From positions 1-45,085 of the IMG/VR virus record IMGVR_UViG_3300037048_000158: a stretch of DNA of 45,085 nucleotides; one strand, written 5' to 3'. Both the position numbers and the translations under genes were made by a program. This DNA comes from a virus (lineage: Duplodnaviria > Caudoviricetes). The notes under the pieces were generated by a model. The model was given only the letters and a program-made list of their open reading frames with translations. It made no database searches and was not told where the DNA came from. This document shows, one piece after another, positions 1 through 45,085 of this stretch (within the stretch, counting starts at the first letter, position 1; every line of letters starts with the position of its first letter).

Positions 1-2
1 TC

Positions 3-10
3 TATCTTTG
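3..10 (+). promoter_or_regulatory. Bacteroidota housekeeping -7 promoter element for the tRNA
   Basis: TATCTTTG matches TAnnTTTG, 11 nt before the tRNA 5' end. Confidence 0.7.
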
Positions 11-21
11 CACCTTCTAAA

Positions 22-103
22 GCGGATATGGCGTAATTGGTAGCCGCGCCAGACTTAGGATCTGGTGCCGAGAGGCGTAGGAGTTCGAGTCTCCTTATCC
101 GCA
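22..103 (+). tRNA. tRNA-Leu (anticodon TAG)
   Basis: Acceptor GCGGATA/TATCCGC plus discriminator A; anticodon arm CCAGA-CTTAGGA-TCTGG; long variable arm; T-arm AGGAG-TTCGAGT-CTCCT. Confidence 0.97.
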
Positions 104-106
104 CAA
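87..106 (+). repeat. attL core GAGTCTCCTTATCCGCACAA
   Basis: Exact copy at 44959..44978; covers the tRNA 3' end. Confidence 0.95.
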
Positions 107-155
107 CCTTTTGTAAAATTCTAGATACCAGAATATTACAAAAATTACCGGTTTT

Positions 156-184
156 TCAGACATGCCGGTACGTTTTTTCAGACA
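156..184 (+). promoter_or_regulatory. Candidate integrase arm-type sites (TCAGACA x2)
   Basis: TTTTTCAGACA ends at 162 and 184; the same heptamer is clustered at 44870..44915 inside attR. Confidence 0.65.
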
Positions 185-215
185 GGTTTGGCGTGGGGAC
201 GCGAAAATCTGAACC

Positions 216-1418
216 ATGAAAAAACAAGTTGATGTTGTGCTTCCTTACCTGGTGAACTCCGGGAAATCCTATTTCGTGGAATACAGGTGTTTTTATCCTT
301 CATCAAACAGGATGGAGCGATTCCGTATTTACAAGGGATTCGCAAAACTGAAGCCTGTAGAAGTGGATGCCTTTGCCCAGCAAATCATAAACTCATTTTC
401 GTTGAAACTGAAATCAGGCTGGAGGCCGTGGCTGAGTGATTCAGTTATATACCAGGATGAAACGGAATATTTCAATGTAGTATCCATTGCTGGCCAGACA
501 CGACGGGATAAAAACCATATCAAAAGATACTTCAGCGAATTCCTTATTTATAAGAAAAGTGATGTAAGCATTAAGAGCTATGAAAGCTATCAGTCGAAGA
601 TCAGGCGGTTTCAGATATGGCTAGTTAAAAATGGATACGGTGATCTTCTATTGAGAGAGATATCGAATGACATAATATCAAAGTACTTTTTTCACCTGAT
701 TCAGGTGAGAAAACTGGATTCGATTACTGTAAAGAATTACCGGGTCCTGATCAGTGCTATGTTTATTTATTTCATCAGTAAAAAGTTGGTAACAGATAAC
801 CCGGTGCATGATTTACCAAAAGCTACCAAGTTAGTGGATAATGCCGCCCGGCCTTTAACCGATAATGATATGAAGAAGTATTTAAATTACGTTACCAGGA
901 ATGATACTCAAATGATGTTGGCCAGTCTGTTTCAGTTTTTTTTATTACTTCGCCCTAACCAGGAACTGAGGCTTATGAAAATTCAGGATCTTGATTTGCA
1001 CCGGCAATCAGCCTTTGTGCCGGATAACACTGCCAAAATGCGAAAGCGGGTTGTTACCATTCCCCGGGCATTAAATGATCTGATTGAAAAGTATAAGTTG
1101 ATGGAGTACGCTCCGGATTTTTACATTTTCGGCAAATACGGAGAACCAGGGCCGGTTACGATCGGGAAAAACCACTTTAACCGCAAATTCAGAATTTACT
1201 GCAACATACTCAAGCTTTCAAAGAAATACTCCTTTTATTCACTCAAGCATACCGGTGCCGGCACCTTGATGGAAAGCGGAGCTACCCTTGCTGAGCTAAT
1301 GACACAGCTTGGCCACACAAGTTTTGAAAGTACAATTCACTATGTACGCAGGCATTTTGGTGAGAAGTCGCAGAAAGTAATTAATCTGCGACCTGAATTC
1401 CTGAAAGGTATTATATAG
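216..1418 (+). CDS. int: Tyrosine recombinase / phage integrase
   Basis: 400 aa next to attL; catalytic-type motifs LLLRPNQEL, YSLKHTG, LGHTS, TIHY. Confidence 0.93.
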   Translation: MKKQVDVVLPYLVNSGKSYFVEYRCFYPSSNRMERFRIYKGFAKLKPVEVDAFAQQIINSFSLKLKSGWRPWLSDSVIYQDETEYFNVVSIAGQTRRDKNHIKRYFSEFLIYKKSDVSIKSYESYQSKIRRFQIWLVKNGYGDLLLREISNDIISKYFFHLIQVRKLDSITVKNYRVLISAMFIYFISKKLVTDNPVHDLPKATKLVDNAARPLTDNDMKKYLNYVTRNDTQMMLASLFQFFLLLRPNQELRLMKIQDLDLHRQSAFVPDNTAKMRKRVVTIPRALNDLIEKYKLMEYAPDFYIFGKYGEPGPVTIGKNHFNRKFRIYCNILKLSKKYSFYSLKHTGAGTLMESGATLAELMTQLGHTSFESTIHYVRRHFGEKSQKVINLRPEFLKGII

Positions 1419-1980
1419 ACTTAAAATATCTTACAGTCTGAATTATTGTAATTCCGATGGCTATTACAACAGCTCCAAATAAGATATATCCGCCTATAAT
1501 CAGAGACTTCTGCCATCTTGTAATATAGTTAACCCGCTCAGGTGGCTTTTGAGTCACATGCTTTTTACTTTCCTTTATCTGTGTGATCCTGATGGCGTCC
1601 TTAATTTTAGCAACAATGGTACTGTCCTTTTGTTCCAGCTCATGCCTAAGTATTCCGTTCTCGATCCATGCCCGGGATTCCGCAAAAGAAGTGTTAAGAA
1701 TTGATTTTTTGGAAGAAACCTTTCCGCTTTTATCGACTTCCACAGGGATTTCAACTATTTTAACCTCCCCAGGTACTTTGATGTAAATAGTTGTATCCTC
1801 AGTAACTGTTTTTGTTTCCCGGATAATCATAATACTGTCTGATCCTCCCTGGTTACATCCCCACTTAAATGCTGCAGCTTCACATTTTCGCTGCATGCGT
1901 TTTTCTATTCGTTCTGGTCGGGTAGTAGTGCACGATGACAGTATCACCAAAATGCATAAAACTCTAAGTGTATTTTTCAT
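1411..1980 (-). CDS. Lipoprotein with C-terminal TM helix; putative unimolecular spanin
   Basis: N-terminal lipoprotein signal (LCILVILSS-C) and hydrophobic C-terminus (LIIGGYILFGAVVIAIGITII); last gene of the lysis cassette. Confidence 0.65.
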   Translation of the reverse strand: MKNTLRVLCILVILSSCTTTRPERIEKRMQRKCEAAAFKWGCNQGGSDSIMIIRETKTVTEDTTIYIKVPGEVKIVEIPVEVDKSGKVSSKKSILNTSFAESRAWIENGILRHELEQKDSTIVAKIKDAIRITQIKESKKHVTQKPPERVNYITRWQKSLIIGGYILFGAVVIAIGITIIQTVRYFKSI

Positions 1981-2399
1981 TGATTTGTTTGTTTTATTAA
2001 TCCGTTGATTTTCTCTATAAGACTATTGTTTTCGCGTTTTAATGATTCAATCTGATCATGCATTGCGGCTTGACCAGTAATTAACTCAACATTTTGCTTT
2101 TTAACCAGGTCAAGTTCTTTGATTGTTCGCTGAAGCTTCTCGAGCAGAATGCAATTTTCTTTTTCCAGATTGGCTATCTGAATTCTCATTGATGACTGAG
2201 CATCCAGCAGCTGAGCATTCTGGCTCTGTATATCAACCAGTCTATTAAGTGTAGTAGTGTAATTCTTACTCAGAATCTCGATTGAGTTTTGAAGCTCGCT
2301 CAGAAAATCGTTGTTTCTCTTTTTTCTGGAAAATAACCAGGTTACTATTCCTGTTAATGAGCCACTGGTAATAGCAGTAATTAGAAGATCGAAACCCAT
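1977..2399 (-). CDS. Holin-like / lysis accessory protein (N-terminal TM plus coiled coil)
   Basis: Likely start MGFDLL at 2399, just after the endolysin stop; one hydrophobic helix followed by RKKR and heptad repeats. Confidence 0.55.
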   Translation of the reverse strand: MGFDLLITAITSGSLTGIVTWLFSRKKRNNDFLSELQNSIEILSKNYTTTLNRLVDIQSQNAQLLDAQSSMRIQIANLEKENCILLEKLQRTIKELDLVKKQNVELITGQAAMHDQIESLKRENNSLIEKINGLIKQTNQ

Positions 2400-2400
2400 T

Positions 2401-2784
2401 TTATTTGAAATTAAAGTATTTAAGAGGGTCAACCCATGACCCGTTCTTTTTTACGGTAAAATGTACATGAGGTCCGGTACTGGCACCTGTATTTCCGGAT
2501 AAAGCAATGGTATCACCCATATTAACGCTATCACCTATTTTTTTTAACTGCTCACTCAGATGTGCAAATCCAAAACGGATACCGCTTTGCGATACCATGG
2601 CCATACTTTTACCGCCTTTATCGTGATTCCATACTTCAGTAATTTTCCCTGACTCAGGGGCCTGAACCGGAGTTCCCACAGCTACAGCGATATCAACGCC
2701 ATTGTGAAAACTTTGAGTTTTTTTAACAGGATGGACCCGGTTACCAAATCGGCCGGTAATTCTTCCTTTAACTGGTGAGATCAT
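2401..2784 (-). CDS. M23-family peptidase endolysin
   Basis: HNGVD and STGPHVHF zinc-binding motifs, C-terminal VDP; catalytic domain only. Confidence 0.9.
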   Translation of the reverse strand: MISPVKGRITGRFGNRVHPVKKTQSFHNGVDIAVAVGTPVQAPESGKITEVWNHDKGGKSMAMVSQSGIRFGFAHLSEQLKKIGDSVNMGDTIALSGNTGASTGPHVHFTVKKNGSWVDPLKYFNFK

Positions 2785-2801
2785 GACCTTTATCTTTTAT
2801 G

Positions 2802-2837
2802 CTAATTAAAGGTCGTTTAGTGCGATTTTAAAGGACA
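2802..2837 (-). promoter_or_regulatory. Putative phage late promoter (lysis)
   Basis: TGTCCTTT-N20-TTAATTAG on the minus strand; one of five same-spaced copies, with the weakest -7 match. Confidence 0.6.
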
Positions 2838-2839
2838 AA

Positions 2840-5053
2840 TTAATAAGGCAATAAAGTAAGTTCTGCGATGCCGGCACCGTTCCGGCCAATGCTTCCGCGG
2901 TACTCTGCAATCAGATAATTTACGCCATTTATTGAATATTTTTTCGAGAACTTTAATCCCTGCAGAAATTTGTCATCCGGAAGGATCCTCACCGTGACTG
3001 ATGGTGTTGTTGTCCTCCAGGTGAGATATCGCTTCCATTTCTTTTCATATAAGCCATTTTCGCCATCAAGTCTGAGTGATAGTTCGGCTCCATCAATAGC
3101 AGCTCCGGAAGGATCGTAGATATCATTGCTGGCAAATGGGTAGTCTGCAGCTTCACTATCGGGATGCATACCATGGTAGAACAGGATCCCGGCCACCCAT
3201 TTCGTTTGAAACATTTCTGGAGCGCCTTCGAACTTTCCGGCCTGGTGGCTGGCAGGTATTAGCCATCCGCGGCCCGTTGATCCTAATACATCATCGATAA
3301 GCTGAGGGCTTCGCATTAAAACAGGACATAGCTCGCTGCTTAGCTCCTGTGTATTAATTCCTGTCTCTATTTCTGTAATGAAATTATTTGAATGCCTTAC
3401 CCAATCAAATCTGTAAGTATCCGGATTATACTTCCAGACATAATAACCACTTAGAAGAGTTACGTAATAACAATCATTCAATGTTCCGGCTGCCGGAAGA
3501 TCAAAAAAAGTCGCAGCTACACCCATATAATTTAAACCCTCGAGAGATTTCACATTCTCAAAATATTTATCTGCTGAAGGCCCCTTCTGAATGAGTTTTA
3601 TTCCTGTGATTTTCTTTTCGATGTTAACCCTGAGCGGTTCTGTTACCAGGTGAGTGATATCCTCACACGCGAGTTCAGTCAGGATATTTTCAAGAAAGTT
3701 GAATGTCAGGATCTTTCTTTGATTATCGATTTCATATGACATGCCAAACAAGTTTCCTAGATGCTTGAGTAAGTCATAAACGGTCCAGTCCGGAACATGA
3801 TCCTGCAGGTTGAAACCTGACTTTGCTTTTATTATCCTGGTATTGTCATCCAGAAATTCATTTTCAACAAAATGATTAATTAACACAGTATATTTTAGCT
3901 CATCTTCAAACGGATTGTTTTCTATTGCAAAACCGAAATGGTGTGCAATCCGTTTTACCAGGTAAGCGAAATAAGGAAATGGAATAAAAATATTACCTGA
4001 GTTAAAGAATTGAGTAACTCCTTCTTCCACTTCAGCTTCACCGGATAGAAATGAAGGGAAGCCCGCGTTTTTCCAGTAGTTTACAACTTTAAAATACTGG
4101 TTATAAAGTGTCTTTATTGACATGTTGTCAACCTGGTAAAAGTCATCTGCCCAATTTGAAAATATTTCCGGGTTCTGAATCGGGAATATTGCTAAATCAA
4201 CATCCGGATATTTGTTTTCAGCAATGTTGATCATAAAAGCTGAAACAGAACGAGTGATGGATAGAGCTGTTCCCGGATAAACCCAAAAGTCTATTCTATA
4301 TTCAAATCCTGTGTTTGCAGCTTCGAGATAAATATACCAAGTAAGTTCATCTCCTATCTCGACATCAATATCAATTATAAATGTTTCATCATAATAACCA
4401 TTCAATAACTTTGATCCAACTTCTGTTCCGTTTTTTAGCAAACGGAAATCTATCAGGTTTGATAAATTGGAATATATGTCAAAATCAAATCTAAGTGTTA
4501 CCGAACCAACCTCTGCACTTGTAAATTTATCTCCAGTAACATTTAGTTCATTATCCGGATTAAGCGTTATATTTTCAAACGGGAGCGGTAAATCATGTGA
4601 AAAATCTTCTTCTTGAGTTAAATTTACATCGATGTTATACGCAACATTAGCTTTTACTCTCTGCTGATCAACATCTGTAACCCGGTCACCACCCAAATCG
4701 AGTTCATTCAATTTAACCTGTTTAGCCAGGTAATTGAAATCACCATTTTCGACCGGGCACATTATTTCATAAAGGTCTCGGCTGGCTTCTGTAACTTTAG
4801 CCATTCCCTCGAATACAATGCCTGCACCGGCATTGATACGGAATGGTAATTCAACAAATGGATTTTTCACCTGGGGCCTGTGTGCATATTTAAATTCTTG
4901 CTTCAACTCGACGGTTGCCGGCAAAGTAAAATTGAATATAAAATTACCGCCCTGGCTCCCAATTGCCATTAATGGGTATGGCGATGTCCTGACTATTGAA
5001 AGTTCATTGTTTGCAAGATCAGCGATATAGTTTCCGAGTTTAATAGTTAACAT
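2840..5053 (-). CDS. Minor tail / tail-tip structural protein
   Basis: Large acidic, beta-rich ORF at the end of the tail module; start re-called to MLTIKLG (AAGGAG upstream), because a separate small ORF occupies 5064..5198. Confidence 0.6.
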   Translation of the reverse strand: MLTIKLGNYIADLANNELSIVRTSPYPLMAIGSQGGNFIFNFTLPATVELKQEFKYAHRPQVKNPFVELPFRINAGAGIVFEGMAKVTEASRDLYEIMCPVENGDFNYLAKQVKLNELDLGGDRVTDVDQQRVKANVAYNIDVNLTQEEDFSHDLPLPFENITLNPDNELNVTGDKFTSAEVGSVTLRFDFDIYSNLSNLIDFRLLKNGTEVGSKLLNGYYDETFIIDIDVEIGDELTWYIYLEAANTGFEYRIDFWVYPGTALSITRSVSAFMINIAENKYPDVDLAIFPIQNPEIFSNWADDFYQVDNMSIKTLYNQYFKVVNYWKNAGFPSFLSGEAEVEEGVTQFFNSGNIFIPFPYFAYLVKRIAHHFGFAIENNPFEDELKYTVLINHFVENEFLDDNTRIIKAKSGFNLQDHVPDWTVYDLLKHLGNLFGMSYEIDNQRKILTFNFLENILTELACEDITHLVTEPLRVNIEKKITGIKLIQKGPSADKYFENVKSLEGLNYMGVAATFFDLPAAGTLNDCYYVTLLSGYYVWKYNPDTYRFDWVRHSNNFITEIETGINTQELSSELCPVLMRSPQLIDDVLGSTGRGWLIPASHQAGKFEGAPEMFQTKWVAGILFYHGMHPDSEAADYPFASNDIYDPSGAAIDGAELSLRLDGENGLYEKKWKRYLTWRTTTPSVTVRILPDDKFLQGLKFSKKYSINGVNYLIAEYRGSIGRNGAGIAELTLLPY

Positions 5054-5063
5054 AATATCTCCT

Positions 5064-5198
5064 TTATTGCTTCTCTCTGATTTTTTTAAGTATTCTATCT
5101 GTTTCTCTGTTACTATCAACCAGGATTATCCATAGCGCAGCCAAAACGACAATGCAGACGCATAATAAGGCAAAGAAGATATAAACGGCTAATACCAT
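5064..5198 (-). CDS. 44-aa single-TM membrane protein (not in ORF track)
   Basis: MVLAVYIFFALLCVCIVVLAALWIILVDSNRETDRILKKIREKQ; AAAGGA upstream; fills the intergenic gap. Confidence 0.65.
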   Translation of the reverse strand: MVLAVYIFFALLCVCIVVLAALWIILVDSNRETDRILKKIREKQ

Positions 5199-5223
5199 TA
5201 TAATAATCCTTTTCTTTAACTTT

Positions 5224-5763
5224 TCAATCTGCAACTAACAAATGGCAAGCGTCCCAAAGTGTTTTATAATCTTCACTTTCATTTTGCGGCATTTCTGAAA
5301 GCTGAATTTTGTGAAGTTTGACATCATCCCCACATTCTTCATTTAGCCAGTCGTTATACTCTTTAACGTCCGCCTTCCTTTGCTCTATCGCCTCAGCATA
5401 CTCTTGTTGAAGAGACGCTCTGACATTTATTGCATCAACACCGTTAAAATCAATGTCCAGGGTTTCAAACTCGCCGTTGGCTGTTTGCATAATTCTTGTT
5501 TTTGGTTTACCCCCACCAGCTGAAGCTAATTTTTCGTACTCTTTACGGAGTTCCTGCTCATACTTTTTGAATGCTTCGCCTTTCGGAATTAACTTCTCCT
5601 GGTCGTAGGCTTCAACCAGTGGTTTAAGATTTTGGATTGTTCGCGAAATGGCATAATTCAGTTTTAACCCTGTCACAGCCCTTAAATTTTTCAATCCAGC
5701 ATGAAGCTGCAAAACTTCGAGGTTGGTCAGTTTTCGGTCTTTTTTGATTTCAGGTTTTTTCAT
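5224..5763 (-). CDS. Coiled-coil protein downstream of tail fibre (possible assembly chaperone)
   Basis: Helical charged 179 aa; position only. Confidence 0.45.
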   Translation of the reverse strand: MKKPEIKKDRKLTNLEVLQLHAGLKNLRAVTGLKLNYAISRTIQNLKPLVEAYDQEKLIPKGEAFKKYEQELRKEYEKLASAGGGKPKTRIMQTANGEFETLDIDFNGVDAINVRASLQQEYAEAIEQRKADVKEYNDWLNEECGDDVKLHKIQLSEMPQNESEDYKTLWDACHLLVAD

Positions 5764-5784
5764 TGCGCTAGTTTGTTTAGTTTA

Positions 5785-8421
5785 TTATCTGAGTTCATAA
5801 GCGTACCAGCCTGTAGAAAGTAGGCCCGCTCCTTGTTGAATTATTGTTAAACCTTGAGCTTTAACTGTAACGTTAGTATTATTCACGACGCCATTTAATG
5901 AGTCTGTCGTGAGATTCAGCCTTAATGTGACGGCTAAGGTAGCATGCAGATTCACCACGTAATAGATTCGATCAACTGCTGTTACAGCAGAAGGCAGATA
6001 CAAGTTCGTGGTTCCTGCATTGATGTAGATGAAACTTTCGTTTCCTAGTAGCTGATTCGCAGAATTTATGTAGCGACTTTTGAGCGATATAGAACCACGC
6101 ATAGAAATATTACCTGCGGATTCTATAACCATTCTCGTCTGTGAAGCTGAATCTGAAGTTCCTCTGGTAGTGAATACAAGGTCTGTTGGGATTGCATCTT
6201 TAGAATGAGCAGTTGGAGCTATTGCTTGAATTCCTGCGGCAGGACTTGCATATCCACCATCATTGTATGGATAAAAAAGTATAGTTCCAACTGTTGCCCA
6301 GGAATTTAGATAAGTTTCGCCACCACTATTTCTATAACTTCTGAACCACATTGAGGGGCCTTCCTTCTTAAGTTGGTTAAGACCAGAATAAATAATATTT
6401 TCTCCCACGCTTAAATGATAGGTATTATTTACGGGCGAAAGAACAGTACTATTAAGTGACCAGTACTGCGTTGCGGATCCTCCCAACAACACTTGACCTG
6501 TATTATCGACCGTTAAAATCTGGGAACCTGACCCGGCGTATTCAGGAAATAGTAAAGAGCCATAAATTTTAGTTACATTATTATAAGTAGGACTTCCAAG
6601 TGTGATATCACCATCATTATCTGTTGAAGCTCCACGCCCGATAGCAATAGAATTATTGGCACCTGCGAATGAACCTACCCCTATGGCAATAGCATAATCA
6701 TTAAATGTTGAGGAATTTGTTCCTATACACAATGAATATAAACCTTCACTATCCGCACCATATCCGATAGCAATCGATCCTTCTACAGCGGCAACTGAAT
6801 TCGTTGATAAAGCTACTGAGTTACCTCCAGAAGCTTGAGCATAAATGCCTATATTTAAATCTCCAGTATATTGATCAAAAGTAAAATAATCTGAGCCTAC
6901 TACTGCAGTCCCATCCATAAATAGCACTTGCTTATCGCTTGCATTTGGTGTTGCAGAATTATAAGTCGTGTCGTACAATCTTAGCGCTCCTGCTTTAAAG
7001 TAATAAACAGGATGGTTCTGTTCCAACAGAAGATTGTTTGCTCCACTGTATAGAGTGCCTAAGTAAATGTAGAATTTACCATCAGCGGTCGTTGGTAAAG
7101 TCTGCGTAAGAAATGCCGTATAACTTGAACTATCAAGAGTAAAATTGTCTCCATCAAAACTGTTTGCCACTAGATAGACCGGTGCAAAAGTAGTTGGAGA
7201 AGCAATACCATTATGAGTGTAGTTAAAGGTAGTGAAACTAAGCATTGTATGGCTATACGCGGCTGACAGTCTTGTATTGGCAGCTGTATTCGAGGTAAGG
7301 GCATAGTGGAATAAGCCTTTAGAAAGGCTAAAAGTGGCTGTGTTAATAACTTTTGTAGTTCCCGTTCCAGCCGTAGTAGTTAAGGGTTCGGCAATTCCTG
7401 CCGGTGTTATTCCATATATTTTATATGCGGGCATACCTGATGCGCCGGACATAGGTGTAAAGTAGTTGTACCTTATAGTATAAGATTCTACCGAATCGGT
7501 ATCTACGTTTCTTTGCGAACCAATTAAATTAAAGTAAGTCCCGTCATAGTAAAGCAAAACAACACTTCCCGCTGCTAACGTTAATGATACCGTATTTACA
7601 TTAGCGCCATTAGAACGCACATTTTTAGCTCCAGTGTTGTTAACATTTATTGTTATAGCATTTGCTGAATTGCCTAATACAAAAGTAACAGCTAATACAT
7701 CTCCGGCTAAAAGTGAATAGTTTGAAATCGTTATAACTTTGGCAACTGTAGCTGCAGCTGTCGTTGTAGAACACGCTATCGGTCTGTACTGACTACCATG
7801 TAACCCGTCAAGGTAATCGGCGTTTAAATTTGTAAATAAATTTGTAGTTCCAAGTGTGAAGCTATCAAGGTTTGCATTGTATTCAAGCATACCATCCGCA
7901 TAATAATAGTAGAGGTCGCCACCATCATCGCCTATCATGGCTATCATTTCATCATTAGCTGTATGGAATAACCCATATTTGTAAAGCCATGATTGTTGGG
8001 CTCCCATAGCTACATAATCGTCGGCAGCAAAAACAAAATTCCCTTTTAAAGCATAAGATTTAAAGATTCCGGAGTAATGTAACAAACCAACACCGTTAGG
8101 CCCATAACTTCCGGAATAAAAAATACCGGAGGCCGGAGTAGAACCATACGCTGGTTGTACTGCATAAGGAGCGTATAAAAGCCCCGTTCCATCAAAAATA
8201 CCGTCAGTAAGAGCTGGAGAACCTTGATAGTAGCGTGTGTCAAGTAAAGTAAGTAGGTTTGCAACAGTACTCGTTTTAATTTCTCCGTCGGTGGGATCAA
8301 CAAGCAATAACCTATCGGAAGCGACAAGCGTTGGATGCAAAGGAGCAGTGGTCAAGTCAATATCCACATAGAATATTGACTTGTCACTTACTTCCCTGCC
8401 GGTAACTTTAGTTTGAGCCAT
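5785..8421 (-). CDS. Tail fibre / receptor-binding protein with YadA-head-like repeats
   Basis: G/T/S/N-rich mosaic with repeats SIAIG, SLCIG, AIAIG, SIAIG at 14-aa spacing. Confidence 0.75.
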   Translation of the reverse strand: MAQTKVTGREVSDKSIFYVDIDLTTAPLHPTLVASDRLLLVDPTDGEIKTSTVANLLTLLDTRYYQGSPALTDGIFDGTGLLYAPYAVQPAYGSTPASGIFYSGSYGPNGVGLLHYSGIFKSYALKGNFVFAADDYVAMGAQQSWLYKYGLFHTANDEMIAMIGDDGGDLYYYYADGMLEYNANLDSFTLGTTNLFTNLNADYLDGLHGSQYRPIACSTTTAAATVAKVITISNYSLLAGDVLAVTFVLGNSANAITINVNNTGAKNVRSNGANVNTVSLTLAAGSVVLLYYDGTYFNLIGSQRNVDTDSVESYTIRYNYFTPMSGASGMPAYKIYGITPAGIAEPLTTTAGTGTTKVINTATFSLSKGLFHYALTSNTAANTRLSAAYSHTMLSFTTFNYTHNGIASPTTFAPVYLVANSFDGDNFTLDSSSYTAFLTQTLPTTADGKFYIYLGTLYSGANNLLLEQNHPVYYFKAGALRLYDTTYNSATPNASDKQVLFMDGTAVVGSDYFTFDQYTGDLNIGIYAQASGGNSVALSTNSVAAVEGSIAIGYGADSEGLYSLCIGTNSSTFNDYAIAIGVGSFAGANNSIAIGRGASTDNDGDITLGSPTYNNVTKIYGSLLFPEYAGSGSQILTVDNTGQVLLGGSATQYWSLNSTVLSPVNNTYHLSVGENIIYSGLNQLKKEGPSMWFRSYRNSGGETYLNSWATVGTILFYPYNDGGYASPAAGIQAIAPTAHSKDAIPTDLVFTTRGTSDSASQTRMVIESAGNISMRGSISLKSRYINSANQLLGNESFIYINAGTTNLYLPSAVTAVDRIYYVVNLHATLAVTLRLNLTTDSLNGVVNNTNVTVKAQGLTIIQQGAGLLSTGWYAYELR

Positions 8422-8430
8422 TAGATAAGA

Positions 8431-9702
8431 TTAAACCGAGTAATTCACTAAGATTACATCCGTGTAACTTGAAGCTGCAGAAGGAGCTGTTGTGAAAGTA
8501 ATGGTTGTAGTAGCTCCATAAGTAATGGTATAGTCATTGCCGGCGCCGGCATTCATGAGGATACCATTTTTGAAAACCTCTTCAGTTCCAGAAAGTACAT
8601 TAGCCGCAAGAGTAAATACTGCGTTACTCCCGTTGACAACACCGGTCGGAACTGCCCTGTAGGTTCTTTGTGAAAGGTTGCCGGTATTGAGTCCCAGAAG
8701 GTTCCTGATCTGTGTAACAGTCAGGTCCTCCGGATCACCTGTCGAAGCGGAAACCCTACCTTTCATGGTAGCTGTTGGAACATCTGCCAGTTTCGCATTT
8801 GAAACAGCATTGTTTGCAATGGTTGTAGCTCCATCAGCAACTGAAGTCACATCACCGGTATGATTAGGGTGGACATACAGGTTGTAAAGTGTATCGAAGT
8901 AAGTTTTCAGCGTTGCCTTCAGTGCTGCCCAGGTAAGTTTCTTTTTACCGAAAGAAGCTGCAGAATCTTCAATGATTAATTCGTCAGCATCGACGGGAGT
9001 TGCTTTTGCAGCCAGGGCGCCAAACTCACCTGAAGCAGCCGTACTGACAAGACCGGAATTCCGGATTGCCAGTGGGGATGCATATTTTGCGTTATCTGTA
9101 CCCGTATCAATTTCGGCCCCGGTACAAACTGCGTTTGCTGTAGCTCCATCCTGAACGTTCAGAATTACCCTTGCCTCTGCAGGCGTGAGAGGGGCTATAT
9201 TACCACCAGTTTTCCGACCTACAAAGGTTTGCTCCGGAACGGTCATAGCAACCGGATTGTTATCGGTATCGGCTTTTAAGATGGTATTGGCATCGAAATC
9301 ATTCCTGAGTAATGCCCCATCGATGTTTGTCTGGGCCACTGTCCAATCAGCATTTACACCTCCGGAAGCTCTGTCAACGGTTGCAAGCAGCAAATCCCCG
9401 ATTTCGCAGACATTGCCCTTGATAGTGCCGGCTTCAATTACACGGTAAGTCCAACCTGCGTTATAAACTACCAGGGCGTTGAAAGCTGCAATGGTGAGCG
9501 TGCCGCCAGTTCCGACAGTTCCTTTGAAGACCATTGCATCCGCACCAGCGATGACTGCAGCTACGGCATCGTCGACATACTGCTTGTTTGCCGCATCTGT
9601 TGATGCTGTACAGGTTGATAGGTTAATTGCTTTTTTGTTGTTGATGTCAAGGTGATCATCGATGTACAATTGACTGCTTGACCTTTGTTTTGTTGTTGCC
9701 AT
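8431..9702 (-). CDS. Tail fibre-like structural protein
   Basis: DAANKQYVD fibre motif, HPNHTGDVT repeat, A/T/G-rich. Confidence 0.75.
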   Translation of the reverse strand: MATTKQRSSSQLYIDDHLDINNKKAINLSTCTASTDAANKQYVDDAVAAVIAGADAMVFKGTVGTGGTLTIAAFNALVVYNAGWTYRVIEAGTIKGNVCEIGDLLLATVDRASGGVNADWTVAQTNIDGALLRNDFDANTILKADTDNNPVAMTVPEQTFVGRKTGGNIAPLTPAEARVILNVQDGATANAVCTGAEIDTGTDNAKYASPLAIRNSGLVSTAASGEFGALAAKATPVDADELIIEDSAASFGKKKLTWAALKATLKTYFDTLYNLYVHPNHTGDVTSVADGATTIANNAVSNAKLADVPTATMKGRVSASTGDPEDLTVTQIRNLLGLNTGNLSQRTYRAVPTGVVNGSNAVFTLAANVLSGTEEVFKNGILMNAGAGNDYTITYGATTTITFTTAPSAASSYTDVILVNYSV

Positions 9703-9704
9703 TG

Positions 9705-10112
9705 TTAAGATTTTAAGGTGTAATATGCTTCAATGCGATCTGGGAAACCATCGTTCTTTGGTGCTTCGTCGAGGGTAATTGCTGTATCGGAAGATTCCAC
9801 GAAATAAACCTCTTTCAATCCATTGAGGTAAACATCAATTTTCCCAGATACGTAAGGAAAACTTGTTGCAAATACCCTGTTTATACCATCGACAGACCCG
9901 GATAATATTTCTGATTTTGTTTGACTGCCGCCTCCGGACCCAATTGACCCGCCAGCCATTTCAACCACTTCTTTAACATCGTCTTCACTTACCTTGAGTC
10001 CAAATAACTTACCTTCCCTGACATTCCATACCAGGGTTTCTTCGTCCATCTGGTTAGGTGTCGGCCGACGACCAATTATGCGCGATAGTATTACTTTCCA
10101 ATAACCCATCAC
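9705..10112 (-). CDS. Small tail/fibre-associated protein
   Basis: C-terminal module (GSVDGINRVF...VYLNG...AP) resembles the C-terminus of 8431..9702. Confidence 0.6.
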   Translation of the reverse strand: MMGYWKVILSRIIGRRPTPNQMDEETLVWNVREGKLFGLKVSEDDVKEVVEMAGGSIGSGGGSQTKSEILSGSVDGINRVFATSFPYVSGKIDVYLNGLKEVYFVESSDTAITLDEAPKNDGFPDRIEAYYTLKS

Positions 10113-11245
10113 TCTGCGGGAAATAATCGTTCGTACTCAATTTCTACCGATGATTGTTCAAATATCCGCCTTGAGCGATCAAGTTGTTTCGAAGTTAACA
10201 GGATCCTGATCCGCTGCGATCCCGAAACCTCGTAAATCTCCGGTGAAAGAAATAGTTCGTTCAACCAGTTCTGGTCATTTTTCTGAAGCCAGCCGGTATT
10301 GATTTTTACTTTTTCTGATGCTTCATTCCGGTATTCTCTTTTGTGCAACCGGTTAGCATCATTAATATCTGCAACCCTTTCAGATGTGAACCGTTCTATA
10401 TCAGTAAATTCATCGGCTTCGCCGGTGCAGGCAAGACAATCGTAGCCAACCAGGCTATTGCGGAAAATCAGATATCGCACACTGCGATAGTTATCGCGGT
10501 CGATGTTGTATAAAAACACATCACTGACGCCAACACCCGTTTTTGTTACCTGAACATAATATTGTTGCACTGTTTTCCCGGGATGGTTTGCCGTTGCCCA
10601 GGTATCGATACCAAGCTGATCGGGTCCGGTTGCAAATGATACTACCCTTTGAGGATTCGTTGTTAATTCGACTGAAGGATCATATAAATCGAATGTATTA
10701 TCATCGAAGAAAATACCGCAGACAAGCGCAATGGTTACAGGATTTTCTGTTAGGTGATTGTACCAATACAAGCGCTCAGGCTGCCCGGGAAGTACTTTTT
10801 TACCTGTCCGGGGATACCATGTCAAAAAGGGTTTTATTGCAACCAGGTATTCGTAAAATGTTGCATAAGATGCAATCAGTTCATAATGTTTCCACCGTGG
10901 GATCCTTCCACCCATGATCAGGCCGGTCCAGGTTATCTGGTTACTTCCTGAAGGTGGATTCCCATAATACTCTTGAAATGCTATAGTACTGTTCTTGCAT
11001 GCATTCGTATGTATCCATGTAGCTGCGTCGCTGTATTCAGTTACACGTTCGTTCAGGAAGTATTCAGATAGCTCAAATTCAGCATTGGCAGCTGCATTCA
11101 GACTCAACAACTCCGCAGGGGATCCGGAGATAATTGGCAGCGCCAAAATCTTATAATTGTCCTCGATGCGATCGCTGGCCACGGTGAAATTCATTGGCAA
11201 GCCGGACAGACAAACTGCAGGTGGGTTAGATGTGATTGCGAACAT
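10109..11245 (-). CDS. Distal tail / baseplate-region protein
   Basis: Follows the tape-measure gene; FRNSLVGYDCLACTG and KINTGWL motifs of post-TMP tail proteins. Confidence 0.6.
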   Translation of the reverse strand: MFAITSNPPAVCLSGLPMNFTVASDRIEDNYKILALPIISGSPAELLSLNAAANAEFELSEYFLNERVTEYSDAATWIHTNACKNSTIAFQEYYGNPPSGSNQITWTGLIMGGRIPRWKHYELIASYATFYEYLVAIKPFLTWYPRTGKKVLPGQPERLYWYNHLTENPVTIALVCGIFFDDNTFDLYDPSVELTTNPQRVVSFATGPDQLGIDTWATANHPGKTVQQYYVQVTKTGVGVSDVFLYNIDRDNYRSVRYLIFRNSLVGYDCLACTGEADEFTDIERFTSERVADINDANRLHKREYRNEASEKVKINTGWLQKNDQNWLNELFLSPEIYEVSGSQRIRILLTSKQLDRSRRIFEQSSVEIEYERLFPAE

Positions 11246-11249
11246 GATG

Positions 11250-11285
11250 CAAGTTTACTTCAGAGTGATGCTTTTTTAAAGGACA
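11250..11285 (-). promoter_or_regulatory. Putative phage late promoter (distal tail)
   Basis: TGTCCTTT-N20-TAAACTTG. Confidence 0.7.
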
Positions 11286-11286
11286 T

Positions 11287-14200
11287 TTACATAGTGTCTG
11301 AAATAGCCTTATCTTCTTTCTCCTTAATCCGGTTGAAATCGTGGAGTACCCATTTGCCGCTGATACCATTTTTCTGAAGTGAATCAAGTACATCTCCGAT
11401 TTTATCAACATCAGTCCTTAGCTTTAATATAGCCTGTGCCTGGTAAACATTAGACGGGTCTTCCCACATAGAGGACTTTCGTCTATTGGCATCATGGTTC
11501 AACCACCTATATTGCTGATCCGTAAATCCGCCATCCTTATAACCTCTGTTTGAACTGGCCACTAGTGCCGGAAGGTTGATGGAACGGATAGTCTTGTTTT
11601 TCTGAGCGTAATCGATAATATTCAAAACCTTACGCACGCTAGTATTTCGGGTTGCATCAGCATTGGCGACGAATTCATTAGCATGAGTGACTCCGGATTC
11701 AGTATCGTCACTTAAATCACTATCAGTAAAACCTCCGGATTTGTAAGGATTTTTTTGCTTTGATACCATTTTTATCTGCAGCCCACCCTCCAGTGCTGCA
11801 GCGGCCATCAGAGGAATTGCAGGTATCGGCCAGGCATTGTTCGCGGCTTTACCAACCATTATAGCAAGGTTTACCCATGCCTGTGATAAGTCAGCCTTAT
11901 GTTGTTTTTCCCAGGAAGATTTCTGAATTGCTTTTTCCTTAGCATTATATTTCTTGTTAATAGCCTCTTTTTGTTTTTCAGTAAGATTCTTTACTGACAA
12001 TTCAGCTTCCCGCTGTTTATCAAGAGCATCTAATTTCTCATTGAGTTCACGTTGATTTTGTTCACGCTTAATTTGAAACTCAGCATCAGCAATCTGTTTT
12101 GCAGAATCAATTGCTAAATTCATCTTGTCAGCTGCACTCCAGTCTTCCCATTCGTTGCCCGATGAATTGCCGCTGGAGTCGGTACCGGTGCCCTTGCCTG
12201 TATTTTGTGCCGATTGCTGTTCGTACTTGAGCCGGATAGCATCCAATGCCTGTTGAGCCTGCAAAATATCTTCGCCAGACTGATTGGCAATTTCAAGTTT
12301 TCGCTGAGCAAGTCCGATGGCAATTTTTAATGATTCAAGAGCATAGGTATTTTCTAAATCCTTCAGCTTCCGGTTGTATTCTTTACGGCTGATTTTACCA
12401 TCCTGATAACTTTTTTTAAGTATGAGTAAATCCCTGCTTTTTGCACTATAAAGGATTGATGTTTCTTCCATCAACCGCTTATCAAGCGTTTTTGAATCCT
12501 GACTTATCTGAAGGTTTTTTTGTAAGCGATCGTACTTAGCCTGTATAGCCAGTTTCATTTTTTGCTTGAACTCTTCGCTGCCCGTTAATGAAGCAATTTC
12601 GATATCCTGATCATTTTTAAGTTGCTTTTGTTTTAGTTCGAACAATGCAGCGGATCCTTCCGACAAGCTTTCAGATTGAATCTGCATCAGCTGCTTTTCG
12701 TGCTGCATGCTTTTCAGTATATCGGCATCGAGCAATTTCTTTTTATCCTTAAGATATTTCATGTCGATATTGAGAAGCGTAGTGTTTAAATCTTCTTTTT
12801 GCGAAGTAGTGAGGGTTTTGTTTACCTGCAATTCATTTTTGATCTGATCGCGTTCAGTTTCATACGCTAGTTTTAGTTGTGTAAATGATTTATAATAACC
12901 TTCCTGCTCAAGATTAATCTGGCTTTCAATCACTTTTTTCCTGATCTCGAGACCCTGGGCTAATAGTTTTTTCAGTTTCTCATTCTGAGTTTTTCCAGCT
13001 GTTTTATCCAACGAATCATCAATTTCCTTTTTCTTTTTTACAAGTGCATTGAAATCATTGATAATTGTTGCAGGAACTTCTTTGCCTTCAGCTTTCAGTG
13101 TTTTTATCTGCTTTTCTGTTAACGAAATTGATTCTGAAAGCTTTTCGTATGCATCCTGTGTTTTGGTCAGATCATCTTCTTCGCCATTTGATCCAACTAG
13201 ACTTGATTCAGACTCAGCGATGATTGAACTTTTTTCTATCTCTTTTTTTATTTGGAGTATCGCATTTTCCGTATCAAGCCTTTCTCTTTTCTTTTTATTC
13301 AATTCATTTTCCATCGAAATTTCAGACTGGTACATTGCTACCTGTCCGGCAATACCCGCATCACCACCCGATACAACATCCGGATGATAACTTCTTTTTT
13401 TAGTTAATTCAAATTCTGCAGCTGCATTATCAACAGCTTTATCCTGCAGACGTTTTTTGCGGAATAATTCTTCGAGTTCATCGCTGGCGGCTTTGAATTG
13501 AATCTGTTTTTCAAAAGCAACCAAATAATCTTCCAGCGCCTGTGTATTGCCTCTGATCAGTCGGCCTTCTTCGTCGATTGAACCATTGTAACCTGGAACG
13601 ATTTTATTCAGCTCATCCATAGCCTTTTTTCGATTAACCAGGGCAACGTTGTTATTCTCAACCATGGCTTTCAAGTGATCGAGTTTGCCAGCCTGCGTGG
13701 CATATTGCTCAGTAACTTTATCCTGTATTGTTTTTAGTGATTTTTGGTAGGTTGTGAGTTCACTGGACTTTTTGATCATAAAATACATGGCCGTGCCTAC
13801 AGCCATGATACCAGCTGCGATCGCGCCGAATAAATTTGCTTTAAGTACTGAGTTGAAAACACGCATCGCCTGTGTAGCACCGGCAATGTTGCCGGCAAGA
13901 AGCATTTGTGCAGCCGCCCAAAGTTTTGTTGCCATAATGGCCGCGCCTTTTGCAATAGTATTGGCTTTGGTAACAATTGTATTCAGTATGGTTCCTTCAG
14001 TTGCTCTTAATGTCCATAATGACGACAGTTTCACTGCTGCAGTGTATGTTATAATTGTGGCCGTTGTAGTAATTATTACACCACTATGCTCCTTGAAAAT
14101 AGCAATTGCAGCCAATATCCCTTTAACCAGATATGAAAATGAATTTGTACTAAAAGTCAGAGCAGGTGCAAGCTTTTCGCCCAATTCCATACGCATAAGC

Positions 14201-15510
14201 ATGGCTCTGTTCTTTGCCTGCTCAAGTTTTGTAGAGTTATTGTCAGTATTTATCGCCGCTTGTTCAATGGCAACGTTACTTCCGGTAACTGCGGCCGTAT
14301 AACGGTCCATTTCAGCCCGGTTATTTATCAGAATCTTTGCAGCTGTAATGTTTTCAACTCCGAAAAGATTCATCATTTCGGTAGCTGACATATTTTTAGC
14401 GGCAAGATTTTCCATTGACTTCGAAAATCCGACAATTGCCGGATTGGTTTCATCGGCACCTTGCTGAAGTTTCAGAATAATATTCCTGAGCGACCTGCCA
14501 GCCATCTCAGGTTGTTTCATTCTTGGGGCCAATGTTTCAATAATCCCGATAAGGCTTTCATAAGATATTTTAGCATCGGCAGCCACGGTGCCCGATTTCT
14601 CGATTGCTTCAGTAAGGTATGGTATTTCACCAGCACCTTCTTTTGATCCAGCTGCCAGCGCGTTTATAATGCGACGTGAATCACTTGCCGGTGCATTAAA
14701 TTGATTGAGCATGCCGGTTAAAGCCTCAACAGCTGGCTGAAGTTCAGAATCTGAAGCAGATGCCAGAATAATGGCTTCCTGAGTGACTGCGTTCAGTGCT
14801 TCTTTATTCTTTAACAACTCCGGACGTGCCGATCCTACCTTTGTATATGCATCAACAATGGCATCTGCACTCTGGGTAATGCGTACATTGCCTTCAATGG
14901 TAGCAGTGCTAAGGCGTTTTGCCTCATCGGTAAGATACTGAAGTTCATCTCCTGCTAAACCTGTGAGCGCAGATAGATTATCAACCTTCTTTTCAAATTC
15001 ATTAAACTCTTCAATAGCTTTTTTAAATCCAAATACTACGCCGGTAAATGTTGCAACCAGAGCCGCGGCCATACCAAAATACTTATTAAATCCGTTTGCC
15101 AGACTTCCCATGGTTGTTTGATGCTCCTTTGCCTTACCGGTTGCTTTGTCGAGTTCAGCCCGCAGCATTGATACCTGCTTTTGCTTATCTGCGAAGCCTG
15201 GATCTGATCTTTTCATCATATCCATTTCTTTTTTCGCTGCATTAAAGGCAGCCTGAAGTTCACGGATTGATGCTGATGACAAATTCTTCAGCACATTATT
15301 TACATCAGTTGTTTTCCTTTCAAGTTTTCCCGCTTCTGAAGTAAGTTTCTTCATTTCACCGTTCAACTGATTATAGCCTTTTACATCGCCTTCGGCCGCA
15401 GCTTTATCGCGAAGGATTTTGATCTGCTTAAGATCTTCTTTGATTTCGGCAAGCCTGGCTTTTGCCTGTTCGCCGTTTATATTGACATCAATTGTTGCTT
15501 TTCTGCTCAT
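11287..15510 (-). CDS. Tail tape measure protein
   Basis: 1407 aa, Ala/Lys/Glu-rich helical; TP901-type core (IINALAAGS...AGRSLRN), central hydrophobic segments, coiled coils. Confidence 0.9.
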   Translation of the reverse strand: MSRKATIDVNINGEQAKARLAEIKEDLKQIKILRDKAAAEGDVKGYNQLNGEMKKLTSEAGKLERKTTDVNNVLKNLSSASIRELQAAFNAAKKEMDMMKRSDPGFADKQKQVSMLRAELDKATGKAKEHQTTMGSLANGFNKYFGMAAALVATFTGVVFGFKKAIEEFNEFEKKVDNLSALTGLAGDELQYLTDEAKRLSTATIEGNVRITQSADAIVDAYTKVGSARPELLKNKEALNAVTQEAIILASASDSELQPAVEALTGMLNQFNAPASDSRRIINALAAGSKEGAGEIPYLTEAIEKSGTVAADAKISYESLIGIIETLAPRMKQPEMAGRSLRNIILKLQQGADETNPAIVGFSKSMENLAAKNMSATEMMNLFGVENITAAKILINNRAEMDRYTAAVTGSNVAIEQAAINTDNNSTKLEQAKNRAMLMRMELGEKLAPALTFSTNSFSYLVKGILAAIAIFKEHSGVIITTTATIITYTAAVKLSSLWTLRATEGTILNTIVTKANTIAKGAAIMATKLWAAAQMLLAGNIAGATQAMRVFNSVLKANLFGAIAAGIMAVGTAMYFMIKKSSELTTYQKSLKTIQDKVTEQYATQAGKLDHLKAMVENNNVALVNRKKAMDELNKIVPGYNGSIDEEGRLIRGNTQALEDYLVAFEKQIQFKAASDELEELFRKKRLQDKAVDNAAAEFELTKKRSYHPDVVSGGDAGIAGQVAMYQSEISMENELNKKKRERLDTENAILQIKKEIEKSSIIAESESSLVGSNGEEDDLTKTQDAYEKLSESISLTEKQIKTLKAEGKEVPATIINDFNALVKKKKEIDDSLDKTAGKTQNEKLKKLLAQGLEIRKKVIESQINLEQEGYYKSFTQLKLAYETERDQIKNELQVNKTLTTSQKEDLNTTLLNIDMKYLKDKKKLLDADILKSMQHEKQLMQIQSESLSEGSAALFELKQKQLKNDQDIEIASLTGSEEFKQKMKLAIQAKYDRLQKNLQISQDSKTLDKRLMEETSILYSAKSRDLLILKKSYQDGKISRKEYNRKLKDLENTYALESLKIAIGLAQRKLEIANQSGEDILQAQQALDAIRLKYEQQSAQNTGKGTGTDSSGNSSGNEWEDWSAADKMNLAIDSAKQIADAEFQIKREQNQRELNEKLDALDKQREAELSVKNLTEKQKEAINKKYNAKEKAIQKSSWEKQHKADLSQAWVNLAIMVGKAANNAWPIPAIPLMAAAALEGGLQIKMVSKQKNPYKSGGFTDSDLSDDTESGVTHANEFVANADATRNTSVRKVLNIIDYAQKNKTIRSINLPALVASSNRGYKDGGFTDQQYRWLNHDANRRKSSMWEDPSNVYQAQAILKLRTDVDKIGDVLDSLQKNGISGKWVLHDFNRIKEKEDKAISDTM

Positions 15511-15932
15511 ACTTTCAGTTCATTATAGCCGTAATCGGCATTGTCATCAAGATTTCTGACTACAAGAAATTCAATACGCCTGGCATGCTTTTCTTCGAGC
15601 AAATGCCTGAGCACCTCAAGCTGCTTGTAAAATGTATCGCTTAACCAGGGCTTTGGCCGGCGCTTTGTTAATCCGGCCGCGATCATGCTGTCACGATCTT
15701 CAAGATTTACATGTTTACCAACGCCATAATCTACCATCCGCCCGTACCATTCGAATGCGAACATGACCTTATGGGGATCACCGGAAGCATCGGTAAGTAC
15801 TTTGGCCATAAAGCTATCGACCAACTGTTGTGAATAGCCAATATTAAGCCGCTCAATCATTTTGAACCACTCCTTCAATACGATATCAGCCCACGCCTCA
15901 ACCGTTAGCTTGATATCGATGTTGTCGGCCAT
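15507..15932 (-). CDS. Putative tail-completion / neck protein
   Basis: YGRMVDYGVG...RRPKPW motif; position before the tape-measure gene. Confidence 0.55.
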   Translation of the reverse strand: MADNIDIKLTVEAWADIVLKEWFKMIERLNIGYSQQLVDSFMAKVLTDASGDPHKVMFAFEWYGRMVDYGVGKHVNLEDRDSMIAAGLTKRRPKPWLSDTFYKQLEVLRHLLEEKHARRIEFLVVRNLDDNADYGYNELKV

Positions 15933-16366
15933 TTGAATGATTGTTCAACCAGGAATGAAAATGAATAACCAAAGTACCCGGCAATGGGTCCTATTTCTGA
16001 ATAATCGACACGGCTAAAGTCGACACCATAAGCCGGATCACCAAAATTGATGCTGTCTCTCTTCATCCGCTCGAGTAATTCAATGCCGGCACTCATTGCC
16101 TCACGTTTGGCATCCAGTACTGCAGTATGATCATTTAGTTTTGCGCGGACCAACAGGTAAAAAAGATGGTATCCGGTATCGAGCCGGCGATCTTTAAAAT
16201 TCAGGTAGCCGTCACCGGAATCCCTGGCCACAGCTACGCATTTTGGAGAATTTCGCAAATTCCCCAGGAGTTCTTCCATCTTGCTGATTCCGGAAGCCTT
16301 GTAAACATCGTCAGTGGCTGTTAAGTCACTTTTTATCGCCTGCAGGTATTCGTAAAGTTTAAACAT
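15905..16366 (-). CDS. Putative tail terminator-like protein
   Basis: Likely start MFKLYEY at 16366; position in the head-tail module. Confidence 0.45.
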   Translation of the reverse strand: MFKLYEYLQAIKSDLTATDDVYKASGISKMEELLGNLRNSPKCVAVARDSGDGYLNFKDRRLDTGYHLFYLLVRAKLNDHTAVLDAKREAMSAGIELLERMKRDSINFGDPAYGVDFSRVDYSEIGPIAGYFGYSFSFLVEQSFKWPTTSISS

Positions 16367-17117
16367 GTGTCGTTGATTTTTCAATTTTCAGATTAATCTC
16401 AAACATTACTTCATGCACGCTTGTGGATAGTATTTGTTTGTTCAGCGTTATATTGCCGCCGTTCAGCACCGATAACAATCCCATTACTTCTTCATCGGGT
16501 GGTATATTTGAATTGCCTTCAGGTTGATTATATACGAACCAGTATTTTGACATAAACCAGGTTTTTAGCCCGGTAAACCACAAGTAAATAATGTACTTCC
16601 TGAAGATTGGAATTCTCCTGAATCTTTGGGCCCTGAGCTTTAGCTTTTCATTGTTCCAGGCTTCGCCTTTTTTTCGGTAAGCGATGGCCATCATCTTATC
16701 GAGCCACTCCGGATCAGCTGCTTTTGAATAGGCAGCATAAAACTGATCGAGCAGAAGATATTCTTCCAGGCTTACTGAGTATAAACGGAAGTCGACCGGT
16801 ACATAATTCTTCAGTTTTTCGGGGAGCCGGAACAGCGTTACATCTTTTACCAGGAATCGCATTCGCTCAATGCAATCGGTAGCCCGGTCGACATCGAGCA
16901 TGAAATTTTGATATCCTTTCTTTTTGTAGATGTAGCAAAGATCGCCATCCACATTTACCGGGTCCTTTTTCAACAGCTTCATATCAGCAAATTTCAGGAA
17001 ACAGCGAGTCATTAGCTGAACCTCTGAAACTTCATTTAATATCAGCTTTGTCAAAAATTCAAGATTGGCCTGCGTGAGCTCTGTCCACTTTACAGGCACT
17101 GTGATATCTACCTTCAT
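16359..17117 (-). CDS. Phage morphogenesis protein (possible tail assembly chaperone)
   Basis: Start MKVDITVP via an ATGA overlap with the upstream stop; N-terminal VPxxWxEL motif. Confidence 0.5.
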   Translation of the reverse strand: MKVDITVPVKWTELTQANLEFLTKLILNEVSEVQLMTRCFLKFADMKLLKKDPVNVDGDLCYIYKKKGYQNFMLDVDRATDCIERMRFLVKDVTLFRLPEKLKNYVPVDFRLYSVSLEEYLLLDQFYAAYSKAADPEWLDKMMAIAYRKKGEAWNNEKLKLRAQRFRRIPIFRKYIIYLWFTGLKTWFMSKYWFVYNQPEGNSNIPPDEEVMGLLSVLNGGNITLNKQILSTSVHEVMFEINLKIEKSTTHV

Positions 17118-17956
17118 ATGCCACATGCTAAAAACGGATCACCTTCAGCCGGACCGGTAGCTGTGAGAGATTCAAGATACTTCAGATAAATTTCGGAAGC
17201 TTCAAAAAGTGGGTAATCAACGTGCTTTTCGAAAAGGACCTTCTTTACTCTCGAGATAAAATTGTTACCCGTATTTTCATCACCGGTGGTATAAGCAGCC
17301 AATGCCGATCGTAGGTCCTCAATCAATACTTTATTGTGATCACTCAATTCGTCATCCCGGAGTTGGTCAATAATTTGAGCGCTCAGAGTGGCAGAAATCA
17401 CCGGTTCGATCTTCAACCGGCGTACCATGGTAAGCTGTGGCCGGGCTTTTATAAAATCGAGCCGGTTGCCTGTAAAAACAGCGTAATTGCGGAATTCCCT
17501 GAGCGATGCAATGTAATTGTCATTTATAAGGGTGTAGGTTTTCGAACCCTTCCAGTCGTCGTGAAATTCAGTGGCGCTCTCCAGGTACTCAAGCAGATCC
17601 TCAACACACTCATCGAGCCTTGCCGCCATTGCAGCTGTGAGCGCATTTACCCGGGCAGTACTGGCCGGCGCCAGGTTAGTATCACTGTGCACAGCGAAAC
17701 CGTTAGCCGTTTCAACCAGGTCGAGAAATGGAATTGCCTCGAGATATCCCTTATGAGCAATTACTGCAGAACAGAAGTCAACCAGCTCCGTGTTGGGATC
17801 CTCAATCAGATCAAACAAATCAGCACCGGTAATTTCGCGCCTCAGCCACTTTTCAGCCGATTTCAGATAGGTTTCATACTTTACGAAATCTGCAGCTTCA
17901 TTGGTTGCAATGGTCGGAATATAGTTTTTAAGAGTCTCAAGGTCCTGTATGATCAT
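17114..17956 (-). CDS. Head-tail adaptor-like protein (DUF6712-like)
   Basis: Immediately after the portal gene; IPFLDLVETANGFAV...APAS motif. Confidence 0.55.
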   Translation of the reverse strand: MIIQDLETLKNYIPTIATNEAADFVKYETYLKSAEKWLRREITGADLFDLIEDPNTELVDFCSAVIAHKGYLEAIPFLDLVETANGFAVHSDTNLAPASTARVNALTAAMAARLDECVEDLLEYLESATEFHDDWKGSKTYTLINDNYIASLREFRNYAVFTGNRLDFIKARPQLTMVRRLKIEPVISATLSAQIIDQLRDDELSDHNKVLIEDLRSALAAYTTGDENTGNNFISRVKKVLFEKHVDYPLFEASEIYLKYLESLTATGPAEGDPFLACGI

Positions 17957-19308
17957 TTCTCTTCATTTTTAGCGTTGGGATCCGGAAGTATTTCTTCTTT
18001 TCCGCTCTTGTTTTTGTCGAGCGTGGTAAATTCAAAATCAGGTACCTGGAATTCGAGGTTCGATGGCCAGTTGTTGAATTTCTTAATCATGTACAATGGA
18101 AGCATAAGCCTGTCACGGAAAGGTTTCATTAAGCCCGATTTTATCATGAAAAGTTCACGCTTATCGGTTCCCGACATGGTACCACCGTTTTTTCCTGGAG
18201 CGGTCGCAATCAGGTTCTGATGCACATCCATGGCATAACTGATCATGTTGCTTACCTCGCTCGAGTCTTCAAGGTATTCACCACCCTTAATGTTGATGGG
18301 AATTGGTTCAATGGTCAGGTATTTTTCTTCAATGGCAGTACTGGATGTCTGAACCATCTCCTTTGTTACCATCAACCCGGTACCATGATTCTTGTCGGAG
18401 CTCAGGAAGGTTTTAAACTTTTCCAATTCAAGCTGCTTCCGGGCCTTTACTGCTTCCGGATTCGTGGTATCGATCTTTTCTTCCATGAAGATTTTCTCCC
18501 AGTACTTTTTCGATACATACACGATAAACCTTACCCTGAGTCCGTTTTTCAGAAGGACCTTCTTAAATTCCCAGATCATGGTTGAAAAATCGAAGGATCC
18601 TGAACGGAAGATAGACCACCATTGGGGGCGCTGATAGTAAACTTTGCCAGGGGTGGGGAAACTGATGGGAACGACCCATCGGGCTGCATTTTTTGCACGA
18701 TCTTTAAGATCGGCCGATGGATTGTAGCGGCTCAGCACTTTGGTAACAGTACAGTTATCTTCATTTACCGGTTTTGACCAATCACCTGCATAAAAGTGAT
18801 TGTTAATCATCCCTGTTTTTTTGTCAGTAACGCCCCACCTTGAGAATACAGCTTCTTTATGCCTCAGGCTCACAATTTCGTTGCGCCCTTTGTTCAGGAT
18901 TATTTCCGGGAAGCAATTAAAGAAAGTAGACATGTCTGCACATTGTTCCAGGAAATAGCCTGGCACATCGTTATTCTCAAAAAAATCAATTACCTTAATA
19001 TCCTCACAAGGCTCATATTCCACCTTCTTACCATTCATAATCTTCAGTACCGGCTTTATGCCCTGTCCATAGGCTAATCTGGTATTAAAGTAAAGGTTTG
19101 AAGATACAACCTCACTTTTTCCAACCATATCCATTACTTCTGCCGGCAGATTATTTGAGTCGCCCCAGGGCGCGATTCTGTATTCGCCAAACGCTATAGG
19201 ATTATCAGGTTCTGTGAATAAATCCTTGCTGCCGGAATCTACAACAATCGCTTCCGCACCCGGTATATAGGCCAACAAATCAAAGCTTTCAACATCTGTC
19301 ATAAACAA
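17953..19308 (-). CDS. Portal protein
   Basis: 451 aa; APWGDSNNLP, YGQG, TPGKVYYQRPQW and SGTDKRE motifs of Bacteroidota phage portals. Confidence 0.75.
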   Translation of the reverse strand: MFMTDVESFDLLAYIPGAEAIVVDSGSKDLFTEPDNPIAFGEYRIAPWGDSNNLPAEVMDMVGKSEVVSSNLYFNTRLAYGQGIKPVLKIMNGKKVEYEPCEDIKVIDFFENNDVPGYFLEQCADMSTFFNCFPEIILNKGRNEIVSLRHKEAVFSRWGVTDKKTGMINNHFYAGDWSKPVNEDNCTVTKVLSRYNPSADLKDRAKNAARWVVPISFPTPGKVYYQRPQWWSIFRSGSFDFSTMIWEFKKVLLKNGLRVRFIVYVSKKYWEKIFMEEKIDTTNPEAVKARKQLELEKFKTFLSSDKNHGTGLMVTKEMVQTSSTAIEEKYLTIEPIPINIKGGEYLEDSSEVSNMISYAMDVHQNLIATAPGKNGGTMSGTDKRELFMIKSGLMKPFRDRLMLPLYMIKKFNNWPSNLEFQVPDFEFTTLDKNKSGKEEILPDPNAKNEEK

Positions 19309-19520
19309 ACCTCCTCATCGTTAAATTGTATAATTGTGCACCGGATAATGGTCCTTATCTGGTTTGAAGGGATAAGTTTTACATTCATTGTGCGACCCCT
19401 CGAGTGCCAGCTCGTGCAGATGGCCTGGTTTATATGCACCATATTGCCGCTCTCTTCGACGAAAGAAAAGGCAAAAACGCCTTTCTCAACCATCACATGT
19501 AAGTTACTGAGTAGTATCAT
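19299..19520 (-). CDS. Small conserved phage protein preceding the portal gene
   Basis: Start re-called to MILLSN downstream of the promoter motif; overlaps the portal start. Confidence 0.6.
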   Translation of the reverse strand: MILLSNLHVMVEKGVFAFSFVEESGNMVHINQAICTSWHSRGRTMNVKLIPSNQIRTIIRCTIIQFNDEEVCL

Positions 19521-19532
19521 GCTTTTTTTTAA

Positions 19533-19568
19533 CAATGATACTATGAGCACTCAATTTTTTAAAGGACA
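19533..19568 (-). promoter_or_regulatory. Putative phage late promoter (portal operon)
   Basis: TGTCCTTT-N20-TATCATTG. Confidence 0.7.
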
Positions 19569-19570
19569 AC

Positions 19571-19600
19571 AAAAAACCCCGCCGGCTAAGCCAGCGGGGT
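19571..19600 (-). terminator. Intrinsic terminator
   Basis: ACCCCGCTGGC-TTA-GCCGGCGGGG hairpin followed by a U-tract on the minus strand. Confidence 0.8.
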
Positions 19601-19619
19601 CACACACATGGAAAACCAA

Positions 19620-20045
19620 TCAACACAGCGGATACTTCAGGTTACGAGTAAATAGGTAGATGGGTATAGTGCAGATTTCACTTCGGGTTTCAGCCAATGG
19701 ATTCCCAATATATACATAGTCCGTGAAGGTGGTAGAATGGTTACAGATAAGAAGATTGTTTTCGCTTCGATATGCTATGCCACCTGCAGAACCGGTTTCC
19801 GGTATATCATAGCCGGCCTGAACGCCCTCAATCAGTTTTACAACATATACATCTGCAAAGAGCTCCGGAGCGGAGTAAACATAATTTACCGGCAGCACAG
19901 AGGGAACGTCAGCAAAGCTGATCAGTTCAACCTGCAAACTTTCCGGGCAAACCTGGTAGCCGGGCGGACTTTTTTCCGATCCGGCAATTGCACTCACGGT
20001 AGCCAGGACTAACAGGAGGCTCAGCGCAAAGAGAAATTTTTTCAT
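19620..20045 (-). CDS. Secreted protein with Sec signal peptide, unknown function
   Basis: MKKFLFALSLLLVLATVSAIA; has its own promoter motif and terminator. Confidence 0.6.
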   Translation of the reverse strand: MKKFLFALSLLLVLATVSAIAGSEKSPPGYQVCPESLQVELISFADVPSVLPVNYVYSAPELFADVYVVKLIEGVQAGYDIPETGSAGGIAYRSENNLLICNHSTTFTDYVYIGNPLAETRSEICTIPIYLFTRNLKYPLC

Positions 20046-20090
20046 AATTTGTTTTGATGGTTAATAAATAATAATGATTTGAATGGGATT

Positions 20091-20126
20091 CAAAAATATA
20101 ACCTGATATCAGGTAAATAAAGGACA
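20091..20126 (-). promoter_or_regulatory. Putative phage late promoter with a 14-bp palindrome in the spacer
   Basis: TGTCCTTT-N20-TATTTTTG; ACCTGATATCAGGT at 20101..20114. Confidence 0.65.
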
Positions 20127-20153
20127 AAAAAAAAGCCCCGGAAACGGGGGCTT
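20126..20153 (-). terminator. Intrinsic terminator
   Basis: GC-rich hairpin followed by a 9-nt U-tract, immediately after the protease stop. Confidence 0.8.
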
Positions 20154-20712
20154 AAAATCTTTTATGAGGTCCTTTTTTACGTATTCGTTCTACAGCTCTT
20201 CGCTCTTCTCTTGATAATCCCGATGTTCCTTCATTCGGATGTATCATTGTTTTCTCCGGACTGGTAAAGTCAATTCTGGATATTGAAGGAAATCTAAAAG
20301 ACATTACGGTATGATTATTTGCATTTGTTACTGCAAAATCACCATTACCAATAATATCCATGCCTATAAGTACTGCGAAATCTCCGCTCAGCTTTTCACA
20401 TTCAGTAACTTTTATTGGAAATATCGTAACATTGTTAGGCAATGTAATCGAAACCAAGTAAACATTAGCTATTGAAGACCCTGTTACTCCCTGCACATTT
20501 GTTTGTGATACTGGAAATAACTTAAGGTCATCTACAACTTTTTTCGTTATTACACTTCCAGTTGCTCCTGTATCCCAAATAGCCTGATATCTACCATGAG
20601 GTTTTGATTTATTAATATGAGAATCAGGATGTCCGATAATGACATCAGTTACCAGCACATTAACTTTATTTCTGTATTCAGTTGTAAAGTTGTGGATTTG
20701 TATATTATCCAT
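20152..20712 (-). CDS. Retropepsin-like (clan AA) aspartic protease
   Basis: AIWDTGATGSVI catalytic motif and VLIGMDII C-terminal motif. Confidence 0.88.
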   Translation of the reverse strand: MDNIQIHNFTTEYRNKVNVLVTDVIIGHPDSHINKSKPHGRYQAIWDTGATGSVITKKVVDDLKLFPVSQTNVQGVTGSSIANVYLVSITLPNNVTIFPIKVTECEKLSGDFAVLIGMDIIGNGDFAVTNANNHTVMSFRFPSISRIDFTSPEKTMIHPNEGTSGLSREERRAVERIRKKGPHKRF

Positions 20713-20728
20713 TCATTAACTATTTAGA

Positions 20729-20965
20729 TCAAGCAAATACAACTCTGGTATGAAAAGTTTGAGTAAGTCCTTTATCGCCAGGCTCACATTTTTGAATCAG
20801 AAATGTGCCTTCCTCGTATTTATCAATACTATCCATATAGGCATCAAGTTCATTGTCGAAGACTCCAACAACTTTTTCATTTTTTATAACAAGAGTTTTT
20901 CCTGAATACTCCTTTTCGAGTTCAGCTTTATGTTCTACGTAAAAATTGAATTCTTTGGTTAACAT
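20729..20965 (-). CDS. DUF5678-like small protein
   Basis: L.KEF.FY..H..EL...Y.GK.LVIK...VVG.FD...DAY pattern; directly upstream of the aspartic protease. Confidence 0.7.
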   Translation of the reverse strand: MLTKEFNFYVEHKAELEKEYSGKTLVIKNEKVVGVFDNELDAYMDSIDKYEEGTFLIQKCEPGDKGLTQTFHTRVVFA

Positions 20966-20989
20966 ACTTTTCTCTTTTATTAGGGATTG

Positions 20990-21022
20990 CAAAAGTAAAT
21001 ATTATTTACAATACGATTGTAA
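20990..21022 (-). promoter_or_regulatory. Promoter (-7 TACTTTTG) with palindromic operator TACAAT-ACG-ATTGTA
   Basis: -7 element at 20990..20997; palindrome at 21007..21021. Confidence 0.6.
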
Positions 21023-21067
21023 TTATTAACAAATGTATTGCAAAAATGATTTAAAATCAATATAAAT

Positions 21068-21128
21068 AAAAAAACCCCGGAAACTTGCCTGGGGAATCAG
21101 CCATAGCTGAGGCAAGATCCGGGGCTTT
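21068..21128 (-). terminator. Branched terminator hairpin ending the antirepressor operon
   Basis: CCCCGGA..CTTGCC..(TCAGC/GCTGA)..GGCAAG..TCCGGGG followed by a U-tract. Confidence 0.7.
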
Positions 21129-21143
21129 CACCATGTTCAAAGG

Positions 21144-21404
21144 TTACTTTTTAAATACCTCCAGTTCTTCAGCTATACCGCTGATCAGGGTTATATGATG
21201 CATTGCATCCTGAAGGTATGTTTCGCCCAGCTGCTCAGATAACCTGGCAATAAAACCAACAGCTTTCAGCAAATCGCAAATGCGACCCTCTACACTGTCA
21301 TTGTCATGTTGCTGCCAGTTAGCAATAGTATCAACAGTTTTGTCGCTCAGTACTGCTTCTCCTATTTTGTGCAGCACAACAGACTTGGTATTAACCTGCA
21401 GCAT
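21144..21404 (-). CDS. Small helical protein downstream of the antirepressor
   Basis: Start MLQVNTK overlaps the ant stop; GGAAGGAGG upstream. Confidence 0.55.
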   Translation of the reverse strand: MLQVNTKSVVLHKIGEAVLSDKTVDTIANWQQHDNDSVEGRICDLLKAVGFIARLSEQLGETYLQDAMHHITLISGIAEELEVFKK

Positions 21405-21963
21405 CTGCAGCCTCCTTCCCGAAAAATCCAAAATCAAGCATAAGCTGATTCTTGTTATCAAAATAATCCTGCTGGTTAATTTTGCGGGCCCTGTTAAGTT
21501 CTTCCCGGGCAGTAAGTACTTTATCTTTTGCATCCCGAAAATCAATACGTGCATTATCATAGATAAGTAACTTTTCGTCAATAATGCTTTGTCGAAATTC
21601 CAGAAAATCTTCCAGCCTTGTAAAATAGTTGTAAAGTGCATGATGGCACTCAAGCTGATATCGAAGCAAAGGTTCTTTTGACTCTTCTTTAACTTTTCTG
21701 CTGTCGATATTACACAACCACCCAAATACAAATTCAAGTGGAATTGTAATCATTTCATACTGCTTTCCATCCGATCCAGTTGTAAGGATCATCTTTATAA
21801 CTGAACTGTAAATCGGATGTGTTTTAAGTACCTCTAACTGGCCCTGCATTGTTATTCCCAATGCTTCACAAATTGGCTTTACAGGGACCATTTTTTCACC
21901 TGCTTCGATAATCTGGATGCTTACACCGTTGATGCGGGCAACCGTTGTCATGTTGTTTTCCAT
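21391..21963 (-). CDS. ant: Phage antirepressor (P22_AR_N domain)
   Basis: VPVKPICEALGI...SDGKQYEMITIPLEFVFGWL..I...KVK...L..YQ.EC is the P22 Ant N-terminal signature. Confidence 0.85.
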   Translation of the reverse strand: MENNMTTVARINGVSIQIIEAGEKMVPVKPICEALGITMQGQLEVLKTHPIYSSVIKMILTTGSDGKQYEMITIPLEFVFGWLCNIDSRKVKEESKEPLLRYQLECHHALYNYFTRLEDFLEFRQSIIDEKLLIYDNARIDFRDAKDKVLTAREELNRARKINQQDYFDNKNQLMLDFGFFGKEAADAAG

Positions 21964-21975
21964 AGCTGTGCCTCC

Positions 21976-22494
21976 TTAGTCGATCATGTTATCATTCATA
22001 CAATAGCCATAATATGACTTTGGGTGATTCTTTATCACCATTTCGAAGTAATAAAGGCTTCGACGCACAAACATGATGTCTTCTTCGCAAACAATGCCTG
22101 TTTTACTGTATTCAATCAACAGTTTAACGGGCTTGCCTTCTGCATTGTACAATTCTCTACAAAACATGCAATCGTGCGCGGTAAGCACCTTCACAGCTTG
22201 CTGAAAAAGTGGTGTTGGCAATTCAGTGATGGAAAATTTTAGCCTGTAAAAAAGCCTGTTTTTTAATGCTTTACGCATGTAGTTAAACCATCCGGGTGTA
22301 GATGTAACAGGCAGCACATCGTTAATAAACGTTTGTGCATTTAATTGCTTGTTTTGATGCAGATTAAGCACAATTTCAATAGCCCGCTTCTGGTTGCCCG
22401 GAGCCATGCTAATAAAGTTGAGTACATCGTTGAGATTCATTTTCGATCCTGACAGATCGCATGGGCGCATCGCCCTGGTTACGGTAGGTAACAT
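21976..22494 (-). CDS. Hypothetical protein, first gene of the antirepressor operon
   Basis: AGGAGA upstream; starts 1 nt after the leader ORF stop. Confidence 0.6.
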   Translation of the reverse strand: MLPTVTRAMRPCDLSGSKMNLNDVLNFISMAPGNQKRAIEIVLNLHQNKQLNAQTFINDVLPVTSTPGWFNYMRKALKNRLFYRLKFSITELPTPLFQQAVKVLTAHDCMFCRELYNAEGKPVKLLIEYSKTGIVCEEDIMFVRRSLYYFEMVIKNHPKSYYGYCMNDNMID

Positions 22495-22495
22495 C

Positions 22496-22621
22496 TTACA
22501 TTTCTCCTAATGAAAAAACCCCCAACCATCCGTGAAAACACCCCGCCAAGGGTGCTACCGGTTGCCCGGTAAGATGATTGAGGGTTTCCCCTATTAAGTT
22601 AAATGTTGATTCTAAGAACAT
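22496..22621 (-). CDS. 41-aa leader ORF running through the C4-like RNA (not in ORF track)
   Basis: MFLESTFNLIGETLNHLTGQPVAPLAGCFHGWLGVFSLGEM; the stop TAA is followed by G-ATG of the next gene. Confidence 0.5.
   Translation of the reverse strand: MFLESTFNLIGETLNHLTGQPVAPLAGCFHGWLGVFSLGEM
22516..22587 (-). ncRNA. C4/CI-like antisense cloverleaf RNA
   Basis: ~14-bp closing stem whose G-U pairs work only on the minus strand; UACCGG-GCAA-CCGGUA GNRA hairpin; GCACCC-UUGGCG-GGGUGU hairpin; UUUCAC bulge. Loop and bulge are complementary to 22625..22642. Confidence 0.75.
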
Positions 22622-22674
22622 GGTTTGGCGGTTTTATTTCACTACATTCAGATGTTCAAGGCTGAATGATTGGG

Positions 22675-22705
22675 CAAATATACAATAAGATTGTAAAAAG
22701 TCAAG
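22675..22705 (-). promoter_or_regulatory. Promoter (CTTG-N19-TATATTTG) with operator TACAAT-AAG-ATTGTA
   Basis: -7 element at 22675..22682; palindrome at 22681..22695. Confidence 0.7.
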
Positions 22706-22707
22706 AA

Positions 22708-23664
22708 TTATTTTTCAATTCTTTTATGCCTAGTACTAAAAGCAAATCCCAACTTTCCATTTTCTATTTCAATCGTTTCAACTTTTATCCATTCATCATC
22801 TTCCTTTCTTGAAAGCCTCACTCCATTAATAATGGAAAGCAATTGATTCTCATCTATAATTTTGATATCTATTCCATTATTAATAAAATCTTCAGTCTTT
22901 TTCTTCTTTTCACGCCCGGGGTTATTGCCTGTGATAAGATAATTAATTCGCTCACTAACTGAAACGTCCAGATCAGCGCCTAGCCTTTTCAATAGTAACC
23001 CAAGATTATCACGCTCTGGCCAGTTTATGTATGTACCTGTTATTACTACTTTCTTTTGATAGAAAGGATTTTCAACATTCTCAGTGACATCAAAGCTTTT
23101 CTTAAATAGATCTCTGTTTAATTTCTTAGCATATCTTTTACCTGATTCTTTCTTTATACCAGGTGTCGGATTGTACTCAATAAAATTTGCATCATTTGAT
23201 TTCATAAACAAACAAGCTGCAGCTTCAGCATCTGAAAGAGCATCATGATGATTCAAACAAATACCAAACTCTTTGCAACATACATCGAGGGCTTTGCCTC
23301 CAAACAGTTTCATTGTGTCGGAATAATCAAATGACAGATCATCCGGATCAATAGCATAGTGAACCATGCATTTTCTTAGTACATCAATATCAAAGCTTGC
23401 ATTATGGCATACAAGGTGTTCCCCGTCAATAAAATTTTTTATTAAAGGATACAGTTCATAAAAATTAGGAGCATGTTCAGTGTTAACCGGAGAAATTCCG
23501 TGAACATTAATACAATTCTCTGAGTATGAATTACCCGGTGGTTGAATCAAAGAAAAGAATTTTTGAATGATTACCTGATCCTTAACTTTAATAATACCTA
23601 CTGCACATGCAGTATTTCTGCCATAGTTAGCAGTTTCAAAATCAATTGATACAAATGTTTTCAT
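22708..23664 (-). CDS. DnaQ-like DEDDh 3'-5' exonuclease fused to a BRCT domain
   Basis: SIDFETAN, VCHNASFD and HHDALSDA motifs; C-terminal KKVVITG...LGA...SVS..INYLITG..PG BRCT motif. Confidence 0.9.
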   Translation of the reverse strand: MKTFVSIDFETANYGRNTACAVGIIKVKDQVIIQKFFSLIQPPGNSYSENCINVHGISPVNTEHAPNFYELYPLIKNFIDGEHLVCHNASFDIDVLRKCMVHYAIDPDDLSFDYSDTMKLFGGKALDVCCKEFGICLNHHDALSDAEAAACLFMKSNDANFIEYNPTPGIKKESGKRYAKKLNRDLFKKSFDVTENVENPFYQKKVVITGTYINWPERDNLGLLLKRLGADLDVSVSERINYLITGNNPGREKKKKTEDFINNGIDIKIIDENQLLSIINGVRLSRKEDDEWIKVETIEIENGKLGFAFSTRHKRIEK

Positions 23665-24068
23665 GTCTTTGGTTTTAATTTACAATGTAAATGTAATTCA
23701 TGCAACCAAAATACCCGCACGAAATCCCCAACGAAGCCCCTTGTTTAGAGCCATTACAAATAAAAAAAGCCCCTGCATATTGCGTGATTTTTCAAAAATG
23801 GCAATTGCCAAGCGATTCAGCGCGGTGCGGGTTCTTCAGTCCGGGAAAGGGGAGAAATCCCCCTTTCAACCCTTGTTTTTTTCTCATTTTCAAGGTCATA
23901 AACTTTTGAAAATGCGAACCCTCAGAGCGCCGAAAACAAACCGGCAATTGAAAAAAATCATAAAAATTTTTTCAATCAATTACAGGGCATCTGATAAAGC
24001 CACAGCTATATTTAAATTCTTGGATTAATTATAATGACCTGAATATGAACTAAATATATTACATTTTA

Positions 24069-24100
24069 CTTGCATATATTACAATTATGTTGTATATTTA
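24069..24100 (+). promoter_or_regulatory. Promoter (CTTG-N20-TATATTTA) with operator TACAAT-TAT-GTTGTA
   Basis: Same operator/-7 overlap geometry as 22675..22695. Confidence 0.6.
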
Positions 24101-24135
24101 TATCATAATTCACTATTAATCTAACACTTAAACAA

Positions 24136-24540
24136 ATGAGTAAAGCAGCAAACAGGGCAGCCAAAGAAGCTACCCAGGCCACAGGCCAAAACGAAAGCCA
24201 GGACAAAAGCCAGGCAGTTGAAACAACAATGCAGGTTTTGAAACCGGAGCCACAGCCGGAACCGGAACCGGAGAAACCAAACGTTTATGATGTGATTCGC
24301 AAAATTTATGAGCAGTACCACCGTAGCGAGCAGCATTCAAACTATTTGCAGCAACTTGACAGACTGCAGCAATTCAGAAGCCAGATAAATAATAATACTA
24401 ATCTGGTTCTCTCAAACGGAGCAGGACAAGCCACTTTTACAAGTGTTGACCCTGCAGCCGTTGACACTCTTATTGATATCTGTATCAAGAACGTAAAAGG
24501 CAAGATTTCAGAAATTGAAAACATGCTGATTGCAGCGTAA
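24136..24540 (+). CDS. Hypothetical protein (Pro/Glu linker, helical)
   Basis: A-rich start context; first gene of the plus-strand island operon. Confidence 0.65.
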   Translation: MSKAANRAAKEATQATGQNESQDKSQAVETTMQVLKPEPQPEPEPEKPNVYDVIRKIYEQYHRSEQHSNYLQQLDRLQQFRSQINNNTNLVLSNGAGQATFTSVDPAAVDTLIDICIKNVKGKISEIENMLIAA

Positions 24541-24591
24541 TCTTTAACCGGCCGGCAGGTCCAACGGCTTGCCGGCCTAACTTTTTAAGAC

Positions 24592-24936
24592 ATGGAAAAG
24601 ACAAACGAACACAAGGAGAAGAGGGAAGCCCTCAAAGCATTGAGCCAACAGGTTAAACCACTGGTGAAAGAAGGCCAGTATGATACCGTAAACGATGCTA
24701 TTATGGATTGTTTTTACAGGCAGAACGGACACAGCGAATTCAATACACTGTGGGAATGGAATAAAAAAGGTTACAGGATTTTAAAAGGTAGCAAAGCATT
24801 CGTAGTTTGGGGAAGCCCCCGACAGTTAAAGAAGGTAGAACCGGAAACGGACGAGGACAAAAAAGAAGAATTTTTTCCGCTATGTTATTTATTCAGCAAC
24901 CTGCAGGTTGAGCAATCAGAAAGGAGAGCAGCATAA
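24592..24936 (+). CDS. ArdC-N-like ssDNA-binding domain protein
   Basis: FNTLWEWNKKGYRILKGSKA...YLFSNLQ matches the ArdC N-terminal T..W...G..V.KG.K....F...Q pattern; no metalloprotease domain. Confidence 0.75.
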   Translation: MEKTNEHKEKREALKALSQQVKPLVKEGQYDTVNDAIMDCFYRQNGHSEFNTLWEWNKKGYRILKGSKAFVVWGSPRQLKKVEPETDEDKKEEFFPLCYLFSNLQVEQSERRAA

Positions 24937-25151
24937 TGGCACAGGTTAAGACATTGCGAAGATTAAGAATTCAGGAAAAAATAAGGTTCGGCCGATTCTA
25001 TAACAGAACCCTTTATCCGGCAATCCGAATAGAAGGAAATTGGCTAAAGGATGCCGGATTTTTGCCTAATACCTGCGTTTATGTAATTATAGAATCAGGC
25101 AAAATTGTAATTAAACCCGAAGCAGAAACCACAAACAAGCAAAGAGCATGA
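24936..25151 (+). CDS. symE: SymE-family (AbrB-fold) toxin-like protein
   Basis: PAIRIEGNWLKDAGF....VYV..ESGKIVI; TAATG translational coupling. Confidence 0.8.
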   Translation: MAQVKTLRRLRIQEKIRFGRFYNRTLYPAIRIEGNWLKDAGFLPNTCVYVIIESGKIVIKPEAETTNKQRA

Positions 25152-25336
25152 CAGCGCCAACAGGAAACTATTTTTATTGCAGATATTGCGGTGATTATTT
25201 CACCATGGGCAGGGAAGATTTTAATTCATATATGAATGGAGAAATGGAAACCCCTGACACCTGCGATTTATGTATTGAAATGCTGAACAGTCAGCCGGAA
25301 CCGGATTATTTCTCAGATGCAGACCCGGGATTGTAA
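25148..25336 (+). CDS. Small zinc-ribbon protein
   Basis: CRYC...PDTCDLC; ATGA overlap with the symE-like gene. Confidence 0.65.
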   Translation: MTAPTGNYFYCRYCGDYFTMGREDFNSYMNGEMETPDTCDLCIEMLNSQPEPDYFSDADPGL

Positions 25337-25499
25337 CCGATAATAAACGTTTTTAAACGTTTAGCCGAGGGGTCCTCCCCCCCGCGGCTGTCTCGCTTCG
25401 CTCGACAGCCGCTCCCCCCGGAATTGGTACTCTTCGAGTAAGATTGATATCATCCGCTTCGCTCTTTAAATCCGTCAAAAACTTAAACTTTAGCCTTTA

Positions 25500-27122
25500 T
25501 TAGATTTCCATCATGCTGGTGCTCATGCCCGGAGTAGATGCTGATGTATAATCAGGGTAAAAGAACATTCCTAACATCAGATCATCCCAGGCATCGGTAC
25601 CATCAGTTCTATGCTGGAGAAGATCCTCTTCACTTTCGGCAAGCTTCTCACCACTTTTATCCTTCTGAAAACCGTTAGGCCCGATCCTGATGCCGGTATG
25701 CTCCAGTGAGAGCTTCAGAGCTTCATTGTTATTGACATTAATTTGAGGCATCAAATACTTCTGGCCTTTCAAAGCCTGGTCAAGTATGATGTATTTTTCA
25801 TGATGCTTCAGGGTATTGCCGATAAATACTTTTTTTACGGTCCACCGGTTCTTGTCGAACTGACTGCAGACAACTGAGGCGAAGTCTTCGTCCGACACAG
25901 CATAATTAGAACCAAGGGCAGTTGAATTGTAATAGTAAACCACTTCCCTGGTGGAGTGATGACGATAGTATTTACAGAAATCGTCAATCACTTCGCGCAG
26001 CTTTCGTTGATACTTAACATAAAAGCTTTTCAGGGTATTAGCTTTTATTCCTTTTTGCTGGCCTACTATGCACCAGTTGATATTTGCGTTATAGTCGAAT
26101 GCGACACACAGTGGCCGGTTGAGATCCACATCACCATCCTGAATGCAGCTCTCTTCCCGGGCCTTATCAAAATCGTATTCTAATCCCTGCAGGTAATCAT
26201 TGTTGAAGGCTGAATAAAAATGTGAATCTTTTAATCCAGGATAAAATCCATCCTTTAGTTTCCCGGGCCTGATGCACATGATCGATGTCATAAAAACCAA
26301 AGGCGGAAGGTCACGCTTCATTTGCGCTATGTACTTTTTACCAAGTAACTCAACATTCTCAATTGATGATACTTCGCGATAATAAACAGCCACACTCCGG
26401 AGCTGAGCCAACTGAAGGGAATACTCCCTGATCAGGCGCTTGTTCCATTCAGTCTGGGAATCCTGCTTTAAATCGTAAATTTTGCGTACAAGCCATTTGA
26501 TTGACTCAATTACTTCCGGATCTGATTTCTCTTTGTAATTCAAAAACCATGATCCCTTCTTACTGGTGGGCATGTCGGAAGTAAACAGGACAGAATTTAA
26601 CCATGGGCAGTTTTTCCAGGGACCTTTGTATCCACCATTTGCCGGCAGGGTTTCATCTTTAAGCTTATCGAAATCTAAGAACTTTGCTTCATCACCAAGG
26701 ATGTACTGCAGAGTAAGCGAATTACTTGATCCGGGGATATCCTGCGATATCAAATACTGAATTGAGCCATTGTACCAGCTTACCACATGATCGCAGCTCA
26801 CAGGCTTTATTACCGGCTCCTTAAAGCCGGCCGACTTAGGTGGTTTTCGTCCGACAAAATAGTGAACATTGCGATGATATCCCTGATCTTCCAGAGCTTT
26901 AAAAGTTCCGGGCAATGTCCTGGTAAGCAATTGCTGAAATGTACTGCCAACAATACCACCTCCGGAGCGTGGCATGTACTGAACATTGCGCAATAACCAG
27001 GGAGCATTAAGCCCATGCGATTTGCCCAGGCGCCGGCCGCCGACAAATATTGAGGTATGAGCGCCAACATATCGGAATTCAAGTTGAGGATCATTGAAAT
27101 ATATCTTCTTCTTTTCCTGCAT
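25500..27122 (-). CDS. terL: Terminase large subunit
   Basis: Walker A GGRRLGKS, Walker B ILGDEAK, RNase-H nuclease residues AFDYN and TDGTDAWD. Confidence 0.9.
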   Translation of the reverse strand: MQEKKKIYFNDPQLEFRYVGAHTSIFVGGRRLGKSHGLNAPWLLRNVQYMPRSGGGIVGSTFQQLLTRTLPGTFKALEDQGYHRNVHYFVGRKPPKSAGFKEPVIKPVSCDHVVSWYNGSIQYLISQDIPGSSNSLTLQYILGDEAKFLDFDKLKDETLPANGGYKGPWKNCPWLNSVLFTSDMPTSKKGSWFLNYKEKSDPEVIESIKWLVRKIYDLKQDSQTEWNKRLIREYSLQLAQLRSVAVYYREVSSIENVELLGKKYIAQMKRDLPPLVFMTSIMCIRPGKLKDGFYPGLKDSHFYSAFNNDYLQGLEYDFDKAREESCIQDGDVDLNRPLCVAFDYNANINWCIVGQQKGIKANTLKSFYVKYQRKLREVIDDFCKYYRHHSTREVVYYYNSTALGSNYAVSDEDFASVVCSQFDKNRWTVKKVFIGNTLKHHEKYIILDQALKGQKYLMPQINVNNNEALKLSLEHTGIRIGPNGFQKDKSGEKLAESEEDLLQHRTDGTDAWDDLMLGMFFYPDYTSASTPGMSTSMMEI

Positions 27123-27687
27123 TGTTAATGTCTTCGTAGGTTATATCCTCAATTTCAATTTCACCCTTGTATTTTTCAATTAGCTTCCGGATCTCTTCCT
27201 GTTTGTTCTCAAGAGGCTTAATTCCCAGAACCGTTGGGTCTGAAGTGGGTTCAATGGGTACCGGTATGATATCATCCCAGGGAAGTTCTTCTTCATCAAC
27301 CTGGTCGAGACGGTTGTATTTTCCGAGCGCTGCAATGGCCAATATCCTTTCCTTGAGCTTGCCTACTGCTTTAGCTTCACCAATTGCGTCTTTCAGCTCT
27401 TCATTTACAACATAACGAATCCATTCTTTTCCGGCATTTTTTATATTTGGAAGAATCACCTTCATATTTGCAAGATCACGATAGGCCTGTGACTGACTTA
27501 TTTTAAACTCAGACATCAGATAATCTTTCAACACATTATCCGGTAAACTGGGATGATCAAGTAAAAATGTAAAAGCAAACCTATAGCGCTTGAGCTGGTC
27601 ACGCTCAACAGGTGTGAGTGCTGTTAACTCATCCATGTCGCGGAACATCAGGTCCTGAAATTTATCCAGGTTGTTTTTTCTACTCAT
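27091..27687 (-). CDS. Putative terminase small subunit (HTH)
   Basis: FKISQSQAYRD helix-turn-helix; immediately upstream of terL. Confidence 0.6.
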   Translation of the reverse strand: MSRKNNLDKFQDLMFRDMDELTALTPVERDQLKRYRFAFTFLLDHPSLPDNVLKDYLMSEFKISQSQAYRDLANMKVILPNIKNAGKEWIRYVVNEELKDAIGEAKAVGKLKERILAIAALGKYNRLDQVDEEELPWDDIIPVPIEPTSDPTVLGIKPLENKQEEIRKLIEKYKGEIEIEDITYEDINNAGKEEDIFQ

Positions 27688-27946
27688 TATTCTTTTGTTT
27701 TACAATGTATCCCTGAACTAACTCTTCAGCTGCAGGTGATCCCTTTTTTGCAAACGCAACTGTTTGCCTTCTTACATCGAGGATGCTTTTCAATTTACCC
27801 CGATTATAAGCCCGTGCGCGTTCATTTTTGCCATGTCTGATGTCTCGCCTAAATTCGGCCGGATCGATGTCCAGGAGCAGCGAGATTTCATCTACAGTCA
27901 AAAATAGCCCCGCATATTCTTCGATTTTTTGTTCTATTTCATCCAT
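27680..27946 (-). CDS. Small HTH-like packaging-module protein
   Basis: LTVDEISLLLDID...AYNRG...AKKGSPAA. Confidence 0.55.
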   Translation of the reverse strand: MDEIEQKIEEYAGLFLTVDEISLLLDIDPAEFRRDIRHGKNERARAYNRGKLKSILDVRRQTVAFAKKGSPAAEELVQGYIVKQKNNE

Positions 27947-28389
27947 GGTACTGAATCCGATTTCATAGTTTCAATTTCCTGCAGGTAAAAATTAATTGCG
28001 GGATGATCACTGAATATGACTCCGGATTCATACCGCTGATTATTTGTGGCATTATTGCTGATCAACGCCAGCAATCGTTTGTTACCGGAAGACATAAAGA
28101 TGGTTTTCGAATGATTCCTGGTAAGCAACAGTTCATCAACATTGCGAGCTGCATAATCGGTATTGAGTGGCTTCCGGGAAGCAACCGTAAAGTCTAAAAA
28201 CAAAGTGATGTGTTTGATATCTGCCCGGTGCCTGATCAACCGGCGTACCCATGGCTCAGTAATGGCAAACGAACTGATGATTGCCTGATCAACATTTATG
28301 AGTTCCTGAAGCATCTTATCAAAAATGTGATGTGCCTGGATTTTGTTATCAAGATAAATCGCTAAGTGGTCATCAATCCAGTTTATCAT
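27934..28389 (-). CDS. Single-domain phospholipase D-like (HxK) nuclease
   Basis: NHSK...SNNATNNQRYE. Confidence 0.7.
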   Translation of the reverse strand: MINWIDDHLAIYLDNKIQAHHIFDKMLQELINVDQAIISSFAITEPWVRRLIRHRADIKHITLFLDFTVASRKPLNTDYAARNVDELLLTRNHSKTIFMSSGNKRLLALISNNATNNQRYESGVIFSDHPAINFYLQEIETMKSDSVPWMK

Positions 28390-28489
28390 ATAACCTCCAG
28401 AGTTGAATTATTAAATTAAACTCCTTGCTCTGATCAAATAAATTTTTGAGCAAAGCAAGGAGCGTGGCTGCATACTAATGTTGTAGTGA

Positions 28490-29272
28490 TCAGCACTCCG
28501 GGGTTTCGATTTTCAAGGGTGAATCTTCAGCAATAACTTTAAGGGTTACCAGCTGATCCCTTGTTTCTTTTTTTACTGTTACACCTAATTTTATAAGGAT
28601 CTCAATCCGCTTCCGGATCTCTACCATCCTGGCTTCAGCTTTTTTGGCATCGAGCCCAGGCAACGCTGCAACTCCTTTGCTTACATAACTCCGGCAAGCG
28701 TTAATCGTTTTTGCCACATCTGCAGATGATTCTTCTTTCTCCTTTTCTTTTGGAGGGAAGGTTCCGCCCTGGCTCTTTAAAAGTTGCCATTCATCGAGCT
28801 TATCCCAACCGACACTGATCACCTGGTCGCATTTGATTACTTCCCCACGCAGTATCTTTCTTTCTTCGTCTGTTTTTGCGAGCTTCATTTTTTCGTGGAA
28901 AACACGCTGTTCCTTGTAAGCTCCTGTTATTGCATCATAAACTATATGCAGTTCTTCCGGCAGGTCATCCCGATTGATCCGGCGAGGCTCAAGTATTTTA
29001 TGCTTGCCGGCCGGTTTTTCAATTTTAGGTTTTTCCACTGGTGTTGACACAGCAATCGGAACCATGTCGATGGCCGGCATTTTTTCGAGACGTGCCGGCA
29101 TTTGTTTTGCCAGTTTCTGAAGTTCGTATTCCAGTTTTCGTTGATCGCTTTTCCGTTGAAGGTAAAGCATTATTGATCGGTTATGAGATGCATTGATATA
29201 CATCTGTAGGCCTGACTGAAAATCCCTTTTTTCAGACAAAAGCCAATTTTGGATTTGTTCTAAAAGTGACAT
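28490..29272 (-). CDS. Hypothetical helical phage protein
   Basis: Start re-called to MSLLEQIQNWL downstream of the terminator hairpin. Confidence 0.6.
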   Translation of the reverse strand: MSLLEQIQNWLLSEKRDFQSGLQMYINASHNRSIMLYLQRKSDQRKLEYELQKLAKQMPARLEKMPAIDMVPIAVSTPVEKPKIEKPAGKHKILEPRRINRDDLPEELHIVYDAITGAYKEQRVFHEKMKLAKTDEERKILRGEVIKCDQVISVGWDKLDEWQLLKSQGGTFPPKEKEKEESSADVAKTINACRSYVSKGVAALPGLDAKKAEARMVEIRKRIEILIKLGVTVKKETRDQLVTLKVIAEDSPLKIETPEC

Positions 29273-29294
29273 GTTTTCTTTTTTTTTGTTTATT

Positions 29295-29324
29295 AAAAAA
29301 GCCCTGCCCAACCGGGCAGGGCTT
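29295..29324 (-). terminator. Intrinsic terminator after the capsid and major tail genes
   Basis: AAGCCCTGCCC / GGGCAGGGCTT stem followed by a U-tract. Confidence 0.8.
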
Positions 29325-29348
29325 CACTCATTGATTCAAATCGCACCA

Positions 29349-29939
29349 CTAAGGTGCTATGGGTACAAAAATACCCGTATCACAATCTAAGGTTCCATCC
29401 TCCAGGATAAGTTCGCCTTTATAACCAGGCAATGGAGTTGTGCACGGAACTTCGATTTCAATGGTTAATCCCTTATCAGAACCAGGAGCATCGCCGGAGT
29501 CGCCTTTGATGTTTACTGTAATATCATAATCTTCATCGCCGAGCATTACGAAACGTTTTTCAGATTCGTGAGGCAAAGGAACAATCATAACGATGTTACT
29601 GTTGATGGTTTGCTTTGCCATACTCTTTGAAGAGTCGGAGATATCAGGGAAAGAAAATGTCGCCTTGTTGGTAAACATTTTGTGATCTTTCTCTCCCATG
29701 GGTTCCCAGTATACTTTGCCCTTACCCTGAGTGGTGTAAAGTTTCATAAAAGTTTTACCGGCAACCATTTCAAAATCGCCAGCCACATTCACATTTTCGG
29801 ATGCTGTAGCCGGAGCAACTGCAATTTTGGGAAGTGGCCTCTTGAGCCAGGATTTCGGGGCCCAGTAGATGGTCGTTTTTATCCCTGAGGGATTAATCTG
29901 ACCATCGCTCCAGTTGAGTGATTCATACAGATCTGCCAT
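29349..29939 (-). CDS. Major tail (tube) protein-like
   Basis: 196 aa, beta-rich, SGIK..IY.AP...; coupled to the capsid gene and followed by a terminator. Confidence 0.6.
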   Translation of the reverse strand: MADLYESLNWSDGQINPSGIKTTIYWAPKSWLKRPLPKIAVAPATASENVNVAGDFEMVAGKTFMKLYTTQGKGKVYWEPMGEKDHKMFTNKATFSFPDISDSSKSMAKQTINSNIVMIVPLPHESEKRFVMLGDEDYDITVNIKGDSGDAPGSDKGLTIEIEVPCTTPLPGYKGELILEDGTLDCDTGIFVPIAP

Positions 29940-30907
29940 TAGATTACCTCCTCAGTTGAAATTTCCAGAACACAAATAAACCTCTTATCAAGCGTATCGA
30001 AGCCTACACCAAAGTAAGCCATCAGGAAGAACTGCACCAATTTTGGATTATCAGGCCGGCGGATTTCAACGTTTTCCTTGTCGCTTTCCTGGTCAACGCC
30101 AACTTTCATATTTTCCTTTACGGTTATGAAAATGTAAGGCTGACCTTCCATATTGTCAAGTGGAACAAACGAACATTTACCGCGTGAACCTACCAGCGTT
30201 TTCTTCGACTGGTCGTGACCTTCGTTCCAGGGAACATGACCGAATTCGGTTTGGAACCAATCTTCGTACATATCCAGCACTGAACTTGGCAGATACATAA
30301 GGACTTTGCGTTTTTTCAGCAAAGGATTGATTTTGCGGTAAGCAGCTTTCAGAACATCACCACAATTAGCTGAAGTAATTGCTTCAGCAGTCAAATCCTG
30401 GTAATTGCCTTTGACGGCTGAAATGGTACCTGCAACTTTTGCTGCAGTGGTAAGGGTTGAAAACCCGTTGAACAGGTCGGCTGTGGTATCGCCTTCGGCA
30501 TCGCGAACGGCGGTGAACATTGCATCGTGCAGCGCTTCTCCGATTTTACGGGCCATTTCCATGGCAACCATACGGGCAATTGCACGCTGATCAGGTTTGG
30601 TTGCAGTAGCCTCTGTGTAGAGGGTGCCCAAAATTGCGTTAGGGTCGAATTCCTTAACAACGTCGCCCAGGAATGTTTCCCATTCAAAGGGATCGATTCT
30701 GGTGCTGTCGGAAGCGCCCTTTTCGGTACGGTAAGGCCTCAGCTGGGCATCGGTGGTAAGAGTACCGCCGATTTCTTTGCCCTGTAGACCTGTCTTGAGG
30801 CTCATGAACTGAAGTACATCAGCGAGCTCGGCAACCGGCATGGTAAGAAGTTCTTTCTTATACTTTACGCCGGCGTCAATTAATGACTGGTGAATTGTGA
30901 TTGACAC
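29939..30907 (-). CDS. Major capsid protein
   Basis: 322 aa after the protease/scaffold gene; LFNGF and terminal YFGVGF features consistent with the HK97 fold. Confidence 0.75.
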   Translation of the reverse strand: MSITIHQSLIDAGVKYKKELLTMPVAELADVLQFMSLKTGLQGKEIGGTLTTDAQLRPYRTEKGASDSTRIDPFEWETFLGDVVKEFDPNAILGTLYTEATATKPDQRAIARMVAMEMARKIGEALHDAMFTAVRDAEGDTTADLFNGFSTLTTAAKVAGTISAVKGNYQDLTAEAITSANCGDVLKAAYRKINPLLKKRKVLMYLPSSVLDMYEDWFQTEFGHVPWNEGHDQSKKTLVGSRGKCSFVPLDNMEGQPYIFITVKENMKVGVDQESDKENVEIRRPDNPKLVQFFLMAYFGVGFDTLDKRFICVLEISTEEVI

Positions 30908-30909
30908 TT

Positions 30910-32148
30910 TTACTTGTTTTTAAGGTTTTTCAATCTTGAAAAGCGTTCAAAAAAACCTTCTTCAGCGGGGTCGCCGGTGCCATCGGTTTCTTTTTGTACG
31001 GTCGCGGATTTATCATCCGGATCTTTCTCGAGTTCAACAATGCGTTCGTTAGCTGTCTGAAGTTGGCCTTCGAGCTCAGTAACGCGGGCTTGCTGATTGG
31101 AAGAATTCGTTACTTTCTGCTGTAGGGCTGCGTTTGCTGTTTCGTGGGCTTCGAGAGCTCTTTCAACAGTAACAGCCTGGTCAGCAGTAAGCGTGATGGA
31201 GCCGTCAGCACTTTCAAATGCGTCTACTCCGGAAGCTTTTGCAAGCCTCTTCAGATCAGGTTTGTTCATGTTTGGTTTGGTATTGGGTAAATTAGAATTT
31301 ACAGATAAGTCAGCAACGCGCTGAAGTGCGACATCAAAACTGCCGATGGAATCGACAAGGGATCCGACAACGTCTTTTGCAAAATAAAGGTTGGCAGTTG
31401 TTTGCTCATCCTTTATGGCGGGCCTTGCAGATTTTACAGTATTGATAAATTTTTCGGCAAGCGGCTTGAGTATGTTTTCTTTATACTCTTCATAATTGCC
31501 GGCCCGTAATTGATTCCATGTTTTTACCTTATCGCCGCTCTGTGGAGCTGTGATCACGTGAAATTTAACTCCCTGAAGCTCCAGTGCCGGCTGAATATCC
31601 ATAAATGATAGAAGCACGCCAATTGAACCAACCTGGGCAGTTGAATTGTTGGCAATAATTTCATCGGCCTGCGATGCCAGCCAGTAACCTGCTGAAGCTG
31701 CAAGATCATCAACAAAAGCAACAACTGGTTTTTTGGTATCGCGGATGATGTTACCGAGCTCCTCGGTTCCGGCTACGGTTCCACCTGGTGAATCGATGCT
31801 GAGCAGTATTCCGGAAATGTCAGGATCCCGATCGGCATTTTTTATCCAGGCACCAATTGATTTCATGCCGGCAGGTCCGCAGTACTGATCGTTTTTTGTT
31901 AACGGTCCGCTGATGGTTATAACTGCGACATTTACGCTTTTCCCGGATTGTGGTTTTCTTCCACCGGGTCCGGCTGATCCGGCAATAACTACATGAGTTG
32001 ATGGAGCAACCGGTTCACCCTTTTCAAAAACAACTCCCTGATTCAGGATATTGCCGATAGTGACAGAAAGATCGTGAACCGCTTTTTCTTCGATGGCCCA
32101 CGGTTCGTTGAGTATTGCAGAAATCAGATGAGGTTGATAAACTTGCAT
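30910..32148 (-). CDS. S49 (SppA-like) prohead protease with C-terminal scaffold
   Basis: IDSPGG, AASAGYWLAS and VGSIGV motifs; coiled-coil C-terminus. Confidence 0.9.
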   Translation of the reverse strand: MQVYQPHLISAILNEPWAIEEKAVHDLSVTIGNILNQGVVFEKGEPVAPSTHVVIAGSAGPGGRKPQSGKSVNVAVITISGPLTKNDQYCGPAGMKSIGAWIKNADRDPDISGILLSIDSPGGTVAGTEELGNIIRDTKKPVVAFVDDLAASAGYWLASQADEIIANNSTAQVGSIGVLLSFMDIQPALELQGVKFHVITAPQSGDKVKTWNQLRAGNYEEYKENILKPLAEKFINTVKSARPAIKDEQTTANLYFAKDVVGSLVDSIGSFDVALQRVADLSVNSNLPNTKPNMNKPDLKRLAKASGVDAFESADGSITLTADQAVTVERALEAHETANAALQQKVTNSSNQQARVTELEGQLQTANERIVELEKDPDDKSATVQKETDGTGDPAEEGFFERFSRLKNLKNK

Positions 32149-32165
32149 TGAGGAAATTTATTCCA

Positions 32166-32201
32166 CAATGTTACATTAAGAAGCCTCATCGGTAAAGGAC
32201 T
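32166..32201 (-). promoter_or_regulatory. Putative phage late promoter (head operon)
   Basis: AGTCCTTT-N20-TAACATTG, overlapping the end of the upstream CDS. Confidence 0.7.
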
Positions 32202-32565
32202 GAACAGGAATACCAACTGCAGAGCTAAAGGTTATTTTGATATCATAACCATATTTTGTTCCCGGTGCACCTTCATTCTTTTCAGAGTAGGTAATAGCTG
32301 CTTTAAAATCATCGTTCCCAAGTTCATGCATATTTCCAGAATTATCGATTATCGAAAATATTCCACCAAGTTTCGCCAACTTGCTTAAAATATTTTTCAT
32401 TTCTGAAGAAATATTCGGAATGTAAGATGAGCATTCCGCTTTTTCAATGAAATTCTGACGAACAGGCTCACCTGTTAAATTTATGGTACCGGACATGCTC
32501 CGGATTGGAAGAAGGATATAATCTTCATTCTCCTCAAATTTGTAAAGGATACTTTTGATCAACAT
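32176..32565 (-). CDS. Hypothetical phage protein
   Basis: ORF in operon context. Confidence 0.6.
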   Translation of the reverse strand: MLIKSILYKFEENEDYILLPIRSMSGTINLTGEPVRQNFIEKAECSSYIPNISSEMKNILSKLAKLGGIFSIIDNSGNMHELGNDDFKAAITYSEKNEGAPGTKYGYDIKITFSSAVGIPVQSFTDEAS

Positions 32566-32628
32566 TGTCTGGTGTTTTTTCAGTGATTTGTCCCCCGAAA
32601 AGGGACATTTAACTGATTAATATTTTAT

Positions 32629-33135
32629 TTACCTGTAATTAAACGCTTTAGCTGCTGTTTGAAGGTATTCGCGAATCTTTTTTCTCTTTCTGTACTCATC
32701 TTTCTTCAGCATTTCATATTTATCCTCACCGAAAATCAAATCTGAGTAGATCTCGATAACTGTTTTCCGGTCCATCTTCAGATCGATATTCCCGGTTTGA
32801 ACCATCATGCGAAAATCAAGATACGCTGAAGCTTCAATATAGTCATTTATCCTGACCATATCTTCGGCCGAATAGTACGAAAGACAATTGCGGCCGCAGT
32901 CGTTACCATGTGTTGGCATCTGCAGTTTTGCAATTATACCTGTGGCTGGATCCAGTCGGCGTTTTTTAAAACTGCAAGTCCGTATCCTGGAAAACAGGTA
33001 CTGCCCGACTTCGTGATCACGGTTAACCTGGATAGTGGATCCTGATGGCGTATTGAATATAAACCTCAGATAGTTTTCGCTGGATTGTTTCTTTAAAATC
33101 AGATCGATGTATTGTTCGGTTGGGCTGTTTTGCAT
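32629..33135 (-). CDS. Putative late transcription regulator
   Basis: Basic helical C-terminus (YEMLKKDEYRKRKK); lies between the origin and the late genes. Function inferred from position. Confidence 0.45.
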   Translation of the reverse strand: MQNSPTEQYIDLILKKQSSENYLRFIFNTPSGSTIQVNRDHEVGQYLFSRIRTCSFKKRRLDPATGIIAKLQMPTHGNDCGRNCLSYYSAEDMVRINDYIEASAYLDFRMMVQTGNIDLKMDRKTVIEIYSDLIFGEDKYEMLKKDEYRKRKKIREYLQTAAKAFNYR

Positions 33136-33252
33136 GCATTAAATTTACAACTGTAATTATTTTATAAAAAAATATTTTTCATGCAAATTGCTGACATGGC
33201 ATTAATTCAAAAAAAACTATACCCTATATTAAATCGCCAAAAAAGTGAAAAT

Positions 33253-33524
33253 TTTGTAATTTTCGCGTTTTCACCTCTGTAACTTGCTGATAATGACCAA
33301 TTACAAAATTACAAACCGGTTTGTAATTTTTTTCTAACTTACTGAGAATGAGCAATTACAAATTTTGTAATTTTTGTAATTTTTGAGAAAACAGCCTCAT
33401 CGATGTGGCCGAAAAAATTACAAATTCGAGAAAATTACAAAATTATTTTTGTTTTGTAATTTTTTTGTAATTGTGTAACATTCTGTTTTTCTGTAGTTTA
33501 TCTATTAAAATTACAAATTACAAA
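33253..33524. repeat. Iteron array; putative replication origin
   Basis: 13 perfect AATTACAAA 9-mers (7 forward, 6 reverse) in an AT-rich non-coding region. Confidence 0.8.
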
Positions 33525-33633
33525 AAAATAATAGATTGGAGGGTGGGGGGGGGGTTCGGCAAATATGCAAAATTGATCAATTATTGACTGAGTAAATGTG
33601 TGCCGCGGAGCTGGTGGGAGCTCTGGAGGCTTG

Positions 33634-33831
33634 TAAGGTATTCGCTTTGCTCATAGTGTTTGCCGCTTCGCTGATCAGTGCCGGCCGGTTCTCCTGGAGA
33701 GTGGATCCGGAGCATGGCCGGCTGGTCTCCAGTGGAAGTATTTTATAAGGTATTCGCTTCGCTCATGAGGTTTGCCGCTTCGCTGATCAGGGCCGGCCGG
33801 TTGCCAGGATAAGGAGATCCGGAGCATGGCC
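33634..33831. repeat. Imperfect ~86-bp direct repeat, 2 copies, 112-bp period
   Basis: 33634..33719 and 33746..33831: TAAGGTATTCGCTT.GCTCAT...TTTGCCGCTTCGCTGATCAG.GCCGGCCGGTT...GATCCGGAGCATGGCC. Confidence 0.85.
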
Positions 33832-33840
33832 AACCGGGCA

Positions 33841-33875
33841 AAAAACAAGCCCGCTACAATTGAATGTAGCGGGCT
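33841..33875 (-). terminator. Intrinsic terminator ending the early operon
   Basis: AGCCCGCTACA / TGTAGCGGGCT stem followed by a U-rich tract. Confidence 0.75.
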
Positions 33876-33931
33876 GATGGTGGGGCAAATGATTTATATA
33901 GTGCTGTAGATGGGGAATGCCCGGCTATATG

Positions 33932-34171
33932 TTATTTTTTATTTTGGTTTGACGAGACCCAATAATTCCAGATACCCATTCCCCATGAATAGGTGTAAAA
34001 TGCAGATAAGGCGACAACCCCCCACTGTTCGTTTGTGATTGAAGTGTAAAACCAAAATGGTTGTCCTATCATTCCAATTATGTAACCCCAACGCTTCCAT
34101 TCTTCTTTTCGTGCCACCAGCCATATAGCGGAGCATCCGCAAATCAAAAGCATTATTTGTGAAAAGTCCAT
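33932..34171 (-). CDS. Small 3-TM membrane protein (PnuC/SemiSWEET-like half)
   Basis: Three hydrophobic segments; WGY..G..GQPFW....QWG motif. Confidence 0.55.
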   Translation of the reverse strand: MDFSQIMLLICGCSAIWLVARKEEWKRWGYIIGMIGQPFWFYTSITNEQWGVVALSAFYTYSWGMGIWNYWVSSNQNKK

Positions 34172-34176
34172 TAGGA

Positions 34177-34455
34177 TTATTTTTTAGTTGTTTCAAATTG
34201 ATGTAACAATAGTGCAAAGTTTTGTACAAATTTATCATTAGTGGATAATTCTCCTTCCCCGATACTTTCTAATATAGCGTGGACCACTTCATGATAAAGT
34301 GTTTGTTCAACCAATTTTCCTTCTATCCCATTTGCGTAGATAGATACAAGCGACTTAGGAAATTCACATAATCCGAAAAGATTTAAGTCCTTTAATCTGG
34401 ATTCGTCTTCTTTGACAGTCCACTTAATACCTCCGAGCGTAAATTCACTTATCAT
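34177..34455 (-). CDS. Minimal HEXXH zinc-metallopeptidase-like protein
   Basis: G.C.F....I.I and QTLYHEVVHAIL motifs. Confidence 0.65.
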   Translation of the reverse strand: MISEFTLGGIKWTVKEDESRLKDLNLFGLCEFPKSLVSIYANGIEGKLVEQTLYHEVVHAILESIGEGELSTNDKFVQNFALLLHQFETTKK

Positions 34456-34602
34456 AAGCTTTATTCTTAAGTATTAATTTAAAACCTATCATTGGACAAA
34501 CAAATTAGCCACTGACAGGTGCGTTAATATTCTGCCTCCGGGTTTCCATTCGAGTGATGGGCTTCTCTGTTGACCGACTTGGATGTGGCTAATTTGAATT
34601 AA

Positions 34603-34818
34603 TTACTCTGCTTTAGTGAAATCAACATAATACTCCCCGAACTCAAATTTTACATCAAGGTTTGTAATGTGTAGTTCAATTTTACCGGCAGGAGTGAACT
34701 TCCAGAAATTTTTATTTTCTTCACTGCCTGTTGTAACTGGCATAAGCGTTACTCTTGTTCCGCCTCCATTTCCTTGTTTGGTTATTTCGGCTACATTAAA
34801 TTTTGCTCTTGTTGTCAT
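34603..34818 (-). CDS. Small conserved phage protein
   Basis: MTTRAKF...SEENKNFWKFTPAGKIEL.I.N...EYYVDFT; the upstream in-frame hydrophobic extension is uncertain. Confidence 0.65.
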   Translation of the reverse strand: MTTRAKFNVAEITKQGNGGGTRVTLMPVTTGSEENKNFWKFTPAGKIELHITNLDVKFEFGEYYVDFTKAE

Positions 34819-35017
34819 TGTTATTCGTGTGGATTTTACAAAGCCCATCCAAGGCGTTATTTTTAAAAGGTCATATATCCATTTGCATAAAAAAGGTATC
34901 GCAATACTCAAAAAGAACACTATTGCGAAAAATGCAAACATCTCTGTACCTGGTCTATTTTCCATCGTTATTTTGGTTTTTTGAGTGAATGCAAAACAGC
35001 ACATAGCCGCCATCCCG

Positions 35018-35191
35018 TTAGGCGTTATTATCCCGTAACCAATCACCCCTTGCCTTTATTTTAGTTTTCAATTCTTCAACTTCTTTAGGATACCACTTTT
35101 GGTCAACCATTTCTTTTACTTGCAATTCGGCTAGGGCTTTGTGAAGTTTATTCAATTCGTCATCGTTTAAAAAAATTGCTAATTTTCCCAT
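35018..35191 (-). CDS. 57-aa hypothetical protein (not in ORF track)
   Basis: MGKLAIFLNDDELNKLHKAL...RDNNA fills the gap in the early operon. Confidence 0.5.
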   Translation of the reverse strand: MGKLAIFLNDDELNKLHKALAELQVKEMVDQKWYPKEVEELKTKIKARGDWLRDNNA

Positions 35192-35212
35192 ATAGCTGCG
35201 TTTATTGCGAGA

Positions 35213-35674
35213 TCAAAACGTATGTGAGCCATGATGTTGAAAATCCTGTGCCCGGGCTAAGCGCATAAATTTATTGTAGAGGTTTAAGGTCATTTTCTCG
35301 CCTTCAAGGATAGCCTCGACGTATCCACAGCAATTGACTTCAGTTTGTCTTATTCCCATTCGCAAGGAGATAAGTTTATCAATTGTCTTCCATTTGGCGG
35401 GTTTTTCCATGTCCATAAATTCAACCGCTTGCTTCAAAAAGCAGTAAGGAAAACTATCCCAATAGTGGACCATGTCATTGTGTTCAAGTATCAGTTGTTC
35501 GCCTCGCCAGTATATTTTGCATTCACTTAAATTTGTGGTGCGCTCAATTTCGTATTCCTTTTCAGGTGGTATTCTGTAAGACTGATTTTTAACATCCCAA
35601 TTCCTTTTAGATTGAATGTATGCCATTGTTTCTTCGGCTGTCTCATTTTCGAATTCGATTTGAAAGTATTCCAT
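35213..35674 (-). CDS. Hypothetical early protein
   Basis: Likely start MEYFQIEF with an A-rich leader. Confidence 0.55.
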   Translation of the reverse strand: MEYFQIEFENETAEETMAYIQSKRNWDVKNQSYRIPPEKEYEIERTTNLSECKIYWRGEQLILEHNDMVHYWDSFPYCFLKQAVEFMDMEKPAKWKTIDKLISLRMGIRQTEVNCCGYVEAILEGEKMTLNLYNKFMRLARAQDFQHHGSHTF

Positions 35675-35693
35675 TTGCTTTAGGTTTAAATTG

Positions 35694-35891
35694 TTAATCC
35701 TGGATTGTATTTTTATCCTCGAGCAACTCTTTGAAACGCCGGTCGCGTGCAGCTTTTGTTTCAAATTTTTCAAGTGTTGGCCAACCGGTATTTCCATCCT
35801 TATTTACTTTTATCCGCGGGGAGGGTTCGTCAGCTGTACGGAGGATCCGGAAGCCGGCCGCCATAACTTTTAATTGTGAATTTGTGTCCAT
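35694..35891 (-). CDS. Hypothetical early protein
   Basis: Operon context, A-rich start. Confidence 0.6.
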   Translation of the reverse strand: MDTNSQLKVMAAGFRILRTADEPSPRIKVNKDGNTGWPTLEKFETKAARDRRFKELLEDKNTIQD

Positions 35892-35917
35892 GTGTGTGGG
35901 TTTTTGTGATTTTTTAC

Positions 35918-36202
35918 TCAGATTTGAAACTTCTTATTTAAAATTATAGATTCAATCTCTTCCCTGATTTCGATTGATGTAGCAACCTTATTCTGTAGAT
36001 ATTCAAACATGAATGTAAGTTCTACTATCGAATATTTCTTTCTCCGGATAACCAGTTCTTCGTATATCTTTTTTGAATCAGCAAGGCTTTTAATATTATC
36101 AATATCGATGCAGATTTCGGAACATGTCCGCAGTGGTTTATCATCGGTAATTTTTTGCTGGAAACCGATTGCAATTATTTTTATAAATGATGAATTATCC
36201 AT
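35918..36202 (-). CDS. Hypothetical early protein
   Basis: Operon context. Confidence 0.55.
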   Translation of the reverse strand: MDNSSFIKIIAIGFQQKITDDKPLRTCSEICIDIDNIKSLADSKKIYEELVIRRKKYSIVELTFMFEYLQNKVATSIEIREEIESIILNKKFQI

Positions 36203-36214
36203 CGTTGTAGGTTT

Positions 36215-36403
36215 TTAAAATGGTAAATCACTATCTTCTGGTAAAATAGTTCTGCAGTTGGTATAACTCTCATCTCCGCACACTGGGCACCGGTAAACAG
36301 TCCAGATATCTTCCTGAACCTCGAGCCGGTCGCTCCATTTATGCACATCCCCGCACCGGGCACATTCAACCTCTCGCTGAGGATTATCTGTAGCGTCGCT
36401 CAT
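36215..36403 (-). CDS. Small zinc-ribbon protein with acidic DLPF tail
   Basis: CARC...CPVC; ends SDLPF. Confidence 0.6.
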   Translation of the reverse strand: MSDATDNPQREVECARCGDVHKWSDRLEVQEDIWTVYRCPVCGDESYTNCRTILPEDSDLPF

Positions 36404-37035
36404 ATACTTGAAGGTTTACCGGTTACACTTAAAACTTTGAAACGAATTGCCCATACCCATGGGTTTGCATCCCAGGAACCGGCACCGTTAATTTTATTCC
36501 ATAGTGATTTGAAAGATTGTTTTTCATTGTAAGTACAACGGTTTTCAAATTCATAATCTCTGAATGCTGCCCCAATTTGCTTAATACCTTCGCTTCTGCA
36601 GTCCTCTCTTGAAATATCCTGTAACCTTTCAATGGAGATATCTGTATTCTGAAGCCATATCCTGGCGATTTCTTTAGGCATGTGAATAGATGGTTTCCAT
36701 TTGAAATCATCGCGACAAATTAATTTAGAATCAATGTTTCTATACTTCTCAGGTATTGAAGCATAGTACCAGTATTTTGCAGGATAATTGCCGCCCTCAT
36801 ACTCAAAAGCCTCATTAAGCCTGAATTTTTCTCTGACATAAAGAAGATCACCAACACCGCCAAAAGGTGAAAATGAAAGAATATAATCCGGAAATTCTTT
36901 AAGCCATTTCTTGAGATCAACTTTATCGAGATCAGATGCCAGGCGTGGAGCGTCTTTAAAGATTCTCCTGGTCATTGTTTTTCTCTCTATAGCCTGTACC
37001 ATTTCCGGGCTGAATAAAATAGGGCTCTCTTTCAT
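36400..37035 (-). CDS. ASCH/PUA-like conserved phage protein
   Basis: PILF...MV.A....KT.TRR, GDLLYVRE, WKPSIHMP..ARI.L and W..NPWVW motifs. Confidence 0.75.
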   Translation of the reverse strand: MKESPILFSPEMVQAIERKTMTRRIFKDAPRLASDLDKVDLKKWLKEFPDYILSFSPFGGVGDLLYVREKFRLNEAFEYEGGNYPAKYWYYASIPEKYRNIDSKLICRDDFKWKPSIHMPKEIARIWLQNTDISIERLQDISREDCRSEGIKQIGAAFRDYEFENRCTYNEKQSFKSLWNKINGAGSWDANPWVWAIRFKVLSVTGKPSSI

Positions 37036-37454
37036 ACTGTTACGGCCTCCTTGCCGGTTAATGATTTTAAGAATTCACGGGTTTCTTTGATTGCTCTTTC
37101 ATTTGCAAAGTTTTGGGATGAAGATCCTACCCATACATCTGATCCATCAAGAAGATTGACTAATTTCTCAGTAAGTCCGAGAAGTTTATCATATTTTTCT
37201 TTCAGGTTATAACAGCCAACCATCTCCGGATCATCCACTGAAAAGTCTGATATAAATTTGTCTGGCTGATTGTTAACCTTAATGGTTATAAAGTCTTCAC
37301 ATTCATTCCTGGTATCGAACTTATCGAAACTGTAAACCATAAATGTGCTGCCGGTGTAGGTAACAATCTCCCATTTCCCGCTTTTCGGCTGGCGCCTGGC
37401 CCGTAGGATAGTCTTACCTTCTTTTATCCGCTCTAATCGTTGTTCTCTGGTCAT
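37032..37454 (-). CDS. Hypothetical early protein
   Basis: ATGA overlap with the next gene. Confidence 0.55.
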   Translation of the reverse strand: MTREQRLERIKEGKTILRARRQPKSGKWEIVTYTGSTFMVYSFDKFDTRNECEDFITIKVNNQPDKFISDFSVDDPEMVGCYNLKEKYDKLLGLTEKLVNLLDGSDVWVGSSSQNFANERAIKETREFLKSLTGKEAVTV

Positions 37455-37467
37455 TTTGTTTAATGGG

Positions 37468-37728
37468 TTACTGTTTTACATATACCCGGCCATCAGCGAT
37501 CCAGGGCATGAATTTTTCTATTACTCCGGGCTTTGAAGTGTGCACTTCAAAATGGTTGCTATGGTAACTATGTACCAGGAAGATAATGCCGGGTATCTCA
37601 ATTCCACGTGAATCGGTAAATTCAGACAGTGTGGCTACTTTCATGCCTGAGGGGAGGGTTTCGTATACCCATCGGTTAAATGCGCTTTTGTAGGCCACCG
37701 GAGCGGCTATGGTTGCTGTTTGGCTCAT
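37468..37728 (-). CDS. Hypothetical early protein
   Basis: ATGA overlap with the upstream gene. Confidence 0.55.
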   Translation of the reverse strand: MSQTATIAAPVAYKSAFNRWVYETLPSGMKVATLSEFTDSRGIEIPGIIFLVHSYHSNHFEVHTSKPGVIEKFMPWIADGRVYVKQ

Positions 37729-38201
37729 AATATTGCGTATTGAACTGAGTAATTATGCGTTTTAAGCAATTTTTTTAATTGCCTGGACCCGCTGATCAGG
37801 GTCTCTTGATCAGCAGTGATTGAAACTACCCTGCTTTTGGTTTCAAGCCGGATCTCTTTTTCGCGTAACCGGTAGTGAAGGTTATATCGCTGTTTTCGTG
37901 GTATCCAGTTTTGACTGAATTTTATTGCTTCCTGATGGGCCTGGTCGTACATTGCACGAAACCGTTTATCTGTATCGTACATATTGCACGCATTACGGTA
38001 TGCATTGCCGGCTGTATTGTGCGATTTGCGATCGTATAACCTGCAGAGCCGGTTGAAGGAATACTTGAGTAAATCGTGGTTTATTTTGATGGCCGCTGCG
38101 CGTGCCAAAAGGATGTGATCCACTTGACTGTGACTGTGTAAAACCTTTGCTTTTACACCAAAATTCCTTGCTATAATTCTGTCTGTATCCTGATAGTTCA
38201 T
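37725..38201 (-). CDS. DnaA domain IV-like HTH protein
   Basis: IIARNFGV...L.S......ILLAR..A......L.YS...L.RLY.RKSHNTA..A resembles the DnaA C-terminal pattern. Confidence 0.55.
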   Translation of the reverse strand: MNYQDTDRIIARNFGVKAKVLHSHSQVDHILLARAAAIKINHDLLKYSFNRLCRLYDRKSHNTAGNAYRNACNMYDTDKRFRAMYDQAHQEAIKFSQNWIPRKQRYNLHYRLREKEIRLETKSRVVSITADQETLISGSRQLKKLLKTHNYSVQYAIL

Positions 38202-38213
38202 GGCTTTAAATTG

Positions 38214-38468
38214 CTAATTCAACATTGCGTGACCTTGCCGGCAGACTCCGCCGAAATTGCTCACCTGGTCACCAATTATGATATCATGTTTTGGCGACCG
38301 GGTTACATCTGTAACATTCCAGCAATCATCATAGACATTCCACCGAAGATCACCTTCCTGAATCTTTCCAGATGTGACAATAATATATCCCTCCGGAAGG
38401 GTTTCCTGCTGTAGCTGCAGCTTTGTTTTTTCTTGTAGGAACATGGCCATTTTATTACCAGAAACCAA
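38214..38468 (-). CDS. Hypothetical early protein
   Basis: Operon context; start uncertain. Confidence 0.45.
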   Translation of the reverse strand: MVSGNKMAMFLQEKTKLQLQQETLPEGYIIVTSGKIQEGDLRWNVYDDCWNVTDVTRSPKHDIIIGDQVSNFGGVCRQGHAMLN

Positions 38469-38655
38469 TCTCCTCCTGATATTCTACAATCTCATCAAGC
38501 ATTTCCTGCAGACGATCAGTCCGCTCCTGGTACTCTTCTCCTTTTTCTGATTCCTGCCATTTTTCAGACTTATTGTTAAATGATTCTTCGCGTTTTTCGA
38601 TCTCTGTAGTCAGAGATTGCTGCAGATTTTCAAATCGTTCAATGATTTTTTTCAT
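38455..38655 (-). CDS. Small acidic coiled-coil protein
   Basis: SEKWQESEKGEEYQ motif; Glu-rich. Confidence 0.6.
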   Translation of the reverse strand: MKKIIERFENLQQSLTTEIEKREESFNNKSEKWQESEKGEEYQERTDRLQEMLDEIVEYQEEIGFW

Positions 38656-38679
38656 GTTGATTTGGTTTAAAAATTACAA

Positions 38680-41600
38680 TTAAAATGGAGGTTTATCATC
38701 GTATTCAAGGGGGGGCGGGGGTTGGCCGGCCGGATCGGATTTTTTGCCTGGTCTGGTACTGGAGATATAGATAAGCTCGCGTGTTTCGTTGTCGATGGTT
38801 TTCATGATCCGGCGATTGGTAAGATCTGTACACACCGACTCCGGATTGAGTTCATAATCGTTATACTCACACCAGGCATCCAGATGCTTTTTAAACTTAG
38901 CAGCTTTATAATCGTGCTTTTGTTTTTGTGTCAGCGTATCAGTGAAATTATCGAAGGCGTTTTTCTTGATTACGTACGTGTTGAAATAGCCATTTTCGAT
39001 CGGTGAAAAGTCTGAAGTAAAACCGGTCGGCCGATTAATGAAGTAATCATTTGCCCATTTCAGAAATTCTTCATCACGTCCAAGTCCCTGAGACATGATT
39101 CTGCGCAACTGACGTTTTTCGATATTCCCTGCAGGTGGCTGAATTTTATAGAATCTCATCTGCATCTGGACGCAATAAGCCATGAAATTGTAAAACTTAA
39201 CCCACTCTTCATCTGTGAAATCATCGTACAGACGGCGCCCGAATTTCGTGAGCGGTGATCTCGTTTCACGGTAGTCGTTGTATTTTGTTTTCTCATGATA
39301 ATAATCAGATACCATGCAATACACTATACGGCCGATGGTGGAGGCATCGACATTCTGAAGCTCGAAATTGCTCGAGAATGACATTTTCCCGGAATCAGGA
39401 TACTCGAGCGTTGTTGCTGCGTAGTTTTTCGGGTTTATCTTCCGGTTCCCGGTGATCTCAGTATAGAAGTTATTGAAAAGAGCGTATTCGTGAAGGTCAT
39501 CAACCTGGATGTAATCGTGAAATTCTGTGTAACCGTCATAAATAAACTCGAAAGCCTTTTCGAGATTCAGCGCACGGCCGCCGATATAGAAGGATGCCCG
39601 GCAGAATGTGGGCGCCATCTGCAAAAGACTTTTACCCGATCGGCCTGATGCCTGGCCTATTTCAGAAATCTTTGCATCCTGCAGGAATGTTACCCATGGT
39701 TTTCCGCGATCCTTATACTGTGAAGCATGATATCCGAGAAAAAACATCTGGTTGATCAGGCAAAGATTCTGTTCTTTTATCTCAATGTCTGTAAGCTTCT
39801 GTTTTTCTCCTTTTTCATTCTTTTCTTCAGTAGCTTTCCGCCAGTGTATTGCGGAAATGTCCTGCAGGAATTTCACATAAATGAAATCGGGATCGCTAAT
39901 TTTAAGTTCATACTTATCGATTTCTGCGATGAGAGCGATCTCATTATTTATCTCGAGTATTTTTTCTTCATCTTTTTCATTTGCCAGTTTATCAAGCAAA
40001 ATTTTAAATGCCGGCGTTGCATTCACTTCAATTGCCGGATGTTCGTTAACCCTGATATCCCTGTCGATCAGATGGGTTATTGGTTGATTGTTAACTATGA
40101 GTTTACCTAGGATATAATTCGGCAGATCGCTGTGTGGAATTTTATCGATTTTATCTTTCCGGATCCTGATTGATCCGTTGTTGAAGTTCAGATATTCAGT
40201 GTCTGAAGAATGATTCCGGAAGTCAAGATTTACGCGCCTGATGGTTGCCAGTTGTTCTTCAGATAGCTGATTTGAACCAATGATCTTGTTCAGGATTTTC
40301 TTTATGTCCATCAGCTTACGGCTTTCAACCCACTCCATGGTGAAGCGTTTTGCAATACGTTTAAAATCATCCGGACTGATCAGCTCCACAACTTTACCGG
40401 TAATCCTTACATAGCAGTAACCGGCCCGTTTGTGGTAGATGCTGTCCATTTGATGGAAGCCATTGGCACGCAGGAAGAAGTAATAATCCTGCATGTCGAT
40501 GTTATAGTTTACCTGCTGTGATTTTTTGTCTTTGCTTTTCCACCAGAATTTGACCTTTTTGGCATTGTTTTTTAATACCAGGAAATCGTAACGGGTTGCA
40601 TCAAAATCATCTCCGGAGAGATTGATAAAGTCTTTGAGATCCTTACAGGGATTGCCTCTGAAATCCCTTTTAAACTTCAACCATGTGGGAAGTTCGATTG
40701 TATATAGACTGATATGCTTTAACGCGTTTTTCATTGCCTGTTCCTGCCCGGTCGTGTCGAGATCCATAACCTGGTAATGATTTTCGCACATTAGATCGAG
40801 CATTTTGAAAGTTGGGTAATCAAGATCGGCAGATTCAGAATTGAGCCAGTAAACGTGAAAGCCGAGCGCGGCCAAATTGAGCGCATCCGATTCGCCTGAA
40901 CAGCGAAACAGATCCACCACCCTTGCTTCTGGCTTTTCTTCCGGAGCGACTACGCCACCGTTTTCATCATCATCGGTAAACTCGCTTTTTGCTTTCTCAA
41001 GCTGCTTGAGTCCGTACACATATTCTTTCGGCTTTTTGCCGACATATAGAAACCGGTTTTTTTTCTCCTGGTCGTGTGGCTTGTATAGCTTTTTGAAATC
41101 GCCATAGTCGAAAAGGAACATTGGATAATCGTCAGTCGCCTTGAATATATGAACTACATCGCGGTTAAGCTTTTTTGACGGACCGCAATACTCATACTGA
41201 AGGATTGGTTTGCAATTAAAGTGATCGAGTATATCTTTGGTTACATACCTCCCGATGGATGACAATTCCTTTTCGGTAATTGTTTCTTTAAAAGAAAAAT
41301 TGTAATCTCCTTTTTTGTCATCCGGAGTCATTTCACGCATATCGTATTCTGCCGACCATTTACTCCGGACAAAGTCTTTACCCTCGACTTTACGGTTTAT
41401 GATACACTGCTCGATATAAAGCAGAGAATCATAATATGGAAGCTGTTCGCGCCAGACAACAAAATCAATGGCACGCATGCCGTTTACCTGATCCTGATTG
41501 CCGAAATCTGTGATCCGCCAGTAACCCTGATACCATGTTATTCTAGCGCTGGCTGTTTTCTCGCTTTCGCGGATCTTAACAAACGTTTTTGGATTGCGCA

Positions 41601-41685
41601 AATCATCGCCCGGGAAGTAGTGCTGGAATATGATGAGTCCGGCATCGGTAGCTTCGTAAATCTTTTCCTGGTCAATGTATCTCAT
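38680..41685 (-). CDS. Primase-helicase replication protein (TOPRIM plus P-loop NTPase)
   Basis: TOPRIM CSGESDAL, DLDTTG and KDLKD motifs; Walker A GRSGKS; Walker B IQVDD; SSNF sensor. Confidence 0.85.
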   Translation of the reverse strand: MRYIDQEKIYEATDAGLIIFQHYFPGDDLRNPKTFVKIRESEKTASARITWYQGYWRITDFGNQDQVNGMRAIDFVVWREQLPYYDSLLYIEQCIINRKVEGKDFVRSKWSAEYDMREMTPDDKKGDYNFSFKETITEKELSSIGRYVTKDILDHFNCKPILQYEYCGPSKKLNRDVVHIFKATDDYPMFLFDYGDFKKLYKPHDQEKKNRFLYVGKKPKEYVYGLKQLEKAKSEFTDDDENGGVVAPEEKPEARVVDLFRCSGESDALNLAALGFHVYWLNSESADLDYPTFKMLDLMCENHYQVMDLDTTGQEQAMKNALKHISLYTIELPTWLKFKRDFRGNPCKDLKDFINLSGDDFDATRYDFLVLKNNAKKVKFWWKSKDKKSQQVNYNIDMQDYYFFLRANGFHQMDSIYHKRAGYCYVRITGKVVELISPDDFKRIAKRFTMEWVESRKLMDIKKILNKIIGSNQLSEEQLATIRRVNLDFRNHSSDTEYLNFNNGSIRIRKDKIDKIPHSDLPNYILGKLIVNNQPITHLIDRDIRVNEHPAIEVNATPAFKILLDKLANEKDEEKILEINNEIALIAEIDKYELKISDPDFIYVKFLQDISAIHWRKATEEKNEKGEKQKLTDIEIKEQNLCLINQMFFLGYHASQYKDRGKPWVTFLQDAKISEIGQASGRSGKSLLQMAPTFCRASFYIGGRALNLEKAFEFIYDGYTEFHDYIQVDDLHEYALFNNFYTEITGNRKINPKNYAATTLEYPDSGKMSFSSNFELQNVDASTIGRIVYCMVSDYYHEKTKYNDYRETRSPLTKFGRRLYDDFTDEEWVKFYNFMAYCVQMQMRFYKIQPPAGNIEKRQLRRIMSQGLGRDEEFLKWANDYFINRPTGFTSDFSPIENGYFNTYVIKKNAFDNFTDTLTQKQKHDYKAAKFKKHLDAWCEYNDYELNPESVCTDLTNRRIMKTIDNETRELIYISSTRPGKKSDPAGQPPPPLEYDDKPPF

Positions 41686-42001
41686 TCGTGGTAGTCTCAG
41701 GCGTTTCTGATGATAGAGTTGCTGTAGCCATTTCAGTTTCTGAAGCTTGAGTAATATTTTCTAAAGCTGAAACCTGGACTTTCTGTATTTGCGCAGTAAA
41801 CTTTTTGAATGTTTTAAATTCTTCGAACATTACATAATCGTGATTGCTCATAGAAATAATCACTGCCTGGCTGTCAGGATTTGAAAAGCTATTGCGTAAA
41901 ATGCGGAGACTCTCAATGATTGATTCAATAATATCAATTTCAGCGGGTTCTTTACCAACCTTCATTTCCTGAAGGTGCTTAATCCTATCCTGTATAGTCA
42001 T
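41672..42001 (-). CDS. Hypothetical early protein
   Basis: Operon context. Confidence 0.55.
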   Translation of the reverse strand: MTIQDRIKHLQEMKVGKEPAEIDIIESIIESLRILRNSFSNPDSQAVIISMSNHDYVMFEEFKTFKKFTAQIQKVQVSALENITQASETEMATATLSSETPETTTNEIH

Positions 42002-42002
42002 T

Positions 42003-42182
42003 CTAGTAAGTTATTTTAAAGGTTCCGTTTTTCCAGGATACATCATCCCTCAGCTGTGATCTTTTTAGCTGAAGCGAAGCAAATGAGCCAGACGCTACTA
42101 CTACTTCGCGTCTGGTTCCGGTTTCAATCCATATCAGGCGGCCTGTCGCAGGCTTCCTGATGGGTGGTTGGTAAGATTTCAT
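42003..42182 (-). CDS. 59-aa basic hypothetical protein (not in ORF track)
   Basis: MKSYQPPIRK...KNGTFKITY; stop lies 1 nt before the next ATG; overlaps the upstream ORF by 59 nt. Confidence 0.45.
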   Translation of the reverse strand: MKSYQPPIRKPATGRLIWIETGTRREVVVASGSFASLQLKRSQLRDDVSWKNGTFKITY

Positions 42183-42357
42183 CGATTACCTCATTTAAGA
42201 TTTCAAGTCCTTTGGTCCAGAAATGCTTCATATGCGGGAAATCATCACGGCTAAGCAGCCTTGTATAGTGTACTTTCATTTGTATAAGCTGCAGGAAGCC
42301 GAATTGCCTTAGAAAAGGCCTTACATTCTCCAATTGCGGACCGCCAGGTTTATCCAT
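42124..42357 (-). CDS. Hypothetical early protein
   Basis: Operon context. Confidence 0.5.
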   Translation of the reverse strand: MDKPGGPQLENVRPFLRQFGFLQLIQMKVHYTRLLSRDDFPHMKHFWTKGLEILNEVIDEILPTTHQEACDRPPDMD

Positions 42358-42550
42358 TGTCCTGATTGCTGAGAATTTCTCTAAGAACAGTAATAAAGTC
42401 CTCGTTTTCTTTTATTTTAATGTTCAGCACATCAATCCTGGTATGATCCTTTTCGATGACCCGGGCAGTTTGCATGGCGAATGTTGCTATTTCAGTATTT
42501 TCGAGTATTGTCCTGATCATAGGACCTGAGGCGATTCGTAGTTCCTGCAT
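42350..42550 (-). CDS. Hypothetical early protein
   Basis: TAATG translational coupling. Confidence 0.55.
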   Translation of the reverse strand: MQELRIASGPMIRTILENTEIATFAMQTARVIEKDHTRIDVLNIKIKENEDFITVLREILSNQDNG

Positions 42551-42726
42551 TATTTAGTAGTATTTACTTCGTGAATGTGGAATTCTACATCGGATGTTTT
42601 GGTAATAATGTTTTTCAGATTCTGCCGGGCTTCCGATTCATCGATAGCCTGGATCTCGGTTACGTTGGGATATTCGTCACCATTTACCGTAATAGAGTAC
42701 TTTACTTTGTAGGTTTTGAGTTCCAT
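42550..42726 (-). CDS. 58-aa hypothetical protein (not in ORF track)
   Basis: MELKTYKVKY...EVNTTK fills the gap and is coupled on both sides. Confidence 0.6.
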   Translation of the reverse strand: MELKTYKVKYSITVNGDEYPNVTEIQAIDESEARQNLKNIITKTSDVEFHIHEVNTTK

Positions 42727-42728
42727 GT

Positions 42729-43085
42729 TTAAGCCTCCTTCATTGATAGTTCACGCATACCATCTTTAAATTCGCCGATTTCAAACCTGAATGATTTGTC
42801 GTATTTCTGATAGTTTTCGCACAGTACAGTATGCATACCTCTATTGATAAGATTTGCCCCTTTGTTGTTGACTGTTCTAATTAGAAATCCAGAAGCTGCT
42901 ACATCCTTGTAGAATATTTTATTATCCTTCAGGATAATTTGAAACATGGTACCTTCTTTTAGCACCAGGCGTTTTGTCGCTGCCATGTTAAATGATACAT
43001 TCATTTTTGAAATAATACACATAGCAGGTTTGTTACGTGTTTCGGCTTCAGTGGCCAACTCAGGGGTGATAATCAGTTCTTTCAT
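42729..43085 (-). CDS. Hypothetical early protein
   Basis: A-rich start. Confidence 0.6.
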   Translation of the reverse strand: MKELIITPELATEAETRNKPAMCIISKMNVSFNMAATKRLVLKEGTMFQIILKDNKIFYKDVAASGFLIRTVNNKGANLINRGMHTVLCENYQKYDKSFRFEIGEFKDGMRELSMKEA

Positions 43086-43122
43086 TTTTTTTTGTTTTGG
43101 CGTGGGGACGCAGGTTTGACAT

Positions 43123-43311
43123 TTATTTAGTGATCACATCGTAATTGTCAGGCCATACGACGCAGTCATATCTTGATCCGTAGTAGTGTTTCTCAAAGTA
43201 CATTGCACCAGTTTTACCCATCCTGTCCGGAGTTGCTTCAACGACATCACCTGATTTTATTCCCAGGGAAGTCAATTCGCTAATCAATTCACCCTTGAGT
43301 TCTATTTTCAT
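43123..43311 (-). CDS. Small SH3-like hypothetical protein
   Basis: ATGA overlap with the upstream gene. Confidence 0.55.
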   Translation of the reverse strand: MKIELKGELISELTSLGIKSGDVVEATPDRMGKTGAMYFEKHYYGSRYDCVVWPDNYDVITK

Positions 43312-43850
43312 TTTACAAGCTTATTATTGAAAGCGTAAGAAATAAGGAGCCTGTCAGGATGCGAGGATCCAGACAATCCGAGCTTATTATAAATATTCGT
43401 GATGTGGTTATGCGCCGTGGCCCGGCTGATGAATAACTGATCTGCGATCGCAGATTCATTTAACCCCATAGCAAACAATTCTACTACCTCTATTTCCCGG
43501 GATGACAGATCACTTTCATACTTACAGTACTGGAGTAAACATTTATGTCTTAACGGGCAACAAACACGCTCTGTTATTATAATGAAATCATCAGTAATAT
43601 CAGGCCGGCCATCACGGGTTGAGAAATTGCATGCTGAAAAATCAAAAACCCTTTTGTATGCATTTTGCGGTCCATATCCGCACGATAAACAGAGATCGAC
43701 ATAAATACCTGGTCTGTGTTCAGCAATGGCAGCATCAAGATGCTGAATGAACTCATGTTTCATTTCGTCGAGCCTTCGAACTTCACTAGATTCCAAATCC
43801 TCGACAAGTAACATTGTGCATTGTTGGTTCCAATATATTTCGAAACTCAT
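43308..43850 (-). CDS. LuxR-type HTH regulator with Cys-rich N-terminal domain
   Basis: LSSREIEVVELFAMG....IADQLFISRATAHNHITNIYNKLG; CCPLRHKC. Confidence 0.85.
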   Translation of the reverse strand: MSFEIYWNQQCTMLLVEDLESSEVRRLDEMKHEFIQHLDAAIAEHRPGIYVDLCLSCGYGPQNAYKRVFDFSACNFSTRDGRPDITDDFIIITERVCCPLRHKCLLQYCKYESDLSSREIEVVELFAMGLNESAIADQLFISRATAHNHITNIYNKLGLSGSSHPDRLLISYAFNNKLVK

Positions 43851-44086
43851 GCTACCAAATTGTTTACAAGATCAAATATGTGCTTATGATAAACCTCTTC
43901 AAGCTTTACGCGCTCAAGAGATGACCACGTGTCATCTTTCATTTTATTATAAAATGATTTCTGTGATATCTCGAGCGCTTTCATTATTTCATCCCGGAGT
44001 GCCCCCTTCAACTTTTCTGAAAGCTCATAATAATCTATGAAGCTCATTTTCACACTCTTTTTGCTTTTCTCTTGCATTTTTGACAT
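43847..44086 (-). CDS. Cro-like HTH protein
   Basis: Divergent from the repressor; IMKALEISQKSFYNKM helix-turn-helix. Confidence 0.65.
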   Translation of the reverse strand: MSKMQEKSKKSVKMSFIDYYELSEKLKGALRDEIMKALEISQKSFYNKMKDDTWSSLERVKLEEVYHKHIFDLVNNLVA

Positions 44087-44089
44087 TTT

Positions 44090-44175
44090 TAGTGTACTTT
44101 TTACAATGCAAATATACTATTGAAATCTCAAAATGCAATATAAATAGTGCGATTGGGAGATAAATAGTGCAATTT
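44090..44175. promoter_or_regulatory. Immunity switch region: leftward -7 TATATTTG and TAAATAGTGC repeats
   Basis: caaatata at 44109..44116; TAAATAGTGC at 44141 and 44161; related TAGTGTAC at 44090. Confidence 0.6.
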
Positions 44176-44556
44176 ATAAACATTCTAAATATTACTACTT
44201 TGGACTACAGTAAGATACGTGTGCTTATGATGCATAATAATTTTTCAGAGCGAAAATTGGCTACTGAAATAGGAATGTCTAATACAGGGTTCAGGACAGC
44301 ATTAGAGCGAAAGACACTAAGGATAGATCATCTTGAGAAAATTAGTGCTGTATTTGATGTTCCTGTTACCTATTTTTTTAATGAATCGAATGAGATTATT
44401 GAATCTAAACCAGGGAAAAAATGCATGGATTGCGTTTCAAAAGATGGCAAAATTGAATTATTGACTAAAATGATCAAAGAAAAGGAGGAGATGATAAAGC
44501 AATTACACATTGATTTGGGACGAAATGCGCCCGGTAAGAGTGGCAAGGTCGCCTAA
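44167..44556 (+). CDS. CI-like XRE HTH repressor (no S24 peptidase domain)
   Basis: SERKLATEIGMSNTGF...LEKISAVFDVPVTYFF; C-terminal CxxC plus coiled coil; the true start may be TTG at 44200. Confidence 0.82.
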   Translation: MQFINILNITTLDYSKIRVLMMHNNFSERKLATEIGMSNTGFRTALERKTLRIDHLEKISAVFDVPVTYFFNESNEIIESKPGKKCMDCVSKDGKIELLTKMIKEKEEMIKQLHIDLGRNAPGKSGKVA

Positions 44557-44675
44557 TTTGGTTCTTGTTCATAGTGCTGGGATAGTCTTAAAAGATTAAT
44601 ATGAGCGTCAGGATGGGGGATGCTCCTGAAGCAATCAAAACAGGCCGGTTTTATCGGGTCATTAAAATCTGAATT

Positions 44676-44879
44676 ATGGAAATAAATGCAGATTTAACAG
44701 CGATTGCAGCACTTGCCTACAGTCAGCTAACAGATGAGGAAAAACAGACTATTACAACAGACTATTTCTATCTGTTGACAGAGTCTGTTAAAAAAGAGAA
44801 AAATGATATGATTCCTGCAGAACGTCGGTTTATAGACCTCGCCCAGGAATTCACCTTTAAACTATTGTCTCAGACATAA
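44676..44879 (+). CDS. Small hypothetical protein next to attR
   Basis: 67-aa ORF only. Confidence 0.45.
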   Translation: MEINADLTAIAALAYSQLTDEEKQTITTDYFYLLTESVKKEKNDMIPAERRFIDLAQEFTFKLLSQT

Positions 44880-44932
44880 ATCAGATTTACGAGACAGTTT
44901 CAGACAAATCAGACAAAAATAATTTATTGATT
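44870..44932 (+). promoter_or_regulatory. Candidate arm-type sites (TCAGACA x3) and an IHF-type site
   Basis: TCAGACA at 44870, 44900 and 44909; the reverse complement of 44920..44932 is AATCAATAAATTA (WATCAANNNNTTR). Confidence 0.6.
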
Positions 44933-44958
44933 TAAAGTTCATTATGAGTGTTTAACGA

Positions 44959-44978
44959 GAGTCTCCTTATCCGCACAA
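44959..44978 (+). repeat. attR core
   Basis: Exact copy of 87..106. Confidence 0.95.
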
Positions 44979-44981
44979 GAT

Positions 44982-45009
44982 AAACACCCGCGCAAGCGGG
45001 TGTTTGTTT
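44982..45009 (+). terminator. Terminator-like hairpin downstream of attR (probably the displaced tRNA terminator)
   Basis: AAACACCCGC-GCAA-GCGGGTGTTT-GTTT. Confidence 0.8.
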
Positions 45010-45051
45010 CTAAATATTACATGACGAGAAGTCAACCCCGCCAACGGCGGG

Positions 45052-45085
45052 GAGTCTCCTTATCCGTAAAAGAAATACACCCGCG
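45052..45085 (+). repeat. Degenerate extra copy of the att core and terminator start
   Basis: GAGTCTCCTTATCCG-TAAAAGAAATACACCCGCG versus ...CCG-CACAAGATAAACACCCGCG. Confidence 0.75.

Follow-up and report, generated by a model that had tools for sequence, protein, structure and literature searches.

Genomic Setting and Gene Content of the Locus

The window, by which we mean the whole stretch of DNA that was analyzed, was an entire virus record of 45,085 bases encoding a tRNA, an integrase, a CI-like repressor and a terminase (Table 1). A cassette comprising a leader open reading frame (ORF), a folded RNA and three further genes lay in a group of minus-strand genes flanked by the terminase and the structural region; a promoter-like element of its own preceded it, and a terminator-like hairpin closed it. 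The promoter proposed here in the initial annotation was present as a promoter-like element, but is best read as TAnnTTTG at 22682..22675. We take this motif to be a Bacteroidota-type promoter element, and it occurred in exact form upstream of the leader in 29 of the 31 related cassettes described below. An optional 5' hairpin in the promoter-target interval was found at the same place in 20 of 30 cassettes compared and was missing from 10 short ones. As related cassettes were found in Bacteroidales/Bacteroidetes MAGs (L145, L146, L149, L154) and carry TAnnTTTG, the host of this phage is presumably a member of the Bacteroidota.

Table 1. Features of the window and of the cassette
Feature	Position	Strand	Evidence or remark
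tRNA	22-103		Rfam scan of window
Integrase	216-1418		Window gene
Terminator-like hairpin and U-run, operon end	21070..21129	-	-34.1 kcal/mol, z -5.16
86-aa small gene overlapping ant end	21144..21404	-	Third operon gene
190-aa P22_AR_N antirepressor-like protein	21391..21963	-	PF10547 E 2e-29; phrog_524 anti-repressor Ant E 4e-28
172-aa protein	21976..22494	-	Small family, kept at same position
41-codon leader ORF crossing whole RNA	22496..22621	-	ATG 22621; stop 1 nt before ATG 22494
AGGAG, Shine-Dalgarno-like	22504..22508	-	Just behind P1 stem, within last codons of leader; partly paired in P1 extension
Three-way-junction RNA, ~80 nt	22512..22591	-	Fold, covariation, model R1
Closing stem P1, 20 bp	22591-22572 with 22531-22512	-	
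Hairpin P2, GNRA-capped	22571-22556	-	
Hairpin P3	22555-22538	-	Loop key TTGGCGG at tip
Loop key TTGGCGG	22543..22549	-	Complementary to 22625-22631
Bulge, 6 nt	22537-22532	-	3' side
Bulge key TTTCAC, hypervariable	22532..22537	-	Complementary to 22637-22642
U-run in RNA	22518-22513	-	
Single bipartite target GTGAAATAAAACCGCCAA	22625..22642	-	Inverted pair with keys, covariation
Target half GTGAAA	22642-22637	-	Pairs with bulge
Target half CCGCCAA	22631-22625	-	Pairs with loop
Optional 5' hairpin, promoter-target interval	22645..22668	-	-4.8 kcal/mol, z -2.15
TATATTTG (TAnnTTTG), Bacteroidota-type promoter element (presumed)	22675..22682	-	Sequence; exact motif in 29 of 31 cassettes
Terminase	25500-27122		Window gene
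CI-like repressor	44167-44556		Window gene

The order of genes behind the RNA was as first described, with the 172-aa gene followed by the P22_AR_N gene and a small gene. No Pfam or PHROG family was found for the 172-aa protein, all of its matches in Atlas were under 0.9 with TM-by-query under 0.5, and as a search bait it found only the same element. Homologues occupied the same position in related loci (L146, L243, L264; 33 representatives), and ML(P/Q)xVT N-termini back the start at 22494 for this protein, for which the database call is 154 aa. Going by its P22_AR_N domain, the 190-aa protein is a putative antirepressor. An 85-aa reading of the third gene matched no family; similar small genes were situated behind ant in related loci.

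Directly upstream of the cassette promoter (22708-23664) was a gene for a DnaQ-type exonuclease fused with a BRCT domain. Behind the operon terminator (20152-20965) a DUF5678-like small gene was paired with an aspartyl-protease gene, with TAnnTTTG elements nearby at 21037 and 20997. Four small plus-strand genes at 24136-25336, opposed to the late-gene direction, included a weak ArdC-N match and a SymE domain. Repeated pieces at the right end of the window (44899-45085), which by eye resembled the 3' end of the tRNA, are probably attachment-site remnants.

A Three-Way-Junction RNA Absent from Rfam

A cloverleaf of about 72 nt had been proposed within the leader; a folded RNA was indeed present, but it measured ~80 nt (22512..22591) and formed a three-way junction of a long stem, two hairpins and a 3' bulge. 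The 96 nt at 22505-22600 folded at -50.6 kcal/mol (z -7.84; 0 of 200 shuffles were as stable), with just four of the seven 'loop' bases unpaired in the lowest-energy fold. When 21 related sequences were aligned, 28 of 32 stem pairs showed double-sided change, compared to 10-17 in slid controls; 90.6% of cells in the alignment were paired, and the Us of the U-run were kept opposite G. This run was four to six Us long in 28 of 31 cassettes and only two to three in the other three.

At gathering score, the only Rfam match in the window was the tRNA, and the RNA region matched neither the C4 clan at E<=10 (C4, c4-2, c4-a1b1) nor isrK. By these searches, the RNA family is absent from Rfam. No match to the cassette occurred among 50,697 GenBank phages, and no description of such an RNA in Bacteroidota was found in the literature covered, which excluded most subscription papers.

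Related Cassettes

An exact-motif scan of viral contigs returned 56 loci, comprising only the same element (L020) and chance matches, whereas the P22_AR_N protein used as a bait returned 244 loci. Twenty-one RNAs were aligned as a training set, from which covariance model R1 was built; eight of these had first been picked by a pattern demanding loop-target complementarity, and are therefore circular for a test of keys against targets. R1 matched 31 of 243 Ant loci searched (sense strand, E<1e-4), and scaffold-only patterns added cassettes outside the Ant retrieval. Duplicates and near-duplicates (L084, L225, L144, L079, L099, L100, L230, L338, L369 and same-contig re-fetches), plain hairpins of 38-42 nt (L119/L252, L197/L283) and opposite-strand echoes were dropped, leaving a final set of 31 cassettes, 10 of which lay outside the training set. 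The cassettes are related, so their counts are not counts of independent events.

In whole genomes, neither 150 relatives of G001 nor 150 order members of G002 gave a match to R1, with 30 of several hundred candidates per genome scored. A strict pattern found nothing beyond G002 in 400 class genomes and nothing in 45 family genomes, and it overlooked G004, a cassette holder; what this sample says of the cassette is only that it is rare or missed.

The putative antirepressor gene was first behind the RNA in 15 of the 31 cassettes, second in 11, behind a second cassette in one, and a fragment or absent in four. This link is inflated by retrieval, as 26 of the 31 came via Ant; the five found without that bait had one full Ant, one fragment and three other small genes. 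Cassettes preceding small non-Ant genes or an Ant C-terminal remnant were L327/L338, L364, L350 and L318, and in L338 the sequence behind the RNA lacked a Shine-Dalgarno (SD)-like motif.

The same Ant family was also found behind other leader RNAs. In L147, L148, L087 and L109, a different leader some 230 nt upstream of ant had, at its transcript start, a ~19-nt box with a perfect complement in an internal segment, and a second, partial box lay at the start codon of ant; this type had no Rfam match. A third conserved type upstream of ant (L070, L071, L075, L076, L078, L081, L082, L153, L236) had a GC-rich multi-stem fold ending just ahead of the ant start, again with no Rfam match in the loci scanned, and L073/L074 carried yet another type. 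Several unrelated RNA locks seem interchangeable before one gene.

Loop and Bulge Keys Covary with a Single Upstream Target

The initial annotation had noted that the loop and bulge of the RNA are complementary to a site upstream. This complementarity held in register: the stretch from loop to bulge (22549..22532) and the target formed an 18-nt inverted pair in which the two keys and the two target halves were separated by identical 5-nt spacings, the spacer itself being non-complementary. In the first homologue read (L059), the same cassette sat directly on ant and the halves GTGAAA and TTTCAC were replaced by target CGTCA and bulge TGACG.

Keys and targets were compared by a score made for this analysis from the longest Watson-Crick runs that a 7-nt loop window and the bulge could form, allowing the spacer to vary by +/-2, over the 90 nt upstream of the RNA. 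Across the 31 cassettes, the mean score was 11.6 on the own upstream region and 7.0 on swapped ones, and none of 100,000 permutations reached the own score, bearing out the expectation that loop and target covary in homologues. The own target was strictly best in 24 of 31 rows and best or tied in 28. Similar values were obtained for the 10 non-training cassettes (11.1 vs 6.7) and for 17 representatives of clusters at 80% identity (11.2 vs 6.7). That the RNA and its target form a real regulatory pair is well supported.

One could read the locus as nothing more than a terminator or a stabilising hairpin, its complementarity and its ORF being due to chance, since its long stem ends in a U-run and short ORFs are common. 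The covariation of keys with targets in 31 cassettes (10 of them non-training) refutes this, the start codon that follows the target in every cassette (see below) also speaks against it, and we give the idea next to no credence.

The keys were diverse, with 16 distinct loop keys and 29 distinct loop-bulge pairs among the 31 cassettes. In 13 pairs of cassettes with at least 90% scaffold identity, the bulge key was 56% identical, close to the 53% in distant pairs. Two genomes carried two cassettes each, which scored 12 and 13 on themselves vs 10 and 9 on each other in one case, and 10 and 10 vs 7 and 7 in the other. L145 carried tandem cassettes (1800-1881 and 2398-2479) that shared their loop but differed in the bulge key, and in the second of them the leader stopped early and GGAG was missing; L285:2263-2344 and L294:2227-2308, with differing keys and each with its own ant, belonged to one complete 45-kb phage record (G648). 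Within the cluster of the window, cassettes that have the TTGGCGG loop in common scored 7-12 on one another's targets and 12-13 on their own, so orthogonality may be partial. In run X11, contigs of a relative (corresponding to window 22497-22622) had a changed bulge base at 22532, and one contig had a matching target change, giving an additional compensatory pair.

A second target was sought on the other side of the RNA. The 90 nt downstream scored 6.4 vs 6.6 swapped in the 31 cassettes, giving no second target signal; within 1.5 kb, 6 of the 31 had a near-equal site (3.3 expected), which was never at the next start, and the 45 kb of the window held no second full target site. In the window, the RNA also appeared able to pair with the ant start (inverted pairs I1/I10), a reading that was rejected because such pairing was not seen across cassettes.

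Might the keys serve only their own transcript? The distance from target to RNA was kept at 23-35 nt across cassettes, and folds of the growing transcript showed target:key pairing at 22535-22525, a transient cis duplex (-20.1 kcal/mol, vs -9.5 for the P3 hairpin) later displaced by the cloverleaf. As nascent keys can pair with their own target in cis, a cis-only switch is possible, in which such pairing would act as a transient anti-terminator before the P1 stem closes or as a later fold-back closing the leader (a one-pulse timer), with no free RNA and no immunity; that no processing signal was identified also fits it. In such a switch new keys would bring no gain, yet the bulge key was saturated among near-identical scaffolds, and co-resident cassettes differed in their keys. 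We regard a cis-only switch as rather unlikely.

A Leader Frame Crosses the RNA

The unannotated 41-aa ORF of the initial annotation was recovered at 22621..22496, passing through the RNA and ending 1 nt ahead of the ATG at 22494. All 31 cassettes had a start codon 0-5 nt after the target (ATG in 30, TTG in one), and in every one the leader extended past the 5' strand of stem P1. Its frame was open through the RNA in 27 of 31, compared to 4 of 62 other frames and 7.3 expected from shuffles. A fairer control, counting stops inside the RNA only, gave 27 of 31 open leaders vs 32 of 62 other frames (p=0.001), and 14 of 17 vs 17 of 34 after clustering. These counts support selection on the leader frame to stay open. 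A functional leader peptide was rejected: frames 0 and 1 were both used (14 each) and the sequences diverge, which argues that translation matters rather than the peptide. The leader stop fell between -15 and +79 nt from the next ATG in 27 of 31 cassettes; in the other four it lay inside the RNA, 44-67 nt before that ATG (overall range -67 to +79 nt), and coupling is therefore not universal.

The target of the window spanned -21..-4 relative to the leader start, with an A-rich spacer at -15..-11. Across cassettes the target spanned -22..-1, and A occupied -13, -12 and -11 in 26, 25 and 28 of 31, respectively. In Flavobacterium johnsoniae, adenines at -12, -13, -6 and -3 stimulate initiation (PMC6847099, available in part). 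Since the non-complementary spacer falls on the A-rich -11..-13, where such adenines stimulate initiation in Flavobacterium, the keys appear to bracket a host initiation signal.

The next start differs in kind. An SD-like motif preceded all three operon genes of the window, each of which abuts the previous ORF, and was lacking at the leader; 7 of the 36 genes listed carried one. Across cassettes, GGAG followed the P1 stem in 29 of 31 (26 of 28 when the three retrieved by it are excluded), and the full fold predicts most of it to be base-paired. Blindness to SD sequences has been reported for the ribosomes of Bacteroidia, in which only ~10% of overlapping genes carry such a motif (PMC6728339, in part); PMC10798248 and PMC9976891 likewise report that these ribosomes do not read SD, their available parts holding nothing on reinitiation, and the available part of PMC3155529 held nothing on coupling or mobile elements. 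We count the conservation of GGAG, set against SD-blind ribosomes, as a point against the model that follows.

A Model for Control of the Operon

The model that we favor, and hold to be probable, is a C4/CI-like antisense lock outside Rfam, in which the keys of the 80-nt RNA pair with the leader-start site, likely blocking leader translation in trans and silencing the antirepressor-like operon in the lysogen. That a freed RNA acts in trans is suggested by the turnover of keys and by analogy, and that pairing means repression by the position of the target; termination at the U-run would follow from the four to six Us in 28 of 31 cassettes. RNA processing, coupling between leader and next gene, and a role in immunity are likewise proposed parts of the model. 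In the absence of a matching RNA, the A-rich leader start, which lacks an SD, would be bound by ribosomes that travel through the RNA and hold the P1 stem open. These ribosomes would then be handed on to the next gene, the leader end abutting or overlapping its SD-like site and its ATG, and the operon would be expressed briefly. Some transcripts would fold the cloverleaf and probably end at the U-run; trimming on the 5' side would remove the RNA's own target and free a stable ~80-nt RNA. This RNA would clamp new transcripts on either side of the A-tract at -11..-15, leaving the leader untranslated, so that the P1 stem would close, hide the next SD, favor termination and yield further RNA, in an OFF state that sustains itself. 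A phage arriving with identical keys would be silenced, and one with new keys would express its antirepressor-like gene, which we propose as the reason for the fast turnover of keys. In Salmonella Gifsy-1, orf45-anrP provides a precedent for a leader coupled to an antirepressor and counts in favor of the model; the related RNA circuit there activates rather than represses, which counts against it (PMC4825925, available in part).

Control might instead be exerted mainly at termination, with an RNA in trans keeping the target from sequestering nascent keys, so that the cloverleaf forms and transcription ends, leader translation being secondary. The alternative cis fold, the U-run in 28 of 31 cassettes and the precedent of P4 CI, which acts by termination (PMC4825925, in part), all fit such control, but it would not account for the open frame, for the A-tract at -11..-13 or for the fact that each target is followed by a start codon. 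As the main mechanism we consider it quite unlikely; as an extra layer, it is compatible with the antisense lock.

A third proposal reverses the sign, such that a short 5' fragment bearing the target opens the cloverleaf in trans, or pairing activates the operon, much as Gifsy-1 IsrK activates orf45-anrP translation in trans (PMC4825925, in part). However, the target lies over the ribosome landing site, where pairing should block, and a terminator-like element that would make a short 5' RNA was not seen in the target-RNA interval. An activating pair is in our judgment very unlikely.

Tentatively, and as something possible rather than likely, the antisense lock can be read more widely as a one-target RNA immunity circuit for hosts that ignore SD sequences. 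One 80-nt stretch would be small RNA, attenuator and leader frame at once; its keys would clamp the A-rich enhancer of an SD-less start, SD-marked genes would be reached only by coupling, and some 30 key pairs would constitute an orthogonal immunity code among Bacteroidota prophages. That an antisense RNA can guard an antirepressor is a principle known since 1990. With the cassette, the logic of C4/CI-type immunity would reach prophages of Bacteroidota, carried by an RNA family that Rfam lacks and wired more simply (one target, a leader through the RNA), in a way that fits translation initiation in Bacteroidia. It provides a model, open to testing, of how an RNA can exert control without occluding an SD, together with naturally occurring compensatory pairs of keys and targets in which the diversification of immunity specificity can be studied; orthogonal translational repressors for use in Bacteroidia genetics might also be drawn from it.

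Comparison with C4, CI, isrK and c4-2

C4/CI antisense RNAs are stable small RNAs, processed by RNase P, that act in trans. The C4/CI-like fold suggested at the outset agreed in topology with the Rfam C4 consensus structure, whereas an Infernal comparison against C4, c4-a1b1 and c4-2 gave no match even at E<=10. In a positive control, P4 CI scored 74.9 bits on Rfam C4 (RF01695); in the reverse direction, R1 missed phage P1 C4 and gave P4 CI only 5.7 bits (E 1.9). RNA immunity of the C4/CI type appears under Proteobacteria and their phages in Table 1 of PMC2864571 (available in part). Rfam c4-2 (Weinberg 2017) is described as a likely distant C4 homologue (PMC5737381, in part); it had no match at E<=10 in the window region or L145, and none at gathering score in 39 distinct loci, scanned as two sets of 20 along with the window. 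A related motif could be described in PMC5737381.

In phage P1/P7, the immI order is a1 b1 - c4 RNA - a2 b2 - icd - ant1/ant2 (GenBank AF234172). The cassette resembles immI in its RNA, a three-way junction of 77-80 nt in which one hairpin is short and capped by a tetraloop, the other presents a key in its loop, and a second key sits in a 3' bulge. It further shares with immI an upstream bipartite target on the same transcript, small gene(s) followed by an antirepressor (a putative one here) and keys that differ among phages. It differs in that sequence matches were absent in both directions and a2/b2 are lacking, and the wiring of P1 and P4 presumed by the initial annotation was not supported: the icd start of phage P1 lies downstream, behind a2/b2, with no ATG behind b1, whereas here no downstream target was found and the regulated start is upstream, its ORF crossing the RNA. 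No icd homology was seen; the P22_AR_N gene stood first or second in the mostly Ant-retrieved counts given above. Unlike in immI, the closing stem P1 here is 20 or more bp and ends in a U-run, and the target brackets an A-rich, SD-less start instead of an SD.

Phage P4 CI (X51522), which also matches the isrK model, shares the topology, an upstream target with an ATG close behind, and a tie to premature termination, which for the cassette we infer. P4 has targets on both sides (seqA, seqC; PMC4825925, in part), in contrast to the one upstream target here; the ORF behind seqA ends at about the 5' end of CI, whereas the leader here crosses the RNA; and CI guards kil and replication genes rather than an antirepressor-like operon. 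With isrK-orf45-anrP of Gifsy-1, the cassette shares a short leader ORF (45 aa there) abutting or overlapping an antirepressor-like gene, translationally coupled in Gifsy-1, and a controlling RNA cut from the same transcript, as proposed here (PMC4825925, in part). IsrK, however, is a 5' target-bearing RNA with its own terminator that activates, whereas the cassette had no isrK match and no terminator was seen after the target. With no model match in either direction and no downstream target, the RNA is by the tests run not a member of C4/CI; it appears to work like C4/CI as a separate family with one target, and the two may share a remote common ancestry.
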